Positions 1-64,000 of a stretch of 64,000 bases of DNA are shown here, one piece after another; the stretch's first letter is position 1; each line of letters begins with the position of its first letter. The notes under the pieces were generated by a model. The model made no database searches and was not told the origin of the DNA. It saw only the letters and a list, made by a program, of their open reading frames with translations. A program made the position numbers and the translations under genes. The DNA comes from Methanomassiliicoccaceae archaeon (GTDB lineage: Archaea > Thermoplasmatota > Thermoplasmata > Methanomassiliicoccales > Methanomassiliicoccaceae), in NCBI GenBank assembly GCA_040776945.1, contig JAXGZN010000001.1, forward strand, positions 704,001 through 768,000, written 5' to 3'.

Positions 1-1
1 C

Positions 2-733
2 TCGCTGCGCGCGCCGGCGGCCACGGAGATCGAGGTGCGGGGCGGGACCAACGTGCAGATGTCGCCGCCGGCGGACTACTACCTCAACGTCCTCATTCCC
101 CTGCTAGGCAGAATGGGCTACGATGTCCAGATGGACCTCCTCTCCCGTGGGTTCTATCCCCAAGGAGGGGGCGCGGTGCGTGCGTCCATCGCCCCTTGCC
201 TCGGCCTCATGGCGCTGGACCTGGGAGAGCGGGGCAGGCTGGTGGAGGTGGGAGGGGAGTGCTTCACCCAGAACCTGCCGGAGCATGTCGCCCACCGCAT
301 GGAGGACGCTGTCCGGCAATCGCTCGTGGACCATGAGCTCAGGCTCCGGACGCGCCGTACCACCGGCCATTCCACCGGGGCCGGGACGGCGCTGTACGCG
401 AGGTACCAGAACACCGTGCTTGGCGCCGACGGGCTCGGGAAGAAGGGGGTGCCGGCGGAGCGGGTGGGGGAGGAGGCGGCGGCCAGGCTCCGGCAGGAGA
501 TGGACGGCCCGGGCACTCTGGACGTGCACGCCGCCGATCAGCTCCTTCCGTACATGGCCTTGGCCGGCGGCCCCTCGGCGTTCAGGGTGCGGGAGGTCAC
601 CGAGCACCTCACGACCCAGATGTGGCTGCTCCGGCAGTTCCTGGACGTCGAGTTCGTGATGGAGCGGGACAGGAGGGGAGCGAGGGTCGAAGTGATGCCT
701 ACCCGTACATCCCGGGAGGGGCGACCCGCCTGA
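2..733 (+). CDS. rtcA: RNA 3'-terminal phosphate cyclase (5'-truncated by window edge)
   Basis: Motifs GGTNV..SP, RGFYPQGGG and D.HAADQLLPYMAL; the frame is open back to position 2. Confidence 0.9.
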   Translation, partial: SLRAPAATEIEVRGGTNVQMSPPADYYLNVLIPLLGRMGYDVQMDLLSRGFYPQGGGAVRASIAPCLGLMALDLGERGRLVEVGGECFTQNLPEHVAHRMEDAVRQSLVDHELRLRTRRTTGHSTGAGTALYARYQNTVLGADGLGKKGVPAERVGEEAAARLRQEMDGPGTLDVHAADQLLPYMALAGGPSAFRVREVTEHLTTQMWLLRQFLDVEFVMERDRRGARVEVMPTRTSREGRPA

Positions 734-1466
734 GCTCGGTCTCCTTGCCCGCCTTCTCGTACATGTCCTTGAGGCTGTCCTCTATGGCCTCCGCCTCCTT
801 CACCAGCGGCCCGATGTCCAGCAGGTCCTTGAGCACAAGGCGGTTGATCGCCTTGGTCACCGCCGCTGCCGCCCGGGCGTCGGGGAACTCGGTGCTCGCC
901 TCCGAGAGAATGGTTATCACGTCGAAGATGCGGTTCACCCCCTCGTTCAGCAGTACGCCGGAGAGCCCGACGATCACCCCTCCCTCGAATATGTCGACCC
1001 CGTTGTCCTTCAGCAGCCCTCTTGCCTCGGGGGTGGAGCCGACCCCCAGCACAAGGCCGCTGCCGTCGGCGTTCGGCGGCCGCCCGCTCTGCTTGGTGCT
1101 TATCCCCTCCGGGGAGATGATCATCCGGCACTTGTGGTCCTCCGCCCAGTCCATTATCGTCCTTCCCAGGTCCTTGATGATGTGCGGAGGGGGCTGAAAC
1201 TCCGAGACGAACACCACCAGACGGTCGCCGTCGTCACCGATCTCCCCGGCGTAGATGCGCACCGGGCTGTTGGGCACCCCGTTCCTTATCATGGACACCG
1301 CGGGGAAGGTGTCCGAGTCCACCACCGCGATCTGCCTCAGGCCAAGGGAGCCGACGATGTAGTTGGCGACTATGGAACCGACCAGGCCGATGGAGGGGAA
1401 CCCGTCGAGCACATAGGCGCCGCGGAGGTTCATCTCCTCTATCTCGATGATCTTGATGTAGCTCAT
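699..1466 (-). CDS. PAC2-family proteasome assembly chaperone
   Basis: GFPSIGLVGSIVANYI and PDARAAA motifs; start placed at MSYIKIIE (ATG 1466) within the longer ORF. Confidence 0.85.
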   Translation of the reverse strand: MSYIKIIEIEEMNLRGAYVLDGFPSIGLVGSIVANYIVGSLGLRQIAVVDSDTFPAVSMIRNGVPNSPVRIYAGEIGDDGDRLVVFVSEFQPPPHIIKDLGRTIMDWAEDHKCRMIISPEGISTKQSGRPPNADGSGLVLGVGSTPEARGLLKDNGVDIFEGGVIVGLSGVLLNEGVNRIFDVITILSEASTEFPDARAAAAVTKAINRLVLKDLLDIGPLVKEAEAIEDSLKDMYEKAGKETELRRVAPPGMYG

Positions 1467-1568
1467 GCTGTTCCGATTCCAACCACGACGTAATAAAAAG
1501 TTGTCCGGCACGGCCCCTCGTCCAGCGCCTGGGGAAAGATTATACTTCGGGGCACCGTATTCAGAGCC

Positions 1569-2207
1569 GTGAGACCGACCGTCACCGTGAACTGCGCCAT
1601 GACCGCCGACGGCAAGATCGCCGGACGCTCCAGGAGGCAGCTCAGGATATCGTCGCCCGAGGACCTGGCAAGGGTGAAGGAGCTGCGGGCGGCCTCCGGC
1701 GCCATCCTGGTCGGCGTGGGCACGGTGATCGCGGACGATCCGCACCTGACGGTGAAAGATCTTCCGCCGGAGCGCAACCCCCTGAGGGTGGTCCTCGACC
1801 CTCGCGGCCGCACGCCGGACGGCGCGCGGGTCCTGGACGGCCGGGCCCGGACGCTCATCGTGACCTCGGAGGATTGCGAGCGGAACTGGGAGGGAGCGGA
1901 GACGCTGAGGGCCGGGAAGGGGAGGATCGACCTGGAGCTGATGCTGTCCCGCCTGCACGAGCGCGGAGTTCGTGACCTCATGGTCGAGGGGGGCGGCGAG
2001 ACCATCTTCTCGTTCTTCGAGAGCGGCCTCGTCGACCGCTACATGGTCTTCGTCGGCAGCATGATCGTCGGCGGCCGTGGCTCACCTACCCCCGCCGACG
2101 GCGACGGACTGCCCGAGGACCGCCCGGTGCGCCTACGCCTTGCCGGCTGCCGGCGCCTGGGCGACGGCGTGCTGCTCACGTATGAGGTCGGACATGGAGC
2201 GCCCTAG
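1569..2207 (+). CDS. arfC: 2,5-diamino-6-ribosylamino-4(3H)-pyrimidinone 5'-phosphate reductase (RibD C-terminal domain, archaeal riboflavin pathway)
   Basis: AMTADGKIA, ILVGVGTVIADDPHLTV and MVEGGGE motifs. Confidence 0.88.
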   Translation: MRPTVTVNCAMTADGKIAGRSRRQLRISSPEDLARVKELRAASGAILVGVGTVIADDPHLTVKDLPPERNPLRVVLDPRGRTPDGARVLDGRARTLIVTSEDCERNWEGAETLRAGKGRIDLELMLSRLHERGVRDLMVEGGGETIFSFFESGLVDRYMVFVGSMIVGGRGSPTPADGDGLPEDRPVRLRLAGCRRLGDGVLLTYEVGHGAP

Positions 2208-2658
2208 GTTCCTGGCCGACGAGATGCTGGGCACCCTGGCCAGGTGGCTGAGGATGATGGGCTACGACACCGAGTACGCGCGGGACCTTCTTGACAACGA
2301 GGTGCTCGAGCTGGCCAGGGCCGGGGGGCGCATCGTTCTGACCAGGGACCGGCAGCTCGCGGGGCGCGCCGGGAACGGAGGTCTGTTCATCACCAGCGAC
2401 GTGCTGGACGAGCAGTTGGAACAGGTGGTCTCGTTCTTCGGCCTGAGCGGCGGCGCACCGCTCACCAGGTGCACGGTGTGCAACGCGGAGCTCGAGCGGG
2501 CCGGTCGGGAGGCCATGGCCGGCAGGGTGCCGGACCGGGTGCTGTCGGCGCACCACGAGTTCTTCGTCTGCCCGAGGTGCGGACAAGTGTATTGGAAGGG
2601 CACCCACTGGACCAGCATAGTCCAGAGGATGGACAGGCTTCGTTCTCAGAGCCGATAG
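2194..2658 (+). CDS. Mut7-C RNase (PIN domain plus zinc ribbon) protein
   Basis: FLADEMLGTLARWLRMMGYD, LTRDR, RCTVCN and CPRCGQVYWKGTHW. Confidence 0.88.
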   Translation: MERPRFLADEMLGTLARWLRMMGYDTEYARDLLDNEVLELARAGGRIVLTRDRQLAGRAGNGGLFITSDVLDEQLEQVVSFFGLSGGAPLTRCTVCNAELERAGREAMAGRVPDRVLSAHHEFFVCPRCGQVYWKGTHWTSIVQRMDRLRSQSR

Positions 2659-3578
2659 TAGTCCTCACTGACGATCTTGCCGGAGCTGGCATTGACGATG
2701 ATTATGCCATGGACCCCTTCCACACACCATATCGGTATGTAATATATCCCGCGGTCCTCCAGGTGTATCTCCGCCTCGCGCGGGGTGACCCTCCGCTTCT
2801 CGGTGATGGTGACATGGTTCTCCTCGCGGATGCTCTCTTTGTCGTACGAGTTCACTCGCACAAGCTCGCGCTTCGCGATCCGCCTGGCGTCCTCGGTGGT
2901 TATGGCCGGCTCGAGGGTGCGATGGCTTATCTCCAGGGCGTAAACGACCTCGGTGCGGTCGTTCCACGATTCTACCTTGTGGGTTAGGGCGTTCACCGAG
3001 AGCGTTCCCCGCTCCACGCCCACCTTCTCCTCGCCCATGTAGAGCGGGCAGATGTAGCCGTAAACGTAATGGGGAACGAGCTCGAGGCGATATCGGAACC
3101 CGGATACGGTCTTGCGCGACAGCTCCCGGATGTCCTCGACCCCGAGCACTGGACGCACGATGCGCTCTCCCACCGAGGCGTCCTTGACGTCCTCGAGCAG
3201 CTCGGGCGAGACCAGACGGGGATAGTCCTCGGCCATCAGCTCGTCCACCAGTCCGTGGTCCCGCTCGCCGACGACGCGCTCGATCCGCGTCCTCCCGATC
3301 TCGTGCTCCAACGCGCCCCGGTCCCATACCGTCACCGAGCGGTCCAGGCCGTCCAGGAAGGCCGGGGGGATCGCCTCCAGGGTGGCGATCACTTTCTTGC
3401 CCCTGTGCCCCCTGCATTTTGCTATGAACGCATCGGCAGCAGCGCGGTCGACCGTGCCCATGAGGAATAAGAGAACTTCCTGGCCGTTCTTGCGGGCGAC
3501 CATGTGACCATCCCGCTCGATCACCTCGAAGTCACGAGCCTGCAAGATCTCCGCGACCACCTTGGCCAAGGATGTCAA
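2646..3578 (-). CDS. hypothetical protein (possible N-terminal restriction-endonuclease-like fold)
   Basis: 310-aa ORF with host-like codon usage and an AT-rich promoter-like region upstream; fold guess is weak. Confidence 0.7.
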   Translation of the reverse strand: MTSLAKVVAEILQARDFEVIERDGHMVARKNGQEVLLFLMGTVDRAAADAFIAKCRGHRGKKVIATLEAIPPAFLDGLDRSVTVWDRGALEHEIGRTRIERVVGERDHGLVDELMAEDYPRLVSPELLEDVKDASVGERIVRPVLGVEDIRELSRKTVSGFRYRLELVPHYVYGYICPLYMGEEKVGVERGTLSVNALTHKVESWNDRTEVVYALEISHRTLEPAITTEDARRIAKRELVRVNSYDKESIREENHVTITEKRRVTPREAEIHLEDRGIYYIPIWCVEGVHGIIIVNASSGKIVSEDYYRL

Positions 3579-3730
3579 GAACGCACCCTGGCCCCCATAA
3601 TGGTGGGGTCATAAATACGTTTCCAGGAGCCTCAGGAACAGGGCACGCAATGGCCGGTTCCCAGTCCCTGGCCTGGGCATCGTGCCCTTTATCTATTCGA
3701 ACGACCTAGCGCTGAGGGAGAGGTTTTTCG

Positions 3731-6079
3731 GTGGACCGCAAGATGCTGGCCGCTGCCCTGATAGTGGTCTTGCTAATAGCCTCCGGTCTCGCCGCCGCGC
3801 TGCTGCTAACGCCAGGCCGGGGAAGCACGCCTCCGCTGGAGGAGCGGCGTTCCGTGCGAGCATGGGTCGACCTTTCCTCCGTCGCGGCCGGACCGGTTCG
3901 GGACGAGGACCGTTGGGGGAGCGTGGAGACCTTCGCCGGTTCGAGGTCCGGGACGTTGAGCTATTATCGTCAAGTGTCCCTCCGCCAGACCGCGGCGACC
4001 GAGTGCGTCTTACTGGGAGGCGAGGTTTGGTGCATGATGCGCTCCAACACGACCGATGAGGTCCTGATGCGATACACGCCGACCGTCCGGGGCCCGGGGT
4101 GGAACATCTCCTTCGAGTGCTATGCTCCTCAGGCGGGCGACGCCCTTGATCCTGCCAGAGGAGAGAAGCAGATCGGCCTGACCGGCGCCTTGATCGACCG
4201 CCGGGGCATCGCGCTCGCCGCTGTGGACCTGTCCTACGGTACGCCGGACGAGAACTACGTAAGGCTTCGGGACGCTGGAGCCGGGAACGCCACCTATTTC
4301 AGCGAGTCCATGCTCCCCTCGGCCACGTACCGGAACGAGAGGGAGGGCTTCGCCTCGGAGCGTTACCTGGTCTCGTTCCAGAGCATGGGCGATGGTCTCT
4401 GCACGATCACGGTGCTGCACACCTCCGGAACGATGGTCGGTAGGGGCGCCGTGACCATCCCTCCAGCGTGGGAGGGGCCGGCGCAGCTGGTGCTGAGCAC
4501 CACCTCCAAGGTGCTGGTGGTCCAGAGCACCGACCCGGCGGTACCGTGGATGACGGACACTCACAGCGGTGCGTGGATCGTTGACAATCTGGCATGCCGC
4601 GGCGCCACCGCCCCCTATCCCCTTGCGGGCCCGCTCTACGGTTATGCCTCCGATGCTTCCTCCGTACCATCTGGAAGCTTCCCGGCTGGCGCCCCGCGCG
4701 GGGACGCGGAGGTTACCATCGATGGTGTCAAGGCGGCGTTCAACGCCGCCACCGGAAGGTACGAGGCGGATGTGGCCGCCCGCACCATATGGGGTATGGG
4801 CGTGAACTACACCATATTGCTGGACGGCGTCACAGTGAACGACTCGATGGAGCTGACCACGACCCTCACGGCCCCCCACGCGACCGTCAGCGAATGGTGG
4901 AACGGTTGGGACTGGGTCAGCGTGTTCGGGCTGGACGACTGCGGGGGCCCGGACAGCGCCCTTAGCTCTTACCGGGACTACCACCACCCCCTTACTGCCT
5001 ACGTGATGTACGTAGGAGGGTCGTCCTCCCAGACCCTGGCATATCCATACTTGGAGATAGGGCTGCACGCCCCGCACGATTGGCAGGGAGGAGCGATAAA
5101 GTTCTGGCGCGACGCTGCCAGGCAAGCCGACGACGGTGTGGGCATGCTGAGGGAAAACTACACCTTCGCCAGTCGATGGGACGCGCCCGCCAACGGGGGG
5201 AGGGGAGATACATACATCTCAATGGCCAATCCCGGGAACAAGGCCACCTACCAGCAACTGTACGCGCTGTACGCGGCCGGCATTCGCATCGACGGACGCT
5301 CCTCGGACAAGGAGGCGGGGTCCCCGGGGAACCATACCCAACTGGGCTCGTGGTACGACGCCGGAGGGTATCAAGGCACCGGTGCCGGGTGGACGGCCTA
5401 CCGGCCGATGGATCTCATGGACGCGGCCCGCCTGCTCAGCTGGGACCATGAACGGCCGTGGAACGAATCTTTCGGCCTCGTTAACAGCGTCGCGGAGAAC
5501 CATGGCGTGCTGCGGGTCTATGGGCACCCCAACCGGGCCATCTCCATGCCCGAGCTGCTCCACTGGATCGACGACCCTAAGACCAACTACTCGCTGGAGA
5601 ACTGGAAGGCGACCGACGGGGAGGTCGCCAGCTACATCTACGGGCGATGGTCCACGAGCCTGAGCTACGACACCGGACGCTCGGACGCGTCTACCTGGAC
5701 GTACAACGTCGGCCGGGGCAGCGCCGCCGATGCGGGAGTGTGGAACGTGCCGGTCACCATAGCCATCGATATCCATGGCAGGACGGTAAGGGACATCACG
5801 GTCAAGGACGGGGGAAGGACGATGAGGATGAGCAGCGGCTCTCTGACCGATCTGCACGGCGCCAGGATCATGGATTCTGGGTACGACCTCAGGAATGGGA
5901 TGCTATACGTGTCCGGCATGTGGGCCAACGGCTCTAGCATCTCGGTGACCTTCGCCGACCCTGCCCCTTCGGCCCTTGAAGTGGCATGCTCGGCGCCCCT
6001 GATCATGCGGGCTGATCGACCAGCAGGAACATATCGCGGCGGAGACATGATGGCGGTATGGACCCCTGCCGCTCAGTGA
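3731..6079 (+). CDS. secreted or membrane-anchored protein with a probable polysaccharide-deacetylase-like (CE4) domain
   Basis: N-terminal hydrophobic signal; FGLDD, EIGLHAPH and VYGHP motifs resemble NodB/CE4 metal-binding motifs. Confidence 0.6.
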   Translation: MDRKMLAAALIVVLLIASGLAAALLLTPGRGSTPPLEERRSVRAWVDLSSVAAGPVRDEDRWGSVETFAGSRSGTLSYYRQVSLRQTAATECVLLGGEVWCMMRSNTTDEVLMRYTPTVRGPGWNISFECYAPQAGDALDPARGEKQIGLTGALIDRRGIALAAVDLSYGTPDENYVRLRDAGAGNATYFSESMLPSATYRNEREGFASERYLVSFQSMGDGLCTITVLHTSGTMVGRGAVTIPPAWEGPAQLVLSTTSKVLVVQSTDPAVPWMTDTHSGAWIVDNLACRGATAPYPLAGPLYGYASDASSVPSGSFPAGAPRGDAEVTIDGVKAAFNAATGRYEADVAARTIWGMGVNYTILLDGVTVNDSMELTTTLTAPHATVSEWWNGWDWVSVFGLDDCGGPDSALSSYRDYHHPLTAYVMYVGGSSSQTLAYPYLEIGLHAPHDWQGGAIKFWRDAARQADDGVGMLRENYTFASRWDAPANGGRGDTYISMANPGNKATYQQLYALYAAGIRIDGRSSDKEAGSPGNHTQLGSWYDAGGYQGTGAGWTAYRPMDLMDAARLLSWDHERPWNESFGLVNSVAENHGVLRVYGHPNRAISMPELLHWIDDPKTNYSLENWKATDGEVASYIYGRWSTSLSYDTGRSDASTWTYNVGRGSAADAGVWNVPVTIAIDIHGRTVRDITVKDGGRTMRMSSGSLTDLHGARIMDSGYDLRNGMLYVSGMWANGSSISVTFADPAPSALEVACSAPLIMRADRPAGTYRGGDMMAVWTPAAQ

Positions 6080-6456
6080 GGCTGTCCGGCGCGATCGTGA
6101 TCGTGATAGGCGCCGCCCTCATGGCATATGCAGCACTGGAGGGAGAGCTGTCCTTCGCCCTGGTGCTGATAGTGCCAGTTATCTACGGCTCCGGGCCGCT
6201 GGCCGCTCTGGCCGCCCTCATGGTCTTCGCCGGCGCGGCGCTCGTTTTCCTGTCGTTCCTCCTGGCCGCGGTTCGTGCAGGCGCCGAACCGGCGCCGGGA
6301 AGGAAAGTGAAGGAATGGGGCGCGGTGGTCCTGATCGGACCGGTGCCCATAATCATCGGGTCGGGCGGAGCGTTGAGGAGCAAATGGGCGCTCGTCCTGC
6401 TGGCCATCCTCTCCTTTCTCTTTTTTGCGCTGTTCCTTCTCATCTATCTTCGGTGA
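6058..6456 (+). CDS. DUF131 (TIGR00304-like) membrane protein
   Basis: GAVVLIGPVPIIIGS motif and several TM helices. Confidence 0.8.
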   Translation: MDPCRSVRLSGAIVIVIGAALMAYAALEGELSFALVLIVPVIYGSGPLAALAALMVFAGAALVFLSFLLAAVRAGAEPAPGRKVKEWGAVVLIGPVPIIIGSGGALRSKWALVLLAILSFLFFALFLLIYLR

Positions 6457-6655
6457 GCCGCCGGGCGCACGCCTCGGTGCTCTCGCCTTTGCGGCGGGAG
6501 CCCCTGACCTCCGAGGTTATGAGGACGTAGCGCTCGAAATCAAGGCCCCGGTTGCGCAGCACCCGCCCTAGAGCGTGCTCCACCTCCTCCTTGCGCAGCT
6601 TGACGTCAAGCGCTTCCTTCAGCAGCTTCAGGTCCTCGGCGCTCAGCGGTGCCAT
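6440..6655 (-). CDS. small hypothetical protein
   Basis: 71-aa helical ORF overlapping the guaAA stop, host-like codons. Confidence 0.6.
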   Translation of the reverse strand: MAPLSAEDLKLLKEALDVKLRKEEVEHALGRVLRNRGLDFERYVLITSEVRGSRRKGESTEACARRLTEDR

Positions 6656-7215
6656 TCCTCGACCACCTTCAGGAAGTTCTTGAAGATCTCATAGCCGTGC
6701 TCGGTGTTCTCCACCTCGGGATGGAACTGCAGGCCGTAGAACGGTCGGTCCTTGACCTTGATGGCCTCCACCGGGCAATCGATGGTGTGGGCGAGCACCT
6801 CGAAGCTTTCCGGCACCCGCTTCACCTCGTCATTGTGGCTCTGCCATACCACGAACTCCTTCGGCAGCCCGAGGAAGATGTCGTCCTCTTGGTCGACCGT
6901 CAGCGTGGCCTTCCCGAACTCCGGCCTTCCCGCGGGAGCGGTGGCGCCGCCAAAGTGGTTGGTCATGAAGTGGAGGCCAGCGCATATGCCGAGTATCGGA
7001 AAATCGGCGCGGTCAAGGTACTCGCCGTTGCGGCCCATCTTCTCGTTCTCGTCGGCGACGTGCGGAGACCCGCCGGAGAGCACCAGGGCGTCGACGTCCA
7101 ACCGTTCCAAGGGCGTGGTGTTCGGCACGATCTTGGTCTCCACGTCCAGATACTTCAGCACCCGCCATTCACGGTGGGTCCATTGGCCGCCGTTGTCCAC
7201 GACGTAGACGCGCAT
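6643..7215 (-). CDS. guaAA: GMP synthase subunit A (glutamine amidotransferase)
   Basis: VDNGGQWTH, PILGICAG (catalytic Cys) and QFHPE. Confidence 0.95.
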   Translation of the reverse strand: MRVYVVDNGGQWTHREWRVLKYLDVETKIVPNTTPLERLDVDALVLSGGSPHVADENEKMGRNGEYLDRADFPILGICAGLHFMTNHFGGATAPAGRPEFGKATLTVDQEDDIFLGLPKEFVVWQSHNDEVKRVPESFEVLAHTIDCPVEAIKVKDRPFYGLQFHPEVENTEHGYEIFKNFLKVVEEWHR

Positions 7216-7315
7216 GGGATTTGTGAAGACAAGCGCTTAGATAAACACTCTCATTCACCTGGAACGTGACTGAAAAAAGACGGTTTATCTACTTGTCCGC
7301 CATTGTAAAAAGGCG

Positions 7316-8029
7316 ATGAAAGCGGTTCTGTTCGACCTCGGCCACACGCTCATCGACTACTATTGTGACTGGAAGGCCCCTGAGGACCGCGGCATCGCCG
7401 GCATATATGAAATCGTCCGCGAGTCCGCATCTAGGGTGGACCGCCAGGAGTTCACTGACTTCCTGGCGGAAAGGCTGCGCCGGTCCAGGAGCATGAAGTT
7501 CGACCATTATGTGGAGATCCCCCTGGCCGACCTAATGGGGGAATGTCTGGACCGGTACGGATGCTTGGACGAGGACAACCTCCAGAGAAGCCTGGAGGTG
7601 TTCTATGGGGTGCTTCTGGAGGACCGGCAGTTGGTCAACGGAGCGGTGGAGCTTCTGGCCTCGATCAAGGACCGCGGTCTGAGCGTCGGCCTGATCTCGG
7701 ACGTGGCGTGGGGTTTGCCGTCAGAGTTCCCCATGCGGGACATCCGGCACTTCGGGATGGACCGCTACTTCGACGACTACGTGTTCAGCACCGACGTCGG
7801 CCTCCGGAAGCCGCACCCCAAGATGTTCAAGATCGCGTTGTCGAACCTTGGCGTCGACGCGTCGGAGGCGATGTACGTAGGCAACTCGCTGGCCCAGGAC
7901 ATCAAGGGCGCGAAGGGCGTGGGCATCAAGGCGGTGCTGAAGTGCTCGGCCTTCTGCCCCCAGGCCGAAGGGGTCGTCCCCGACCACACCGTGGGGACGC
8001 TGGCGGAGATCGAGGGGCTGCTCGAGTAG
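7316..8029 (+). CDS. HAD-superfamily hydrolase
   Basis: FDLGHTL motif I, RKPHP, YVGNSLAQDIKGA. Confidence 0.88.
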   Translation: MKAVLFDLGHTLIDYYCDWKAPEDRGIAGIYEIVRESASRVDRQEFTDFLAERLRRSRSMKFDHYVEIPLADLMGECLDRYGCLDEDNLQRSLEVFYGVLLEDRQLVNGAVELLASIKDRGLSVGLISDVAWGLPSEFPMRDIRHFGMDRYFDDYVFSTDVGLRKPHPKMFKIALSNLGVDASEAMYVGNSLAQDIKGAKGVGIKAVLKCSAFCPQAEGVVPDHTVGTLAEIEGLLE

Positions 8030-8043
8030 GATTCGCACTTTCG

Positions 8044-9346
8044 GTGACCTCCCCCCGGAGGACGTATAAATTCGGTGGTACCAATCAATTTCGATGAGAA
8101 GGCTCACCTTCGAGTATCGGCTCTATCCTAACAAACAACAGGAAGCTTGCCTCATCCGGTCATTTTCTTCAGCCCAGGAGATGTACAACCTTCTGTTGGA
8201 GAAGGCCATCAGCGTTTATGAGACAGAGGGAAAAAGGCTGAGCAAATATGATATGTGCAAATATGTAAAAACCATTAAAGACCGGGACGAAACGTTCTAC
8301 GCGACCTATTCTCAAGTGCTTCAGAACTGCGCCGACCGGCTGTCAAAGGCTTTCGATAATTTCTTCAGGCGGGTAAAGGAGAACAAGGAGGGAAAGCGCC
8401 AGAAGCCAGGTTTCCCTAGGTTCAAGAGGTCGATCAAGAGCATTACATATCCTCAGGACGGATTCAAGATCGATCATGGCGGAAGGACGATCTCCATCTG
8501 CAAGATAGGAAGGGTCCGGGTCCGGCTACATCGGCCGATCATCGGACAGATAAAGACAATGACCATCGTGAGGCGGAGATCTGGAAAGTGGTTCGTTCTT
8601 TTCTCCTGCATCATCGATGATGAAACGGTTCCGCCGAAAAAGGGGCCGGAGATAGGTATCGACCTAGGGGTCCGGCATTTCATCACCACTTCCGAGGGCG
8701 AGCACATCGATCATCTGGTATTGTCGGACTATGAAAGAAGAAAGCTGAAACGGCTCTAGAGGAACATCGACAGGAAGCCGATGGGCAGTCATAACCGGGA
8801 GAAGGCCCGCATCACGTTCGCAAAAGCAAAAGAGAAGGAGACCGACCAGAGACATGATTTCCTTCACAAGATCAGCCGGGACCTGGTCGATAGGCATGGC
8901 ATCATCGCCCTGGAGTCGTTGGATATCAAGCAACTGATCCAGCTGAGCCCATGTCCGGATGATATCAATCGATCGGCCTGGGGGGGGGCCTGACACAGAT
9001 GATCGAGTACAAGGCTGAAAGTGCTGGTACTCGCCTGTTGTTCGTGGACAGGTATGACCCCACGTCCCAGATATGCTCTGGATGCAAAGAGATCGGGATG
9101 ATCGGCAGAAGACAGACCGTGTATCATTGTCCGAAATGTGGGCTCTCTTTGGACAGGGACATCAATGCCGCGATTAACATACTAAGGATAGCAAAAATTA
9201 GGGCGGGGCACGCCCGAAGTGACGCCTGGGGAGAGGGGACCTCCACATCTCAGATCGTTGAGATGCGAGTTCCCTCGTTGAACCCGGAACCAGAGGTCGG
9301 GACCGAGGTCCTGATCACCTCGTCTTTCAGATGTACTGGATGCCAC
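8044..9346 (+). mobile_element. tnpB-only IS200/IS605-family (IS1341-like) element, no tnpA
   Basis: Visibly lower-GC island containing tnpB. The right end reads ...TTTCAGATG-TACT-GGATGCCAC, resembling the GGATGTCAC-type ends of archaeal tnpB elements. The left boundary is approximate. Confidence 0.75.
8065..8071 (+). promoter_or_regulatory. TATA box of tnpB (probably leaderless transcript)
   Basis: TATAAAT ending 22 nt before ATG 8094. Confidence 0.5.
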
Positions 9347-9362
9347 TCCCACTCTATTGTTG
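9200..9362 (+). ncRNA. putative TnpB omega-RNA (reRNA) with a 16-nt 3' guide
   Basis: Overlaps the tnpB 3' end. Stems: GGGCG/CGCCC (9201-9215); GAGGGGAC...GTTCCCTC with inner CATCTC/GAGATG (9233-9276); GGTCGGGAC-CGAG-GTCCTGATC (9295-9316). The scaffold ends at GGATGCCAC (9346). Boundaries are inferred. Confidence 0.65.
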
Positions 9363-9383
9363 GTCACTCCCACTCTATTGTTG
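9342..9383. repeat. 21-bp tandem duplication G(C/T)CACTCCCACTCTATTGTTG
   Basis: 9342-9362 and 9363-9383 match at 20 of 21 positions; the second copy is the guaAB 3' end on the minus strand. Confidence 0.95.
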
Positions 9384-10311
9384 AAGGTGGTTTGTTCGTT
9401 ATATCGTAGACCACCCGGTTGACGTCGCTCTTCATCTCGTTGGTGATGCGCACCGAGATGCGCTCCAGCACCTCGTGCGGGATGCGGGAGTACGAGGCGC
9501 TCATGCCGTCGATCGACTCCACCGAGCGCACCGCGATCGTCCGCCCGTACGCGCGGTTATCGCCTTGGACGCCGACCGACTGGCAGGGCAGCAGGACGGC
9601 GAAGTACTGCCACGGCCGGGGCATCTTCCCGGCGGCGGACGCCAGCTCGATCTCCTCCTCCACGATGGCGCAGGCCTCCCTTACGATGCCGACCGACTCC
9701 GGCGTCACCTCTCCGATGACCCGGACCGCCAGCGCCGGGCCGGGGAACGGCTGACGCTCCGACACTGGCACCTTGAGGTAGCGGGCAACGACGCGCACCT
9801 CGTCCTTGTACAGGTCGCGGAGGGGCTCCACCAGCTCCATCTCCATGTCCTTCGGCAGGCCTCCGACGTTGTGGTGGCTCTTGATGACGTCCCGCACTCC
9901 GTCCCCGCTCTCGATCCAGTCCGGAGCGATCGTGCCCTGCACCAGGTACTTGGCCCCGAACTCCTTGGCGGTGCGCTCGAAGACGCGGATGAACCTCTCG
10001 CCGATTATCTTGCGCTTCCTCTCCGGATCGGTGACGCCCTTCATCGCGGCAAAGAACTCGTCGGCTGCGTCGACCAGCAGGTAGTTCACTCCCAAGCTGT
10101 CGAATATCTTGCTGACCGCCTCGGTCTCGTTCTTGCGCATGAAGCCATTGTTCACGTACACCGTGAGGAGCCGATCGCCGATGGCCTTGGACGCCAGGGC
10201 GGCGGCCACGGTGCTGTCCACGCCCCCGGAGCAGGCGATTATCGCCTTCCCCTTGATCTGGGCCCTCATCCTCTCGATCTGCTCATTGACGAACTGCTCA
10301 ACCTTGAACAT
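9364..10311 (-). CDS. guaAB: GMP synthase subunit B (ATP pyrophosphatase)
   Basis: SGGVDS PP-loop, [16 protein letters not shown] and C-terminal [14 protein letters not shown]. Confidence 0.96.
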
Positions 10312-10777
10312 CGTTGCCCACCTCCTCGGAGTCCCGCTCCACCGCCTCGACCATTTCCCTGCGGTGCTTCTCCAGCTTTGCCGCTATGCCCTCGTCGCGC
10401 AGCCCAAGGATCTGCAGCGCCAGCAGCGCGGCGTTGTCTCCGCGGTCCAGCCCCACGCCCGCTACCGGTATTCCGGCCGGCATCTGCACGATCGACAATA
10501 TCGAGTCCAAATTCACCTTGCCGCTCACTGGGACGCCGATGACCGGCCTCACCGTGGCCGCGGCGACCGCGCCGGGCAGCGCGGCGGACAGTCCGGCTAT
10601 GGCGATGAACACCTCGGCATCACTGCCGGCTACCAGCTCCCGGACGCGGTCCGGGGTGCGGTGGGCGGAGGCGACCACGATCTTCGAGGTCACGCCGAAC
10701 TCCTTCAGAACGTCGGAGGCCTTGTTGGCCACGGGCGCATCGCTCTTGCTGCCCAGGATGATCAGGACGCGAGGCAT
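10298..10777 (-). CDS. purE: N5-carboxyaminoimidazole ribonucleotide mutase
   Basis: [32 protein letters not shown]. Confidence 0.95.
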
Positions 10778-10836
10778 GTGCCAAGCAAAGTGAGACCTGA
10801 TAAAAAAGGTTGTGATGTAAAGGGTTTCGTCCTTGT

Positions 10837-11142
10837 TCAGGACTTCATGATGGCCAGCAGGAAGACGCCTATGGCGATAAGGGCGCCGATGAGCGCCGCC
10901 AGGATGTACAGGAAGGCCACCCAGATGGTCTCGGTTATGCTGATGTTGATCAGCCCGGCGGAGGTCGGGTCCATTAGCCTGAGGCCGACCCAGATGATGC
11001 CGATGAGCAGGCCGACGACTAGGAGCACTACACCGATGGTGCGGCTCTTGCCGCTACCGAAGTAGGCGGTGAACACTCCGGCCAGGATCAAGAAGAGGCC
11101 CAAAGTCATAAGAAGTATGGTCAGGAATTCCATCAGTTGCAT
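10837..11142 (-). CDS. small three-TM membrane protein
   Basis: 101 aa with three hydrophobic helices and a [13 protein letters not shown] loop; AGGTGA SD upstream. Confidence 0.8.
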
Positions 11143-11155
11143 TTTTTCACCTGTG

Positions 11156-11389
11156 TCAGAACTTAATGCCTGTGAGCGTCTTGGTGTCTATGACCCCGGA
11201 TATCGTCCGTATCTGGTCCACCACCACCTGGCCGAGGCGATTGAAGTCCTCGGCCTCGATCTTGGCGATCAGGTCGAACTCCCCGAACAGGGGATGGAGC
11301 TCCACGACCTCCTTGACCTTAAGGAGCTCGTTGTAGACCTCGTGCTCCTTGGCCGGCGCCGTGCTGATAAGAACGAACCCCACTGCCAA
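11156..11389 (-). CDS. Lrp/AsnC ligand-binding (RAM) domain protein
   Basis: LFGEFDLIAKIEA...IRTISGVIDTKTL; TTG start placed after an AGGTGAG SD. Confidence 0.85.
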   Translation of the reverse strand: MAVGFVLISTAPAKEHEVYNELLKVKEVVELHPLFGEFDLIAKIEAEDFNRLGQVVVDQIRTISGVIDTKTLTGIKF

Positions 11390-11454
11390 ACTCTCACCTT
11401 GCTGACCCATTAGTTTATGTGCTATAATAAATGTTTTCGTCATGTTATTTGTCC

Positions 11455-11688
11455 TTAGGCATTGGCCAGTTGTTTTCGTAAGGATGGTCCCGTTCGTCTG
11501 ACCGTCCTCTTCCTCTCCACGGACGCGGCGCCGAGGCCCATCTTCAGCATGGGATTGCCGCTGTTGCGGTCGAACGGCCCGACGAAATTGGTGGCGGTCG
11601 AGATGACGGAAACCGCCAAGACGGTTATGGCGGCCGCCGCACCGAACCTAACGGCCTCCCAGAACTGCGGATGCTCTTGTTCGCACAT
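11455..11688 (-). CDS. possible small protein with one TM segment
   Basis: Fills the gap downstream of the PfkB kinase; hydrophobic AAAAITVLAVSVIS; no recognised family. Confidence 0.3.
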   Translation of the reverse strand: MCEQEHPQFWEAVRFGAAAAITVLAVSVISTATNFVGPFDRNSGNPMLKMGLGAASVERKRTVRRTGPSLRKQLANA

Positions 11689-11854
11689 CGATTGTGTGGA
11701 AGCGTGCAGAGCAGGGCGGCATGCCTCCTTCATCCGTTCGGATGAGCGGCCGTTGGGTCGGCCCAGTGGCGCGTACGCTGCGGACCTGGTCCTGAACACC
11801 GTCCAGAACAAGGTCGTCAGCTCAGCCCACCAGCAACGACCGCTCCCGCCGCTC

Positions 11855-12781
11855 CTACCGCGGGAGGGACGCGAGCGTGTCGGCCGCGCGCTCCTCGACC
11901 GACTCCCAGGTCGGGAGGTTGGTGACCGCTCCCCGGGCCTCGAGGACGAAGGACGCCGCGGCGTTGCCGTAGGCGACCGATTCCAGGAGGTCCTTTCCAC
12001 GGTACTGGCCAGCATAGAAGCCGGCTCGGAAGGCGTCTCCCGCGCCGGTGGGGTCGATGACCTTCGACGGTCTCGCCGCCGGCACCGTCCATGAGCCCTT
12101 GCCGGTCGACACCATCGCGCCGTCCCTGCCCATGGTGGTGATGACCTCCGTGACGTGCTCTAAAAGACCTTCAGGGCCGGAGGCGTTCATGTATTCCAGC
12201 GCAACGCGCAGCTCGCTGCGGTTGCTGAAGAACCGGTCCGCCAGCGGGAGCGCCTCGCGGAAGGTCCCGCGGTCCCAGATGCGCTGGACCTCCTGCGCCG
12301 GATCGAAGGACACGCTCTTGCCCAGCCTCTTGCACTCGAGCATCACCGGTACGTAGTACTCCGGCCGGCCGGTGGAGACGTGCACGTGCTTGGACCGCCT
12401 GGCCGAGTCAAGGCGGAGCTCGAACCTCCCCATGTCGCGCATCGGACCCTGGTATACGTAAGCGATCTGAGCCTCCTGGGAATCGTTGACCACGATGACC
12501 GTCGAGCTCTCATAGCCTTCCACGGTGATAAGCTCGCTCAGGTCGACGCCCTTCGAGACCATGAACTGGCGGAAGTCATCCGGGAGGTCTGGCCCGACGT
12601 ACGAGACCAGGGCGGTCGGGACGCCGAGCGCCGCGGCGGCGGTGGCGATGTTGGCGCCTGTCCCGCCGAAGTAGCGGTGCTTCTCCCGGATGTCCACCGA
12701 GGTGTTCGGTTCGGGGAACCGCTCCAGGTCCAAGATCTGGTCCAGGCACACGTGGCCGTATACGGTAAGGAACGGCCTCAT
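11855..12781 (-). CDS. PfkB-family carbohydrate/nucleoside kinase
   Basis: FGGTGANIA and DPTGAGDAFRAG signatures; ATGA overlap with ahcY. Confidence 0.9.
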   Translation of the reverse strand: MRPFLTVYGHVCLDQILDLERFPEPNTSVDIREKHRYFGGTGANIATAAAALGVPTALVSYVGPDLPDDFRQFMVSKGVDLSELITVEGYESSTVIVVNDSQEAQIAYVYQGPMRDMGRFELRLDSARRSKHVHVSTGRPEYYVPVMLECKRLGKSVSFDPAQEVQRIWDRGTFREALPLADRFFSNRSELRVALEYMNASGPEGLLEHVTEVITTMGRDGAMVSTGKGSWTVPAARPSKVIDPTGAGDAFRAGFYAGQYRGKDLLESVAYGNAAASFVLEARGAVTNLPTWESVEERAADTLASLPR

Positions 12782-14016
12782 GTGCCCTCTTGCCACCCTC
12801 GGAGGTATCTCCTCTGCTCCTCGGTCAGCTCGTCGATCTCGATGCCCATCACTTTTAGCTTGGTGCGTGCGACCTGCTGGTCCAGCTCCTCCGGAACGTT
12901 GTGCACCTTGGCCTCCATGCGCATGTGGTTCTTTACGAGATGCTCGAGCGACAGCACCTGAATGGAGAAGCTCATGTCCATGATCTCCACGGGGTGTCCC
13001 TGCCCGGCGGCGAGGTTCATCAACCGACCCTCGGCGATCAGGTAGGCCTTGCGGCCGTCCTTGAAGGTGTACTGGTCGACCGAATCGCGGACCCTCACGC
13101 CCTTCCCTGCGAGCGCCTCCAGCCCTGTCTTGGAGATCTCGTTGTCAAAGTGGCCGGAGTTGCCCATGATGCAGCCGTCCTTTAAGACCTCGAGATGCTC
13201 CCGCCGGATGATGTCCTTGTTGCCGGTGGCGGAGATGATTATGTCCGCCTGCTTCGCCGCCTCGATCATGGGCATGACCTCGTAGCCGTCCATCCGGGCC
13301 TCGATGGCCCTGATGGGGTCCACCTCGGTGACGATGACGTTGGCCCCCATCCCTTGGGCCCGCATGGCTATGCCTCGCCCGCACCAGCCGTAGCCTGCCA
13401 CCACCAGGTGCTTACCGGCTATCAGCAGGTTCGTCGCGTTCATGAACCCATCGAAGGTCGACTGCCCGGTGCCATAGCGGTTGTCGAACATGAACTTCAT
13501 GTGGGCGTCGTTGACCGAGATGACCGGGAACTCCAATTTGCCCTCGGCGGCCATGGAGCGCAGCCGGACCACGCCGGTGGTCGTTTCCTCGTTCCCCCCT
13601 TTGACTCCGGACAGGAGGTCCCTTCGGTCGGTGTGCAGTATGGTGATCAGGTCCGCACCGTCATCGATGACGAAGTCCGGCCGCATGTCCAGGACCGAGT
13701 TCAGGTTGGCGTAGTACTCCTCGTTGGTCTGCCCTTTCTTGGCATAGGTGTCCAGACCATAGTGGTGCTTGAGCGCGGCGGCCACCGAGTCGTCGGTGGA
13801 CAGGGGATTGCAGCTGGCCAGCCGCACCTTGGCCCCGGCCTCGGCAATGGTGAGGGCGAGGATGCCGGTCTTGGCCTCGACGTGCAGCGCCATGCCCACC
13901 TTGATCCCTTCCAGCGTCCTCTCTCTGACCAGGCGGCTGCGTATGTCCTCGAGCACCTTCATATGCGCCCGCGCCCACTCCAGCCGCCTTACGCCCTTCT
14001 CTATGAGCTGATCCAA
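12778..14016 (-). CDS. ahcY: adenosylhomocysteinase
   Basis: SCNPLST, EETTTG, FDNRYGTGQS, GYGWCGRG, GHPVEIMDMSF. Confidence 0.97.
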   Translation of the reverse strand: MDQLIEKGVRRLEWARAHMKVLEDIRSRLVRERTLEGIKVGMALHVEAKTGILALTIAEAGAKVRLASCNPLSTDDSVAAALKHHYGLDTYAKKGQTNEEYYANLNSVLDMRPDFVIDDGADLITILHTDRRDLLSGVKGGNEETTTGVVRLRSMAAEGKLEFPVISVNDAHMKFMFDNRYGTGQSTFDGFMNATNLLIAGKHLVVAGYGWCGRGIAMRAQGMGANVIVTEVDPIRAIEARMDGYEVMPMIEAAKQADIIISATGNKDIIRREHLEVLKDGCIMGNSGHFDNEISKTGLEALAGKGVRVRDSVDQYTFKDGRKAYLIAEGRLMNLAAGQGHPVEIMDMSFSIQVLSLEHLVKNHMRMEAKVHNVPEELDQQVARTKLKVMGIEIDELTEEQRRYLRGWQEGT

Positions 14017-14109
14017 TGGAACACCAGCCGAGGATTGGGCCTCGCCCTAATAAATTGTACCGCCAGGGCAGCTTCCCCAGATAAGCGGGCCGCTCCATGG
14101 CGAGGCCGA

Positions 14110-14844
14110 TCACCTCAGGGCGCGGCACATCTCTTCCCTGGACCGGCGGAGGTTCTCGGCGTTGTCGAACTCCATGATCAGCCGCTTCCTCTCGTCCCGG
14201 CGGTCCCTCAGCTCGCGGACGGCTCGCTCGATGTTGGGCACCGCCCTGGTGAGCTCGTCCACCACCGCGACGCGCGATCCCGCCGCCGTGCGGGACAGCG
14301 GGTTGAGGTCGATCGCCAGAACGGTCTTTCCGGCCCTCTCCAGCGCGGCGGCGCGGTCCCCGTCCTCCAGAGGGATGAGCACGACGTCGGCGGAGTATAT
14401 TCCCTCCGTGCAGCACATCGCCCGGTCCGAGGCGATCCCTTCCAGCTTCGATCCCTGCTCCCGCCCCAGGATGTCCTTCCCGCCCAGGCCTTCCAGGTAG
14501 GCGATAACCTTCTCCACCCTCTCCGGGGAGCGGTGGAACAGGTTCACCTCGACCTTCGCCGGAACGGCCCTGGCCAGGGACAGCAGGCCCTCGCCGCACA
14601 GGCCGGCGGCGTTGCCGTTGATGGTGATGACCGGACGCTTTGCTTCCAGCAGGAACGCCGCGGCGGCGCGCTCGGCCTCCGCGGCCGTCTCCGTGGTTCG
14701 CTCGCCCAACATGTAGTCGAACGCCTCCCCCCGCCCGTGCGCGATGAGCCCTGTGGGCGCTACCACGCCCTGCCTGACCAGCTCGGACATCCTCTCCCTC
14801 ACTATCAAAGAACGGTAGCGGGGGTGGTCCCTGGATATCTCCAT
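14110..14844 (-). CDS. pps: phosphopantothenate synthetase (4-phosphopantoate--beta-alanine ligase)
   Basis: HPRYRSL, GLIAHGRGEAFDY, VNLFHR, PLEDGDR, IDLNPLSRTA. Confidence 0.92.
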   Translation of the reverse strand: MEISRDHPRYRSLIVRERMSELVRQGVVAPTGLIAHGRGEAFDYMLGERTTETAAEAERAAAAFLLEAKRPVITINGNAAGLCGEGLLSLARAVPAKVEVNLFHRSPERVEKVIAYLEGLGGKDILGREQGSKLEGIASDRAMCCTEGIYSADVVLIPLEDGDRAAALERAGKTVLAIDLNPLSRTAAGSRVAVVDELTRAVPNIERAVRELRDRRDERKRLIMEFDNAENLRRSREEMCRALR

Positions 14845-15005
14845 GGACAGGCTATGGGAACTATCATAGATGGTTTTTCCGTCAGAATGCCGCGGCCTAG
14901 CCAACGTCCATTCTCGGACAACAAAATCTAATAAAGCCTATCGTAAAGTACATATACTCGATTCCCAATGTACTTGAACATGCCGGTCTTCGGACCCGCT
15001 GGTGA

Positions 15006-15278
15006 ATGATGAAACTTTTGGGCGTTATCCAAGACATCGGTTTTGATGGCAAGCTCATCGTGAGGGGCACGTTCGCCCCCGGACCACGTGATAGGGTCCT
15101 AGACAATCGGAGCAAACCGCTTGGCTATGTCCGAAGGGTGTTCGGGCCAGTGGAGTCGCCGTACATCATGGTCGAACCGGCAGGAAAAAGCAACCTGCTC
15201 GCAGCTGTGGGGAAGCAGGTATACGTCGAGGAGGGCGGACATCATGCCAAAAGTAAGAGAAGGGACCGAAGAGATTGA
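15006..15278 (+). CDS. gar1: H/ACA RNP component Gar1/Naf1
   Basis: [15 protein letters not shown] motif; usual position upstream of tfb. Confidence 0.8.
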
Positions 15279-16176
15279 GAAGTGCCCAGAGTGCGGCGGA
15301 AAGCACCTCGTCAGGGATTACGAGCGGGGCGAGCTGATCTGCGAAGACTGCGGCCTGGTTCTGGACGACCAGTTCATCGACCAGGGGCCGGAGTGGAGGG
15401 CCTTCGACGTCGAGCAGGGAGAGAAGAGGGCGCGCACGGGCGCGCCGATGACCTACACCATCCATGACAAGGGCCTTTCGACCGAGATCTCGTGGAAGAA
15501 CAAGGACAGCTATGGCAAGAGCATTCCTACCCGGAACCGCGCCCAGCTATACCGCTTGCGGAAGTGGCAGCGCAGGATCAGGGTCTCCAACGCAACGGAG
15601 AGGAACCTGGCGTTCGCGTTGTCAGAGCTGGACCGCATGGCCTCGGCCATGGGCCTTCCCCGGAACGTCCGTGAGACGGCGGCGATGGTCTACCGCAAGG
15701 CGGTCAACAAGAACCTCATCCGAGGACGCAGCATCGAGGGCGTGGTGGCCGCTTCTCTGTACGCGGCCTGCCGCCAGTGCAATGTGCCGAGAACGCTTGA
15801 CGAGGTGGCCAACTCCTCGCGCGTGGGAAGGAAGGAGATCGGTCGGACCTATCGGTTCATGACCCGTGAGCTGAAGCTCAAGCTGATGCCCACGAGGCCG
15901 CAGGACTATGTTCAGAGGTTCTGCTCGGAGCTGAAGCTCAGCGGCGAGGTGCAGTCCAAGGCCGCGGAGATCCTCAAGGACGCGGCCAAGAAGGAGCTGA
16001 CCTCCGGGCGCGGTCCCACCGGGGTCGCGGCGGCCGCGATCTACATCGCCTCCATCCTGTGCAACGAGCGCAGGACCCAGCGCGAGGTGGCGGACATCGC
16101 AGGGGTGACCGAGGTCACCATACGGAACCGCTACAAGGAGCTAACGGAGAAGCTCGGCATCGAGATACAGCTATGA
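15244..16176 (+). CDS. tfb: transcription initiation factor IIB
   Basis: CPECG...CEDCG zinc ribbon, GPEWRAF, two cyclin repeats, [13 protein letters not shown]. Confidence 0.97.
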
Positions 16177-16182
16177 GGAGGC

Positions 16183-16208
16183 GGGGGCCGATGCCCCCTA
16201 TCCTTTTT
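16183..16208 (+). terminator. hairpin plus T-tract after tfb
   Basis: GGGGGC-CGAT-GCCCCC followed by TTTTT. Confidence 0.55.
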
Positions 16209-16291
16209 CCCCGCGCCCCCTGCCACGGGACGGCGAGCTTTCCTTCAATACCTTTTTCTAGCGACGATGGGTTGGGTACCGCGGTGCGACA

Positions 16292-17260
16292 GTGGCAGAA
16301 ACTAGCGCATTGTTGAAGCCGATGGGCGCGTGGTACACCATCGGCGGCCTGATCACCATGGCAAGCGCGGTCGTTGTCAGCCTGGTCGAGTTCAAGCTCG
16401 GCGCCATCCTGGCCATACCTGGCTTCATCGTCCTCGCCCTCATCGGCACGATGGAGTTCTCAGCCGGGCGGACCATCTGGCGCTCCGAGGTGGGCTCCTG
16501 GAAGAGCGTCATCACCACTTCCATGATCACTCTGCTGGCCAGGGCCATGTTCGTTCTCCTGCTCTACCCGGCGGTGTTCACCCGCCAAGGCATCATAGGT
16601 TTCTGGGAGAGCGGTTCCTTCGGGGTTTGGCTGTTCTACCTCAATGCAATATGGATCGCCGGCGAGACGATATTCTTCATCTATCTCTACCTGCACCCCG
16701 GCCTCTTCATGCTGGAAGAGTGCGAGGGTTCCCGGCCCGATCTGGCCAGCTGCGCCGTGAAGAGCGTTTCCGAGTGCCCTCGCTGCCATGAGGTGGTGGA
16801 GACCTGGTGGCAGTCCTGTCCTTATTGCGGTACGAAGCTACCTAGGAACTGCGGCGAGTGCGGAGGGGAGCTGAGCGAGGTCATGTCGAAATGTCCCCAC
16901 TGCGGCAACGAGGTGGTGCAGTCCATCTCCATGGCCAAGACGGTGGAGATGTTCCGGAGGCTGACCGAAGAGAAGGCCCTGCCGGAGACCCAGGCAGTGC
17001 ATCACGCCAGGCTCGCGGAGGCGTTGCTGAAGAACGGTCAGCCCGAGGAGGCCGTCGACGCGTACCGCAAGGCCATATCCCTCACCTCGTACCCGCGGAA
17101 GCGCACCAACTTCATGGTGCAGGCCGCGAGGATATTGGCCAACACCGGCCACGAGGCGGAGGCGGCCAAGCTGCTGGACGAGGCCATGGCCATCGATCCC
17201 GCGGACATCGCCGGGGCCCAGGCGGTGCGCTCGGAGATGGGCGCGCCCTCGCCCCTGTGA
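16292..17260 (+). CDS. membrane protein with double zinc ribbon and TPR repeats
   Basis: N-terminal TM helices, four CxxC pairs (CPRC, CPYC, CGEC, CPHC), C-terminal TPR-like helices. Confidence 0.75.
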   Translation: MAETSALLKPMGAWYTIGGLITMASAVVVSLVEFKLGAILAIPGFIVLALIGTMEFSAGRTIWRSEVGSWKSVITTSMITLLARAMFVLLLYPAVFTRQGIIGFWESGSFGVWLFYLNAIWIAGETIFFIYLYLHPGLFMLEECEGSRPDLASCAVKSVSECPRCHEVVETWWQSCPYCGTKLPRNCGECGGELSEVMSKCPHCGNEVVQSISMAKTVEMFRRLTEEKALPETQAVHHARLAEALLKNGQPEEAVDAYRKAISLTSYPRKRTNFMVQAARILANTGHEAEAAKLLDEAMAIDPADIAGAQAVRSEMGAPSPL

Positions 17261-18316
17261 TCATGGCCGGACCCGTGACAGGCGCATGTACTCGGCACGG
17301 TCATCGGCTACCCTGGCGAGGAGCATCTCCTTCTTGACCCCATGGGCCAGTCTGACCGCCCTCGATATCTCCGGCCATGTGCTCTCGTACGCTTCAGGAA
17401 CGGCATGGACGAGCCACCGGGCATGGGAGCGTTCGGGGTCGTCCTCGTAGACCCGGAAGTGTGAGCCATACTTGAAGCCGGTCTTCACCACCAGTCCACG
17501 CGACCTCAGGTCATCGTAGGCCTTGAGCCGCAGGTCGAAGTCCTTCTGGAACTTCAGTGCCCGCTTCTTGAAGCGGTCGGGCCGGACCGCGCGGCCGGAG
17601 ATGATGTTGTACACTTCCAGGCGGCCCCGCTCCATCAGGTGCGCGGCCTCGATGAGAGACAGCTGCAGAGCGCTGCCCAGCCTCTTGCCGTAGAACCCGT
17701 GGTCATACAGCCTCTTGGCCCCGGCCTCGTCGAAGACCATGACCCGGTCCTCGAGGAGCGCGGCCCGCGCCGGCGGGCCGTCCCACTCGCGGGACGCGGT
17801 CCCCTTGGGCTCACTGCGGTCGGCGTGGTAGAAGGTGATGTCCCCCTCCTCGTCCACGATGGCGATCAGGAGCTCCTTCCTTGTCCGCTCGGAGCGGTCC
17901 ATGACCTCGATGAACGGAGCGATGGCGAACACCGATCGCTCGGATATCGCGGACACCCAGCTCTTCGTCTGCGCGCTGTTGGGGCTGCCCCCGCGAGGAA
18001 AGACGCGAAAATCGAACTCCTCGCCCGCCGGCTTGACCAGGAACCCGCGCCCACGGAGGTCGCGGTACACGATGTACTTGATCTCGAAGTCGCGGTGGGC
18101 CTCGGACGCCGACGCCACCAGCTCCTCAAGGGTGATGGGTTCTCCTTCCTTGCGGACCTCCAGGCGGCCGCACTCCACCAAGTACACCGCCTCCAGCAGG
18201 TCCATCTCCAGGCCGCCGCCGGACATGGGATATCCGTAGTAGCCCTTGTTGTAGATCTGGCTGGCCTCGGTCCGATCGGCCACGATCACGCTGTCCTTGA
18301 CCAGCTCTCCGGGCAT
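17261..18316 (-). CDS. endA: tRNA-splicing endonuclease (two-unit type)
   Basis: Duplicated EndA units; KTGFKYGSHFRVY, H and VRLAHGVKK catalytic motifs in the second unit. Confidence 0.93.
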   Translation of the reverse strand: MPGELVKDSVIVADRTEASQIYNKGYYGYPMSGGGLEMDLLEAVYLVECGRLEVRKEGEPITLEELVASASEAHRDFEIKYIVYRDLRGRGFLVKPAGEEFDFRVFPRGGSPNSAQTKSWVSAISERSVFAIAPFIEVMDRSERTRKELLIAIVDEEGDITFYHADRSEPKGTASREWDGPPARAALLEDRVMVFDEAGAKRLYDHGFYGKRLGSALQLSLIEAAHLMERGRLEVYNIISGRAVRPDRFKKRALKFQKDFDLRLKAYDDLRSRGLVVKTGFKYGSHFRVYEDDPERSHARWLVHAVPEAYESTWPEISRAVRLAHGVKKEMLLARVADDRAEYMRLSRVRP

Positions 18317-18432
18317 GCTACTCGCAGAACGGCCGGCGCTTTAAAACCTTTCCACCGTCCCTCCCTTGAAGTTCGCAGGGCGCGAAGGGACCGGGAAAGG
18401 ATTTATCTACAGCATAGTACCGTATAAGGTAT

Positions 18433-18447
18433 ACAACTTACAGTTAA
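18433..18447. promoter_or_regulatory. putative heat-shock repressor operator ACAAC-N5-GTTAA
   Basis: Imperfect palindrome about 20 nt upstream of the regulator ATG; similar to the site at 19395. Confidence 0.6.
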
Positions 18448-18466
18448 TATCTATCAGGTGAGCTAA

Positions 18467-19078
18467 ATGGTCGGATTAGACGCCCTCCTATCGGTCATCG
18501 AGAACCCCGCCCGGCGGAAGATCCTCGAGGCCCTCGCCCGGGAGCCCCACTATCCATTGCAGCTGTCCAAGGAGCTGGGGATGAGCCAGCAGGCGGTGAT
18601 GAAACACCTTAGGGTGTTGGAATCATGCGGCCTGGTGAAGAGCTACCGCGAGGAGAGCGACCTCGGGGGACCAAAGCGGAACAAATACTATCCAACGGTC
18701 AACTTCACCATCGTCGTGGACGTGGGGACGAACATCTTCCATGCGGAGCTGACGACGAGGGAGCACGAGCCGTCCCCTGGACCGGGCGAGGAGGTTAAGG
18801 CCGCCGAGGCCCGGGCCTCCGATCTCCGGGACAGGATGAGGGAGATCGATGACAAGCTCCTCCAGATCCAGCGCCAGCGGGAGGAGCTGATCGAGGAGAA
18901 GGAGAGCATCATGGAGGAGGTGTCCAGGTTCACCTCCGGCCTGCAGGACTATCAGGCCAGAAGGGCGATGTACGAGTTCATCAGCAGGCCGAACCTCGAC
19001 CCCCGGGAGATCGCCCGGGAGCTGTCCCTGCGCGACGAGGTGGTCCTGCGATATATCAGGCAGTGGCTGGAGGAATGA
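18467..19078 (+). CDS. ArsR-like wHTH regulator, Phr/HSR1-type heat-shock repressor
   Basis: ENPARRKILEAL, SQQAVMKHLRVLE, GPKRNKYY, C-terminal coiled coil; clustered with cdc48 and hsp20. Confidence 0.8.
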   Translation: MVGLDALLSVIENPARRKILEALAREPHYPLQLSKELGMSQQAVMKHLRVLESCGLVKSYREESDLGGPKRNKYYPTVNFTIVVDVGTNIFHAELTTREHEPSPGPGEEVKAAEARASDLRDRMREIDDKLLQIQRQREELIEEKESIMEEVSRFTSGLQDYQARRAMYEFISRPNLDPREIARELSLRDEVVLRYIRQWLEE

Positions 19079-19079
19079 C

Positions 19080-19394
19080 ATGAGCAGAGGGCGAGCGGTT
19101 CCCTATGGGACGGTTGGCCTCGAGCGCTTGGCCCGGGAGGCCTGCAAGGCCATGGGCCGGACGATGGGGCGGTTGGAGACCATCGCCCAGCAGATGGTCT
19201 TGGCTGCATCGAGGGAGGCAGGCGCCGACGCCCGCGACCTCCTTAGGCGGACGTGCGTTGTAATGGACGATATTAGGGGCGAGCTGCCCCGCCTTAGGGC
19301 CGAGGCAAGGGAGATCGAGGCTCGGGCGCAAGACAGGCTAAGATGGGTCTTAGAGAATAGTTTATATAGAAGCGCAATCATTGAGAGCAAGTAG
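19080..19394 (+). CDS. hypothetical helical protein
   Basis: Starts 1 nt after the regulator stop, with a GGAGG SD; its 3' end overlaps the next promoter. Confidence 0.45.
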   Translation: MSRGRAVPYGTVGLERLAREACKAMGRTMGRLETIAQQMVLAASREAGADARDLLRRTCVVMDDIRGELPRLRAEAREIEARAQDRLRWVLENSLYRSAIIESK

Positions 19395-19409
19395 ACAACT
19401 AAAAGTTGT
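19361..19409 (+). promoter_or_regulatory. TATA box (TTTATATA, 19361-19368) and perfect palindromic operator ACAAC-TAAAA-GTTGT (19395-19409)
   Basis: The operator sits at the expected transcription start of the small ORF-cdc48-hsp20 unit. Confidence 0.7.
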
Positions 19410-19431
19410 ATACTGTGAAATTGGAGGACAG

Positions 19432-19593
19432 ATGAACCCTGACGTTCCTGAGAGAGAGCGCAACCCGGTGCCCAAGCGCCGATGGAAACCGCTCAACGAA
19501 CCGGACAGGAGAACAAGCGAGCCGGGCCTGGCATTCGCCGAGGGCGTGGCAGGCCAGCCATATGACATGCGGTTCCAGTGGAGCGGACATTAA
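19432..19593 (+). CDS. 53-aa hypothetical protein upstream of cdc48
   Basis: GGAGG SD just before ATG 19432; MNPDVPERER...YDMRFQWSGH. Confidence 0.45.
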   Translation: MNPDVPERERNPVPKRRWKPLNEPDRRTSEPGLAFAEGVAGQPYDMRFQWSGH

Positions 19594-19633
19594 ATAACCG
19601 CTCCAATAACGTAGTACAAAGAGAGGGAGAAGC

Positions 19634-21817
19634 ATGGAATCAACGGAAAAGGTATTGAGGGTCTCCGAGGCCAAGTCCAAGGATGCCGAGCGCGGCATCG
19701 CCCGAGTGGACCCCACGGTGATGGACGATCTCGGCATCACGGCCGGCGACGTCATCCAGATCGAAGGCAAAAAGCGGACCGTGGCCATCGTCTGGCCCGG
19801 ATACCCGGAAGATGCCAACCGGGGGGTCATCCGCATCGACGGCACCATCCGCAGGAACGCTCAGACGAGCATCGACGAGAAGGTCTCCATTCGAAAGGTC
19901 GCGGTCAAGGAGGCCCGCAAGATCACCTTCGCGCCGACCGAGCCGCTGCGCATCATGGGCGGCGAGGAGTACCTCAGCCAGAGCCTGGAGGGCAGGGCGG
20001 TCACCCGCGGCGACGTCATACAGATAAATGTGATGGGCCGGAAGATCGACCTGATCGTGGTCTCTTTCAGTCCCACTTCTGACGCGGTGCTGGTGCACCG
20101 CACCACCGAGGTGAAGATCAGCGAGAAACCGGTCAAGGAAACGCAGTCCAACATCCCCAAGGTCACCTATGAGGACATCGGAGGGCTGGGGGACGAGGTC
20201 AAGCGCGTCCGGGAGATGATCGAGCTGCCGCTCCGTCACCCCGAGCTGTTCGAGCGCCTGGGAGTGGAAGCGCCCAAGGGCGTGCTGCTGCACGGACCGC
20301 CTGGCACCGGCAAGACGCTGTTGGCGAAGGCGGTAGCGGGCGAGACCAACGCCAACTTCGTCACCATAGGCGGGCCGGAAATCATGTCCAAGTTCTACGG
20401 CGAGAGCGAGGAGCGCCTGCGGGAGATCTTCAAGCAGGCCCAGGAGAACGCTCCGACCATCATCTTCATCGATGAGATCGATTCCATCGCTCCCAAGAGA
20501 GAGGAGGTCAGCGGGGAGACCGAGAGGCGGGTGGTCGCCCAGCTCCTGTCGCTCATGGACGGCCTGGAGGCGAGAGGCAAGGTGGTGGTCATCGGAGCGA
20601 CCAACAGGCCGAACGCTCTGGACCCGGCCATCCGCAGGCCCGGCCGCTTCGACCGGGAGATCGAGATCAACCCTCCCAACCGCGAGGGGAGACTGGACAT
20701 CCTGCAGATCCACACCCGGGGCATGCCTCTGGAAGGGGACGTCGAGCTCGAGACCTTGGCCGATCTCACCCATGGGTACGTCGGCGCAGACCTCTCGGCG
20801 CTGACCAAGGAGGCCGCCATGCACTCGCTGCGCCGCGTGCTCCCGGAGATGGACCTTGACGTGGAGCAGATCCCCATGGACGTGCTCAGCAAGATCACCG
20901 TCACCAAGGACGATTTCTTCGCCGCGCTGAGGGAGATGCAGCCTTCAAGCCTCAGGGAGGTGTTCATCGAGACTCCCAACGTCAAGTGGGAGGAGATCGG
21001 CGGCCTCGTGGAGGCGAAGCGCGAGCTCCAGGAGGCGGTGGAGTGGCCTCTGAAGTACGCTTCGGTGTTCGAGCACATGAGCGCCACGCCCCCCAAGGGC
21101 GTGCTGCTGTACGGGCCCCCGGGCACCGGGAAGACGCTCCTGGCGAAAGCGGTGGCGACCGAGTCGCAGGCCAATTTCATCAACGTCAAGGGGCCGGAGT
21201 TCCTGAGCAAGTGGGTCGGCGAGTCCGAGAAAGCGGTCCGGGAAACGTTCCGCAAGGCCAGGCAGGCGTCGCCCTGCATCATATTCATGGACGAGATCGA
21301 CTCCATCGCTCCGGTGAGGGGCGGGGAGGCGGACAGCCATGTCACCGAGCGGGTGATATCCCAGATGCTCACTGAGATCGACGGGCTGCAGAGCCTGCAT
21401 AATGTGGTGGTGATCGCCGCCACCAACCGGCCGGACATGCTTGACCCGGCGCTCCTGCGCCCGGGGCGGTTCGACCGTCTGGTGCGCATACCGGCGCCGG
21501 ACCTGGAGGGCAGGAAGCAGATCCTGCACATCCATACCGCCAAGAAGCCCCTGGCCGATGACGTTGAGATAGATGACCTGGCGAGGAGGACCGATGGCTA
21601 CTCCGGTGCCGACCTCGCGGCCCTTACCAACGAGGCGGTGATGCTGGCGATCCGCGCCCTGGTGGCGAAGAACAAGGACATAACACCGGACGAGCTGAGC
21701 GAGGCCAAGATATCCATGGCCTATTTCAATCAGGCCCTGGAAAAGGTAAAGCCGGTCAGCCGCAGCGACCTGGGCAGGTACCCCAAGGTCGCCGAGGACT
21801 ACGTGTATGTGAGGTGA
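19634..21817 (+). CDS. cdc48: CDC48/VAT AAA+ ATPase
   Basis: N-domain plus two AAA modules (GPPGTGKT twice, DEID twice, RPGRFDR twice). Confidence 0.97.
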
Positions 21818-21822
21818 GAGAT

Positions 21823-22353
21823 ATGGCAGATGACAAGAGAAGGAGGCGGCGAACCTCCTGGGACGACCTCTTCGGCAGCTTCGACAAGGAGTTCGAGGAG
21901 ATGCGCGAGCGCATGGACGCACTGATGGAAGGCTTCATGAGCGGACGGATCGACACGAGCATGAACCAGCCGTTCGTCTACGGCTTCAGCATGCGGGTCG
22001 GACCGGACGGTAAGCCTCACATCCAGGAGTTCGGCAACGCTCCCCCCGAGGCCGCCGGGCAGGAAGGCACCAGGGAGCCGCTGACCGACATAATCGAGGA
22101 GCAGGAGCGCGTCCGCATCATCGTCGAGCTGCCGGGTGTTGACAAGGAGGACATCCAGCTCCATGTGGAGGACCGCCTCCTGGACATATCTGTGGACAGG
22201 GAGGACCGCAAGTTCTCCAAGAAGCTCGAGATGCCCTCGGCGGTGGACCCCGATTCAGCGTCCGCTTCCTACAAGAACGGCGTGCTGGAGGTGACCCTGA
22301 GAAAGGTCGCGCCGAAGAAACGCGGAAAGGCTGTCAAGATAGAGGGCCAATAG
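21823..22353 (+). CDS. hsp20: small heat-shock protein Hsp20
   Basis: YGFSMRVGPDGKP, VELPGVDKEDI, ASYKNGVLEV. Confidence 0.94.
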   Translation: MADDKRRRRRTSWDDLFGSFDKEFEEMRERMDALMEGFMSGRIDTSMNQPFVYGFSMRVGPDGKPHIQEFGNAPPEAAGQEGTREPLTDIIEEQERVRIIVELPGVDKEDIQLHVEDRLLDISVDREDRKFSKKLEMPSAVDPDSASASYKNGVLEVTLRKVAPKKRGKAVKIEGQ

Positions 22354-22373
22354 GCCCTCGGCCCCATTTTTTT
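22342..22373 (+). terminator. hairpin plus T7 tract after hsp20
   Basis: GAGGGCC-AATA-GGCCCTC followed by TTTTTTT. Confidence 0.55.
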
Positions 22374-22450
22374 ATTAATGCCTCCAGACGATGCGGGGCC
22401 TTGACGCCGGTGCGGTAACGCTCTTATAGAGGCCTTGAATTATTAAGGGC

Positions 22451-23413
22451 GTGCAGAGGGACGAGCTAATAGAGGCGGTACGGTCGGTACTGACCCGGTC
22501 AGGCTTCTTCGTCTCCCGGCCCTTGGCCATGCGGGGGATCAGCTTCGACGTTGTTGCGAGGCGGGACGATACCCTCCTTATTGTGAAGATACTCAGCAAT
22601 GTCGACGCCTTCTCCAAGGAGAACGCCGAAGAGATGCTTACGCTGGCCGAGGCGCTCGGCGCGTCACCGCTGCTCATCGGCGAGCGGTCCGGGTCCGGCG
22701 AGATCGACGAGAGCATAGTTTACTCGAGGTTCGGAGTGCCCATCATCTCCCTGACCACCCTGACCGATCATCTGTTGGAGGGCGTGCCGCCTTTCATCTT
22801 CGCCGCGCCGGGGGGGCTGTACGTCAAGCTCGACAGCCAAATGCTGCGCCAGCTGCGGGAGGAGAGGAACATCTCCCTCGGCACGCTGGCCGAGATAGCA
22901 GGGGTGTCGCGCCGCACGATCCAGATGTACGAGGGGGGCATGGGCGCGATGATCGATGTGGCCATCCGTCTCGAGGAGTTCCTCAACCAGCCCATCGTCA
23001 CGCCGGTCAATCCGTTCCAGCACTGCTCGGCGCCTAAGAGCCAAGAGAAGGATAAGGTTCCCGCGCGCGCCTCCGACGTGTTCGGGCAGGAGGTTTTCGA
23101 TCAACTTGCCAGGATGGGATTCTCCATCGTTCCCACCGCCCGCTGCCCGTTCGAGGCCCTCAGCAAGGACAAGCACATACTCATCCTCACCGGACTGGGC
23201 AAGGATGATGCCAGGCTCAAGGACAAGGCCATGGCCGTGGCCGACATCTCCAAGGTCACGGAGCGCTGCTCGGTCATCTTTATCGAGAAGTCAAGGAGCA
23301 GGCACAACATCGGGGGCACCCCCATCGTAGGGAAGGACGAGCTCCGCAAGATCGCTGAGGCGTGCATCCTGTACGAACTGGTAGGGTCGAGGACGGAAGA
23401 TGAGGGTCGTTGA
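22451..23413 (+). CDS. archaeal HTH transcriptional regulator (COG1395-like)
   Basis: SFDVVARR, AAPGGLYV, central Cro/C1-type HTH SLGTLAEIAGVSRRTIQMYE. Confidence 0.85.
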   Translation: MQRDELIEAVRSVLTRSGFFVSRPLAMRGISFDVVARRDDTLLIVKILSNVDAFSKENAEEMLTLAEALGASPLLIGERSGSGEIDESIVYSRFGVPIISLTTLTDHLLEGVPPFIFAAPGGLYVKLDSQMLRQLREERNISLGTLAEIAGVSRRTIQMYEGGMGAMIDVAIRLEEFLNQPIVTPVNPFQHCSAPKSQEKDKVPARASDVFGQEVFDQLARMGFSIVPTARCPFEALSKDKHILILTGLGKDDARLKDKAMAVADISKVTERCSVIFIEKSRSRHNIGGTPIVGKDELRKIAEACILYELVGSRTEDEGR

Positions 23414-24053
23414 GATAGGGACCTCGAGGATTGCCGTTCTCCCAGTGGTCAGAGGGTTGGTTAGCGAGGCCGAGGCGGTAAGCAGGGCCTTCGTCCAGAT
23501 GGCCCCTGATGCCGTGGCCGTCTCCATCTCCAGAGAGGAGCTGGACGCGCTCCGCGTGCGGGACGACCTTGATCTCTACGATCCCTCGGACCTGGAGATC
23601 GTCTACCAGGCCATTCTGGAGAGGTTCGGGGAGGTCCGCATCCCCCCTCCGGCGTTCGTTTCGGCGCTGGAGGTCGCAGAACGGGCCGGGACGACCATCA
23701 TCCCGCTGGACATGAATGACGAGCTGTACACCGAGACGTACTGCGACAAGGTCAGCACCCTCGACATGGTCCGCGAGTCATTTTTCTCCAGGAGGGCGAC
23801 GAGCAAACGGTACGACCTGTCGAGCGCCCAGGCGTTCGCGGTCAGCTGGGACCGCATGGTCAACCGTTCCGGGTTTCGGGACCTGGAACAGGCAAGGGAG
23901 GCGCACATGGCAGGCGTCCTGCGCAAGCTGGGCGGCAGGTACGGTAACATCCTGGCGGTCATCGAGTGCGAGCGATGCGAAGGCATTGTGAAGCTGCTTC
24001 AGAGCAATGCCTTCAGCTTGGACCGCCCACGGAGCGATGGCCTCGTTCCCTGA
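23400..24053 (+). CDS. hypothetical protein (TraB-like fold possible)
   Basis: 217-aa ORF overlapping the regulator stop; IIPLDM and REAHMA patterns. Confidence 0.7.
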   Translation: MRVVEIGTSRIAVLPVVRGLVSEAEAVSRAFVQMAPDAVAVSISREELDALRVRDDLDLYDPSDLEIVYQAILERFGEVRIPPPAFVSALEVAERAGTTIIPLDMNDELYTETYCDKVSTLDMVRESFFSRRATSKRYDLSSAQAFAVSWDRMVNRSGFRDLEQAREAHMAGVLRKLGGRYGNILAVIECERCEGIVKLLQSNAFSLDRPRSDGLVP

Positions 24054-24104
24054 GCGCGGAGTTGGCCACCGAGCTTTATTATAACCTCTGGCCGATGGAC
24101 CGGC

Positions 24105-25784
24105 ATGCGGGACCGCGCTCCTCCGGGCAATCGGCTGGCCGAGGGCATAGACCGCCTGGTCCTGTACCTGGAGCGGGACCGGCTGCCCATCATCGGCATC
24201 TTCCTGTACGTCCTGGCGGTCGCCCTGGTGCGGGACATCTCGGAGTATTATCTCCTCGACACCGCCTTCGTCATCGAGCCGCATCCCTGGATATACAGCA
24301 TAGCGCACCACGTGGTGTTCTACTTCCTCACCTTCTTCGGCCTTGTCCTGCTGCTGTCGGCGTTCTCCCGGAGAGGCGTGAGGAGGTCCGTTAACTTCGT
24401 GTCCACGTTCTTCTGGATCGTCGTTTTGCCGCCGTACTTGGACCGCTTCCTGTTCGGCTCCAGCTCCAACTACGCGTACTTCTCTCCGACGGACTTCCTG
24501 AACTACATCCTGCACTTCAGCGGAGCCGCCTTCCATCCCGGTCAAGCGTTCGAGATCGTTGCTGTGCTCTTCGGCATCGTATCCTACGTCGTGTGGACGA
24601 AGAGAGCGAGCTTTGGCTCCATCGGCGGGCGGACGGTGATCGCGGTGGAGGTCTCGCTGTTGCTGCTCTTCACCCTGATGTCCCTGTTCATAATGGCCAC
24701 CCCGGGATCGTACCTTCCTGTAGGGAGCGAGAACGGCATGCCATCGTTCCCCAGTTTCGATGTCACCCGGTACTTCCAGTACCACCTGTTCATTTTCTCC
24801 TATTACATGGTGCTGCTGTTGGGCATCCTGGCCTCCTTGGCGTATCTGAACTACCCGCGGGCGGTCAAGGACCTGGCGCTGAGCCTGCGTCCGTGGCAGA
24901 CGGTCATGTTCATGGGCATCGTTGCCGCCGGCATCGCCGCTGGGTGGTCCGAGCTCGCCGGCGCTGATTATGTCTACAACATCCTGAACAAGCCATACTG
25001 GGTCAACCTGAGCTTCGTCATCCTGGCACTGCTGAGCTCGATGCTGGCCTGGATCGTCACCACGATGTGGAACGACCTCAGCGATCACGCCGATGATGAG
25101 CCGGGGCGGGCGGGGCGGGCCCTCGCCTCCGGCGTGGTCGGACGGAGGGAGCTGGCGGAGGTGTCGGTGGTGCTGGCGGGCATGTCCCTGGTCATGGGAG
25201 CGCTGCTGTCCTGGCACCACGTTCTCCTTCTTGCCGTGATCTTCGCCCTCGGCGCGATATACTCGTTCAGGCCGATGAGGTTCAAGGAGCGCATCCTCAG
25301 CCCCCTGCTGCTCGGCGCCGGCGCTCTCCTGGCGTTCATATATGGCTTCATGACCCCCCTGAGCCCGGTGCGGCTGTACCAGGGAGATCCGTCCATGGTC
25401 TATCCTGACAGCTGGACGCCCATTTTCCCAACGCCGACGTTCCAGGCGTTGGTGTTGGGCATGTACATGTTCATCGGCCTGGTGGTCGGGTCCATGGTCA
25501 CTGACATTGATGGGTACCGGGAGGATCTCAAGGGGAAGGTGGACACCTTGTACACGAGGTTCGGCTTGGAGCGTGGCAAGAAGGCCGTTTCGGCGCTGGT
25601 GCTCATCACCGCGCTCACTCCCCTGGCGCTGTTCCGGAATATCGGCGATCTCGTCCTCTTTCCGCTTCTGGGCGTGGCCGCATCGGCGGCCCTCCTGCGA
25701 ACTGGCCGGTCGAGGTACGTGCTCGCGATCGCGCTCGTCGGCATGCTGTACGCCGCCTGGCGCTTCCTGCCCGCGCTGTCCTAG
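24105..25784 (+). CDS. UbiA-family prenyltransferase with an extra N-terminal membrane domain
   Basis: NDLSDHADD Asp-rich motif, YSFRPMRFK, second motif DIDGYRED, many TM helices. Confidence 0.8.
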   Translation: MRDRAPPGNRLAEGIDRLVLYLERDRLPIIGIFLYVLAVALVRDISEYYLLDTAFVIEPHPWIYSIAHHVVFYFLTFFGLVLLLSAFSRRGVRRSVNFVSTFFWIVVLPPYLDRFLFGSSSNYAYFSPTDFLNYILHFSGAAFHPGQAFEIVAVLFGIVSYVVWTKRASFGSIGGRTVIAVEVSLLLLFTLMSLFIMATPGSYLPVGSENGMPSFPSFDVTRYFQYHLFIFSYYMVLLLGILASLAYLNYPRAVKDLALSLRPWQTVMFMGIVAAGIAAGWSELAGADYVYNILNKPYWVNLSFVILALLSSMLAWIVTTMWNDLSDHADDEPGRAGRALASGVVGRRELAEVSVVLAGMSLVMGALLSWHHVLLLAVIFALGAIYSFRPMRFKERILSPLLLGAGALLAFIYGFMTPLSPVRLYQGDPSMVYPDSWTPIFPTPTFQALVLGMYMFIGLVVGSMVTDIDGYREDLKGKVDTLYTRFGLERGKKAVSALVLITALTPLALFRNIGDLVLFPLLGVAASAALLRTGRSRYVLAIALVGMLYAAWRFLPALS

Positions 25785-26959
25785 GTAAGGGATGAGAAGA
25801 ACAGGTATGGGAAGCGGCGGGCGATCACGCCGAGCAGCGCTTCCCAGCTCCTTTCCCCCTTGGAGATGTCCAGGCATATAGAGACCAGCTCGGCGTCGCC
25901 GCTCATCTTCCTCATGAGCACCGAGGTGTCCACGATCCCCATCAGCCACTGGGCCTGCGGCGATATGGTCCTCGAGGCGCGGAGCACCGGGAGGATGTCC
26001 GTGGCCACCATTCGACGGTAGGATGACAGGGGGCGATCGTCGTGAATGAGACCGCTGACCGCCTCTGCGGCATGTGCCGCGCTGCGGAACGCATTGGTCA
26101 TCCCCTCGCCGGAAAGGGGACTGGCGAAGCCAGCGGCGTCGCCGATCAGGACGCATCTTCTCGTCGCCAGCTTACGGCGGGGGACCATGGGGATGGGGTG
26201 GGCCGATATGCGAGTCTCCGATGCCTCACCGTACTTCCTCTCGACCTCCTTTTGGAGGGCGTCCAGAGCATCTCGGTAAACCGCCCCCCCGAGGTCCTTT
26301 CCCGTCACCCCGATGTTCGCTCCTCCCTTAGTGGCGAACATCCATCCGTTGAGTGGGAACTTGAACCGAAAGGGAAACCTCTCTATGGGCGTGCCCATCA
26401 AGTAATACTCCATACGGCCTCCAGGATCACGTGGTAGGGTACAGGTCATGGCGATGCCTATGCCCTGGTTCCGTCCAGGGTACGGCCCGAACAGCGCGGA
26501 GGCGGTGCGGCTGATGGCCCCCTCGGCCACGATGAGGGCTCGGGACCTGATGCTCCTGCCCCCAATGACGATCTCCAGGCCCTCGGTGGACTCCCTGACC
26601 TTGGATATCGATGACGAGGTCCACATCTCCGCTCCGGACCTCTCGGCCCTCTCCACGAGGTAGGCGTCGAAAACAGAGCGGCGAACGGTGACCGCCGCCC
26701 GGGTCGGGAGCTCGAAATCCGTACGGAAGTCCCGGTGGATCAGCCCCACCGAGGTTATCTCCTGTTCGATGACGCGGTCTGGCAACGGCTCGCCCAACAG
26801 GCCGGAGGCTCGGTCCAGCAGCCCGCCGGCACAGCACTTCTCCCTGGGGACCGCTTCCCGTTCCAGGAGCAGGGCGCGCAGCCCCTGGCGGGCGCACAGG
26901 CTCGCCGCCCGCGCTCCCGCCGGCCCTGCTCCGCTGATGACCACGTCGTAATCGCCGAT
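25781..26959 (-). CDS. geranylgeranyl-reductase-family FAD oxidoreductase
   Basis: YDVVISGAGPAG, PREKCCAG, RSVFD, LIGDAAGFASPLSGEG; start uncertain (ATC 26959 or GTG 26944). Confidence 0.85.
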   Translation of the reverse strand: MGDYDVVISGAGPAGARAASLCARQGLRALLLEREAVPREKCCAGGLLDRASGLLGEPLPDRVIEQEITSVGLIHRDFRTDFELPTRAAVTVRRSVFDAYLVERAERSGAEMWTSSSISKVRESTEGLEIVIGGRSIRSRALIVAEGAISRTASALFGPYPGRNQGIGIAMTCTLPRDPGGRMEYYLMGTPIERFPFRFKFPLNGWMFATKGGANIGVTGKDLGGAVYRDALDALQKEVERKYGEASETRISAHPIPMVPRRKLATRRCVLIGDAAGFASPLSGEGMTNAFRSAAHAAEAVSGLIHDDRPLSSYRRMVATDILPVLRASRTISPQAQWLMGIVDTSVLMRKMSGDAELVSICLDISKGERSWEALLGVIARRFPYLFFSSLT

Positions 26960-29900
26960 TACTTCCTCCTCCCTCTCCAGCGCTCCATCGCTTGACCGGT
27001 CGCGATGATCGCAACCATGCCGAAGACCGGCAGGAAGATCGTCAGGTCTATGAAACCAGTGGTGACGTTGATCACCGACTCGCCTCTTGTGGCGACCGAG
27101 CTTATGGGCGTCTCGGTGAACCTCCAGTTCCCTGAGATCATGTTGTTGTTGGTGTACTCCCACAGCGTCGGTCCGGTGCCGGGGTCCCTGCCCATCTGGG
27201 CGCCGACAACCAGAACAATGTCAAGGTCCTGGTCGCCGTCGAGGTCTCCAAGCTCGACACCGTGTATCTCGTAGTATCCCGAGGGCGGGCACAGGATGGC
27301 CAGCTTGTCGGTGCCCAGGGATTGGGCCGAGAAGGAGCCGAAGGACGACTGCTGGATGATGAACAGCTTTCCGCTGGACGCGATGTTGCCGCCGAGCGCC
27401 ACGACGATGTCGTTGGGCTCGTTGACCACGTTCGAGCCAAGATACTTCTTCATGTCCCCTACGGCGATGGCCGAGATGTAGTTGCTGCTCGTGGACCAGA
27501 CCTTGCTGGGCGAGCTGCTCCACTTCACCATGGGAGAGTTATGATAGATCACCAGGCGGTCCAGGGTCAGGACGCTCTTGGCGGTGTCGGTCACCGACCG
27601 GTCGAGGTCTAGGAACCTTATGTAATAGTACGCGTTGGAGGTGTAGGTCAGATCGTAGCTCTGCTCGACGTTGGTGGTCGATCTGATGACACCTAGATCG
27701 AACCAGGTGGCGTTGTCCACCGAGTACTGGACCTGGAATCCCTCCAGATCGCTGGTCCTTCCATTTATCGTCAGCACTTGGTAGGCGGCCGGCGCGTTGG
27801 TTATCTGGTACACCCAGCCGAGCGCCTGGGTCTTGATGAAGGTGACCTCTGTCCATACGTAGTCGAAGTGGACCGTGGAGGAGCCCGAGGGGTTCACGAA
27901 CCTGATCGCCAGCCCGGAGGTTATGCTGGTGAACGATGTGCTCTCGGTGCCGGGGAGGTCGAACGAGGCCGTCACCAGCGAGGTATGGGAGGGTTTGGGC
28001 TGAATGTTGGTGTTGGTCCATGTCGCGCCGTTATTGAACGAGTACTGCACGTACCCTGTACCGGTGTAGGAGGGGTCCACATAGTACTGGACCACTAGGC
28101 GGGAGCCCTTTATGGGCGTGGTCAGGTTGTCCAGCGGCAGCGAGAACTTGTTCAGCTGCATCGTGGTCCCCTGCCCGACGTCGTAGAACACATCGTCGTC
28201 CAACCATACGTTGTTGATCGGAGAGCCGGTGTCGTCAAGGAACTTGACGCCAGTGGCATTGAACGGGTCGTAAAGCACGTCTACCTCGGTCAGGGTCTCG
28301 AACCTGCTGTTGACGGTCTCCAGATTGGCCATTGAGCCGCCGGTGGTGGCGCGGTAGGCCGGGCTCACCTCGAACTCATAGGACGGCGCGTGCATCGGAA
28401 TGGCGGAGATCTCCTGCTGCGTGTAATAGATGTACACCGCGTAGTCGCCGCTCCGGACATTGGTGCGCACGATGTCCGGGAACCCGTCCCCGTTCATGTC
28501 CGCGACGCGGACCTTGGGCATGATCTGATTGTGGCTCCATGGAGTGTTCCCTGTGATTCCGCTAATCGGTCTAAGAGAGTTGGAAGTGCTGAAGGCCTGG
28601 TCCTTCTGACCTGCGTTCTTGACCCACATGTTGAGCCAGACCTTGGTCTGACCATCCTCGTAGACGGCAACGATGTCATCATAGCCGTCGTTGTTGAAAT
28701 CACCTATCGCGAGGTCGGCGGCCGCCGGGTTCTTGTCACCGTTGGCCTGGAAGTTGACGTCAGAGGCGGTCTTCCAGTCCAGAGTTCCATATAAGGGGGT
28801 CATCTCCCAATTGTCGCTGCCGTCGTTCCAGAATACGTACACGCCGCGGTTGAAGAACATGCCCCAGCTGTTGCTTGGATTGGCGTTCCCTTCGCTGGTG
28901 GCCGAGGTATAGACCACCACGTGGATGAAGCTGGCGACCACGTCCGCATAGCCGTCATTGTTTAGGTCGGCGACCGCCAGGGCGGTGCACATTTCGTTCT
29001 GGCAATAATAGCCAGAGTAGAACTCGCCACCTCCTGATCTTGTTGCCCATACGGATGCGTCCTCATTGATATTGCCCTTGCTGCTGGTGTACGCTGCCTG
29101 CAGGCCAGGCAGCGCGTCGAAGGGGTAGGAAATCGGCCTGGCGTTGCTCCATTCCGAGCCGTCGTTCTTGGAGTTCTCATACCAGAACAGGTTGGCCCTG
29201 GAGGTGTCCTGCGCTCCGACCACCAGATCGTTTCGGCCGTCACCGGTGAGGTCTTCCAGGTACAGGCCCAGGGGGCCGCTGCTGGGGTTCGAATCGATTA
29301 TCTTCTCGTTCCACTTGTCGCCGCCTTTGAACCAGGCGATGGCGTTGTTCTGCCAGGTCGCCCCGGAGGAGCTCCAGGTGAACGAGCCGGACCCGATGGC
29401 CGCGGCCACGTCCATGGTCGTTAGCGGCGCGGTGACGGTGAACTGACAGCTGAGCATGCTGTAGGTCTCACCCATCGTTCCGCCGGTCCCTCTGTCGAAG
29501 AAGGTCGTTATCTTCAGCGTATACGAGTTCGTCTTGGGGAGCCACCATCCCTGATTAGCGTCCTTGAGAGTGATCCTCAGCGTGTACACGCCGTTGTTGG
29601 TGTTCTCCCCATACCTGGAAATGGTGAGCCCGTTGGTCTTGTACAGCGACGATAGCGGCGCGCTGTACGCCGGGTCCTGGCCCATGGCCGGCACAGCGGT
29701 GGGGGCCTTCATTATGACGTAGCTGCCGGTGTAATCATCGACCTCGATGCCGCTGATGTACACCGTATCAGTATACTTGTCAACGTCCTTGGTACGGATT
29801 ATCAGATAGAGGTCGTCGGTATGGTTGAAGCTGGTGGTGCGCACCAGGTTGTTGCCGTTGGCCACGTACGTCTCCAGCTGGGGATAGTCCGCGCCATTGA

Positions 29901-31173
29901 CGTTGATGTAATCGGCCACGTTGAAGGTGTTGCCCTGATTGTCCTTCACTATGATCTGGAACGGGTAGCGGTAGGAGGCGCCAGGAGCGGTGAAGTTGAA
30001 CAGGAACTGCCGGAACGTCGAGAACGTCTCGCCGATCCTGAAAGCCGTGTCCGTGGACGGCGCGATGGGGTTCACTCCCAGCAGAGGGTGGTAGAGGTAG
30101 AATGAGTTCTGCCCGGCAACGTTGTTCAGAGTATCGCTCCATATCTCGATGGTCACGCCCTCGGAGTTCGTGAAGTTCCTGGTGATCGTGCCGTCGGAGG
30201 TCCGCTTGATGTAGTAGAACGTGATCCCGAGCGAGCTGCCGGCCTCACCGCCGGATGCATCTGGGGGATATGTGCCGTTGGTGAAGAAGTCCGGATAGTT
30301 CGCGTATGGTCCGGTGCCCGAGCCGGTGCCGGCGTATACTTCCAGCACCATCATCTGAGTGACCCGCCGGCCGGCGGTGTCGCTTGCGCACACCAGGACG
30401 TTGGACCTGTCCCATGCGAGCTTCGCGGTGACGTACTCGGAAACGTACAGGTTGAGGGAGGAGTTGTAAGTGAGCTGAAGGACCGGAGACAGGCCTATGG
30501 ACGATGCATTGACGAAAACGCTGGTGTTGTCAAGCTTTCCATAGGGGTCGCTGATCTGAGCATAGAACCGGACCGGACGGCCGTCGTAGGCGGGGGACGG
30601 GGTCAGCCCGCGGTCGGCAATTATGGGGAGAGTGGTCGCCGCTTGGTTCCCACCCTGGAGCGGGGCACTGTAGACCACGGTATTGGCCACGGTATCCACG
30701 ATCATGACGCTCAGCTTGGTGGTCGGCAAGACCCCAGAGAGCATATAGGACCATGTCATGCCGGTGGGCCAGGAATCCCCGACTATGTTCCCGTCGGTGA
30801 TGCTGCGGGTCTGGGGGACCTCGTCCACGAACAGATAGATGTGCGTCCGATACTTGTATAGAGGCTCCCCGCCCTTGTGCGTGATGTTTATATAGGCGTC
30901 GTTGCCGGAGTTCCCTAGCAGCTTCAAGGAGGGGGAGAAGTCGGTGTACACCTTCTCGCTGGGGCCGGGCAAGGAGGTCACGAAGAACAGCACTCCGGTG
31001 AACAGGGTGACTGTGATCGCCAGGATGAGCAGGTTGCCGATGATGTCGGAGACACCATAACGGCTCCAGCACTTGCGCTTCCTGAACGTTCCCTGGACAC
31101 GGGAGCGGTCGCTGAACGAGCCCGGCCGGCCTGTTGGCCGACCATTAGGTATAGCTCTCTTTTGGGCTATCAT
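26959..31173 (-). CDS. large surface protein with archaeal type IV pilin N-terminus, FG-GAP/VCBS repeats and C-terminal TM anchor
   Basis: G/VSDIIGNLLILAITV pilin head and ITHKGGE; five DxxxDGxxD-type repeats; C-terminal hydrophobic helix plus RWRGRRK. Confidence 0.85.
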   Translation of the reverse strand: MIAQKRAIPNGRPTGRPGSFSDRSRVQGTFRKRKCWSRYGVSDIIGNLLILAITVTLFTGVLFFVTSLPGPSEKVYTDFSPSLKLLGNSGNDAYINITHKGGEPLYKYRTHIYLFVDEVPQTRSITDGNIVGDSWPTGMTWSYMLSGVLPTTKLSVMIVDTVANTVVYSAPLQGGNQAATTLPIIADRGLTPSPAYDGRPVRFYAQISDPYGKLDNTSVFVNASSIGLSPVLQLTYNSSLNLYVSEYVTAKLAWDRSNVLVCASDTAGRRVTQMMVLEVYAGTGSGTGPYANYPDFFTNGTYPPDASGGEAGSSLGITFYYIKRTSDGTITRNFTNSEGVTIEIWSDTLNNVAGQNSFYLYHPLLGVNPIAPSTDTAFRIGETFSTFRQFLFNFTAPGASYRYPFQIIVKDNQGNTFNVADYINVNGADYPQLETYVANGNNLVRTTSFNHTDDLYLIIRTKDVDKYTDTVYISGIEVDDYTGSYVIMKAPTAVPAMGQDPAYSAPLSSLYKTNGLTISRYGENTNNGVYTLRITLKDANQGWWLPKTNSYTLKITTFFDRGTGGTMGETYSMLSCQFTVTAPLTTMDVAAAIGSGSFTWSSSGATWQNNAIAWFKGGDKWNEKIIDSNPSSGPLGLYLEDLTGDGRNDLVVGAQDTSRANLFWYENSKNDGSEWSNARPISYPFDALPGLQAAYTSSKGNINEDASVWATRSGGGEFYSGYYCQNEMCTALAVADLNNDGYADVVASFIHVVVYTSATSEGNANPSNSWGMFFNRGVYVFWNDGSDNWEMTPLYGTLDWKTASDVNFQANGDKNPAAADLAIGDFNNDGYDDIVAVYEDGQTKVWLNMWVKNAGQKDQAFSTSNSLRPISGITGNTPWSHNQIMPKVRVADMNGDGFPDIVRTNVRSGDYAVYIYYTQQEISAIPMHAPSYEFEVSPAYRATTGGSMANLETVNSRFETLTEVDVLYDPFNATGVKFLDDTGSPINNVWLDDDVFYDVGQGTTMQLNKFSLPLDNLTTPIKGSRLVVQYYVDPSYTGTGYVQYSFNNGATWTNTNIQPKPSHTSLVTASFDLPGTESTSFTSITSGLAIRFVNPSGSSTVHFDYVWTEVTFIKTQALGWVYQITNAPAAYQVLTINGRTSDLEGFQVQYSVDNATWFDLGVIRSTTNVEQSYDLTYTSNAYYYIRFLDLDRSVTDTAKSVLTLDRLVIYHNSPMVKWSSSPSKVWSTSSNYISAIAVGDMKKYLGSNVVNEPNDIVVALGGNIASSGKLFIIQQSSFGSFSAQSLGTDKLAILCPPSGYYEIHGVELGDLDGDQDLDIVLVVGAQMGRDPGTGPTLWEYTNNNMISGNWRFTETPISSVATRGESVINVTTGFIDLTIFLPVFGMVAIIATGQAMERWRGRRK

Positions 31174-31328
31174 GAAGTCACCACCGGCCCCATATTCCGG
31201 CGCAAATCGGTCTACCCCCTTTGTTTCTATAAATATGTATACTTCTGATTTTCAATAAAGTGAATTTTTAATTCCACATGAATAGAAATGCCATTGTTTT
31301 ATTAGTCTGGCATCACCTTCCACAGGAT

Positions 31329-31844
31329 ATGATGGAGATCGAGATCAAGAGCCCCTGCGAGGACCTTGACGGCGTCGAGAGGCGGCTCCTTGAGCTGGGG
31401 GCCGGGTTCCGCGGAGAGACCGCGCAGGCTGACCTGTACCTGTCCCATCCTTGCCGCGACTTCGCACGGACGGATGAAGCGCTGCGCCTGAGGAGGGAGG
31501 GCAACAGGGCCACCCTTCACTATAAGGGACCCAAGATCGATGCTGGGACCAAGTCGCGGGAGGAGATCGGCATGTCCCTCGGGGAGCCTGACGCGATGAT
31601 GTCCATCCTGGACCGTCTTGGCTTCAGACCGGTGGCCGAGGTCAGAAAGGTGCGCCGCAACTACGGGATCGGAAACATTGAGGTCTCCCTGGACCGCGTT
31701 TCCGGGCTGGGAGGGTTCGTGGAGCTGGAGGTCCAGGACCTCCCTGTGGAGGAAGGGCGCCGGATGCTGTTCAGCCTCTTGGCCGAACTGGGACTGGAAA
31801 GAACGGAGAGAAGGTCCTACCTGGAGCTTTTGCTGGAGAAGTGA
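31329..31844 (+). CDS. cyaB: CYTH-domain protein (class IV adenylate cyclase family)
   Basis: EIEIK, DEALRLR, YKGPK, FVELE, RRSYLELL. Confidence 0.9.
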   Translation: MMEIEIKSPCEDLDGVERRLLELGAGFRGETAQADLYLSHPCRDFARTDEALRLRREGNRATLHYKGPKIDAGTKSREEIGMSLGEPDAMMSILDRLGFRPVAEVRKVRRNYGIGNIEVSLDRVSGLGGFVELEVQDLPVEEGRRMLFSLLAELGLERTERRSYLELLLEK

Positions 31845-32096
31845 TCAGATGTTCTGTATGTGTTCCGCTAGGAACTTGCGGACCTCTTCCTCATCAGGTA
31901 TGCTTATCGATGACTTGTAGCGCTCGGAGCCGTCCTTCATCGTATATCCGCGGCTCAGCGAGATGAACTCCGTGGTGCCGCTCTTGCTGACCGCTCGCTT
32001 GCGCGCAACCTCCAGGAAGTTGTTCTTACCGAACGGTATCCTCTGGGAGTTCACGACCTCGAACTGAACATTGCGCTCGTTGCTGCCATCGCTCAT
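31845..32096 (-). CDS. small hypothetical protein (possible PC4/PUR-like nucleic-acid-binding fold)
   Basis: 83 aa with a beta-strands-then-helix pattern (NFLEVARK, FISLSRGY, SISIP). Confidence 0.7.
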   Translation of the reverse strand: MSDGSNERNVQFEVVNSQRIPFGKNNFLEVARKRAVSKSGTTEFISLSRGYTMKDGSERYKSSISIPDEEEVRKFLAEHIQNI

Positions 32097-32244
32097 TTTG
32101 ACACCCTGTCTGGATATTGGAACCCTCCTCAGGACAATAAAGGTTTTGCCTTCATCAAGACCGACTCGGATGCTGGGCCGGAGGATGCCAGCGGGAAGGA
32201 GCGGGTGCGACAGATAGAAATACGCAGGCGCTCATTGAACGGCC

Positions 32245-33579
32245 ATGTGCCCGGACGGGACGGAGCCAGAGGCTCCTCGTGCGCCCCTGTACTGCTCCAA
32301 CTGCGGCACCCGGCTGCTTCCGGGTTCCAACTTCTGCACCGCCTGTGGTATGCCTCAGAGGACGGGCACCATGCCTCCGTGGCCGATGCCTTTCTATTTC
32401 CCCCCGGCCCCCCGGCTGAACACCGCCAGGGAGATAGTTATGGCCTTCGGGACCTATGGATCGGTCGCCCTCGCCGTCCTGATGGCGCTCAACGTTGGCA
32501 TTGCCGTATGGGGCATCGACCTGGTCTGGCCCCACCTGGACAAGCATATCTATCTCTTCGTGATCACGCCGTTCATCGTCAACTTCGCCGAACTGGGCGG
32601 GAGCGCCTTCTTCGCTTATTACATCGTCTTGGTGGCGGCCATCGCCTCCTCCTTCGCATGGTTGATCTATAAGAGCCTTCCAGCGCTCAAGGACGAGCTT
32701 CAGGTAAGGCAGCCCCAGGGCGGGCACAGCCCACTGTACATAACCGCCACCATGCTGTTCGCGGTGCTCACGTTCAACATCGCCTATTATTTCATAATCC
32801 AGGCCTTCGGCGTCTCGACCACCACGCCCTCGTTCGAGACCCGGGAGCTGTGGCAGCTGATCTACGGCTTTGCCCATGCCTCGGTGTGGGAGGAGGTCGC
32901 GTCCCGGGTGCTGCTCATTGGCGTGCCCCTGCTGCTCATCGACCTGTTGCTGCGCATGAAGGACCCGGGGCGAGGGATGAGGAGGCTGTCGAACTATGTC
33001 CTGGGAGGAGGCTTCGCCATCGGCAGGAAGGAAGCGTTCCTCATGGTCTTCTCCAGCTTGATGTTCGGCGCCGCGCATATGTTCTCCTGGGACCTGTTCA
33101 AGATCCTCCCGGCGGCGGCGGCCGGGCTGGCCTTCGCCTACCTGTACCTCAAGCTAGGGCTTTACGCGTCCATCATGTTCCACTTCGCCACCGATTTCCT
33201 GACCGTTCCCCTTCAAGTATGGCCCGATTACCTCTTGGTGACCGCGGCCGTCGGCCTGATGCTGCTTGTATGGCTGGCGATCGGGGCCCCGTACATGCTT
33301 CTTTACTTCTCCAAGGGGGCGGGCTGGCTTCTAGGCCGGAGGATCTGGCCCGATGTTCCCAGAGAGGGCCCTGGTCCTTCCCACGTTCCTAGCCCATTGT
33401 ACGCTGTCCCGGCGGCGATGTACTACCCGGCGCCTAATGTTCCCCCCGCCCCTTACGCCGGGGGGCCCGCGGTCCGTTTCGAGGACCCTCAAGGCTACGT
33501 GTGCAAGAACTGCGGGAACCGCGAGGCCGCCTACACCGAGGGTCGGCTCGTGTGCACGAGGTGCGGCGCGAGGCGTTAG
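32245..33579 (+). CDS. CPBP/Abi-family intramembrane metalloprotease with terminal zinc ribbons
   Basis: WEEVASR, FGAAH and HFATD motifs; CxxC pairs at both ends. Confidence 0.85.
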   Translation: MCPDGTEPEAPRAPLYCSNCGTRLLPGSNFCTACGMPQRTGTMPPWPMPFYFPPAPRLNTAREIVMAFGTYGSVALAVLMALNVGIAVWGIDLVWPHLDKHIYLFVITPFIVNFAELGGSAFFAYYIVLVAAIASSFAWLIYKSLPALKDELQVRQPQGGHSPLYITATMLFAVLTFNIAYYFIIQAFGVSTTTPSFETRELWQLIYGFAHASVWEEVASRVLLIGVPLLLIDLLLRMKDPGRGMRRLSNYVLGGGFAIGRKEAFLMVFSSLMFGAAHMFSWDLFKILPAAAAGLAFAYLYLKLGLYASIMFHFATDFLTVPLQVWPDYLLVTAAVGLMLLVWLAIGAPYMLLYFSKGAGWLLGRRIWPDVPREGPGPSHVPSPLYAVPAAMYYPAPNVPPAPYAGGPAVRFEDPQGYVCKNCGNREAAYTEGRLVCTRCGARR

Positions 33580-34337
33580 CGGCCGGAGAGCATGGCCGCG
33601 AGGCGGTCCCTGCTGACCAGCGCGTCCTCGAGGCCCCTGGACTCGATCACGAACCTCCCTCCATAGCCTGCTAGCTCGTCTACCACGAGGCGGAAGTCGA
33701 CCGTGCCGTCCCCGATGGGCAGATGAGCGTCGTAGTCGCCCCGATTGTCATGCACGTGCAGATTGACCAAGCGGTGCTTGAGGTCCATGAACTCCTGGAG
33801 GAGCCCCATGGTGTGGGCGTGCCCGACATCAAGGCAAAACCCGAGGCCGGTGCCCTCGGCCATCTCCACCAGCGACTGAGGGGTGGTCCCCATGGAGAAC
33901 GGTCCCCGGGGCATGTTCTCCAGGGCCACCTTGACGCCGAGTTCCGCGGACAGACCATCAAGGAGGCGCAGCGAGGACCTTGCGGTTTCCAGTACCTTGT
34001 CGCGGCACACGAGCCCGATGGGCGTAAGGAACGAAGGGTGCACGGTGTACACGTCCATTTCCAGGCGCCGGCAGGCCTCCAGGCCGGCCACCAGCTCGCT
34101 CATCGCCGCCTCGCGCAGGCGGGGGTTCAGGGAGCCGATGTTAATGTCGCTCATCGGCGCATGGGCGCTGTACTTGAGATCATAGGACGGCGCGAGAGCG
34201 AGGAACTCCTTCTCGATGGTCCTGAGGTCGTGGCGGCCCTCTGCAACCACCTCCCAGGCCTTGAAGTTCGAGGCGATGGTCTCCAGCGCTCGGTGGAAGG
34301 GCATGCCGGAGAAGGCCGGCGAGGACACTGCGATCAT
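33576..34337 (-). CDS. sugar phosphate isomerase/epimerase (AP endonuclease 2 TIM barrel)
   Basis: HAP, ALENMP, CLDVGHA, HVHDN, HLPIGDG. Confidence 0.88.
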   Translation of the reverse strand: MIAVSSPAFSGMPFHRALETIASNFKAWEVVAEGRHDLRTIEKEFLALAPSYDLKYSAHAPMSDINIGSLNPRLREAAMSELVAGLEACRRLEMDVYTVHPSFLTPIGLVCRDKVLETARSSLRLLDGLSAELGVKVALENMPRGPFSMGTTPQSLVEMAEGTGLGFCLDVGHAHTMGLLQEFMDLKHRLVNLHVHDNRGDYDAHLPIGDGTVDFRLVVDELAGYGGRFVIESRGLEDALVSRDRLAAMLSGR

Positions 34338-34720
34338 TCCAGTCCCTCCACCGTGCTCTCCGCCAGATGATCGATCGCGTCCTGGATGTCGTCGGCCTCG
34401 ACGGTAACCTCGATCCCACCTAAGGCCACGGGACCATCGAGGAAGGACGCTTTGCCCATGAGCGCCGCTTGCTTGTTCAGCATGAACCTCGTGGCGCTGC
34501 CCTGAACGCCGCGCAGCATGACCGAGCGGGCGGTGTCGCGGATGTGCTGGTCGTGTATCATCTCGCGCAGCGCGTCCCCGCTGCCAGAGCGGCCGGTGAC
34601 GCTCCTCTCGCCGTCCTCGAGCTGGGCGTCAGGAAGGATGTTGAGGATCGCCCTGTGGACCTTTTCACGGTCCTCGGTGGGGAAGCAGGAGGCGGCCGCG
34701 GTGATCTTGAGCATGCTCAT
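34334..34720 (-). CDS. DUF54-family putative RNA-binding protein
   Basis: PTEDREKV, IRDTAR, LNKQAA motifs. Confidence 0.8.
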   Translation of the reverse strand: MSMLKITAAASCFPTEDREKVHRAILNILPDAQLEDGERSVTGRSGSGDALREMIHDQHIRDTARSVMLRGVQGSATRFMLNKQAALMGKASFLDGPVALGGIEVTVEADDIQDAIDHLAESTVEGLE

Positions 34721-34794
34721 GCCATCTTTCTCATCGTAATAAAGGATTGTCGCTCGAAAAGATATTTACTACCCTGTTCATAATGGTGGCCGGG

Positions 34795-36237
34795 ATGAGG
34801 GACCGTGTTCTAGACATCTTGGCCAACGAGGGCGTTCTCCTGGAGCCTAGCGCTGCTGAGCTCGTCCTTGCCCGCTCGGACCCCGTTGACTTCGTGCGGT
34901 CCGCCCTGGCCTCGATGCCGCAGCAACCTCTGGTGCTGACCGTGGACGATCTTCGTCCTTACGCCGACGCGCCCGTCGTCCGCATCGTTCCCAAGGCCTT
35001 GGAGGAGGTGCGGAACGGACCGCCGGCACCGCTGCCCCGCGGCGACGGAGACTTCTGCGTGCTCCGGGACATCACCGGCAACTCGACCTGCGAGGGCAAC
35101 ATCATAGACTTCGCCCGGTACTTCAACGACCGGTTCAAGAAGATCAAGAAGATCCTGTCCACCCGCCGCGAGCTGGTCGGCTGCCTCCCGGTGCCCAAGG
35201 CCACCAAGTTCGACCGCGAGGTGAGGATGATAGCCATGGTCAACGAGGTGCGTACCACCAAGAACGGGCACAAGCTGCTGGAGGTGGAGGATGATGAGGG
35301 CCGCTGCCCGGTGCTCATCCTCAAGGACAGCCCTCTGATCAACGAGAGCATAGTCAATGATGAGGTCATAGGCATCGTGGGTAAGACGAGCACCAAGGGC
35401 GACCTGGTGGTGCTGAACGAGCTGGTGCGCCCAGACCTGCCTCTCCGGAGGACGATGCAGCCAAGCGACTCCTGGACCTCGGTGGCGTTCATGTCCGACG
35501 TGCATGTCGGATCGAACACCTTCCTCCATAAGCCCTGGGACCGTATGGTCCACTGGCTCAAGACCGAGGGCAAGAACGAGGTTCAGTACCTGGTCGTTCC
35601 GGGCGACGTGGTCGACGGCATCGGGGTGTTCCCGGGCCAGGAGGACGAGCTGGAGATCGATGACATCTTTGCCCAGTACGAGTCGTTGGTCGACCGCCTT
35701 AAGGAGGTGCCCGACGGCATCCGGGTCATTGTGCAGCCCGGCAACCACGACGCTGTGAGGCCCGCCGAGCCTCAGCCAACCTTCCCCAAGGACATCGCCA
35801 AGCTCTTTGATTCCTCGATCTCCCTGATCGGCAACCCCTGCTACCTGGAGATAGAGGGACGGAAGATCCTGTCCTATCACGGGCGAAGCTTGGACGATTG
35901 GATCGGGAGCGTTCAGGGACTGAGCTACAACAATCCCATGGAGGCCATGAAGGAGATGCTCAAGCGCCGCCACATGGCCCCCATCTATGGAGGACGGACG
36001 CCGCTGGCGCCGGAGAAGGAGGACTTCCTGGTCATCGATGAGGTGCCTGACATCTTCATCACCGGCCATGTGCATGGCGCTGGTATCGGCGAGTACCGAG
36101 GAGTGAGGCTGATCTGCGCCTCCACGTGGCAGGACCAGACCCCCTTCCAGAAGATGCACAACTTCAATCCTGACCCGGCCAAGCTCCCCATCGTTCATCT
36201 GGGAACCGGGGAGACCAGGATGCTCGACTTCAATTGA
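34795..36237 (+). CDS. polB: DNA polymerase D small subunit DP1
   Basis: OB fold plus calcineurin-like motifs SDVHVGS, GDVVDGIG, PGNHD, YHG, GHVH. Confidence 0.95.
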   Translation: MRDRVLDILANEGVLLEPSAAELVLARSDPVDFVRSALASMPQQPLVLTVDDLRPYADAPVVRIVPKALEEVRNGPPAPLPRGDGDFCVLRDITGNSTCEGNIIDFARYFNDRFKKIKKILSTRRELVGCLPVPKATKFDREVRMIAMVNEVRTTKNGHKLLEVEDDEGRCPVLILKDSPLINESIVNDEVIGIVGKTSTKGDLVVLNELVRPDLPLRRTMQPSDSWTSVAFMSDVHVGSNTFLHKPWDRMVHWLKTEGKNEVQYLVVPGDVVDGIGVFPGQEDELEIDDIFAQYESLVDRLKEVPDGIRVIVQPGNHDAVRPAEPQPTFPKDIAKLFDSSISLIGNPCYLEIEGRKILSYHGRSLDDWIGSVQGLSYNNPMEAMKEMLKRRHMAPIYGGRTPLAPEKEDFLVIDEVPDIFITGHVHGAGIGEYRGVRLICASTWQDQTPFQKMHNFNPDPAKLPIVHLGTGETRMLDFN

Positions 36238-36238
36238 T

Positions 36239-37204
36239 CTATCCGAACAGCATTACGAGCAGAAGTATGTACCCGGCATAGGCGGACAGCAGAGCGGCCC
36301 CCATGCGCCTCCCTCCCCGATCGAACGCGGCAAGTAGGACGACTATAATGGTCGACATCGCGATCATTACCGCCAATCCCACCGCGGTCTCCAAGCCTGT
36401 GGTGTCATAGCCGCCCACAACGGCGCCGAGACCGAGGATGAAGAGCGAGTTGGCGATTATTGTGCCGATGATGTTGCCCAGAACCACGTCCGACTGCCCT
36501 CTCCTCGACCCGGTGATGGTCACGGTGATCTCCGGTATCGTGGTCCCTATCCCGACCAAGGTCAGACCGATGACCTCCTCGCTGACCCCCAGCCCACGTG
36601 CGAGGCCCGAGGCCCCGTCCACTACCGCTTCCGCGCCCAGCGCCAGCAGGACCGTTCCAGCGATAAGAAGAAGGGCAATCATCGGAACGGGGCGGGGCTT
36701 GATCCCCTCCACGGTCTCCAGTTCCTCCTCCACCACCGCGCATTCCTCACCCCGGCAGGCCGAAGTGTACAGCACGTAGAAGAAAACCACGAGCGTGATG
36801 AGCAGTACCATGCCATCGACAAGGCCCAGGCGGCCGTCCAGGGCCAGAACGGCGACCAGGGGGCCGGAGAGCAACAGGAAGACGGACTCCCGGCGAAGGC
36901 TCCGCAGCCTTAGGGCCACCGGCCCCAGGAGGCAGGCGACGCCCAGGACCAGAGCGCCGTTGGAGATATTGGCCCCGATGACATTGCCCAGGGAGATCTC
37001 GTTGGCCCCTTCCAGTGTGGACACCACGGCCAGCACTGCTTCCGGCGAGGATGTTCCGATGGAGACCACGGTCAGCCCGACGATGAGCGGCCTGACCCCG
37101 TAGTGAAGCGCAAGCCCTGCGGCACCGTCCACCAGCCACCTTGAGCCGAGGTACAGGGCAACGGCTCCCACTGCGAGGAGGACCGCCGGCAGCATCAGGT
37201 CCAT
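36239..37204 (-). CDS. calcium/sodium antiporter (YrbG family)
   Basis: Two alpha repeats, GTSSPE...GNVIGAN and GTTIPE...GNIIGT. Confidence 0.9.
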   Translation of the reverse strand: MDLMLPAVLLAVGAVALYLGSRWLVDGAAGLALHYGVRPLIVGLTVVSIGTSSPEAVLAVVSTLEGANEISLGNVIGANISNGALVLGVACLLGPVALRLRSLRRESVFLLLSGPLVAVLALDGRLGLVDGMVLLITLVVFFYVLYTSACRGEECAVVEEELETVEGIKPRPVPMIALLLIAGTVLLALGAEAVVDGASGLARGLGVSEEVIGLTLVGIGTTIPEITVTITGSRRGQSDVVLGNIIGTIIANSLFILGLGAVVGGYDTTGLETAVGLAVMIAMSTIIVVLLAAFDRGGRRMGAALLSAYAGYILLLVMLFG

Positions 37205-37240
37205 GCCGCGGCTATAAGGGCGGGGGCAAGAAAAACCTTT

Positions 37241-37393
37241 TCAGGGAACGAAGAACAGGAAGTACACTATCAGCAGATAACCCAGCACCAGCATGAACAG
37301 GGAGATCTTCCACGCCAGACCGAACAACATTATCCGGGCTCGGGGATCATTAAAATCGAGAAAGGGTTTGACGAGGTCCTTAAGCCGCCTCAA
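37241..37393 (-). CDS. 50-aa single-TM protein at the end of the ATP synthase operon (below the ORF-track cutoff)
   Basis: TTG start overlapping the atpD end; MRRLKDLVKPFLDFNDPRARIMLFGLAWKISLFMLVLGYLLIVYFLFFVP; G/C-ending codons in the TM part. Confidence 0.6.
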   Translation of the reverse strand: MRRLKDLVKPFLDFNDPRARIMLFGLAWKISLFMLVLGYLLIVYFLFFVP

Positions 37394-38024
37394 CTTTAGC
37401 CTCGGCCTTGTCCTTGATGCGCTTCAGGCGGAACGTGTTCTCCCTCTCCATCTCCTGCAAGCGCAGCTCGATGAACGCTTTGGCCTCTTCCAGCTCAGGG
37501 ATGACCTTGAACTCCAGCGCATTGACTCGCCGCTTGGTCTTCTCGATCTCGTCGAGGAGCTTCTTCATCGTGGTCTCGATCTCAGCCGCCTGCACCAGGG
37601 TCTCCACCAGGTTCTCGAACGCCGCGGTGGCCTCGTCGATATAGGTCGAGGTTCCGATGACCCCGTAGCCCCGCTGGTCCACAGTGCTCTTGATGGAGTT
37701 CGTCTCTATCTCCGGCACCACTATGCCCATGATGTTCTTTGAGCGCAGGGTCACCTCCGGATGGAGGCGGAGGGCGAAGGCCGCTGACTGAACGGCAATC
37801 GCGCCGTCGACGGCCTGGGCCACGTTTATCTTGGCCATGGCCTCGTCGTAGTCCTTTACGATCTTCACACGGACCTGCTTGGCCTGCTCAAGGATCTTGA
37901 AGAACTCGATGATGAGGCCGTCCCTCTTCATCTTCAGGATCTTGTACCCTGACTTTGTCAGCTTGATCCTCTTCTTGACCTCGAGCAGCTCCGAGCGGGT
38001 TGGCTTGACCTCCATCCGTGGCAT
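37380..38024 (-). CDS. atpD: A-type ATP synthase subunit D
   Basis: PTRSEL, LKMKRD, TKRRVNALE. Confidence 0.96.
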   Translation of the reverse strand: MPRMEVKPTRSELLEVKKRIKLTKSGYKILKMKRDGLIIEFFKILEQAKQVRVKIVKDYDEAMAKINVAQAVDGAIAVQSAAFALRLHPEVTLRSKNIMGIVVPEIETNSIKSTVDQRGYGVIGTSTYIDEATAAFENLVETLVQAAEIETTMKKLLDEIEKTKRRVNALEFKVIPELEEAKAFIELRLQEMERENTFRLKRIKDKAEAKVEAA

Positions 38025-38026
38025 CT

Positions 38027-39418
38027 TCACTCACTCTTTTTGTAGGCGGGGTGGTACTTCTCGATGTACTTCCGATCGATCCTGGACAGCTGGTTCACCG
38101 GCAGCATCGACACCAGGTCCCAGGCGAGGTCGAGGGTGGTCTCGATATCGCGGTCCTCGTCACGGCCCTGCCGGACGAAGCGGTTCTCGAAGGCATCGGC
38201 GAAGTCAAGGAACTTGCGATCGCGCTCGGAGAGCGATTCCTTCCCCACGATGGCCACGAGGCCCCTGAGGTCACGGCCCTCGGCATAGGCGGCATAGCAC
38301 TGGTCGGAGACGGCCTTGTGGTCCTCCCTGGTCAGGCCTGGCCCGATCCCAGCGTTCATCAGCCTCGATAGCGAGGCGCCCACGTTGATCGGGGGGACTA
38401 TGCCCGCGCGGTGGATCTCCCTGGATGCCACTATCTGACCCTCGGTGATGTATCCCGTCAGGTCCGGAATGGGATGGGTGATGTCATCACCAGGCATCGT
38501 CAGGATGGGGATCTGGGTGATGGAGCCTTTCTTGCCCTTGATCCTCCCCGCACGCTCGTACAGGGTCGCCAGGTCAGTGTACATGTACCCAGGATAGCCG
38601 CGGCGGCCGGGCACTTCCTCACGGGCAGCGCCGATCTGCCTCAGCGCCTCGCAATAGTTGGTGATGTCCGTCAGGATGACCAGGACGTGCATGTCCAGTT
38701 CGAAGGCCAGGTACTCAGCGGTGGTGAGCGCCAGTCTCGGGGTGATGATCCTCTCGATGGCGGGATCATCGGCCAGGTTCATGAACACGACCGCCCGCTT
38801 CAGAGCGCCGGTCCTCTCGAAGTCGTTCATGAAGTACTGCGCTTCCTCGGCGGTGATGCCCATGGCGGCGAATACCACGGCGAACTCCTCGTTGGAGCCG
38901 CGCACCTTGGCCTGCCTGGCGATCTGCAGAGCGATGTCGTTGTGGGGCAGGCCGCTCCCGGAGAATATGGGCAGCTTCTGCCCTCGCACCAGGGTGTTCA
39001 TCCCGTCGATGGTCGAAATGCCGGTCTGTATGAACTCCTTGGGCTCGTCACGGGCCCATGGGTTTATCGCCGCCCCGTTGATGTCCAGACGGTCCTCGGG
39101 CGTGATGGCCGGGCCGCCGTCGATGGGGTCGCCGGCGCCGTCCAGGATCCTGCCCAGCATGTCGCGGGAAACAGGCATCTTCATGGTCTCGCCAAGGAAC
39201 TTCACTCCCGCGGCGCGCTCCACGCCGGCGGTGCCTTCGAACACCTGGATGACGACGTACTTGCCGGACGTGTCCAGCACCTGGCCCCTCTTCTGGGTGC
39301 CATCGGGCATGGTCACGGTCGCGAGCTCGTTATAGCCGACCGGCTCGGTCTTCTCCACGAAGACCAGCGGACCTGCGATCTGAGAGATTGTGCGGTACTC
39401 TTTGGATACGATGCTCAT
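38027..39418 (-). CDS. atpB: A-type ATP synthase subunit B
   Basis: [29 protein letters not shown]. Confidence 0.97.
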
Positions 39419-41148
39419 GCCTTACCCCCCAGGGATTCGAACTGGCCGGCCATCTCCTTGCCCACGGCGTCCAGTTCCTGGTCGATGTTCTCCTCGTACT
39501 TGGCCTTGGCCAGCCTGTTCCTTACCGGCAGCTCGACGATGGAGTCGACGGAAACGTCGGACTCGACGGCCCTGTTGGACAGGTCGGAGAACTGTCTGAT
39601 GAGCTTCATGAACTTGTACTGGCGCGGCAGAGGGCAGTAGGTATCGACCTTGTGGTAGGCGTTCTGCTGCAGGAAGATCTCGCGGATCATCCTGGCCACC
39701 TCAAGAACCATCTTCTGCTCGTCGGGCAGCGCGTCGGAACCGACCAGCTGCACGATCTCTTGCAGCTCGGCCTCCTTCTGCAGCACCTCCATGGCCCACT
39801 GCCTCAGGGCGGGGAAGTCCTCGGCCACGTTGGCCTTGTACCACGCGTCGAGGTTTCCGGTGTAGAGCGAGTATGACGTGAGCCAGTTGATGGCGGGGAA
39901 GTGCCTCCTCTCGCGAAGCTTGGAGTCCAGGGCCCAGAACACGCGGACGATGCGCAGGGTGTTCTGCGTGACCGGCTCGGACATGTCACCGCCGGGCGGG
40001 GACACCGCGCCGACGACGGAGACCGAGCCGACGGTCCCATTGGGGTTGTTCACCCGGCCGGACCTCTCGTAGAACTCCGATAGCCTGGCAGCGAGGTAGG
40101 CTGGATAGCCTTCCTCGCCAGGCATCTCCTCGAGACGGGACGAGATCTCCCTCATGGCCTCGGCCCACCTTGATGTGGAGTCGGCCATCAGCGAGACGTT
40201 GTAGCCCATGTCGCGGTAGTACTCCGCAATGGTCATGCCGGTATAGACGGACGCCTCACGGGCGGCCACGGGCATGTTGGATGTGTTGGCGATCAGCACG
40301 GTCCTCTGCATCAGAGGCTCCCCGGTCTTGGGGTCCTCCAGTTCCGGGAAGGTTGCCAGCACCTCGGTCATCTCGTTCCCGCGCTCACCGCAGCCGATGT
40401 ACACGACGATCTCGGCGTCTGACCATTTTGCAAGCTGCTGCTGGGTGACGGTCTTCCCGGTGCCGAACGCGCCGGGGATGGCCCCGGTGCCGCCCATGGG
40501 AAGGGGGAACATGGTGTCAAGAACGCGCTGACCGGTGACAAGGGGGATGTCGGGAAGCAGTTTCTTCTCGAAGGGCCTCCCGGACCGTACTGGCCACTTC
40601 TGCAGCATGGTGATCTTCTTCCCGCCCACGGTGGCAATGGTCTCATCGACGGTGAAGTCGCCCTCGGTGATGCTGTCAAGGGTGCCGCTGATCCCAGGCG
40701 GGATCATGATCTTGTGGACGATGTTGAACTCCATCACCGTCCCGATGATGCTTCCGGGGACCACTTGGTCGCCTTTCTTGGCAGTAGGGGTGAAGTGCCA
40801 CTTCTTCGTGTGGTCCAATCCGGGGGCGCTGACCCCCCTCTTGATAAAGTCGCCCATGCTCTTCATGAGGACGGGGAGAGGTCTCTGGATACCATCGTAC
40901 ACGCTGCTCAACAGACCGGGGCCCAGCTCGGCCACCAGAGGCTGCGCGGTATCGATGACCTTCTCGCCGGGCTTCAGCCCGGAGGTCTCTTCGTAAACTT
41001 GAATGATGGTCTTGTCGCCGTCGATCTTGATGACCTCGCCCATCAGGCCCTCTTCTCCCACCTGCATGATGTCATACATCTTGGGGGAGATCCCGATCGC
41101 GGTCACCACCGGTCCGGCTACCCTGTAGATCTCACCTTGCTTCGCCAT
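39415..41148 (-). CDS. atpA: A-type ATP synthase subunit A
   Basis: GAFGTGKT Walker [20 protein letters not shown]. Confidence 0.97.
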
Positions 41149-41150
41149 TT

Positions 41151-41456
41151 TCAATCCCTCTCAGTCTTGTATAGGTCAACGCCAATCGCCCTCTTCACCT
41201 TCTCTCTCAGGTCGCCCTCTTCTCCGCCCACCGGAACAACGACCGGGGAGATGCTGTCCATCGCCTTCTTGCGGGAGTTGGGAGAGGTCCCGGACAGGTC
41301 AGCGGCATTAATGGCCAATATGCCGATGGACGGGTCCGCCACCAGTTCCAGCAGCTTCTGCTCGTACTCCGCCGGCCGGACGGCATACACCCGCCGGATG
41401 CCGGCAAGGCGGAAGCCCAGCACGAACTCCTCGCTTCCTAGCACTGCGAACTCCAT
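41151..41456 (-). CDS. atpF: A-type ATP synthase subunit F
   Basis: [17 protein letters not shown]. Confidence 0.93.
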
Positions 41457-42517
41457 CAGATCACCAGCAGCTTCTTGATCGCCTCGTGGTCCATCCCGGT
41501 GGCCTTGCCGCGGGCCACGATGCGGATGTTGTCGACCTCGATCTTCTTCCTTATAACATAGTCTATGATGGAAAGGACCGACAGTGGATAGAGATGGGAG
41601 AACTTCTCCGCCTGCTTGGCCTGATAGGCCTGCAGACTCAGCATCACGTCGTTGAGGGAGCCGGTCCTCTTGGCCGTCTCCAGCCCTTCCTTTATGTCCT
41701 CGTAGAACTTCAGCTTGGACAGCTCACCGAGCATTTGTTCAAAGCTCTCGGCCGAGGACAGCCGTGTAAGCTCCTTGATGTCCATTTCATGTCCGCCCTC
41801 GATGAAGAAGGGGTGGATCTTTTCCATGCTCAGCCCTGCCTGCTTGAGCTTGAGCAGGGTGCGCAGGTTGACGATGTCTATCTCCCTTCGGATATACTGG
41901 TGGAAGAGCGTGCGAGGCTTTCCCTTGGGAGGGACGGCTATCAGCAGCTTCTCATAGTAGTCCTTGTCGAGATAGTCCTCGATGGGGGCCAGGTTCCCGG
42001 TCTTCTCGTAGTTCGACAGGACCTCCTCGGGAATGGTGATGTCCTGCTTGCTGTGCACGGCGTCCAGGACCGCCATCGGGCCGTCCAGCGCCACCAAGGA
42101 TAAAAGATACTCCTCGCTGAGGTTCCCGGCAGGAACCAGGTCCTCCTGGATCTCTTCGAGGCTCGCGTTGGAGAACTTGCCGCGCAAGATGGTCTTGATG
42201 TTCTGATAGTCCCACCGGCGCAGATAGGCCGCCAGGATGGTCCTGAGGTCGCCCTCGCAAAAGTTGATGATGCTGCGGTACGTGCGGGCGAGGTTCATGG
42301 AGGTGCCCAGTTCGATGAGGTTGACCCCTGAATACTTGGAGGCCAGTTCCGTCATTTCCTGCTTGTATTCCGTCTCGCCCATGAACCTGCCAATCTCGTT
42401 GAGATCCATCATCATCAACTTGGGGTAGTTGTCCTTGGTCAGCAGCTGGGCCTTCTTCGCCTTGACCCTGGCCGTGGCATATGGATAGTTACCCTTTTTG
42501 CGGCCTAGTTTATACAT
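41456..42517 (-). CDS. atpC: A-type ATP synthase subunit C
   Basis: YATARVKA, NIKTILRG, EVDNIRIVARG; operon position. Confidence 0.93.
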   Translation of the reverse strand: MYKLGRKKGNYPYATARVKAKKAQLLTKDNYPKLMMMDLNEIGRFMGETEYKQEMTELASKYSGVNLIELGTSMNLARTYRSIINFCEGDLRTILAAYLRRWDYQNIKTILRGKFSNASLEEIQEDLVPAGNLSEEYLLSLVALDGPMAVLDAVHSKQDITIPEEVLSNYEKTGNLAPIEDYLDKDYYEKLLIAVPPKGKPRTLFHQYIRREIDIVNLRTLLKLKQAGLSMEKIHPFFIEGGHEMDIKELTRLSSAESFEQMLGELSKLKFYEDIKEGLETAKRTGSLNDVMLSLQAYQAKQAEKFSHLYPLSVLSIIDYVIRKKIEVDNIRIVARGKATGMDHEAIKKLLVI

Positions 42518-42532
42518 TTGTTCACCTAACGC

Positions 42533-43090
42533 TCACTCGAACAGGATGTTCGAGATGTTCTTCATGTCCCGGTCCCAGATGCTCTCCAGGATGGTCTCGA
42601 AGCGGTAGTCCAGGCGGACCGAACCGTCCTCGTTCTCCAAGATCAGGCCGGAGCTCATATCGATCTCGGTCAGGCACTCGCATCCCCTGAGCCCAGCCAG
42701 TAGGTCGGCCTCGCCCTTGGGGATGAAGACCTTGGGCCTGTTTATGGCCCTCTTGCCATCGACCAGGATCTTCTTGTATAGATCGGACTTCTCGTTGGGG
42801 CCCATCGTGGACAGCTCCTTGAGCATATCCTCGAAGGTCCGGTTCAGGATGTCCTTCCTCTTGTTGAGGATGATCTTCTTTGCCTCCAGTTCAGCACTGG
42901 AGAGTTCCTGCCTCCTCATGCGCATGAGGCCGTCCTGGAGCTCTTTCTCCTCCGATCTACGCATCTTCTCGATCCTTTGATCGACTTCCTGGAGGATCTT
43001 CGCTCTCTCCTTCTCAGCCTCCTGGATTCGCTGGTCGGCTTCCTTCCTAGCGGTCTCCAGGATATCTTCGGCTACCTTGTCCAATGCCAT
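42533..43090 (-). CDS. atpE: A-type ATP synthase subunit E
   Basis: N-terminal coiled coil, GLILENEDGSVRLDYRF; operon position. Confidence 0.9.
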   Translation of the reverse strand: MALDKVAEDILETARKEADQRIQEAEKERAKILQEVDQRIEKMRRSEEKELQDGLMRMRRQELSSAELEAKKIILNKRKDILNRTFEDMLKELSTMGPNEKSDLYKKILVDGKRAINRPKVFIPKGEADLLAGLRGCECLTEIDMSSGLILENEDGSVRLDYRFETILESIWDRDMKNISNILFE

Positions 43091-43115
43091 GAGCCAGCCT
43101 CTGTGCGCGGACTGC

Positions 43116-43340
43116 TCACATATTTAGCCAGAGCAGGATAGCTACGACCAGACCGAAGATGACGATGGTCTCAGGGATAACGGTCAGGATAAGGCCCTTA
43201 CCAAAGAGCTTGTCGTCCTCGGCCATGGCGCCGACCGCGGCCGCACCGATGCTCGACTCGGCGATAGCTGACGCAATGCCCGTGATGCTAACGGCCAGTC
43301 CTGCTCCAATCGCAATCAATCCGCTACCAATGTCTGCCAT
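43116..43340 (-). CDS. atpK: A-type ATP synthase subunit K (c, single hairpin)
   Basis: Two TM helices with IPETIVIFG carrying the ion-binding Glu. Confidence 0.95.
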   Translation of the reverse strand: MADIGSGLIAIGAGLAVSITGIASAIAESSIGAAAVGAMAEDDKLFGKGLILTVIPETIVIFGLVVAILLWLNM

Positions 43341-43343
43341 TTT

Positions 43344-45395
43344 TTATTCCTCCAGTGTGTGCTTTCTCTCTATCTTTAGCGGGTTGAACTCCAACCCGCC
43401 CCCTTCGTAGAACTTGTTGAAGAGCTCGACGTACTGCAGCCTGATGCCATGCAGTCCTGCCGAGATGATTGCCAGTACGAAGATCATCAGGTGTCCCACC
43501 ACGAAGATGAGCAGCCCGACGATGATCATGATGCCTCCCTCCGAGGCCAGCATCTCAATGGCTATGAAATTGAAGGCCAGCGCCATGCCCGCCTTGGACA
43601 TGCCGATGGCCGCCAGCCTAGTATAGGATAGGACGTTGCTCATGACCTCGGGGAGCTCCACGAGGGCCTTCCCCCCTTCTCCCTTGACCGCCATGACCAG
43701 GCCTACCACCAGCAGGCCCACGCCGGCAAGGAAGCGTATATCGGTGAAGTCCAGAGCGAAACCTCTGATCAGCACATCGACCATGACCAATAGGACGAGG
43801 GCGAAGCCCACCATGATCATTATCCATGAGAACTTCTCGCTTATCGCATGCTTAAGGCCATGCCGGATGGTCATGTTGTAAAACCCGAGGGCCAGTCCGA
43901 TGATCAGGTGAGCGATGCCGATCCACAGGGTAAGGTACAGAAGGATCTTGACGTCCCCCAGCTTGGTAAGGTATCCGAGCTGTATCGGGATGTCGCCGAT
44001 GCTGAAGAGGACCCTGGGGATATCCACGCCCAACAGGGCCGACCAGGACAGTTCATCGGCATGAGGGGCGTTGAACTCTATGCCCAACATGTCGCCGTAC
44101 ATGAACAGCCCGAAGACAATAGAGGCCAAGCCTCCGTAGAACAACATGGTGGAGATGCCCCTCCACTCCTTGCTCTTGGTCTTCTTCAGACCTAGATAGC
44201 CGAGAACGGCGAAGGGAAGGCCGTAGCCAACGTCGCCGACCATTATGCCAAAGAATATGGGGAAGAATATTGCGACCGCGATGGTGGGATCGATCTCGTT
44301 GTATCGAGGGGTTGAGAGCAGCTTGGTGAAGAACTCGAACCGGCCCACTCCCTTGCCGTGCTGGAGCTTTACTGGGGTCTCTTGGGACATGGGCACCGCG
44401 CTCACCTCAGCGGTGGTCATCCCGGCCTCCATCCTTATCTCCTCCTTGGACTCGTGGACCTCCTCCCGGGACCGGTCCTCAAGGACCTCGATGTGGATGC
44501 TGTCCTGGAACTTGTCTTTGAAGGCCTTCTGGACCTTGCCGACATCGGCGGTCGGGGCCCATGCTTCTAGGACGAAGGCGTGCTCCGATGCCCCCATCCT
44601 CAGGGGCAGCTCGGACTTCTCCACCACTATGCTCAGGTGCTCGTCTGATGCAAGGATGAAGTCGGCATGTTTCTCTCGGAGCTGCTCGATGTTCTTTTCA
44701 ACGTCCTCCATCTCCTTGGTAAGGGCGCTGATCTCGCCTTCAAGCTCCGAAGCAATTTTTTCGGGCTTGCCGGTTCCCTCAGGCACCTGCACCTCGGTGA
44801 GGCCGTTCTGTATCAGAACGCGCTGGGCCTCATCCGCCTTGGCAAGCGGGACGAAGACAACTATGAAATTTCCACTGGAACTGGTGAAGGTCTCCACTTC
44901 CCCCCCAAGAGCCTCCATCAGCTGGGCTTCGGGGTTCGAATGGATATGACCGGCGATCACGTCCAGGCTGCCATAGCCCTTGTACATTGAAAGATCAAGG
45001 TCGATGGAGCGGAACGGTTGTAAAAGGGATAGCTTGGACTGGGCCTCGCTGAGGCGGGCCTGCATGGCCGACTTCGACGCGATGGTCCCGTGCATCTCGG
45101 CCTCGATCTGCTCTATTGTAGTATCTATGGTTGGCGCGATCTTGCTGATCGGCACCTTGTTCCCGAACTTGGCCTCGTCGACCTTGAGGTCCTTCTCCAT
45201 GGATCGCAGCTTCAGGAGCATGCGGGACGCGTCCGACGCCTCGGGAAGGGGGGACCCCAGGGTGAACCCTTCCTCGTCGGGGGAGAAGTCGACAACATGG
45301 ACGTTCTCGAGCCCATAGAGAAGTTCGATGGAGGCTGGTAACCTTTCCTTGGTCCCTACGACCAAGATCCTACTCATTGGCTCCGGCAGCAGCAT
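43344..45395 (-). CDS. atpI: A-type ATP synthase subunit I (a)
   Basis: PRYNEIDPT, GDVGYG, LSYTRL, HGIRLQYVELF. Confidence 0.95.
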   Translation of the reverse strand: MLLPEPMSRILVVGTKERLPASIELLYGLENVHVVDFSPDEEGFTLGSPLPEASDASRMLLKLRSMEKDLKVDEAKFGNKVPISKIAPTIDTTIEQIEAEMHGTIASKSAMQARLSEAQSKLSLLQPFRSIDLDLSMYKGYGSLDVIAGHIHSNPEAQLMEALGGEVETFTSSSGNFIVVFVPLAKADEAQRVLIQNGLTEVQVPEGTGKPEKIASELEGEISALTKEMEDVEKNIEQLREKHADFILASDEHLSIVVEKSELPLRMGASEHAFVLEAWAPTADVGKVQKAFKDKFQDSIHIEVLEDRSREEVHESKEEIRMEAGMTTAEVSAVPMSQETPVKLQHGKGVGRFEFFTKLLSTPRYNEIDPTIAVAIFFPIFFGIMVGDVGYGLPFAVLGYLGLKKTKSKEWRGISTMLFYGGLASIVFGLFMYGDMLGIEFNAPHADELSWSALLGVDIPRVLFSIGDIPIQLGYLTKLGDVKILLYLTLWIGIAHLIIGLALGFYNMTIRHGLKHAISEKFSWIMIMVGFALVLLVMVDVLIRGFALDFTDIRFLAGVGLLVVGLVMAVKGEGGKALVELPEVMSNVLSYTRLAAIGMSKAGMALAFNFIAIEMLASEGGIMIIVGLLIFVVGHLMIFVLAIISAGLHGIRLQYVELFNKFYEGGGLEFNPLKIERKHTLEE

Positions 45396-45714
45396 CTAAT
45401 GTCCTCTCGAAGCTTTGTTTGATCATGAGCTTTGCCTTGGGTATCCGATCGTTAGCCCTGGCCTCGATCTTGGCAGCCTCGTCCCTGCCCTTGGCGAGCA
45501 GTGCTTCCCTCTGAACGGATAGCGACTGTCTCTCCTGAGCGAAGGCGGACTCGTTCTTGGCGCGAAGGTCCTGCTCGGCCTTCTGCATCCTGTCCACGGC
45601 TTCCCTTCGAGCGGCGGCGACGATGCTCCTCTGCTTCTCTTCCGCCTGCTCGAGCGTCTGCTTGGCCTTGGCCTCAGCGTCTTTTACTTGGAGAAGTGTT
45701 TCAGCTTTGCCCAC
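45370..45714 (-). CDS. atpH: A-type ATP synthase subunit H (G)
   Basis: Ala/Glu/Lys-rich coiled coil, first gene of the operon; GTG start inferred. Confidence 0.8.
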   Translation of the reverse strand: MGKAETLLQVKDAEAKAKQTLEQAEEKQRSIVAAARREAVDRMQKAEQDLRAKNESAFAQERQSLSVQREALLAKGRDEAAKIEARANDRIPKAKLMIKQSFERTLDAAAGANE

Positions 45715-45865
45715 AGAACTCTCTCCGGAAGGTTTCTCCAGTATCGTTTCATGATATTTAAAGTGTTGTGAAATCAGGCGCTGGCCCTCTTCCCTCCAGG
45801 CAGGTTTCCGCTCGTTGTTGGAAAAATAAAAACGGTCGAGCGGGCCCTGCCAGATTAAGTGCCGT

Positions 45866-46336
45866 TTACTCGTTAGGGCGCTCGGCCGCTCGGGAACCGA
45901 ACCTACGGACCACGACCCCGCTCTCATCGAGCACCCTCCTCGAGAGCTCGTCGATGTAATCGTCCTTGTATACGATCTCGCGGATGCCGGCGTTCACCAG
46001 GATCTTGGCGCACATGACGCATGGGAAGTTGGTGGTGTAAATGGTAGAGTCCTTGATGCTAACCCCAAAGTAGGCCGCTTGGATCACGGCGTTCTGCTCC
46101 GCGTGGACCCCCCGGCACAGCTCGTGGCGGGTGCCGGACTCCACGTGGTTCTGCATGCGGACGCAGCCTACCTCCCCGCAGTGCCTGAGCCCCTTGGGCG
46201 CCCCGTTGTATCCAGTGGTCAGCACTCGCTTCTCCTTGACCACCACCGCTCCTACGTTGCGCCTCAGGCATGTGGAACGGGTGGCCACTAGCTCGGCCAT
46301 CCTCATGAAGTAGGTGTCGTTGTCCGGCCGCTCCAT
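45866..46336 (-). CDS. dCMP deaminase family protein
   Basis: RSTCLRR, TGYNG, HAEQNA, PCVMC zinc motifs. Confidence 0.92.
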   Translation of the reverse strand: MERPDNDTYFMRMAELVATRSTCLRRNVGAVVVKEKRVLTTGYNGAPKGLRHCGEVGCVRMQNHVESGTRHELCRGVHAEQNAVIQAAYFGVSIKDSTIYTTNFPCVMCAKILVNAGIREIVYKDDYIDELSRRVLDESGVVVRRFGSRAAERPNE

Positions 46337-46445
46337 GCCCGTCCATCCGTCCTTCGGCATATCTAACTTGTGCCGCCTTAAGGGAGCGTTCGTACGGTAC
46401 CCGGTCGCTAAGAGTATTATACTATCTCCCCCTTTGTGTGACCTC

Positions 46446-47324
46446 GTGCCATCCAGGCAGAGCGGCTCTCAAGGACGGTGGTACAAGCTCAAACCGTTCA
46501 TCATCGCCCCGGTCATTTTCATCGTTCTCGTGGGGGGCATCTATGCCTACAGTGGAGTGTGGCCTCCCATGGTGGTCGTTGAGTCGAAGAGCATGCAGCA
46601 CTCCGACCGGAGCTCCATCGGGGTAATTGACACCGGCGACATAGTGATGGTGAGGTCGGTGGGCTCGGCCGATGAGGTGGTGACATATCTGAGAGGCGTG
46701 GCCACCGGCCATTCGACGTATGGAGAGCCGGGGGACGTCATCATATACCATAAGAGCGGGATGAGCCGGCCGATAATACATAGAGCAATCGCGGCGCTGG
46801 AGTACAACGCCACCGGCGGTGGGTTCGATGTTCCTGAGCTGGCGAACGTGCCGGCATCGATGTGGTCCGTGCCGGGCGGCGACCGGGCCTGGTGGAACCT
46901 TAAGGACAGCGTGGAGCTGTACGGCATCGGGTTCCTGAAGGTGACCGTCATCATCGACCTAAAGGCCATGCTGGATTACATGAGATCGCCGGCATACTCC
47001 GGGGAACCGCACGGCGGGCTCATCACCATGGGCGACAACAACTATTACACGGGCGTCGACGGCACCCTCTTGGGCAAGTACGACCAGAGATGGCTGGGCT
47101 CGATGAGGGAGCCGATAAAGAGCGAGTGGATCGTTGGCAAGGCCAGAGGCGAGCTGCCATGGTTCGGGCTCATCAAGCTGTATGCCACCGGCACCGCGCC
47201 GGACTACACTCCGGAGAACAGCAAGGTTGACCTGGTGATCGCGCTCGCCCTGATCATTGTCGTCCCCATCGCCATCGACGTCCTTCAAGCGGTCGTGCGG
47301 GGACGCTCCGGGCGCAATGAATGA
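46446..47324 (+). CDS. S26 signal peptidase (Sec11-like)
   Basis: VVESKSM (catalytic Ser), GDVII, IIHRA, TMGDNN; start uncertain. Confidence 0.85.
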   Translation: MPSRQSGSQGRWYKLKPFIIAPVIFIVLVGGIYAYSGVWPPMVVVESKSMQHSDRSSIGVIDTGDIVMVRSVGSADEVVTYLRGVATGHSTYGEPGDVIIYHKSGMSRPIIHRAIAALEYNATGGGFDVPELANVPASMWSVPGGDRAWWNLKDSVELYGIGFLKVTVIIDLKAMLDYMRSPAYSGEPHGGLITMGDNNYYTGVDGTLLGKYDQRWLGSMREPIKSEWIVGKARGELPWFGLIKLYATGTAPDYTPENSKVDLVIALALIIVVPIAIDVLQAVVRGRSGRNE

Positions 47325-47342
47325 TAGGCCCGGCAACGAAGC

Positions 47343-48578
47343 TCAGATAAGGGTCGTCTGGTTCTTGGGCCGATAGTTCCTGATGCCCTGCAGGATCTCG
47401 TCGTCCTCAAGGATCTTCTTCGTTTCCACCCTCGGCACCGAGGACTCTATCTCCTTCGTCCGCCCGCCCCGCCCGAAGGACTTGACCCTGGCATGTATTA
47501 TGCCGAGCATGTCCAGCTCGGAGATGAGGTCGGTGACGCGGCGTTGGGTGAGCACGGTGACGCCAATTATCTGGCTCAGCTCCCTGTAGGTCTCGTAGAC
47601 ATCGCCGGTGGTCAGCCGTCCGTCCCCTCGGTCCTCGTTGAGAAGTATGCTCATGAGGACCAGCTTCGACTGCGTCGGCAGCGTCCGTATGGCCTCGGTG
47701 ACGCAGTCCAGTTCGATCTTGTTCTTGGCCTTGTAAACATGCGCCTCGGTGACCTTGTCGTCGCCGTTGCGCTCGGCGATCTCGGCCGCCACCCTTAGTA
47801 GGTCGAGCGCTCGCCGGGCGTCCCCGTGCTCCTGCGCCGCCAGGGCCGAGCAAAGCGGCGCCACCGCAGGCTCGACGACGCCGCTGAAGAACGCCAGGTC
47901 GGACCGTTGCTTCAGGATGTCCTTGAGCTGCTCCGCGTTATATGGAGGGAACACCATCTTCTCCTCTCCCAGGCGGCTCTTGACCCGGGGATCGAGGAAC
48001 TCTGTGAACTTGAGGTCGTTGGAGATGCCGATGAGCGATACCTTCGCCCGCTGGAGGTCATCATTGATCCTGGACAGGTGGTACAGCACGTCGTCTCCCG
48101 ACTTGTACACGAGCTTGTCTATCTCGTCGAGCACGAGGATCACGACCCTGTTGGTGTCGTCGATCTTCTCCCTGAGGATGTTGTAGACCCTTTCAGTGCT
48201 CCATCCGGTGAAGGGTATGCGCTCATTGAAATCGCCGATGAACATGTTGCCGATGTTCTGGAGAACGCCATACTGAGTGTCGACGACCTCGCAGTTCATG
48301 TACAGGTAGGTCACGCGGTTGAACTTGGAGTCGGCCTTCTGGATCTCTTTCCCCAAGTACTTCACCGATGCGGTCTTGCCGGTGCCGGTCTTACCGAAGA
48401 TAAGGACGTTGGACGGCCGGTCGCCGCGCAATGCGGTCACCAGGATCGACGCGAGCTGATTGATCTGTTCCTTGCGGTGGGGGAGTTCGTCAGGAATATA
48501 GGACGGTCGGAGGATCTCTCGATTGCGTTGGAAAATCTTCTTCGCGTTCAAGTACGGCTGGAATATGCTTTCGTCCAC
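47343..48578 (-). CDS. cdc6: Orc1/Cdc6 replication initiator
   Basis: LPHRKEQI, GKTGTGKT, LDEID, HGDARRALDLL, C-terminal wHTH. Confidence 0.97.
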   Translation of the reverse strand: MDESIFQPYLNAKKIFQRNREILRPSYIPDELPHRKEQINQLASILVTALRGDRPSNVLIFGKTGTGKTASVKYLGKEIQKADSKFNRVTYLYMNCEVVDTQYGVLQNIGNMFIGDFNERIPFTGWSTERVYNILREKIDDTNRVVILVLDEIDKLVYKSGDDVLYHLSRINDDLQRAKVSLIGISNDLKFTEFLDPRVKSRLGEEKMVFPPYNAEQLKDILKQRSDLAFFSGVVEPAVAPLCSALAAQEHGDARRALDLLRVAAEIAERNGDDKVTEAHVYKAKNKIELDCVTEAIRTLPTQSKLVLMSILLNEDRGDGRLTTGDVYETYRELSQIIGVTVLTQRRVTDLISELDMLGIIHARVKSFGRGGRTKEIESSVPRVETKKILEDDEILQGIRNYRPKNQTTLI

Positions 48579-48616
48579 TTCTCTCCCCCGTCGATGTGAA
48601 AATGGCCCAGACCGCT

Positions 48617-48638
48617 ACCCCTTCATTTCCATTGGAGA
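48617..48638 (-). repeat. ORB element 1 (TCTCCAATGGAAATGAAGGGGT)
   Basis: Matches the archaeal ORB pattern TCCA..GGAAA...GGGG. Confidence 0.85.
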
Positions 48639-48748
48639 GCGGCCGGGGCCCTTCCTTGGACACATATAGAAGGCATATAATTTACTTTTTCTTTTAGTTA
48701 TGTCCAGAGCATATTTGGTTTTTTAAAAAAATATCTCATAAGACCCCC

Positions 48749-48770
48749 ACCCCTTCATTTCCATTGGAGA
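48749..48770 (-). repeat. ORB element 2, identical to ORB1
   Basis: 22-bp exact direct repeat of 48617-48638. Confidence 0.85.
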
Positions 48771-49018
48771 TAATAAAAACGCACCGGTCCCACGGGAAAC
48801 ATAGGTCAGGCAGAGCACTGGTCATGCGATCGAAGAAGGGGATAGGTCCGCTTGAGGGCATCGAACCTGAGCGCAGGTGCAGACGATCGGGATGATGTGA
48901 TCCATCTGAAACGTACATCGGAAACGATGGTGTGAGAGAGATAATGCCAAAGTGAAGGTGGGTAAGGACAATATACTTACGTTAAATATAGTAAGGAAAA
49001 GGAAGGAAGGAAGGAAGG

Positions 49019-50284
49019 GTGAAGGACGACCTTAGAAGGGGAGGGCGACCTCTGGTCGCTATCGTGACCTTGGACGAGGATATCTCTGAACTGGAGGACC
49101 TCGCCCGCTCGGCAGGCTATGAGGTGCGATACGAGATCATCCAACGAAGGAGATTCCCGAACACCCGAACCTTCATCGGAAAGGGGAAGCTCAAGGACGT
49201 CAAGCAAGTACTGGATATGGCCCCCGTATCTGCTCTCATCATCAACGGCGAGCTGAGACCATCGCAGCACTACCTACTCGAGAGCCAGTTGGGAGTGGAG
49301 TGCATCGACCGCGTCCGACTGGTCCTCAATATATTCTCCGAGCGGGCATCATCCCGCGAATCGAAGCTGCAGGTGCTCAGGGCCAAGCTGATCTACGAGA
49401 TACCCCTGCTTCGAGAGTGGATACACAATGCCAAGACAGGAGAGCATCCTGGTTTCCTAGGAGGCGGCGCCTATGAGACCGATGCTTATTACGAGCTGAT
49501 CCGACGACAGCTCAGCAGGATAGACGGGGAACTGCATAGGATGGACATCAATCACCTGCTCCGCCGCCAACAACGCCGAAAAAGAGGGTTCAGCACCGTT
49601 GCGCTCGCCGGCTATACAAATGCCGGCAAATCCTCCATCCTCAACTCGATCACCTCAGAGAAGGTCCTGGTGGAGGACCGCATGTTCTCGACCCTGACCA
49701 CCACCATAGGGCGTTTGGAGGGGGAGAACAAGCCGATCCTGGTCACCGACACCATCGGCTTTCTTGACGCTCTTCCCCATTTCCTCATCGAGTCCTTCAA
49801 GAGCACCGTCGACGAGATCTATTTCGCCGACCTCGTGCTGCTGATAATCGACGCCTCGGACACCCTGGAAGAGGTCCGTAGAAAGATGGAGACGTCCCGG
49901 GAGATCCTGTTCCCTGAGGTGGATGCATCATCTCTGCTCATTGTTCTCAACAAGAGAGATCTGGTCAGCGATATGCAGGCCAAGGCCGACCTGGCCACGG
50001 AACTGGTACCGGCACGCGGGGTGCTGACTGTCTCCGCCCTCACTGGTCAGGGCATGGACGCTCTCCGCGACGCGATCGCGGCCACCTTTCAATACCCAGT
50101 GGAGATGCGTTTCCAGCTGCCTCACGGCGAAGGCGTGGCACCTTTCCTCTCCTGGCTGCACACCAATGCCGAGGTGGTCCAAGTGAAATATGGCGATAGG
50201 GTCGAGGTCCACCTGTTCGGCCAGGAGAAGGACCACACCAACATAGTAAGACAGGTGGTGGCCCTGGGCGGCCAGGCGATGTGA
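49019..50284 (+). CDS. hflX: GTPase HflX
   Basis: IGKGK, GYTNAGKS, MFSTL, DTIGF, NKRD. Confidence 0.95.
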   Translation: MKDDLRRGGRPLVAIVTLDEDISELEDLARSAGYEVRYEIIQRRRFPNTRTFIGKGKLKDVKQVLDMAPVSALIINGELRPSQHYLLESQLGVECIDRVRLVLNIFSERASSRESKLQVLRAKLIYEIPLLREWIHNAKTGEHPGFLGGGAYETDAYYELIRRQLSRIDGELHRMDINHLLRRQQRRKRGFSTVALAGYTNAGKSSILNSITSEKVLVEDRMFSTLTTTIGRLEGENKPILVTDTIGFLDALPHFLIESFKSTVDEIYFADLVLLIIDASDTLEEVRRKMETSREILFPEVDASSLLIVLNKRDLVSDMQAKADLATELVPARGVLTVSALTGQGMDALRDAIAATFQYPVEMRFQLPHGEGVAPFLSWLHTNAEVVQVKYGDRVEVHLFGQEKDHTNIVRQVVALGGQAM

Positions 50285-50356
50285 TCCGCCCAGCCTCGGG
50301 GGAACAGCGCGGGCCCGGATGAACAGACCTGATAACAGACCCGGTACCGCTCGGCC

Positions 50357-50378
50357 GTTCCAATGGAAATGGAGGGGT
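50357..50378 (+). repeat. ORB element 3 (GTTCCAATGGAAATGGAGGGGT), inverted relative to ORB1 and ORB2
   Basis: 19 of 20 identity to the ORB1 core; intergenic, downstream of hflX. Confidence 0.8.
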
Positions 50379-50392
50379 CCCCCTCTTTCCCC

Positions 50393-50743
50393 TCATTTGA
50401 TCCCGAATTCCTTCTTCTTGGTCGCCAGGCGGTCCTCGTAGCTCACCGGCAATCTCCATGCCAGGTACTCCACGTCATCTAGCCGCTTGACAAAGAGGGC
50501 CTTGCTCTTCTCTTCCATGAGCTTGTTGAACTTACGCACGTTGAGACGATAGCTCACGAACCAGATAGCCCCCACCAAGAGCATGACGCCCCCGATCCCG
50601 GCTAGCCAAAATCCCCAGGCCCCGATCTCGAGGAAGTAGTTGCCCAGCAGATCGAGGGTCCCGACGATCAGCATGACCGCGCCCGCCGCGAGGATCGCCA
50701 ATGATAGGAGCGGCGCGTGCTGCACGGTATATGGCTTAGACAT
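50393..50743 (-). CDS. two-TM membrane protein (DUF3198-like)
   Basis: Two TM helices, then SKALFVKRLDDVEYLAWRLP. Confidence 0.75.
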   Translation of the reverse strand: MSKPYTVQHAPLLSLAILAAGAVMLIVGTLDLLGNYFLEIGAWGFWLAGIGGVMLLVGAIWFVSYRLNVRKFNKLMEEKSKALFVKRLDDVEYLAWRLPVSYEDRLATKKKEFGIK

Positions 50744-50834
50744 GCAGGCCGAATCTGCGACGGCCTATTCAAGACTATCCTCTAAATATGGATGCAGTGA
50801 AAACCTATTACTCGCTGGAACGCCAAGGCGGGAC

Positions 50835-51179
50835 GTGACGCTCCAAACCCCAAGGCCGCTCACCCTTCTCCTTCTGGCCGCCGTGTCCGTCTTCGCCCTC
50901 GCCGCCCTCTCCGGTCTCGGACCGCAGGAGGCGGCCGGCCTCGGGCAACTGGAAGGCGAAGCGACCGTGGCGGTCGTGGTCACCGGATGCCGTAACTGCA
51001 CCGGCGGATACCTTCTGGAGATCGCGGACGGCGAGGGAGGGGAGGCCACCGCCTTCTGTTCCTCTGGACTGCTGCCCGTACCGCCGGCCGTCGGGGCCGC
51101 GGCGACGCTGACCGTGCGCCCATCCGCCGAAGATCCCCACTTCCTTTTCGTGAGCGCGATATCGTTCGCAGCACCGTAA
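50835..51179 (+). CDS. hypothetical exported protein with an OB-fold-like domain
   Basis: N-terminal hydrophobic segment and YLLEIADGEG strand pattern; start uncertain. Confidence 0.5.
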   Translation: MTLQTPRPLTLLLLAAVSVFALAALSGLGPQEAAGLGQLEGEATVAVVVTGCRNCTGGYLLEIADGEGGEATAFCSSGLLPVPPAVGAAATLTVRPSAEDPHFLFVSAISFAAP

Positions 51180-51218
51180 AGGATTGATACCCCTCCGCCC
51201 TTTGGGCCTCCGGGGCCC

Positions 51219-52523
51219 ATGTTCATCGCCGCCGACGACACCGATTCGTCCACCTGGATGTGCACCACCTTTCTGGCCACAGAACTGGTGAGGGCGACCG
51301 CGGAATGGGACCTCATCGGCCTGCCTCGGCTGGTCCGCCTGAACCCGGCGGTCCCGTGGAAGACCAGGGGGAACGGCGCGATATGCATCCGGGTCGGCCG
51401 GGGGGCCGGAGAGCCGCGCCTGTGCGGCCGCCTGGACGGTCGGGACCTGGTATGCTACGCCCGCTCGGCAGGGGAGCCGGACGCGGACGAGGTGATGGCA
51501 AGATGCTGGCCGGTGGTGGAGCGATGGTCCCAGACGGACTCTTCGGACCCTGGACTGGCGGTCGGCCGCAATGCTCCGGCCCCCGATCTGTACTACCGTG
51601 CGGTCCGCGAGATCATAGATCAGGAGGAAGCGGTCCGCGAGCTCCTGAAGGTCGAGGCCAGGACCTTCGAGATGAACTCCGGGCGCGGCCTGATCGGCGC
51701 CGCGGCGGCGGCCGCCTGGAGGCCGCAGGACCGCACCTATGAGGTTCTCGCGTACCGGGAGCGGGAGCGGTGGGGCCTTCCCCGGCTGGTGTCAGAGGAT
51801 GACGTCGCGCTCCTGGACGACCGCTTCCCATCGACATTCAACAACTACGATCGGTCGGCCGGTCGGCCAGTAATAGTACCGCACACCAACTGTCCGGTGC
51901 TCTTCGGCGTCCGTGGGGACTCCCCACTTGAGGTCATGGACGCCGCCCGGTCCATCTCCTCGGAGCCAGTGGAGCGGTGGATGCTGTTCATAACCAACCA
52001 AGGGACGGACGATCACATAGTCACTTCTTGGAAGGCGCTCGTGCCGAGTTCCTCGTACCTGGTGGAAGGGGAGGTGGTGTCCATGCCCAGGACAATCCCC
52101 GGCGGGCATGTGATATTCTCGCTGGGCACTGCCGTGGGGGACCTAGACTGCGCTGCCTACGAGCCGTCCAAGGGCTTCCGGGACGTGGTCCGCATGCTGC
52201 GCCCAGGGGACCGCATCCAGGCAATGGGCGAGCTTCGTGACCGGCCGAGGACGATGAACATCGAGAAGCTCAACGTCCTGTCGCTCGCCCGTGTCGAGGT
52301 CAGGTCGAGCCCCCGGTGTCCGTCCTGCGGTCGGAGGACCGGGTCGGCCGGCCGGGGCCAAGGTTACCGATGCCGCAAGTGCGGGACCAAGGGCCTTCCG
52401 GCAGAGGCGGTGAGCGAGCTCCGGGGCATCGCTCCAGGATGGTACGAGCCCCCGGTGAGCGCCCGCCGCCACCTGTCAAAGCCGCTGAAGCGCATGGGCC
52501 AGATTTCGACCATCGCCGTATAG
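51219..52523 (+). CDS. tiaS: tRNA(Ile2) 2-agmatinylcytidine synthetase
   Basis: DDTDS..MCTT, RLNPAVPWKTRGNGA, TNQGTDDH, AYEPS, zinc ribbon, RRHLSKP. Confidence 0.95.
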   Translation: MFIAADDTDSSTWMCTTFLATELVRATAEWDLIGLPRLVRLNPAVPWKTRGNGAICIRVGRGAGEPRLCGRLDGRDLVCYARSAGEPDADEVMARCWPVVERWSQTDSSDPGLAVGRNAPAPDLYYRAVREIIDQEEAVRELLKVEARTFEMNSGRGLIGAAAAAAWRPQDRTYEVLAYRERERWGLPRLVSEDDVALLDDRFPSTFNNYDRSAGRPVIVPHTNCPVLFGVRGDSPLEVMDAARSISSEPVERWMLFITNQGTDDHIVTSWKALVPSSSYLVEGEVVSMPRTIPGGHVIFSLGTAVGDLDCAAYEPSKGFRDVVRMLRPGDRIQAMGELRDRPRTMNIEKLNVLSLARVEVRSSPRCPSCGRRTGSAGRGQGYRCRKCGTKGLPAEAVSELRGIAPGWYEPPVSARRHLSKPLKRMGQISTIAV

Positions 52524-52568
52524 AGCGACCGGCGGTTTTTTTATACACCAATCCCCTGGTCGGCTTGG

Positions 52569-53792
52569 ATGGGAGAGAGCTCCCGGAACATCGGACAAAG
52601 GAGCGTGGTCAATCTGAAGGAAGCGGTCATCATCAGCGCCGCCCGCACCGCGGTCGGCAAGTTCGGAGGCACATTGAAGAACTACCCGGCGCCCCAGATG
52701 GGCGCGGTAACCATCGCTGAGGCGATCGAGAGGGCCACCCTTGAGCCCAAGGACATGCAGGAATGCATCATGGGCATAGTGCTCTCCGCCGGGGTAGGGC
52801 AGAACCCCGCCCGGCAGGCCGCGCTTAGGGCCGGACTGCCAGTGGAGATCGGGTCCATGAACATCAACAAGGTCTGCGGCTCAGGCCTGAAGGCGGTGAT
52901 GCTGGCGGCCTCGTCGGTGCGGGCCGGGGAGAACGATGTGGTGGTGGCCGGAGGCATGGAGAACATGAGCGCCGCGCCATACCTCCTTATGGAAGGCCGC
53001 TTCGGATACCGTCTCGGGGACAACAAGGTCATCGACCACCTGGTGCGCGATGGGCTGTGGGACGCTACCACCGACCAGCATATGGGCAACACCGCGGAGA
53101 TCGTCGCGGAGCGGCACAGCGTCACGAGGCAGGAGGCCGACGAGCTGTCCTACCAGAGCCATGTGAAGGCAGCCGCCGCCCAGAAGGAAGGCCGCTTCGA
53201 CCGCGAGATCGTGCCCGTCAAGATGAAGGCGAAGAAGGAGGAGATAGAGTTTCGGGCCGACGAGGGCATCCGCCCGGACATCTCCATGGACGCGCTCTCC
53301 AAACTGAGGCCGGCGTTCAAGGAAGGCGGCATGGTCACTGCCGGCAACGCCTCCCAGATCAGCGATGGCGCGGCCGCCCTGGTGGTGGCCTCGAGGGAAT
53401 ATGCCGAGGAGCGCGGCATCAGGCCCCTGGCGACCATAGTGGACTACTGCACCGGAGGGACGAGGCCAGAGTGGATAATGGAGGCACCGATCTCCGCCAC
53501 CCGGACGCTTCTGGAGAGGAACGGCCTGACCATCGGGGACATAGACCTCTTCGAGCACAATGAGGCCTTCGCCTCGGCCTCGGTGGCGGTGAAGCGCGCC
53601 CTGAACGTCCCGGACCCCAAGTTCAATGTGAACGGCGGCGCCATCGCTCTGGGCCATCCCATAGGGGCCAGCGGCGCCAGGGTGCTCACCACGCTCCTGT
53701 ACGCGCTTCAGGACCGCGGCGCGCGAACCGGCCTGTGCACCCTCTGCCTGGGCGGGGGGAACGCCGTGACCATGCTCGTCCGGCGGGAATGA
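52569..53792 (+). CDS. acetyl-CoA C-acetyltransferase (thiolase)
   Basis: NKVCGSG, NEAF, GHPIGASG and CLGGG catalytic motifs; the start could be slightly downstream. Confidence 0.93.
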   Translation: MGESSRNIGQRSVVNLKEAVIISAARTAVGKFGGTLKNYPAPQMGAVTIAEAIERATLEPKDMQECIMGIVLSAGVGQNPARQAALRAGLPVEIGSMNINKVCGSGLKAVMLAASSVRAGENDVVVAGGMENMSAAPYLLMEGRFGYRLGDNKVIDHLVRDGLWDATTDQHMGNTAEIVAERHSVTRQEADELSYQSHVKAAAAQKEGRFDREIVPVKMKAKKEEIEFRADEGIRPDISMDALSKLRPAFKEGGMVTAGNASQISDGAAALVVASREYAEERGIRPLATIVDYCTGGTRPEWIMEAPISATRTLLERNGLTIGDIDLFEHNEAFASASVAVKRALNVPDPKFNVNGGAIALGHPIGASGARVLTTLLYALQDRGARTGLCTLCLGGGNAVTMLVRRE

Positions 53793-53881
53793 GCCCTCCG
53801 CCCCCGCCGCGCCCCCTCGCCGCCTGGCGATAGGCTTTAGATGATATCGTCCATTTCCATCCCGGTGAGAACCTGCCTGCG

Positions 53882-55138
53882 ATGGACGAGCTTCTGAGTA
53901 CGGTGGACGGATACCGGGACGAGATGATCAAGCAGATGACCGCTATGCTCAGGATCCCGGCCATGGGCCCGGAGAACGGAGGCCAGGGAGAGGTCGAGCG
54001 GTCCCTCTTCGTCCAGGACCTGCTGCGCCGCATCGGGTTCCAAGAGGTGGAGGTGCACAACGCTCCAGACCCCCGGGTCGCCCCGGGGATAAGGCCGAGC
54101 ATCATAGCCAGGCGCAGGGGCAGGAGCGACCGCACCGTGTGGATCGTGTCCCACATGGACACCGTGTCCCCGGGCGATGAAAAGGCCTGGAGCTATCCGC
54201 CCTTCGACGGAACGGTGGTGGACGGAAAGCTGTATGGCCGAGGATCGGAGGACAACGGGCAGGCCGTGATCTCGTCGCTGTTCGCCGCGCGGGCGCTCCT
54301 CGATACCAAGCTCGAGCCGGAGCTGACCCTCGGGCTCGCGGTGGTAGCCGACGAGGAGGCCGGCTCCGACTTTGGCATCAAGTACCTCATCCGACAAGGG
54401 CTGTTCGGGAAGGATGACCTGTTCTATGTGCCGGATGCTGGCGAATCGGACGGCTCGGTCATCGAGGTGGCGGAGAAATCGATCATCTGGCTGAAGATCA
54501 CGGTGAAGGGGAAGCAGGTGCACGCCTCCACGCCGAAGAAAGGCCTCAACGCCCTGCGGGTGGGTTCGGAGATGCTGCTGTTCCTCGCGGACCAGCTGGC
54601 CGGCCATTTCCCAGGGGAGGACAAGCTGTTCTATCCCTCAACCTCCACCTTCGAGCCCACCAAGCGGCTGGCCAACGTGGAGAACATCAACACCGTGCCG
54701 GGCGAGGACGTCACCTTCTTCGACATCCGCCTGCTGCCGCGCTACGATCCGCAGGAGTGCATCAGGGCCGCCAAGGAGATCGGCAAGGTGTTCGAGAAGC
54801 GTTCGGGCGCGAGCATCGAGGTCGAGGCCATACGGGTCGATCCTGCCGGGAAGGCCTCGCAGACCGACGGGGAGGGCGCCAAGGCCCTGGTCAAGGCGGT
54901 GCGCCATGTCCTCGGGGTGCAGCCCCGGATGATGGGGATCGGGGGACAGACATGCGCGAACTGGTTCCGCCAGGAAGGCCTGGACTCCTATGTGTGGGAG
55001 ACCGTGGACGAGATGGCGCATCAGGTCGATGAGTATGCCCGCATAGACAATCTGGTCAACGACGCCAAGGTGTTCTCGGTCCTGCTGGCCCACCTTTGCT
55101 ACCCAGGAGCGTTCAAGGAGACCCAACCCGACTACTGA
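53882..55138 (+). CDS. M20-family metallo-hydrolase (DapE/ArgE-like)
   Basis: SHMDTV, GRGSEDNG, DEE, HASTP, AHQVDE. Confidence 0.9.
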   Translation: MDELLSTVDGYRDEMIKQMTAMLRIPAMGPENGGQGEVERSLFVQDLLRRIGFQEVEVHNAPDPRVAPGIRPSIIARRRGRSDRTVWIVSHMDTVSPGDEKAWSYPPFDGTVVDGKLYGRGSEDNGQAVISSLFAARALLDTKLEPELTLGLAVVADEEAGSDFGIKYLIRQGLFGKDDLFYVPDAGESDGSVIEVAEKSIIWLKITVKGKQVHASTPKKGLNALRVGSEMLLFLADQLAGHFPGEDKLFYPSTSTFEPTKRLANVENINTVPGEDVTFFDIRLLPRYDPQECIRAAKEIGKVFEKRSGASIEVEAIRVDPAGKASQTDGEGAKALVKAVRHVLGVQPRMMGIGGQTCANWFRQEGLDSYVWETVDEMAHQVDEYARIDNLVNDAKVFSVLLAHLCYPGAFKETQPDY

Positions 55139-55214
55139 TGCATTGCGGGATGACCGGGGCCTCCGGTCAAACCTTCTTATGGTCCTCGGGGATACCTTAA
55201 CGGGTGTTTCAAGA

Positions 55215-56297
55215 ATGATCAACAATACCAAGAGATCGGTCCTGGACGACAGAGTGGAACATATCGACCTTGAGGAGGTCATAACGGTCAGGGACCTCGT
55301 CAATGCCTACAAGGACAGCTCTATACAGAGCCGCGCGCTCGCCAGCTGCGCGCAGGTCTATGAGAGCGCGCTGCAGGACCCGCAAAGGCCGTTCATCTTC
55401 CTGGGAATATCCGGCCCGCTCATCGCCGCCGGGCTCCGCAAGGTCCTCGCCGACATGGTCCGCTTCGGCCTGGTCGACGCGATCGTGTCAACCGGCGCCA
55501 TAATGTACCAGGACTACCTCAACGCCGGGGGCCACTGGCACTACAAGTGCTCGCCCAACATCGACGACCTCATGCTGAAGGAGCTGGCGATAGACCGCAT
55601 CTACGATACCCTGGTGGATGAGGACGCCTTCTACGAAAAGGACGCCGAGATAGGCGATATCGCTGAAACGCTGGAGCCTCGGGGATACTCCAGCCGTGAG
55701 TTCATGGAGGTGTTGGGCGACAGCGTTGCCGATGAGGGCTCGATCCTATACAATGCCCGAAAGTACGGCGTGCCCATCTTCGTTCCGGCCATGAACGACT
55801 CTTCCATCGGCATCGGGCTCACAGGGTTCTATCATAAGATGCTCTCCGAAGGGAGAAGCTATGGCGAGTTCATGCACATCGACTCCATCCGAGACAATCA
55901 CGAGCTGACCCAGCTGAAGATCGCGACCGAGCGCACCGCCGCCGTCTACATCGGCGGAGGCGTGCCCAAGAACTTCATCCAGCAGATGGAGGGGACCGCT
56001 GACACCATGGGCCACCCGAAGGGCGGGCATTCCTATGCCGTTCAGATCACCACCGACTCCCCACAGTGGGGCGGCTTGTCAGGATGCACCTTCGAGGAGG
56101 CACAGTCTTGGGGAAAGATCAATCCCGACGCCAAGACCGCGGTAGCCTACATCGAGGCGTCCATCGGGCTGAGCCTGATGATATCATACGTGCTGCAGAA
56201 CGGAAGCTGGGAGGGCAGGAGCAGGCTGCGGCCCTCATGGGACAACGGTCAGCTGGTTTCGCTTAGCCCGGAGCCGATCGGTCCTATCGAAGGATGA
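55215..56297 (+). CDS. deoxyhypusine synthase family protein
   Basis: VSTGA, DRIYD, DSSIG, GGGVPKNF, GGLSG and EAQSWGK (catalytic Lys); start uncertain. Confidence 0.88.
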   Translation: MINNTKRSVLDDRVEHIDLEEVITVRDLVNAYKDSSIQSRALASCAQVYESALQDPQRPFIFLGISGPLIAAGLRKVLADMVRFGLVDAIVSTGAIMYQDYLNAGGHWHYKCSPNIDDLMLKELAIDRIYDTLVDEDAFYEKDAEIGDIAETLEPRGYSSREFMEVLGDSVADEGSILYNARKYGVPIFVPAMNDSSIGIGLTGFYHKMLSEGRSYGEFMHIDSIRDNHELTQLKIATERTAAVYIGGGVPKNFIQQMEGTADTMGHPKGGHSYAVQITTDSPQWGGLSGCTFEEAQSWGKINPDAKTAVAYIEASIGLSLMISYVLQNGSWEGRSRLRPSWDNGQLVSLSPEPIGPIEG

Positions 56298-56307
56298 TGG
56301 CGGCCAC

Positions 56308-57267
56308 CTAGTCCGAGAACAGCCGATCCAGCATCCACTGGCTGTCGAACTTGATGATGTCCTCGTACTGCTGCCCGGTGGACAGGAAGGCGATGGGTCT
56401 CCCGATGGCATTGGCGATGGAGAGAGCCGCGCCGCCCTTGGCATCGGTATCGATCTTGGTCAGGATGACGGCGTCGATCCCCACCGCCTTGTTGAAGGCG
56501 ACGGCCTGCTCGATGGCATCGTTCCCGGCAAGGGAATCACCGACGAAGACGATCAGGTGAGGGCTCACCACCCGCTTGATCTTCTTCATCTCGTCCATCA
56601 GGTTGGTGTTGGTCTGCATCCGCCCAGCGGTGTCCACGAGCACGACGTCCCGGCGCTTGGCCTTGGCATGGTCCACCGCGTCATAGGCCACCGCTGCCGG
56701 GTCCCCGCCCGACTGATGCTTCACGATCTTGGTGCCCAGCCGGTCGGCGTGCACGTTCAGCTGTTCGATGGCCCCTGCGCGGAAGGTATCGGACGCGGAG
56801 AGAACGGTGGTCAGCCCCATCTTCTGCAGCCGATTGGATATCTTGGCGATGGCGGTCGTCTTGCCGGTGCCGTTGATGCCCACGAACATGATGACCACCG
56901 GCTTTTGGTGCTCCCTGACGAAGGCGTCGAAATCGAACTCGCTCTTCTTGAGCACCTTCTCTATGGCGCTCTTCAGGGCCGCCTCGACCACCTTGTCCAG
57001 GGTGAACTTGCGGTCCACACGCTTGCCGACGAGCCCTTCCCTGACGCCGCTCTTGATCTCCTCGATCACAGGTAGGGCGACGTCCGATTCCAAAAGCCCG
57101 AGCTCCAGTTCCCAGAGCAGCTCGTCGACCTCCCTCTCGTCGATCTTGCGGCCGCTGTCCCCTACCGCGGCCGCCGCCGCGGCGACCTCCTCCTGCTTAG
57201 TGGGCGGCGGTGCCTCGGTCGCCTTTCCCCGCAGCGCGGAGAGCTTCTTCTTAAGCGACTCGAACAA
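56308..57267 (-). CDS. ftsY: SRP receptor FtsY
   Basis: GINGTGKTT, DTFRAGA, DTAGR, TKIDTDAKGG. Confidence 0.96.
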   Translation of the reverse strand: MFESLKKKLSALRGKATEAPPPTKQEEVAAAAAAVGDSGRKIDEREVDELLWELELGLLESDVALPVIEEIKSGVREGLVGKRVDRKFTLDKVVEAALKSAIEKVLKKSEFDFDAFVREHQKPVVIMFVGINGTGKTTAIAKISNRLQKMGLTTVLSASDTFRAGAIEQLNVHADRLGTKIVKHQSGGDPAAVAYDAVDHAKAKRRDVVLVDTAGRMQTNTNLMDEMKKIKRVVSPHLIVFVGDSLAGNDAIEQAVAFNKAVGIDAVILTKIDTDAKGGAALSIANAIGRPIAFLSTGQQYEDIIKFDSQWMLDRLFSD

Positions 57268-57280
57268 CCGCTCACCTCTC

Positions 57281-57703
57281 TCATTGCCCGCGCTGCAGTG
57301 CCTGGAGCTCCATGTCCACGGCCTGGGACAGCGCGGCGGCCTGCTCCTCGATGGCCATGCGGCGCTCCGTCAGCTTCTTCATGGAGTCCATGAGCTCAGC
57401 GGCCCGGTCGTCCATGGTCTTGATGGCATCGTCGATGGGCTTCTCCACGGACACTCCGGTCCCGATGCCCACGATCGCCTTGGTCTCACCAGCGACCTTG
57501 GCGAAGACGAACGAACTGCCCCCGATGGGCACCAGCAGCTCATCCCCTTCCTTGGCCTTCTGGTATTGGACGAGCGTCTCCCTGGCCCTTCCCAGCTCCT
57601 CCAGGGACATCTGGACCAGCTGCTGGTTCTGGGCGATGCTCTCGAGCTGGGCGCGGAAGACCTCCAGAGTGGACATCGCCTGGCGCAGCTCCGCCTCGTT
57701 CAT
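57281..57703 (-). CDS. pfdA: prefoldin subunit alpha
   Basis: Coiled coils flanking LVPIGG...IVGIGTGVSVEK; usual rpl20e-pfdA-ftsY order. Confidence 0.92.
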   Translation of the reverse strand: MNEAELRQAMSTLEVFRAQLESIAQNQQLVQMSLEELGRARETLVQYQKAKEGDELLVPIGGSSFVFAKVAGETKAIVGIGTGVSVEKPIDDAIKTMDDRAAELMDSMKKLTERRMAIEEQAAALSQAVDMELQALQRGQ

Positions 57704-57933
57704 TGATGCCCCTCGGCGAGGTACTTCACCGCATGGTTGGTGATCTCGTCGCCCGTGATGCTCTTGATCTCAGAGATCCTGATCTGGGGGCGCTTGAGCT
57801 TGTGGCGGCTGCCCAAGTTGGAATAGATCTGCTCGGTGACGCCGGCCTCGTTCTCAGCTGCGACCTCGATGCTGAACTTTTGCCAGCTGAACTTGCCGGT
57901 CTTGAACTCACCTATGGCGCGATAGGCCTTCAT
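57700..57933 (-). CDS. rpl20e: 50S ribosomal protein L18Ae/LX (eL20)
   Basis: YSNLGSRHKLKRPQIRI motif. Confidence 0.92.
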   Translation of the reverse strand: MKAYRAIGEFKTGKFSWQKFSIEVAAENEAGVTEQIYSNLGSRHKLKRPQIRISEIKSITGDEITNHAVKYLAEGHQ

Positions 57934-58002
57934 ATAAATCCTCCCCCCTCGGAAGGGAATCCCCACAATAAACCTTTTGGTATCGGAGAATGTAGCGGTC
58001 TC

Positions 58003-58824
58003 ATGACCGGTCGCCTGACCATCTACCGTCCAGGGAAGCACTTTCCGGCCATCTCGGTGACCGGGGAGCGATGCGAGCTTCGGTGCGAGCATTGCCGGGG
58101 GCGCTATCTCAAGGGCATGAGGGGAGTGGGCTCGGGGGAGGAACTGCTGTCGGTCGCGTCCGGGCTCGAGGCCTCCGGAGGCACCGGGCTACTGCTCAGC
58201 GGGGGCTGCGACGCCCAGGGCCGCGTGCCCATCGGGCCGTTCCTGGGGGCGGTGGGGCAGATCAAGAGCTCGACGAGATTGGCGGTCAACCTGCACCCCG
58301 GGCTGGTGGACGAGGCGTCTGCTCCGGCGATCCTCGCATCGGGCGCTGACGTCCTCTCCGTGGACGTCCTCCAGGACGGTCCCGCCATCATCGAGAGGCT
58401 GCATCTCAACGCAGCGCCGGAAGCTTACCGCCGGACGCTGGAGCTGCTATCGCCGGGCACCCTCGCTCCCCACATATGCGTCGGACTTCAGTCGGAGAGG
58501 GGAGAGAGGGACACCGTGGACATGCTCTCTTCCTTCCGCATCCAGGCGCTGGTCGTGCTTGGCCTGATGGCCCCGCCCGGCTCAGGCGTCCGGCCGGTGG
58601 ACGCGGACCGTCTGGTGAGCTTCATCCGCTCCGCTGTGCGGAGGCTTGACGCGCCGGTGCTGCTCGGCTGCATGCGGCCCCGCGGCCGCGCGCGAGCGGA
58701 GATCGAGGCCATAGAGGCGGGGTGCGCGGGGATCGTGAACCCGGCGCCGGCAACGGTGGGATGGGCGCGCTCATCGGGGTTGGAGATCATGGAGCGGCGG
58801 ACCTGCTGCGCCCTTCACCGGTAG
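58003..58824 (+). CDS. radical SAM protein, LipS1-like
   Basis: FPAISVTG-CELRCEHC, LLSGG, GCMRP and C-terminal TCC. Confidence 0.8.
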   Translation: MTGRLTIYRPGKHFPAISVTGERCELRCEHCRGRYLKGMRGVGSGEELLSVASGLEASGGTGLLLSGGCDAQGRVPIGPFLGAVGQIKSSTRLAVNLHPGLVDEASAPAILASGADVLSVDVLQDGPAIIERLHLNAAPEAYRRTLELLSPGTLAPHICVGLQSERGERDTVDMLSSFRIQALVVLGLMAPPGSGVRPVDADRLVSFIRSAVRRLDAPVLLGCMRPRGRARAEIEAIEAGCAGIVNPAPATVGWARSSGLEIMERRTCCALHR

Positions 58825-59621
58825 ACCGCGCCCTTGGTGTACTTGCTCCTTATCTTCGAGGCCAGCAATATCCACGCGGTGTAGAAACCGATGAACAGCG
58901 TCCCGAACATGGAGATGAAGGCCACGAAGGTGGGGGAAAGCGTCCGGTGCGCGGTATAGGACACCTCGACCGGAGATTCGCTGTTCACAACTATGTAATA
59001 CTCGCCGAACGGGGTGTGGGGGAACGCAAGGTCCAGGCCGGCGGATACATCGTTGGCCGTGAGAACGGAGTGCTGCCTCAGGTCGTTGACGTTTCCTGCG
59101 TACAGCTGATAGTTGACCTTGGAGACGATGATGACCTCTGCCGGAAGGCCGCTCTCCACCCTTAAGCGCTCCACCGTGGTCAGGCCCAGCGCGTCGCGGT
59201 TGCGGAACACCGCGGTGGTGGAGGTCTCCCCCGACTCGCTGGTGGCGTTGGCTATGGCATCGGCCACGAACGGTGTGAGCACCAGGAACACCGCCACCGC
59301 AGCGACGGCGATGACGATCATGCTGCGGCGAATGGACCGCTTCAGCATGTAGGACCTGGCGCTGAAGCTCTTGGTGTACCATTGCTCCAGGTAGGTGAAG
59401 AAGAAACCCTCCACCCCCACGACAAGGGCCATAAGGATGACGAAGTACAGCACAGCGCCGACGTTGAAGTAGAACGGCTTCAGCTGGACCTCGCCCCCCA
59501 TGGAGACGAGCACTATCACTGAGAAGAGGACTATGACGACTTGGACGATCATGAGGTTCCTCTTGGTATTGCGCACATGGGCTAGCCTCACACCGCCTTC
59601 CAACGCATTGCCCAGATCCAT
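58815..59621 (-). CDS. hypothetical membrane protein
   Basis: 268 aa with four TM segments and a soluble beta domain. Confidence 0.75.
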   Translation of the reverse strand: MDLGNALEGGVRLAHVRNTKRNLMIVQVVIVLFSVIVLVSMGGEVQLKPFYFNVGAVLYFVILMALVVGVEGFFFTYLEQWYTKSFSARSYMLKRSIRRSMIVIAVAAVAVFLVLTPFVADAIANATSESGETSTTAVFRNRDALGLTTVERLRVESGLPAEVIIVSKVNYQLYAGNVNDLRQHSVLTANDVSAGLDLAFPHTPFGEYYIVVNSESPVEVSYTAHRTLSPTFVAFISMFGTLFIGFYTAWILLASKIRSKYTKGAVYR

Positions 59622-59693
59622 AGGAACCCGGTTGAAATTTTTCTTTGTAGATAAATATCTTTGCTCCTGGACGGCGCACCTGGATATCCACGC

Positions 59694-60911
59694 TCACCCC
59701 TCGGGCGGAAGGTCCAGCGTGGCCATCCTCCGCCCGATCATGAACATCGCCGCGTATACTGGCACCTCGCACAGGCCGTCCACCTCGAACCTCCGCCCCT
59801 TGATCTCGACGACCGAGGGCTGGCGCACGAAGACCTCCACCGGACGGTCCGGGTACAGCGAGGGCACGGCGTCCCGCAGCGGGTCGAACTCGTCCAGCTC
59901 CTCCCGGTCCATCGGGATGACGCAGAGCCCGGTCTTGCCGTGCAGCGACCACGGCAGGCGGATGAGGCGCTTGATGTCGCTGGTGACCGGCTCGTCGATC
60001 TCGGCGCTGAAGCGCGGCCTCACCTCCTCGTCCATCAGCCTGAGGAACAGGTCCAGGTGGCGGCGGTCGGAGAAGCTGGAGAGCGAGCAACCGGACAGCA
60101 TGAGGTCCGCGCCGTCCCTGGACCCGCTCTTTGCGTACAGGTCGCGCAGCATGCCCTCGATGATGGCGTCGGACGAGGCGCTAAGCGCCGGCAGCCTTGC
60201 CCGCAGGTCCGGCAGGTCGCGGGAGCGCATCTCCTCCACCAGCCATATCATGCCGCGGCGCATCCGGCGGCGCCATCCGCCCGAGGCCTCCGGGGGCAGG
60301 GAGCGCACCCTGCTCTCCTGCACGATCCCCTTGATCGTGCGGGAAGCGGTGGTTCTCTCGGGGAACACCCACTCCAGGCTGAGGTCCGTGCCTGCGATGT
60401 AGTCCACGATCTCCCTCCGCTCGTGGCTCCGGAGACCCGCCAGCCGGGCGTCCATAACGTGGATGTGATATCCCCTCCCGCCAGAGAACACGATCCTCAG
60501 GTGGGACGCGTCGAATCCGAGGTCGCCGAGCAGGAAATCGTCGATCAGCCGCAACAGCTCGACCTTGATGCGAGCGAGCATGTCCCGGTAGGACATCGAG
60601 TCCGCGCCCTTGACATGGTCGGCGTCCAGGTCGAATATGAGGTCCGCTCCCAGCCACCGCTTCTCGTCCATCGTGGGTGCGCCCGGGAACTGGTAGTACG
60701 CGGACGAGTAGTAAGCGTGGGACGGGACCTGGCCCTGAAGGTAGGAGTGCAGCTCCCCTGGCTCCTCGAACCCGATGTGCCGCTGCACGAAGTCCCGGTC
60801 GAAGAACATGAAGCCAAACTCCCTCCGGTCCATCCTCTCCGGCGGCCTGGGCGGCCGGCTCGAGTAGTACCTGTGGAACCATCCCATCATGAACTCCCGG
60901 TCCGGGTCCAT
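59694..60911 (-). CDS. priS: DNA primase small (catalytic) subunit
   Basis: REFGF, ADLIFDLDADH, FSGGRGYH, DEPVTSDIKRLIRLP.SLHGKTG. Confidence 0.95.
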   Translation of the reverse strand: MDPDREFMMGWFHRYYSSRPPRPPERMDRREFGFMFFDRDFVQRHIGFEEPGELHSYLQGQVPSHAYYSSAYYQFPGAPTMDEKRWLGADLIFDLDADHVKGADSMSYRDMLARIKVELLRLIDDFLLGDLGFDASHLRIVFSGGRGYHIHVMDARLAGLRSHERREIVDYIAGTDLSLEWVFPERTTASRTIKGIVQESRVRSLPPEASGGWRRRMRRGMIWLVEEMRSRDLPDLRARLPALSASSDAIIEGMLRDLYAKSGSRDGADLMLSGCSLSSFSDRRHLDLFLRLMDEEVRPRFSAEIDEPVTSDIKRLIRLPWSLHGKTGLCVIPMDREELDEFDPLRDAVPSLYPDRPVEVFVRQPSVVEIKGRRFEVDGLCEVPVYAAMFMIGRRMATLDLPPEG

Positions 60912-60996
60912 CGTCGACAGGAACGGCTTGGCGCTATTTGTAACCGCCAGCCAAGCTCGCAAAGCTCTAATACCTCACGCTGGAGAACTGTCCAAC

Positions 60997-61446
60997 ATGA
61001 TGATGCAGATAGCGCTGGAGCACTTGTCCGGCGGCCCTCCTCCTTCGGCCGTGGACAGGAAGGTCCAGGGGATAGGCCTCATCCGGCACGGAGCGCTCTA
61101 CACGATCGAGGCGGGAACGGAGGAGGAGATGCGCTCCAAGATAGACCTGCTGCACGAGGCCCTGCGGGGCAGCGGGGTCCGCTATAAAATCGTCGCCAGC
61201 GAGGTGCCGTCCAGCACCACCATGGGCCTAGAGGACCTCGAAGGGCGGATGGAGGAGATAAGCTCCCAGCTGAAGCAGGGATATAGGAGCTATGACGCGC
61301 TCCAGAGCGCCATGGACATCGGCGAGATGGAGCTCGATTCAGTGCTGCAGGAGATGGTCGACCGGGGCCTGATCACCGCCCACCGCGGGGAGGAGGGCAT
61401 GGGCTACCGTCTCGCCGGCCCGACGCTGCGCGCGATGGCCCGATGA
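60997..61446 (+). CDS. hypothetical protein with a C-terminal winged-helix-like segment
   Basis: Host-like codons; LDSVLQEMVDRGLI pattern. Confidence 0.65.
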   Translation: MMMQIALEHLSGGPPPSAVDRKVQGIGLIRHGALYTIEAGTEEEMRSKIDLLHEALRGSGVRYKIVASEVPSSTTMGLEDLEGRMEEISSQLKQGYRSYDALQSAMDIGEMELDSVLQEMVDRGLITAHRGEEGMGYRLAGPTLRAMAR

Positions 61447-61856
61447 CCTCCCGGCCGGTCACCAGCCGTGCCGCCGGGACCGCCTGCGCCCAGGTCCCGA
61501 CGGGCACGGCGGCGGATAGCCAGGCGCGGCGGGGGATAGGACATCCAGGGGAACGAGGACGGACTCCGGCCGGGTGAGGCCGAAGGCCCGCACCGGAACG
61601 AGCGGAGGGGCGTCCGGAGCGAAAGCCTTCGTGCCCAGCCTCCGCTCCCCGCCTCTCACCGGGCCGGTCCACCGATCTCTCCGCGCTCTTGTCGCTCTCC
61701 CCGACATGGTCGGAAGCCACCGGGCCCGCTCCTTGGCCATGGCCATGGCGCGCGGTTCACGGCCTCCGCTGTTCACAGCCGTCAGGGGGCCTGAGAGCCG
61801 CTTCGACAAGCCTAAATACAGCATCACGAATCGATAGGGTCCGTCAGGTGATATAG

Positions 61857-62735
61857 ATGGGAGCCGTTTCCGCTAACCTCCGGGTGCTCATGATGTTCAG
61901 CTTGCTCACGGTCATCTTCGTCGCCGTGGGCTGGGCCGTGGGCACCTACTTCATGGGCAACTGGATCACCGGAGCGCTGGTGTTCCTGGTGATAGCCGCA
62001 GCTTTGAACTTCGTGTCGTACTTCTTCTCCTCCAAGATCGTCCTGGCGTCTTACCGGGCGCGCGTGGTGAACGAGGCCGAGGCCCCGAGGCTGTACCGCA
62101 TCGTCCGGCAGGTGGCAGGCATGGCCGGCATGCCCATGCCGCAGGTGGCCATCGTTCCGTCAATGAACCCCAACGCCTTCGCCACCGGCCGCAACCCGAC
62201 CCATGCCACCGTGGCGGCCACCGAGGGCATCATGCAGCTGCTCAACGATGACGAGCTGACCGGCGTGCTGGCGCACGAGATGGCCCATGTGAGGAACCGG
62301 GACATGTTGGTGATGACCGTCGCGGCCACTCTGGCCGGGGCAGTGTCCTTCGCCGCCCGCTCCTTCCTTTGGGGCAGCATGTTCGGCGGGGGGAACCGCG
62401 ACAACGGGAACTTCATAATAGCCATCATCGTCGCCATAACCGCGCCGATCGCCGCCATGCTGGTGCAGCTGGCGGTGTCCCGCAGCCGCGAGTACCTCGC
62501 GGACCGCGAGGGGGCGATGATGATCGGGCGGCCGATGGCGCTGGCGGACGCGCTGCGGAAGCTGGAGACGGGCAACAAGGCCCGCCCCATGAACATGGGG
62601 AACCCCACCTCGGCGTCGCTGTTCATCGTGAACCCCTTCCGGGGCGGCGGCCTGGTGACGCTGTTCTCCACCCACCCTCCCATGAGCGAGCGCATCCGCA
62701 GGCTCGAGGAGCTCGCCGGCGGCCTCCGCCGGTGA
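61857..62735 (+). CDS. htpX: zinc metalloprotease HtpX
   Basis: PNAFATGRNP, HEMAH, SRSREYLAD, FSTHPP. Confidence 0.96.
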   Translation: MGAVSANLRVLMMFSLLTVIFVAVGWAVGTYFMGNWITGALVFLVIAAALNFVSYFFSSKIVLASYRARVVNEAEAPRLYRIVRQVAGMAGMPMPQVAIVPSMNPNAFATGRNPTHATVAATEGIMQLLNDDELTGVLAHEMAHVRNRDMLVMTVAATLAGAVSFAARSFLWGSMFGGGNRDNGNFIIAIIVAITAPIAAMLVQLAVSRSREYLADREGAMMIGRPMALADALRKLETGNKARPMNMGNPTSASLFIVNPFRGGGLVTLFSTHPPMSERIRRLEELAGGLRR

Positions 62736-62740
62736 CCTCT

Positions 62741-63427
62741 CTACCCTACCACAAGGTCGTCCAGGAGGTTCGTCCTCCTCAGGAAGCGGTACGCCTTGTC
62801 GAGGTTGTACACCTCCGGGAGGGAGTGGTGCGCGTCCGTCCCCACGGACACCAGCACCTTGCCGTGGAACTCCCGGAAGTACCTCTCCGCCTTCTCCCAG
62901 TACATCTGCCCGTCCCGCTTGTACGGCCAGGCGGTGTTGATCTCCACGAACACCCCGAACTCGGCGATGTGGTCGGCGACGGAATCCGGAGGCCAAGGAC
63001 CGAAGTTCTTCTCGATGTCGTTGTGCGCAAGGCCGCACGGCACCTCAAGCTGGCATAGCAGCGGCTCCAGGTCGTACAGCGAGGTCCCCTCGTCCATCTC
63101 CACATACTCGAAGAGGATGTAGTCCAGGGTGTTCAGCAGGTCGATGGGGAGCGCGTTGAGGTCGCATCGCTTCTGGTTGGTGTCGATCTCCACTCCGGCA
63201 AGGATCTCCACCCGGGGGTAATGGTCCTGCAGCTCGCGCAGGGTGTTGATGTAGTTCTCCAGCTCGGAGGCGTACAGCGAGTTGCATTTGGTGGTCATCA
63301 GGTGGTCGCTGATGCCGATGTGCGTCAGGTGGTTCGCCTCCGCTGTCAGCACGATCTGCTCCGGCGTGAAGTCGCCGTCCGAGAACTTGGTGTGAGTGTG
63401 CAGGTTGATCAACGAATCTGCTCCCAT
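62741..63427 (-). CDS. PHP-domain protein
   Basis: NLHTHTKFSDG, ISDH, GVE, GTDAH. Confidence 0.9.
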   Translation of the reverse strand: MGADSLINLHTHTKFSDGDFTPEQIVLTAEANHLTHIGISDHLMTTKCNSLYASELENYINTLRELQDHYPRVEILAGVEIDTNQKRCDLNALPIDLLNTLDYILFEYVEMDEGTSLYDLEPLLCQLEVPCGLAHNDIEKNFGPWPPDSVADHIAEFGVFVEINTAWPYKRDGQMYWEKAERYFREFHGKVLVSVGTDAHHSLPEVYNLDKAYRFLRRTNLLDDLVVG

Positions 63428-63999
63428 CTCTCCAGCTCCAGCACCGCGGAAAGCGTTCCGCCGCGCTTGATCTCCTCTCTGATGCGGTTCTCCCGCTCGG
63501 CCACGTCCACGGCGCGGTTGGCGATCTCCACCGCCCTTTCCTGCGGTATCACCACCACCCCGCTGTCGTCCCCCACGATCCAGTCGCCGGAGCGCACCAG
63601 TTGCTGGCCGCATACGATCTCCAGGCCGATCCCGCCGAAGCCCTTGGGCTCGCCGGCGTTCGGCGCAACATGCTTGGAGAACGCGGGGAACCGCATCTCA
63701 TAGATGGCGTCCATGTCCCGGATGGCGCCGTCGATGACGACCCCGGCCACGCCCTTCATGCGGCAGCTCCACGCGGCCAGCTCTCCGAACACCGCGATGT
63801 CGCTGCCCCCTACGTCGATGACCAGCACGTCCCCCTCCTGGGCGCGGTCGATCGCTTCCACCGGCTTGCACCAGTCGCCCTTGGTGGTCTGAACGGTGAG
63901 CGCGCGGCCGACCATCTTGGTGCCGGGGGCGCTGCGGGGGCGGATGCCGACCATGACCCCCGCCTTGTGCATGGCGTCGGCGATGTTGCACGTGGACGC
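63409..63999 (-). CDS. RraA-family domain protein (5'-truncated; possibly the C-terminus of a hexulose-6-phosphate synthase/RraA fusion)
   Basis: STCNIADAM, AVFGEL, VIDGAIRD, GDWIVGDDSGVVVIP. Confidence 0.85.
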   Translation of the reverse strand, partial: ASTCNIADAMHKAGVMVGIRPRSAPGTKMVGRALTVQTTKGDWCKPVEAIDRAQEGDVLVIDVGGSDIAVFGELAAWSCRMKGVAGVVIDGAIRDMDAIYEMRFPAFSKHVAPNAGEPKGFGGIGLEIVCGQQLVRSGDWIVGDDSGVVVIPQERAVEIANRAVDVAERENRIREEIKRGGTLSAVLELERWEQIR

Positions 64000-64000
64000 C

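What the first reader, a model, noticed from the sequence alone, without database searches (positions are those of the whole stretch)
9338..9383. TnpB omega-RNA guide points at a TCAC-flanked copy of itself in the last codons of guaAB (self-targeting locus)
Seen: the structured tnpB 3' region ends in GGATGCCAC (9338-9346). It is followed by TCCCACTCTATTGTTG (9347-9362), then G-TCAC (9363-9367), then the identical 16-mer (9368-9383). That second copy is the antisense of the guaAB end (...TIEWE), and the TCA is the guaAB stop codon. Established: TnpB guides are the roughly 16-20 nt just outside the right end; TnpB needs a 5' TAM (TCAC is one characterised TAM, in Alicyclobacillus macrosporangiidus TnpB) and cuts about 15-21 nt from it; IS200/IS605 insertion makes no target duplication; the guaA 3' end is a known integration hotspot in bacteria. 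Inference: the locus holds both a guide and a separate TAM-plus-target inside a core purine gene. It could be a TnpB specialised on the conserved guaA terminus (homing, or guarding an attachment site), a cut-and-repair scar (the duplication ends 16 nt from the TCAC), or an antisense/roadblock regulator of guaAB. A simple 21-bp slippage duplication gives the same sequence and cannot be excluded here.
Basis: partly seen in the sequence, partly recalled or inferred. Interest (0 to 1): 0.85.

Follow-up and report, generated by a model that had tools for sequence, protein, structure and literature searches.

The report
Fossil TnpB guide facing guaAB stop
A broken, immobile transposon nuclease gene (tnpB) sits exactly on the stop codon of the purine gene guaAB in a methanogenic archaeon, and an old 21-base duplication has left its guide-RNA slot and a matching target side by side; this looks like an informative fossil, not a working self-cutting system.

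Summary
Positions 9344-9383 are a 21-bp tandem repeat, and the 16-mer occurs only twice in the 2.17-Mb genome.

GGATGCCAC (9338-9346) matches the terminus (GGATGTCAC / GGAAGTCAC) at which 11 related elements stop being alike. An NCAC motif flanks the left end, so TCAC is a plausible TAM.

The arrangement is old. A second Methanomassiliicoccus species (G002) has the orthologous element with the same duplication. One guide position changed in parallel with guaAB.

The nuclease is dead. In the window it carries an in-frame TAG and a +2 frameshift in a G9 run, both seen in independent read sets. In G002 about 730 bp are deleted. No Y1 transposase was found in this genome.

A different tnpB family sits on the same guaAB stop in three other species. 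There its end appears to supply a TAG stop.

No tnpB was found at a guaA end outside this genus.

Verdict: this is a fossil guide-plus-target junction of an IS200/IS605-type element. How the duplication arose is unresolved, and a past function is possible but unproven.

The parts
7316..8029 (+). HAD-family hydrolase gene and left neighbour; its TAG stop (8027-8029) abuts the element
   Evidence: ORF. PF00702 at 76 bits. The same neighbour is present in G002 and G008.
8030..8093 (+). Left end of the element: GCAC (8035-8038, TAM-like flank), left-end core TTTCGGTGACC (8039-8049), hairpin CCTCC/GGAGG (8048-8061) and a TATA-like GTATAAAT (8064-8071)
   Evidence: Sequence. The core is shared with G002, with family B in G005/G006/G008 and with the A-like elements. 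The exact cleavage point was not determined.
8094..9298 (+). tnpB pseudogene (family A). Frame 1 runs 8094-8756, followed by an in-frame TAG at 8757-8759. The same frame continues to a TGA at 8991-8993. The G9 run at 8980-8988 carries +2 bases. The last part starts at 8999 in another frame; by homology the coding region ends near 9298.
   Evidence: ORFs. Pfam: PF12323, PF01385 and PF07282 on the three pieces. The lesions appear with 0 differences in contigs of 3 RNA libraries and 1 DNA run.
9181..9346 (+). omega-RNA scaffold / right end: conserved core 9181-9299, variable stretch 9300-9330, conserved terminal piece 9331-9346 ending in GGATGCCAC
   Evidence: Identity to G002: 104/118, 17/31 and 15/16 for the three pieces, against 0.59-0.70 at fourfold sites. 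The terminus is homologous to GGATGTCAC| and GGAAGTCAC|. Rfam had no match.
9347..9362 (+). Guide slot (copy 1 of the 16-mer), lying outside any gene
   Evidence: It is the first 16 nt after the right-end terminus. 15/17 positions are conserved with G002.
9343..9384 (.). 21-bp tandem duplication (units 9343-9363 and 9364-9384)
   Evidence: The orthologous duplication is present in G002.
9364..9367 (+). TCAC: TAM-like motif. TCA is the guaAB stop codon read on the other strand.
   Evidence: The equivalent in G002 is TCAT.
9368..9383 (+). Protospacer-like copy 2, the antisense of the last guaAB codons (S)TIEWE
9364..10311 (-). guaAB (GMP synthase, ATP-pyrophosphatase subunit), intact
   Evidence: Compared with G002: 86% nt identity, dN/dS 0.11.
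6643..7215 (-). guaAA (glutamine amidotransferase subunit), context only
   Evidence: PF00117 at 134 bits.

Best explanation
This is the right junction of a decaying, immobile tnpB-only element of the IS200/IS605 kind. The element fills the gap between a HAD hydrolase gene and guaAB.

Shown: the right end and omega-RNA scaffold stop at 9346. The next 16 nt are the guide slot. Twenty-one nt further on, the same 16 nt recur behind TCAC as the last codons of guaAB.

Inferred history:
1. The element inserted 3' of the TCAC that overlaps the guaAB stop. Its own terminus, GTCAC in its relatives, rebuilt that stop. Family B appears to do the equivalent today with CTAC/CTAT, giving a TAG stop.
2. Before G000 and G002 split, a 21-bp tandem duplication of [terminus + 16-17 nt] arose. 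This freed the end-proximal copy to drift to CCAC/CCGC. It also left a guide and a TAM-flanked match side by side.
3. TnpB stayed under purifying selection for much of the time since the split, then died independently in both lineages.

Today nothing is cleaved.
For: - Anatomy.
- Right-end terminus: 9 of 9 Methanothrix loci share ...GGGAGGAAGTCAC and then diverge. One of them carries a Y1 TnpA (PF01797, 136.7 bits). Two Micrarchaeota loci share ...GGGAGGATGTCAC and then diverge.
- Left-end flank NCAC.
- Orthology and an ancestral duplication: G002 has the same neighbours, the same ends and the same 21-bp repeat with the same C/T difference in its second position.
- Dead nuclease: the TAG and the G9 run are present with 0 differences in contigs from 3 RNA libraries and 1 DNA run. 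G002 lacks about 730 bp and has G in place of the RuvC-II glutamate.
- No transposase: no Y1 TnpA in this genome, which is 99.8% complete. Weak fragments were found in 1 of 11 genomes of the genus.
- Vertical descent under constraint: tnpB dS is 0.53-0.85 against host 0.49-0.56, and dN/dS is 0.20-0.53.
- Family B parallel: the 3 of 20 guaAB ends with a CTA (TAG) stop are exactly the 3 that carry family B. There the hairpin plus 10 nt ends at CTAC/CTAT directly before TCCCA.
Against: - The guide slot is more conserved than neutral expectation. It is 15/17 identical, P = 0.01-0.08 depending on which fourfold-site identity is used. The stretch 9331-9363 is 30/33 identical, P = 6e-5 to 4e-3.
- Its one informative change matches the change in guaAB. 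A mere fossil should have drifted.
- The shared C/T difference at the start of the unit argues against whole-unit homogenisation by slippage.
- An active nuclease living for a long time beside its own TAM-flanked target is awkward, unless the true TAM differs from TCAC.
- The right-end boundary rests on a 9-nt motif plus a conservation profile. A second candidate terminus, GATCAC at 9313-9318, follows a hairpin at 9299-9312.
- The TAM was never measured.
- The RNA evidence consists of contigs only and carries no strand or end information.
Confidence: 0.6

Rival explanations
1. A selected guide-target pair. The duplication hard-wired a guide against the invariant guaAB terminus. On this view TnpB plus omega-RNA acted as a site-specific homing or attachment-site-guarding nuclease. 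Alternatively it acted as a DNA-bound roadblock, or the RNA acted as an antisense, at the guaAB 3' end. The guide was kept matched to guaAB by selection.
For: - The guide slot is conserved above neutral expectation, and one substitution parallels guaAB.
- The omega core is 88% identical, against 59-70% at fourfold sites.
- tnpB dN/dS is below 1 without any transposase in the genome.
- Two unrelated tnpB families (28% amino-acid identity) occupy the same site in 5 of 11 genomes of the genus. Their carriers are not monophyletic on a guaAB+flank tree.
- The 16-mer has no other match in the genome.
- Contigs from RNA libraries bridge scaffold, repeat and guaAB.
Against: - tnpB is broken in both carriers of the duplication.
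- The RuvC residues are those of a nuclease, not of a TldR-like binder (read). Cutting one's own guaAB would be harmful.
- Co-variation rests on a single site, with about 9% chance expectation.
- G002 has TCAT rather than TCAC, and 15/16 matches.
- No other lineage was found: 261 genomes of the order, one metagenome scan, and 0 of 48 pattern hits across species representatives.
Confidence: 0.17
2. A cut-and-repair scar. This concerns the origin of the duplication only and is compatible with the best explanation. When the right-end terminus was still GTCAC it acted as a TAM for the element's own guide. TnpB then cut about 16-17 nt downstream, and misaligned repair copied [TAM + 16-17 nt] once more.
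For: - The unit length equals a 4-5-nt terminus plus 16-17 nt.
- Published cleavage on the non-target strand lies 15-18 nt from the TAM in an archaeal TnpB (passages read in bioRxiv 10.1101/2023.03.06.531077).
- The ancestral terminus in relatives is GTCAC.
- A loosely similar case exists. A B-like element sits 5 nt after a tRNA-Leu-like gene, and the 12 nt after its right end repeat that gene's 3' part, with a period of 23 nt once the element is removed.
Against: - No repair pathway is known to me that yields exactly this product from 5'-overhang cuts. This is inference, not a tested result.
- 0 of 23 related elements show a nearby copy of their guide at 14/16 or better within 150 nt.
- The left boundary of the unit does not coincide with any known TnpA or TnpB cut site.
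Confidence: 0.15
3. An unrelated slippage duplication. On this view the right end stops earlier, at GATCAC (9318). The stretch 9319-9363 is then ordinary intergenic DNA or guaAB 3'-UTR, and the 21-bp repeat has nothing to do with a guide.
For: - A hairpin (9299-9312) followed by GATCAC resembles the hairpin-plus-terminus geometry of the Methanothrix relatives.
- Partial duplications of a guaA end also occur without any tnpB. One of the 48 pattern hits, L274, shows one.
Against: - GATCAC is not conserved in G002, where the equivalent is GCCAG, whereas 9331-9346 is 15/16 identical.
- The Micrarchaeota relatives have two hairpins before ...GGATGTCAC, as this element has before GGATGCCAC.
- Family B has the same layout directly on the stop codon.
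Confidence: 0.1

Closest known systems
IS200/IS605-family tnpB elements with a right-end-derived omega-RNA (ISDra2, AmaTnpB; tnpB-only 'IS1341-type' copies)
   Same: It has the three TnpB domains. The conserved RNA region overlaps the tnpB 3' end and runs to the right-end terminus. The guide is the 16 nt after the right end, and the TAM-like motif sits at the left-end flank. There is no flanking target duplication. Relatives carry a Y1 TnpA.
   Different: The guide slot is a duplicated copy of the flank, not the gene flank itself. A TAM-flanked match lies 21 nt away in cis. The element is single-copy, vertically inherited and lacks a transposase. The left end is unlike that of its nearest TnpB relatives.
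TldR, nuclease-dead TnpB relatives that act as RNA-guided repressors (passages read in bioRxiv 10.1101/2023.11.30.569447)
   Same: An immobile TnpB relative whose guide matches a conserved host gene site.
   Different: TldRs have lost their RuvC residues and their transposon ends, and they target promoters. Here the ends are kept, the RuvC D/E/D positions look intact in the window copy (read; motif assignment recalled), the match lies at the 3' end of a gene, and the gene is broken.
Self-targeting CRISPR spacers
   Same: A guide and a motif-flanked matching protospacer sit in the same genome, together with an inactivated effector.
   Different: There is no array and no acquisition machinery. 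The match arose by local duplication, not by spacer uptake. This comparison is from recall only.
Integrative elements and homing endonucleases that use conserved gene termini (tRNA or guaA 3' ends) and rebuild the gene end
   Same: The insertion lies exactly at an invariant gene terminus, and the element supplies the replaced stop codon (family B: CTA; ancestral family A: TCA).
   Different: There is no integrase and there are no att repeats flanking the element. The mechanism would be single-strand Y1 transposition and/or RNA-guided homing. That guaA is an island hotspot in bacteria is recalled; I did not check it.

Membership tests
TnpB (IS200/IS605 OrfB / Cas12f-like) | HTH_OrfB_IS605, OrfB_IS605 (RuvC) and TNB zinc-ribbon domains in that order | tested here: met
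   PF12323 at 33.7 bits, PF01385 at 34.3 bits and PF07282 at 75.4 bits on the three ORF pieces.
TnpB (IS200/IS605 OrfB / Cas12f-like) | One uninterrupted reading frame | tested here: not met
   There is an in-frame TAG at 8757-8759 and a +2 frameshift in the G9 run at 8980-8988. Both are confirmed in independent contigs. PylS is present, so only the TAG might be read through.
TnpB (IS200/IS605 OrfB / Cas12f-like) | RuvC D-E-D catalytic residues | tested here: inconclusive
   GIDLG, ALESL and DRDINA are visible in the translation. G002 has AVGSI at the glutamate position. The motif assignment is by recall; I made no structural or profile column check.
IS200/IS605 element | Right end with a subterminal hairpin and a defined terminus shared with relatives | tested here: met
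   GGATGCCAC at 9338-9346 corresponds to GGATGTCAC| (2 loci) and to GGAAGTCAC| (9 loci).
IS200/IS605 element | Y1 (HUH) TnpA in the element or the genome | tested here: not met
   0 PF01797 matches in G000. Only weak fragments were found in 1 of 11 genomes of the genus. The Methanothrix relative L032 has one. The element is therefore a non-autonomous, tnpB-only copy.
IS200/IS605 element | Target motif (TAM) abutting the left end, with no flanking target duplication | tested here: inconclusive
   NCAC precedes the shared left-end core at three sites. However, the left-end cleavage point is ambiguous: family B has a 10-nt tandem repeat there. The 21-bp repeat lies on one side of the element only.
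omega-RNA | Expressed RNA comprising a scaffold plus a guide of about 16 nt | not testable with these tools
   Only contigs from RNA libraries were available. They bridge 9129-9545, 8967-9497 and 9172-9700 without strand or end information. Rfam had no match.
TldR-like domesticated TnpB | Loss of RuvC residues and of transposon ends, with the guide aimed at a promoter | tested here: not met
   The ends are kept. The RuvC motifs are present in the window copy. The match lies at the gene's 3' end.

The most novel reading that the evidence does not exclude
A TnpB lineage that became a fixed-guide, site-specific system for the invariant guaAB terminus. The junction duplication internalised the guide, which then tracked guaAB sequence changes. 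This let a transposase-less tnpB persist under selection across speciation, either as a homing or attachment-site-guarding nuclease or as an RNA-guided 3'-end roadblock. A second tnpB family has converged on the same stop codon.
Probability: 0.12. Interest if true: 0.8.

Novelty: new variant of a known kind. Interest (0 to 1): 0.45.

Why it matters
If the pair was ever functional, it would be a natural case of a TnpB guide uncoupled from its flank and kept matched to a conserved host gene. That would be a step between selfish homing and the domesticated, fixed-target RNA-guided proteins such as TldR and the Cas12k attachment guides.

Even as a fossil it shows three useful things:
- An IS200/IS605-type element can land on a stop codon silently, because its own terminus rebuilds the stop.
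- The guaAB stop (TCAC) has been occupied by two unrelated tnpB families within one archaeal genus.
- Transposase-less tnpB genes can persist vertically under purifying selection.

It also offers a defined test substrate for TAM and cleavage assays of archaeal TnpBs: TCAC versus CCAC in front of the same 16-mer.

Tried and rejected
- Rfam search of 7800-9700: no family matched.
- A 15-mer from the right end scanned over all species genomes returned only chance hits, at least 120. This scan was wasted.
- Other copies of the element: none in the own genome. In 261 genomes of the order, only G002 and two partial relatives turned up.
- The left-end motif in the order found G008, G002 and three non-tnpB repeats in G091/G092.
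- The metagenome scan for the scaffold plus terminus gave one contig, a 97%-identical strain of the window's organism with an identical junction. It added no new lineage.
- A degenerate motif joining the relatives' terminus to a degenerate guaA end gave 48 hits, none with a TnpB homologue within 8 kb. This is consistent with chance.
- I first took the point where the G005:C10 and G008:C3 copies lose similarity as a right-end boundary near 9297. I rejected that because the two loci are orthologous, both lying next to an arsC-like gene.
- I considered that the 32-nt insert in the tRNA-Leu-like gene of L242 is a collapsed right end. I rejected that because 374 of 500 shuffles scored as well.
- RNAalifold on two sequences proposed a long-range pairing of 9157-9163 with 9340-9345. 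It is not supported in the A-like relatives, so I did not use it. The single-sequence fold was not better than shuffles, z = -1.28.
- Parts of the stretch without cover in RNA-library contigs were not interpreted.
- The two other TNB hits in the genome are unrelated fragments.
- Literature: 'TnpB' + 'guaA' found 2 papers, both on enterococcal resistance elements judging by title. 'TnpB' + 'self-targeting' + 'guide' + 'transposon end' found nothing describing such a junction among the 10 papers listed. Supplements were closed and may hold TAM tables that bear on NCAC.
Full report
**Observation.** The sequence is as described. GGATGCCAC lies at 9338-9346. The 16-mer lies at 9347-9362 and again at 9368-9383, with G-TCAC in between. 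TCA at 9364-9366 is the stop of the minus-strand ORF 9364..10311, which ends ...TIEWE. That ORF is the ATP-pyrophosphatase subunit of GMP synthase (PF00958, 123 bits). The repeat is really a 21-bp tandem duplication: Tandem Repeats Finder gives 9344-9383, period 21, 100% matches. The 16-mer, with up to 2 mismatches, occurs twice in the window against 0 in 100 shuffles, and only these two times in the 2.17-Mb genome.

**The element.** Between the HAD hydrolase gene (7316-8029) and guaAB lies a tnpB split into three pieces. Each piece carries one of the three TnpB domains. The breaks are an in-frame TAG at 8757-8759 and two extra G in a G9 run at 8980-8988. Both are real. Contigs from three metatranscriptome libraries of different studies and one DNA run cover them with no differences. 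The genome encodes PylS (280 bits against a cut-off of 178), so the TAG might be read through, but the frameshift remains. The element is single-copy. The genome, 99.8% complete, has no Y1 transposase. Its two other TNB hits are fragments of other elements. Across the genus, only 1 of 11 genomes shows even weak Y1 fragments.

**Where the right end stops.** No second copy of this element exists in 261 genomes of the order, so I used more distant relatives.
- Nine Methanothrix loci (about 40% amino-acid identity) share sequence up to ...GGGAGGAAGTCAC and then diverge. One of them, L032, has a Y1 TnpA upstream (PF01797, 136.7 bits).
- Two Micrarchaeota loci share an omega-RNA core almost identical to the window's. 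They run together up to ...GGGAGGATGTCAC and then diverge.
- The window's GGATGCCAC at 9338-9346 is this terminus with one change. It also follows a second hairpin, as in those relatives.
- The conservation profile against the orthologue in G002 agrees. The core 9181-9299 is 104/118 identical, 9300-9330 is 17/31, and 9331-9346 is 15/16. Fourfold-degenerate sites in the flanking genes are 0.59-0.70 identical.

An alternative terminus, GATCAC at 9313-9318, is not conserved in G002. I therefore accept 9346 as the end and 9347-9362 as the guide slot, with the caveat that no RNA ends could be mapped.

**TAM.** The left-end core TTTCGGGGACC plus hairpin is shared by three groups: this element and G002, a different tnpB family (B) at the same site in G005/G006/G008, and the A-like elements at another site. 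It is preceded by GCAC, TCAC (or CAC) and TTCAC respectively. Family B has a 10-nt tandem repeat there, CCACTTTCGG-TCACTTTCGG, which leaves two possible cleavage points. Both are YCAC. More distant B-like elements show TCAC, TCAAT or TCGAT. TCAC is a published TAM for AmaTnpB (passages read in PMC10278001). The rule that the TAM equals the left-end flank is stated in passages of bioRxiv 10.1101/2023.03.06.531077. A TCAC-like TAM is therefore plausible, but it has not been measured.

**Age and co-variation.** G002 is another species of the genus, named Methanomassiliicoccus in record titles. It has the same element between the same genes. It keeps the left end and the first 17 codons, then has an internal deletion of about 730 bp, then the last 500 nt. 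It also has the same 21-bp duplication...GGATGCCGC, 16-mer, A, TCAT, 15/16-matching 16-mer.
- Both species have C in the end-proximal unit where the guaAB unit has the T of the stop codon, so the duplication predates their split.
- G002's copy 1 keeps ...GTTGA, as in the window's guaAB. G002's own guaAB has since changed there.
- Position 9 of the 16-mer is T in both copies in the window and G in both copies in G002. This site is the third base of the Ile codon.
- By my simulation, such a parallel identical change has about a 9% chance expectation.
- The guide slot is 15/17 identical between species, P = 0.01-0.08 under the fourfold-site identities. The stretch 9331-9363 is 30/33 identical, P = 6e-5 to 4e-3.

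The guide slot has thus not drifted as free DNA would, but the evidence comes from one lineage pair and one informative site.

**History of tnpB.** The shared coding parts have dS 0.53-0.85 against 0.49-0.56 for guaAB and the neighbouring purE-like gene (that name is recalled, not tested). Their dN/dS is 0.20-0.53. The gene therefore co-diverged with its host and was under purifying selection for much of that time. The two inactivations are independent and comparatively late. G002 has also lost the RuvC-II glutamate.

**A second family on the same stop codon.** In G005, G006 and G008 a different tnpB lies between the HAD side and guaAB in the same orientation. It is 28% identical to the A-like protein and has the same Pfam domains. 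Its conserved 3' region runs through a hairpin plus 10 nt ending in CTAC/CTAT, directly followed by TCCCAT..., the guaAB end. There is no duplication.
- Of the 20 guaAB ends examined, 15 stop with TCA, 2 with TTA and 3 with CTA. The 3 with CTA are exactly the family-B carriers. This suggests the element's terminus supplies the TAG stop.
- G005's copy looks uninterrupted. G008's is in pieces. G006's is internally deleted.
- On a guaAB+flank tree, the carriers of A and of B are each interleaved with element-free species. This implies repeated loss or allele exchange.
- Element-free relatives have a short AT-rich spacer instead.

**Wider searches were negative.** Upstream of guaAB, TnpB homologues occur in 5 of 20 loci, all in this genus. 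A motif joining the relatives' terminus to a degenerate guaA end hit 48 species genomes, none with a TnpB homologue nearby. One metagenome scan returned only a strain of the same organism. None of 23 related elements carries a copy of its own guide slot at 14/16 or better within 150 nt. Within 1.8 kb there are two other partial echoes. L239 matches 13/16 to a tRNA-Leu D-arm 133 nt away. L242 and L244 match 13-14/16 to the 3' part of an adjacent tRNA-Leu-like gene.

**Explanation.** The best-supported reading is a fossil.
1. A tnpB-only IS200/IS605-type element inserted after the TCAC that overlaps the guaAB stop.
2. Its terminus, GTCAC in relatives, rebuilt the stop, much as family B appears to do with CTA.
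3. A 21-bp duplication of terminus plus 16-17 nt arose before the G000/G002 split.
4. The end-proximal TCAC drifted to CCAC/CCGC.
5. TnpB later decayed in both lineages.

The insertion steps and the origin of the duplication are inferred. The anatomy, the orthology and the decay are shown. Three rivals remain: a once-selected guide-target pair (homing with a fixed guide, or a roadblock or antisense role); a TnpB cut-and-repair origin of the duplication; and an unrelated slippage event with an earlier right end. The conservation of the guide slot and the long survival of tnpB beside its own match keep the first rival alive. The broken genes, the single co-varying site and the lack of other lineages keep it a minority view.

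**Comparison and novelty.** By domains, right-end homology and relatives carrying a Y1 TnpA, this is a member of the IS200/IS605 tnpB world. It fails the tests for an intact gene and for a resident transposase. It is not TldR-like: the ends are kept, the RuvC motifs are present, and the match lies at a gene's 3' end (passages read in bioRxiv 10.1101/2023.11.30.569447). I found no report of tnpB at guaA or of such a duplicated guide junction (supplements were closed). I rate it a new variant of a known kind, of moderate interest.

Noticed in passing
G005, G006, G008 (loci L197, L200, L196; L008/L012/L014): A second, unrelated tnpB family (28% amino-acid identity to the A-like protein) sits between the HAD side and guaAB. 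Its conserved 3' region ends in CTAC/CTAT directly on the guaAB end. These 3 of 20 genomes are the only ones with a TAG stop on guaAB. G005's copy looks intact.
   Followed up: partly
L196 about 2327-2350; L197 and L200 equivalents; window 8030-8049: The left end of family B begins with a 10-nt tandem repeat, CCACTTTCGG-TCACTTTCGG. G002 and the window keep a degraded version of it. This is a junction-spanning duplication at the left end that mirrors the one at the right end.
   Followed up: partly
window 8757-8759 and 8027-8029; G000:C2:368080-368766: The genome encodes PylS (280 bits), so TAG can be read as pyrrolysine in this organism. The in-frame TAG in tnpB may therefore not be a full stop. 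The neighbouring HAD gene ends in TAG, with a TGA six codons later.
   Followed up: partly
L242 and L244 (G019, G021): A B-like tnpB lies 5 nt after a tRNA-Leu-like gene. That gene has a 32-nt insert in its T-loop relative to the tRNA-Leu of L239, and ARAGORN does not call it. The 12 nt after the element's right end repeat the start of that gene's 3' part.
   Followed up: partly
L239 and L262 (G009, G008:C5): The 16 nt after the right end of a B-like tnpB match 13/16 the D-arm of a tRNA-Leu(TAA) gene 133 nt downstream on the same strand.
   Followed up: no
L206, L207 (G092) and L205 (G091): A motif like the left end (CACTTTCGGCGACCTCCCCCGGCAG followed by a TATA-like box) occurs in repeats that are not next to tnpB. 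It is preceded by a second CACTTTC. This may be a promoter-bearing repeat or a MITE derived from this kind of left end.
   Followed up: no
L005 (G001), the 90 nt between the HAD stop and the guaAB stop: This element-free species keeps a remnant like the left end (CTTCCGGGGAGATCCCCGAAAGG) but has no recognisable copy of the guaAB end. It is probably a collapsed element.
   Followed up: no
L024 (G005:C10) and L025 (G008:C3): An A-like tnpB lies next to an arsC-like gene at orthologous sites in two species. It has an uninterrupted 409-aa frame in G005 and is broken in G008. This is a second case of a tnpB kept at one site across speciation.
   Followed up: partly
L274 (Nitriliruptoraceae MAG): A bacterial guaA end is followed by a partial second copy of its own terminus, GGTCACTCCCAC...GGATGTCACTCCCAC. 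No TnpB homologue was found in the locus.
   Followed up: no
window 8999-9409: Because the homologue's stop near 9298 is missing, the last tnpB frame stays open through the right end, both repeat copies and 26 nt of antisense guaAB (ending ...[21 protein letters not shown]). This is probably meaningless.
   Followed up: no
window 8000-9700 in public runs: The stretch is held whole by DNA runs from at least 8 studies (digesters, sludge, soil, biofilm) and in part by 6 metatranscriptome runs. The organism and this exact junction are therefore widespread.
   Followed up: partly
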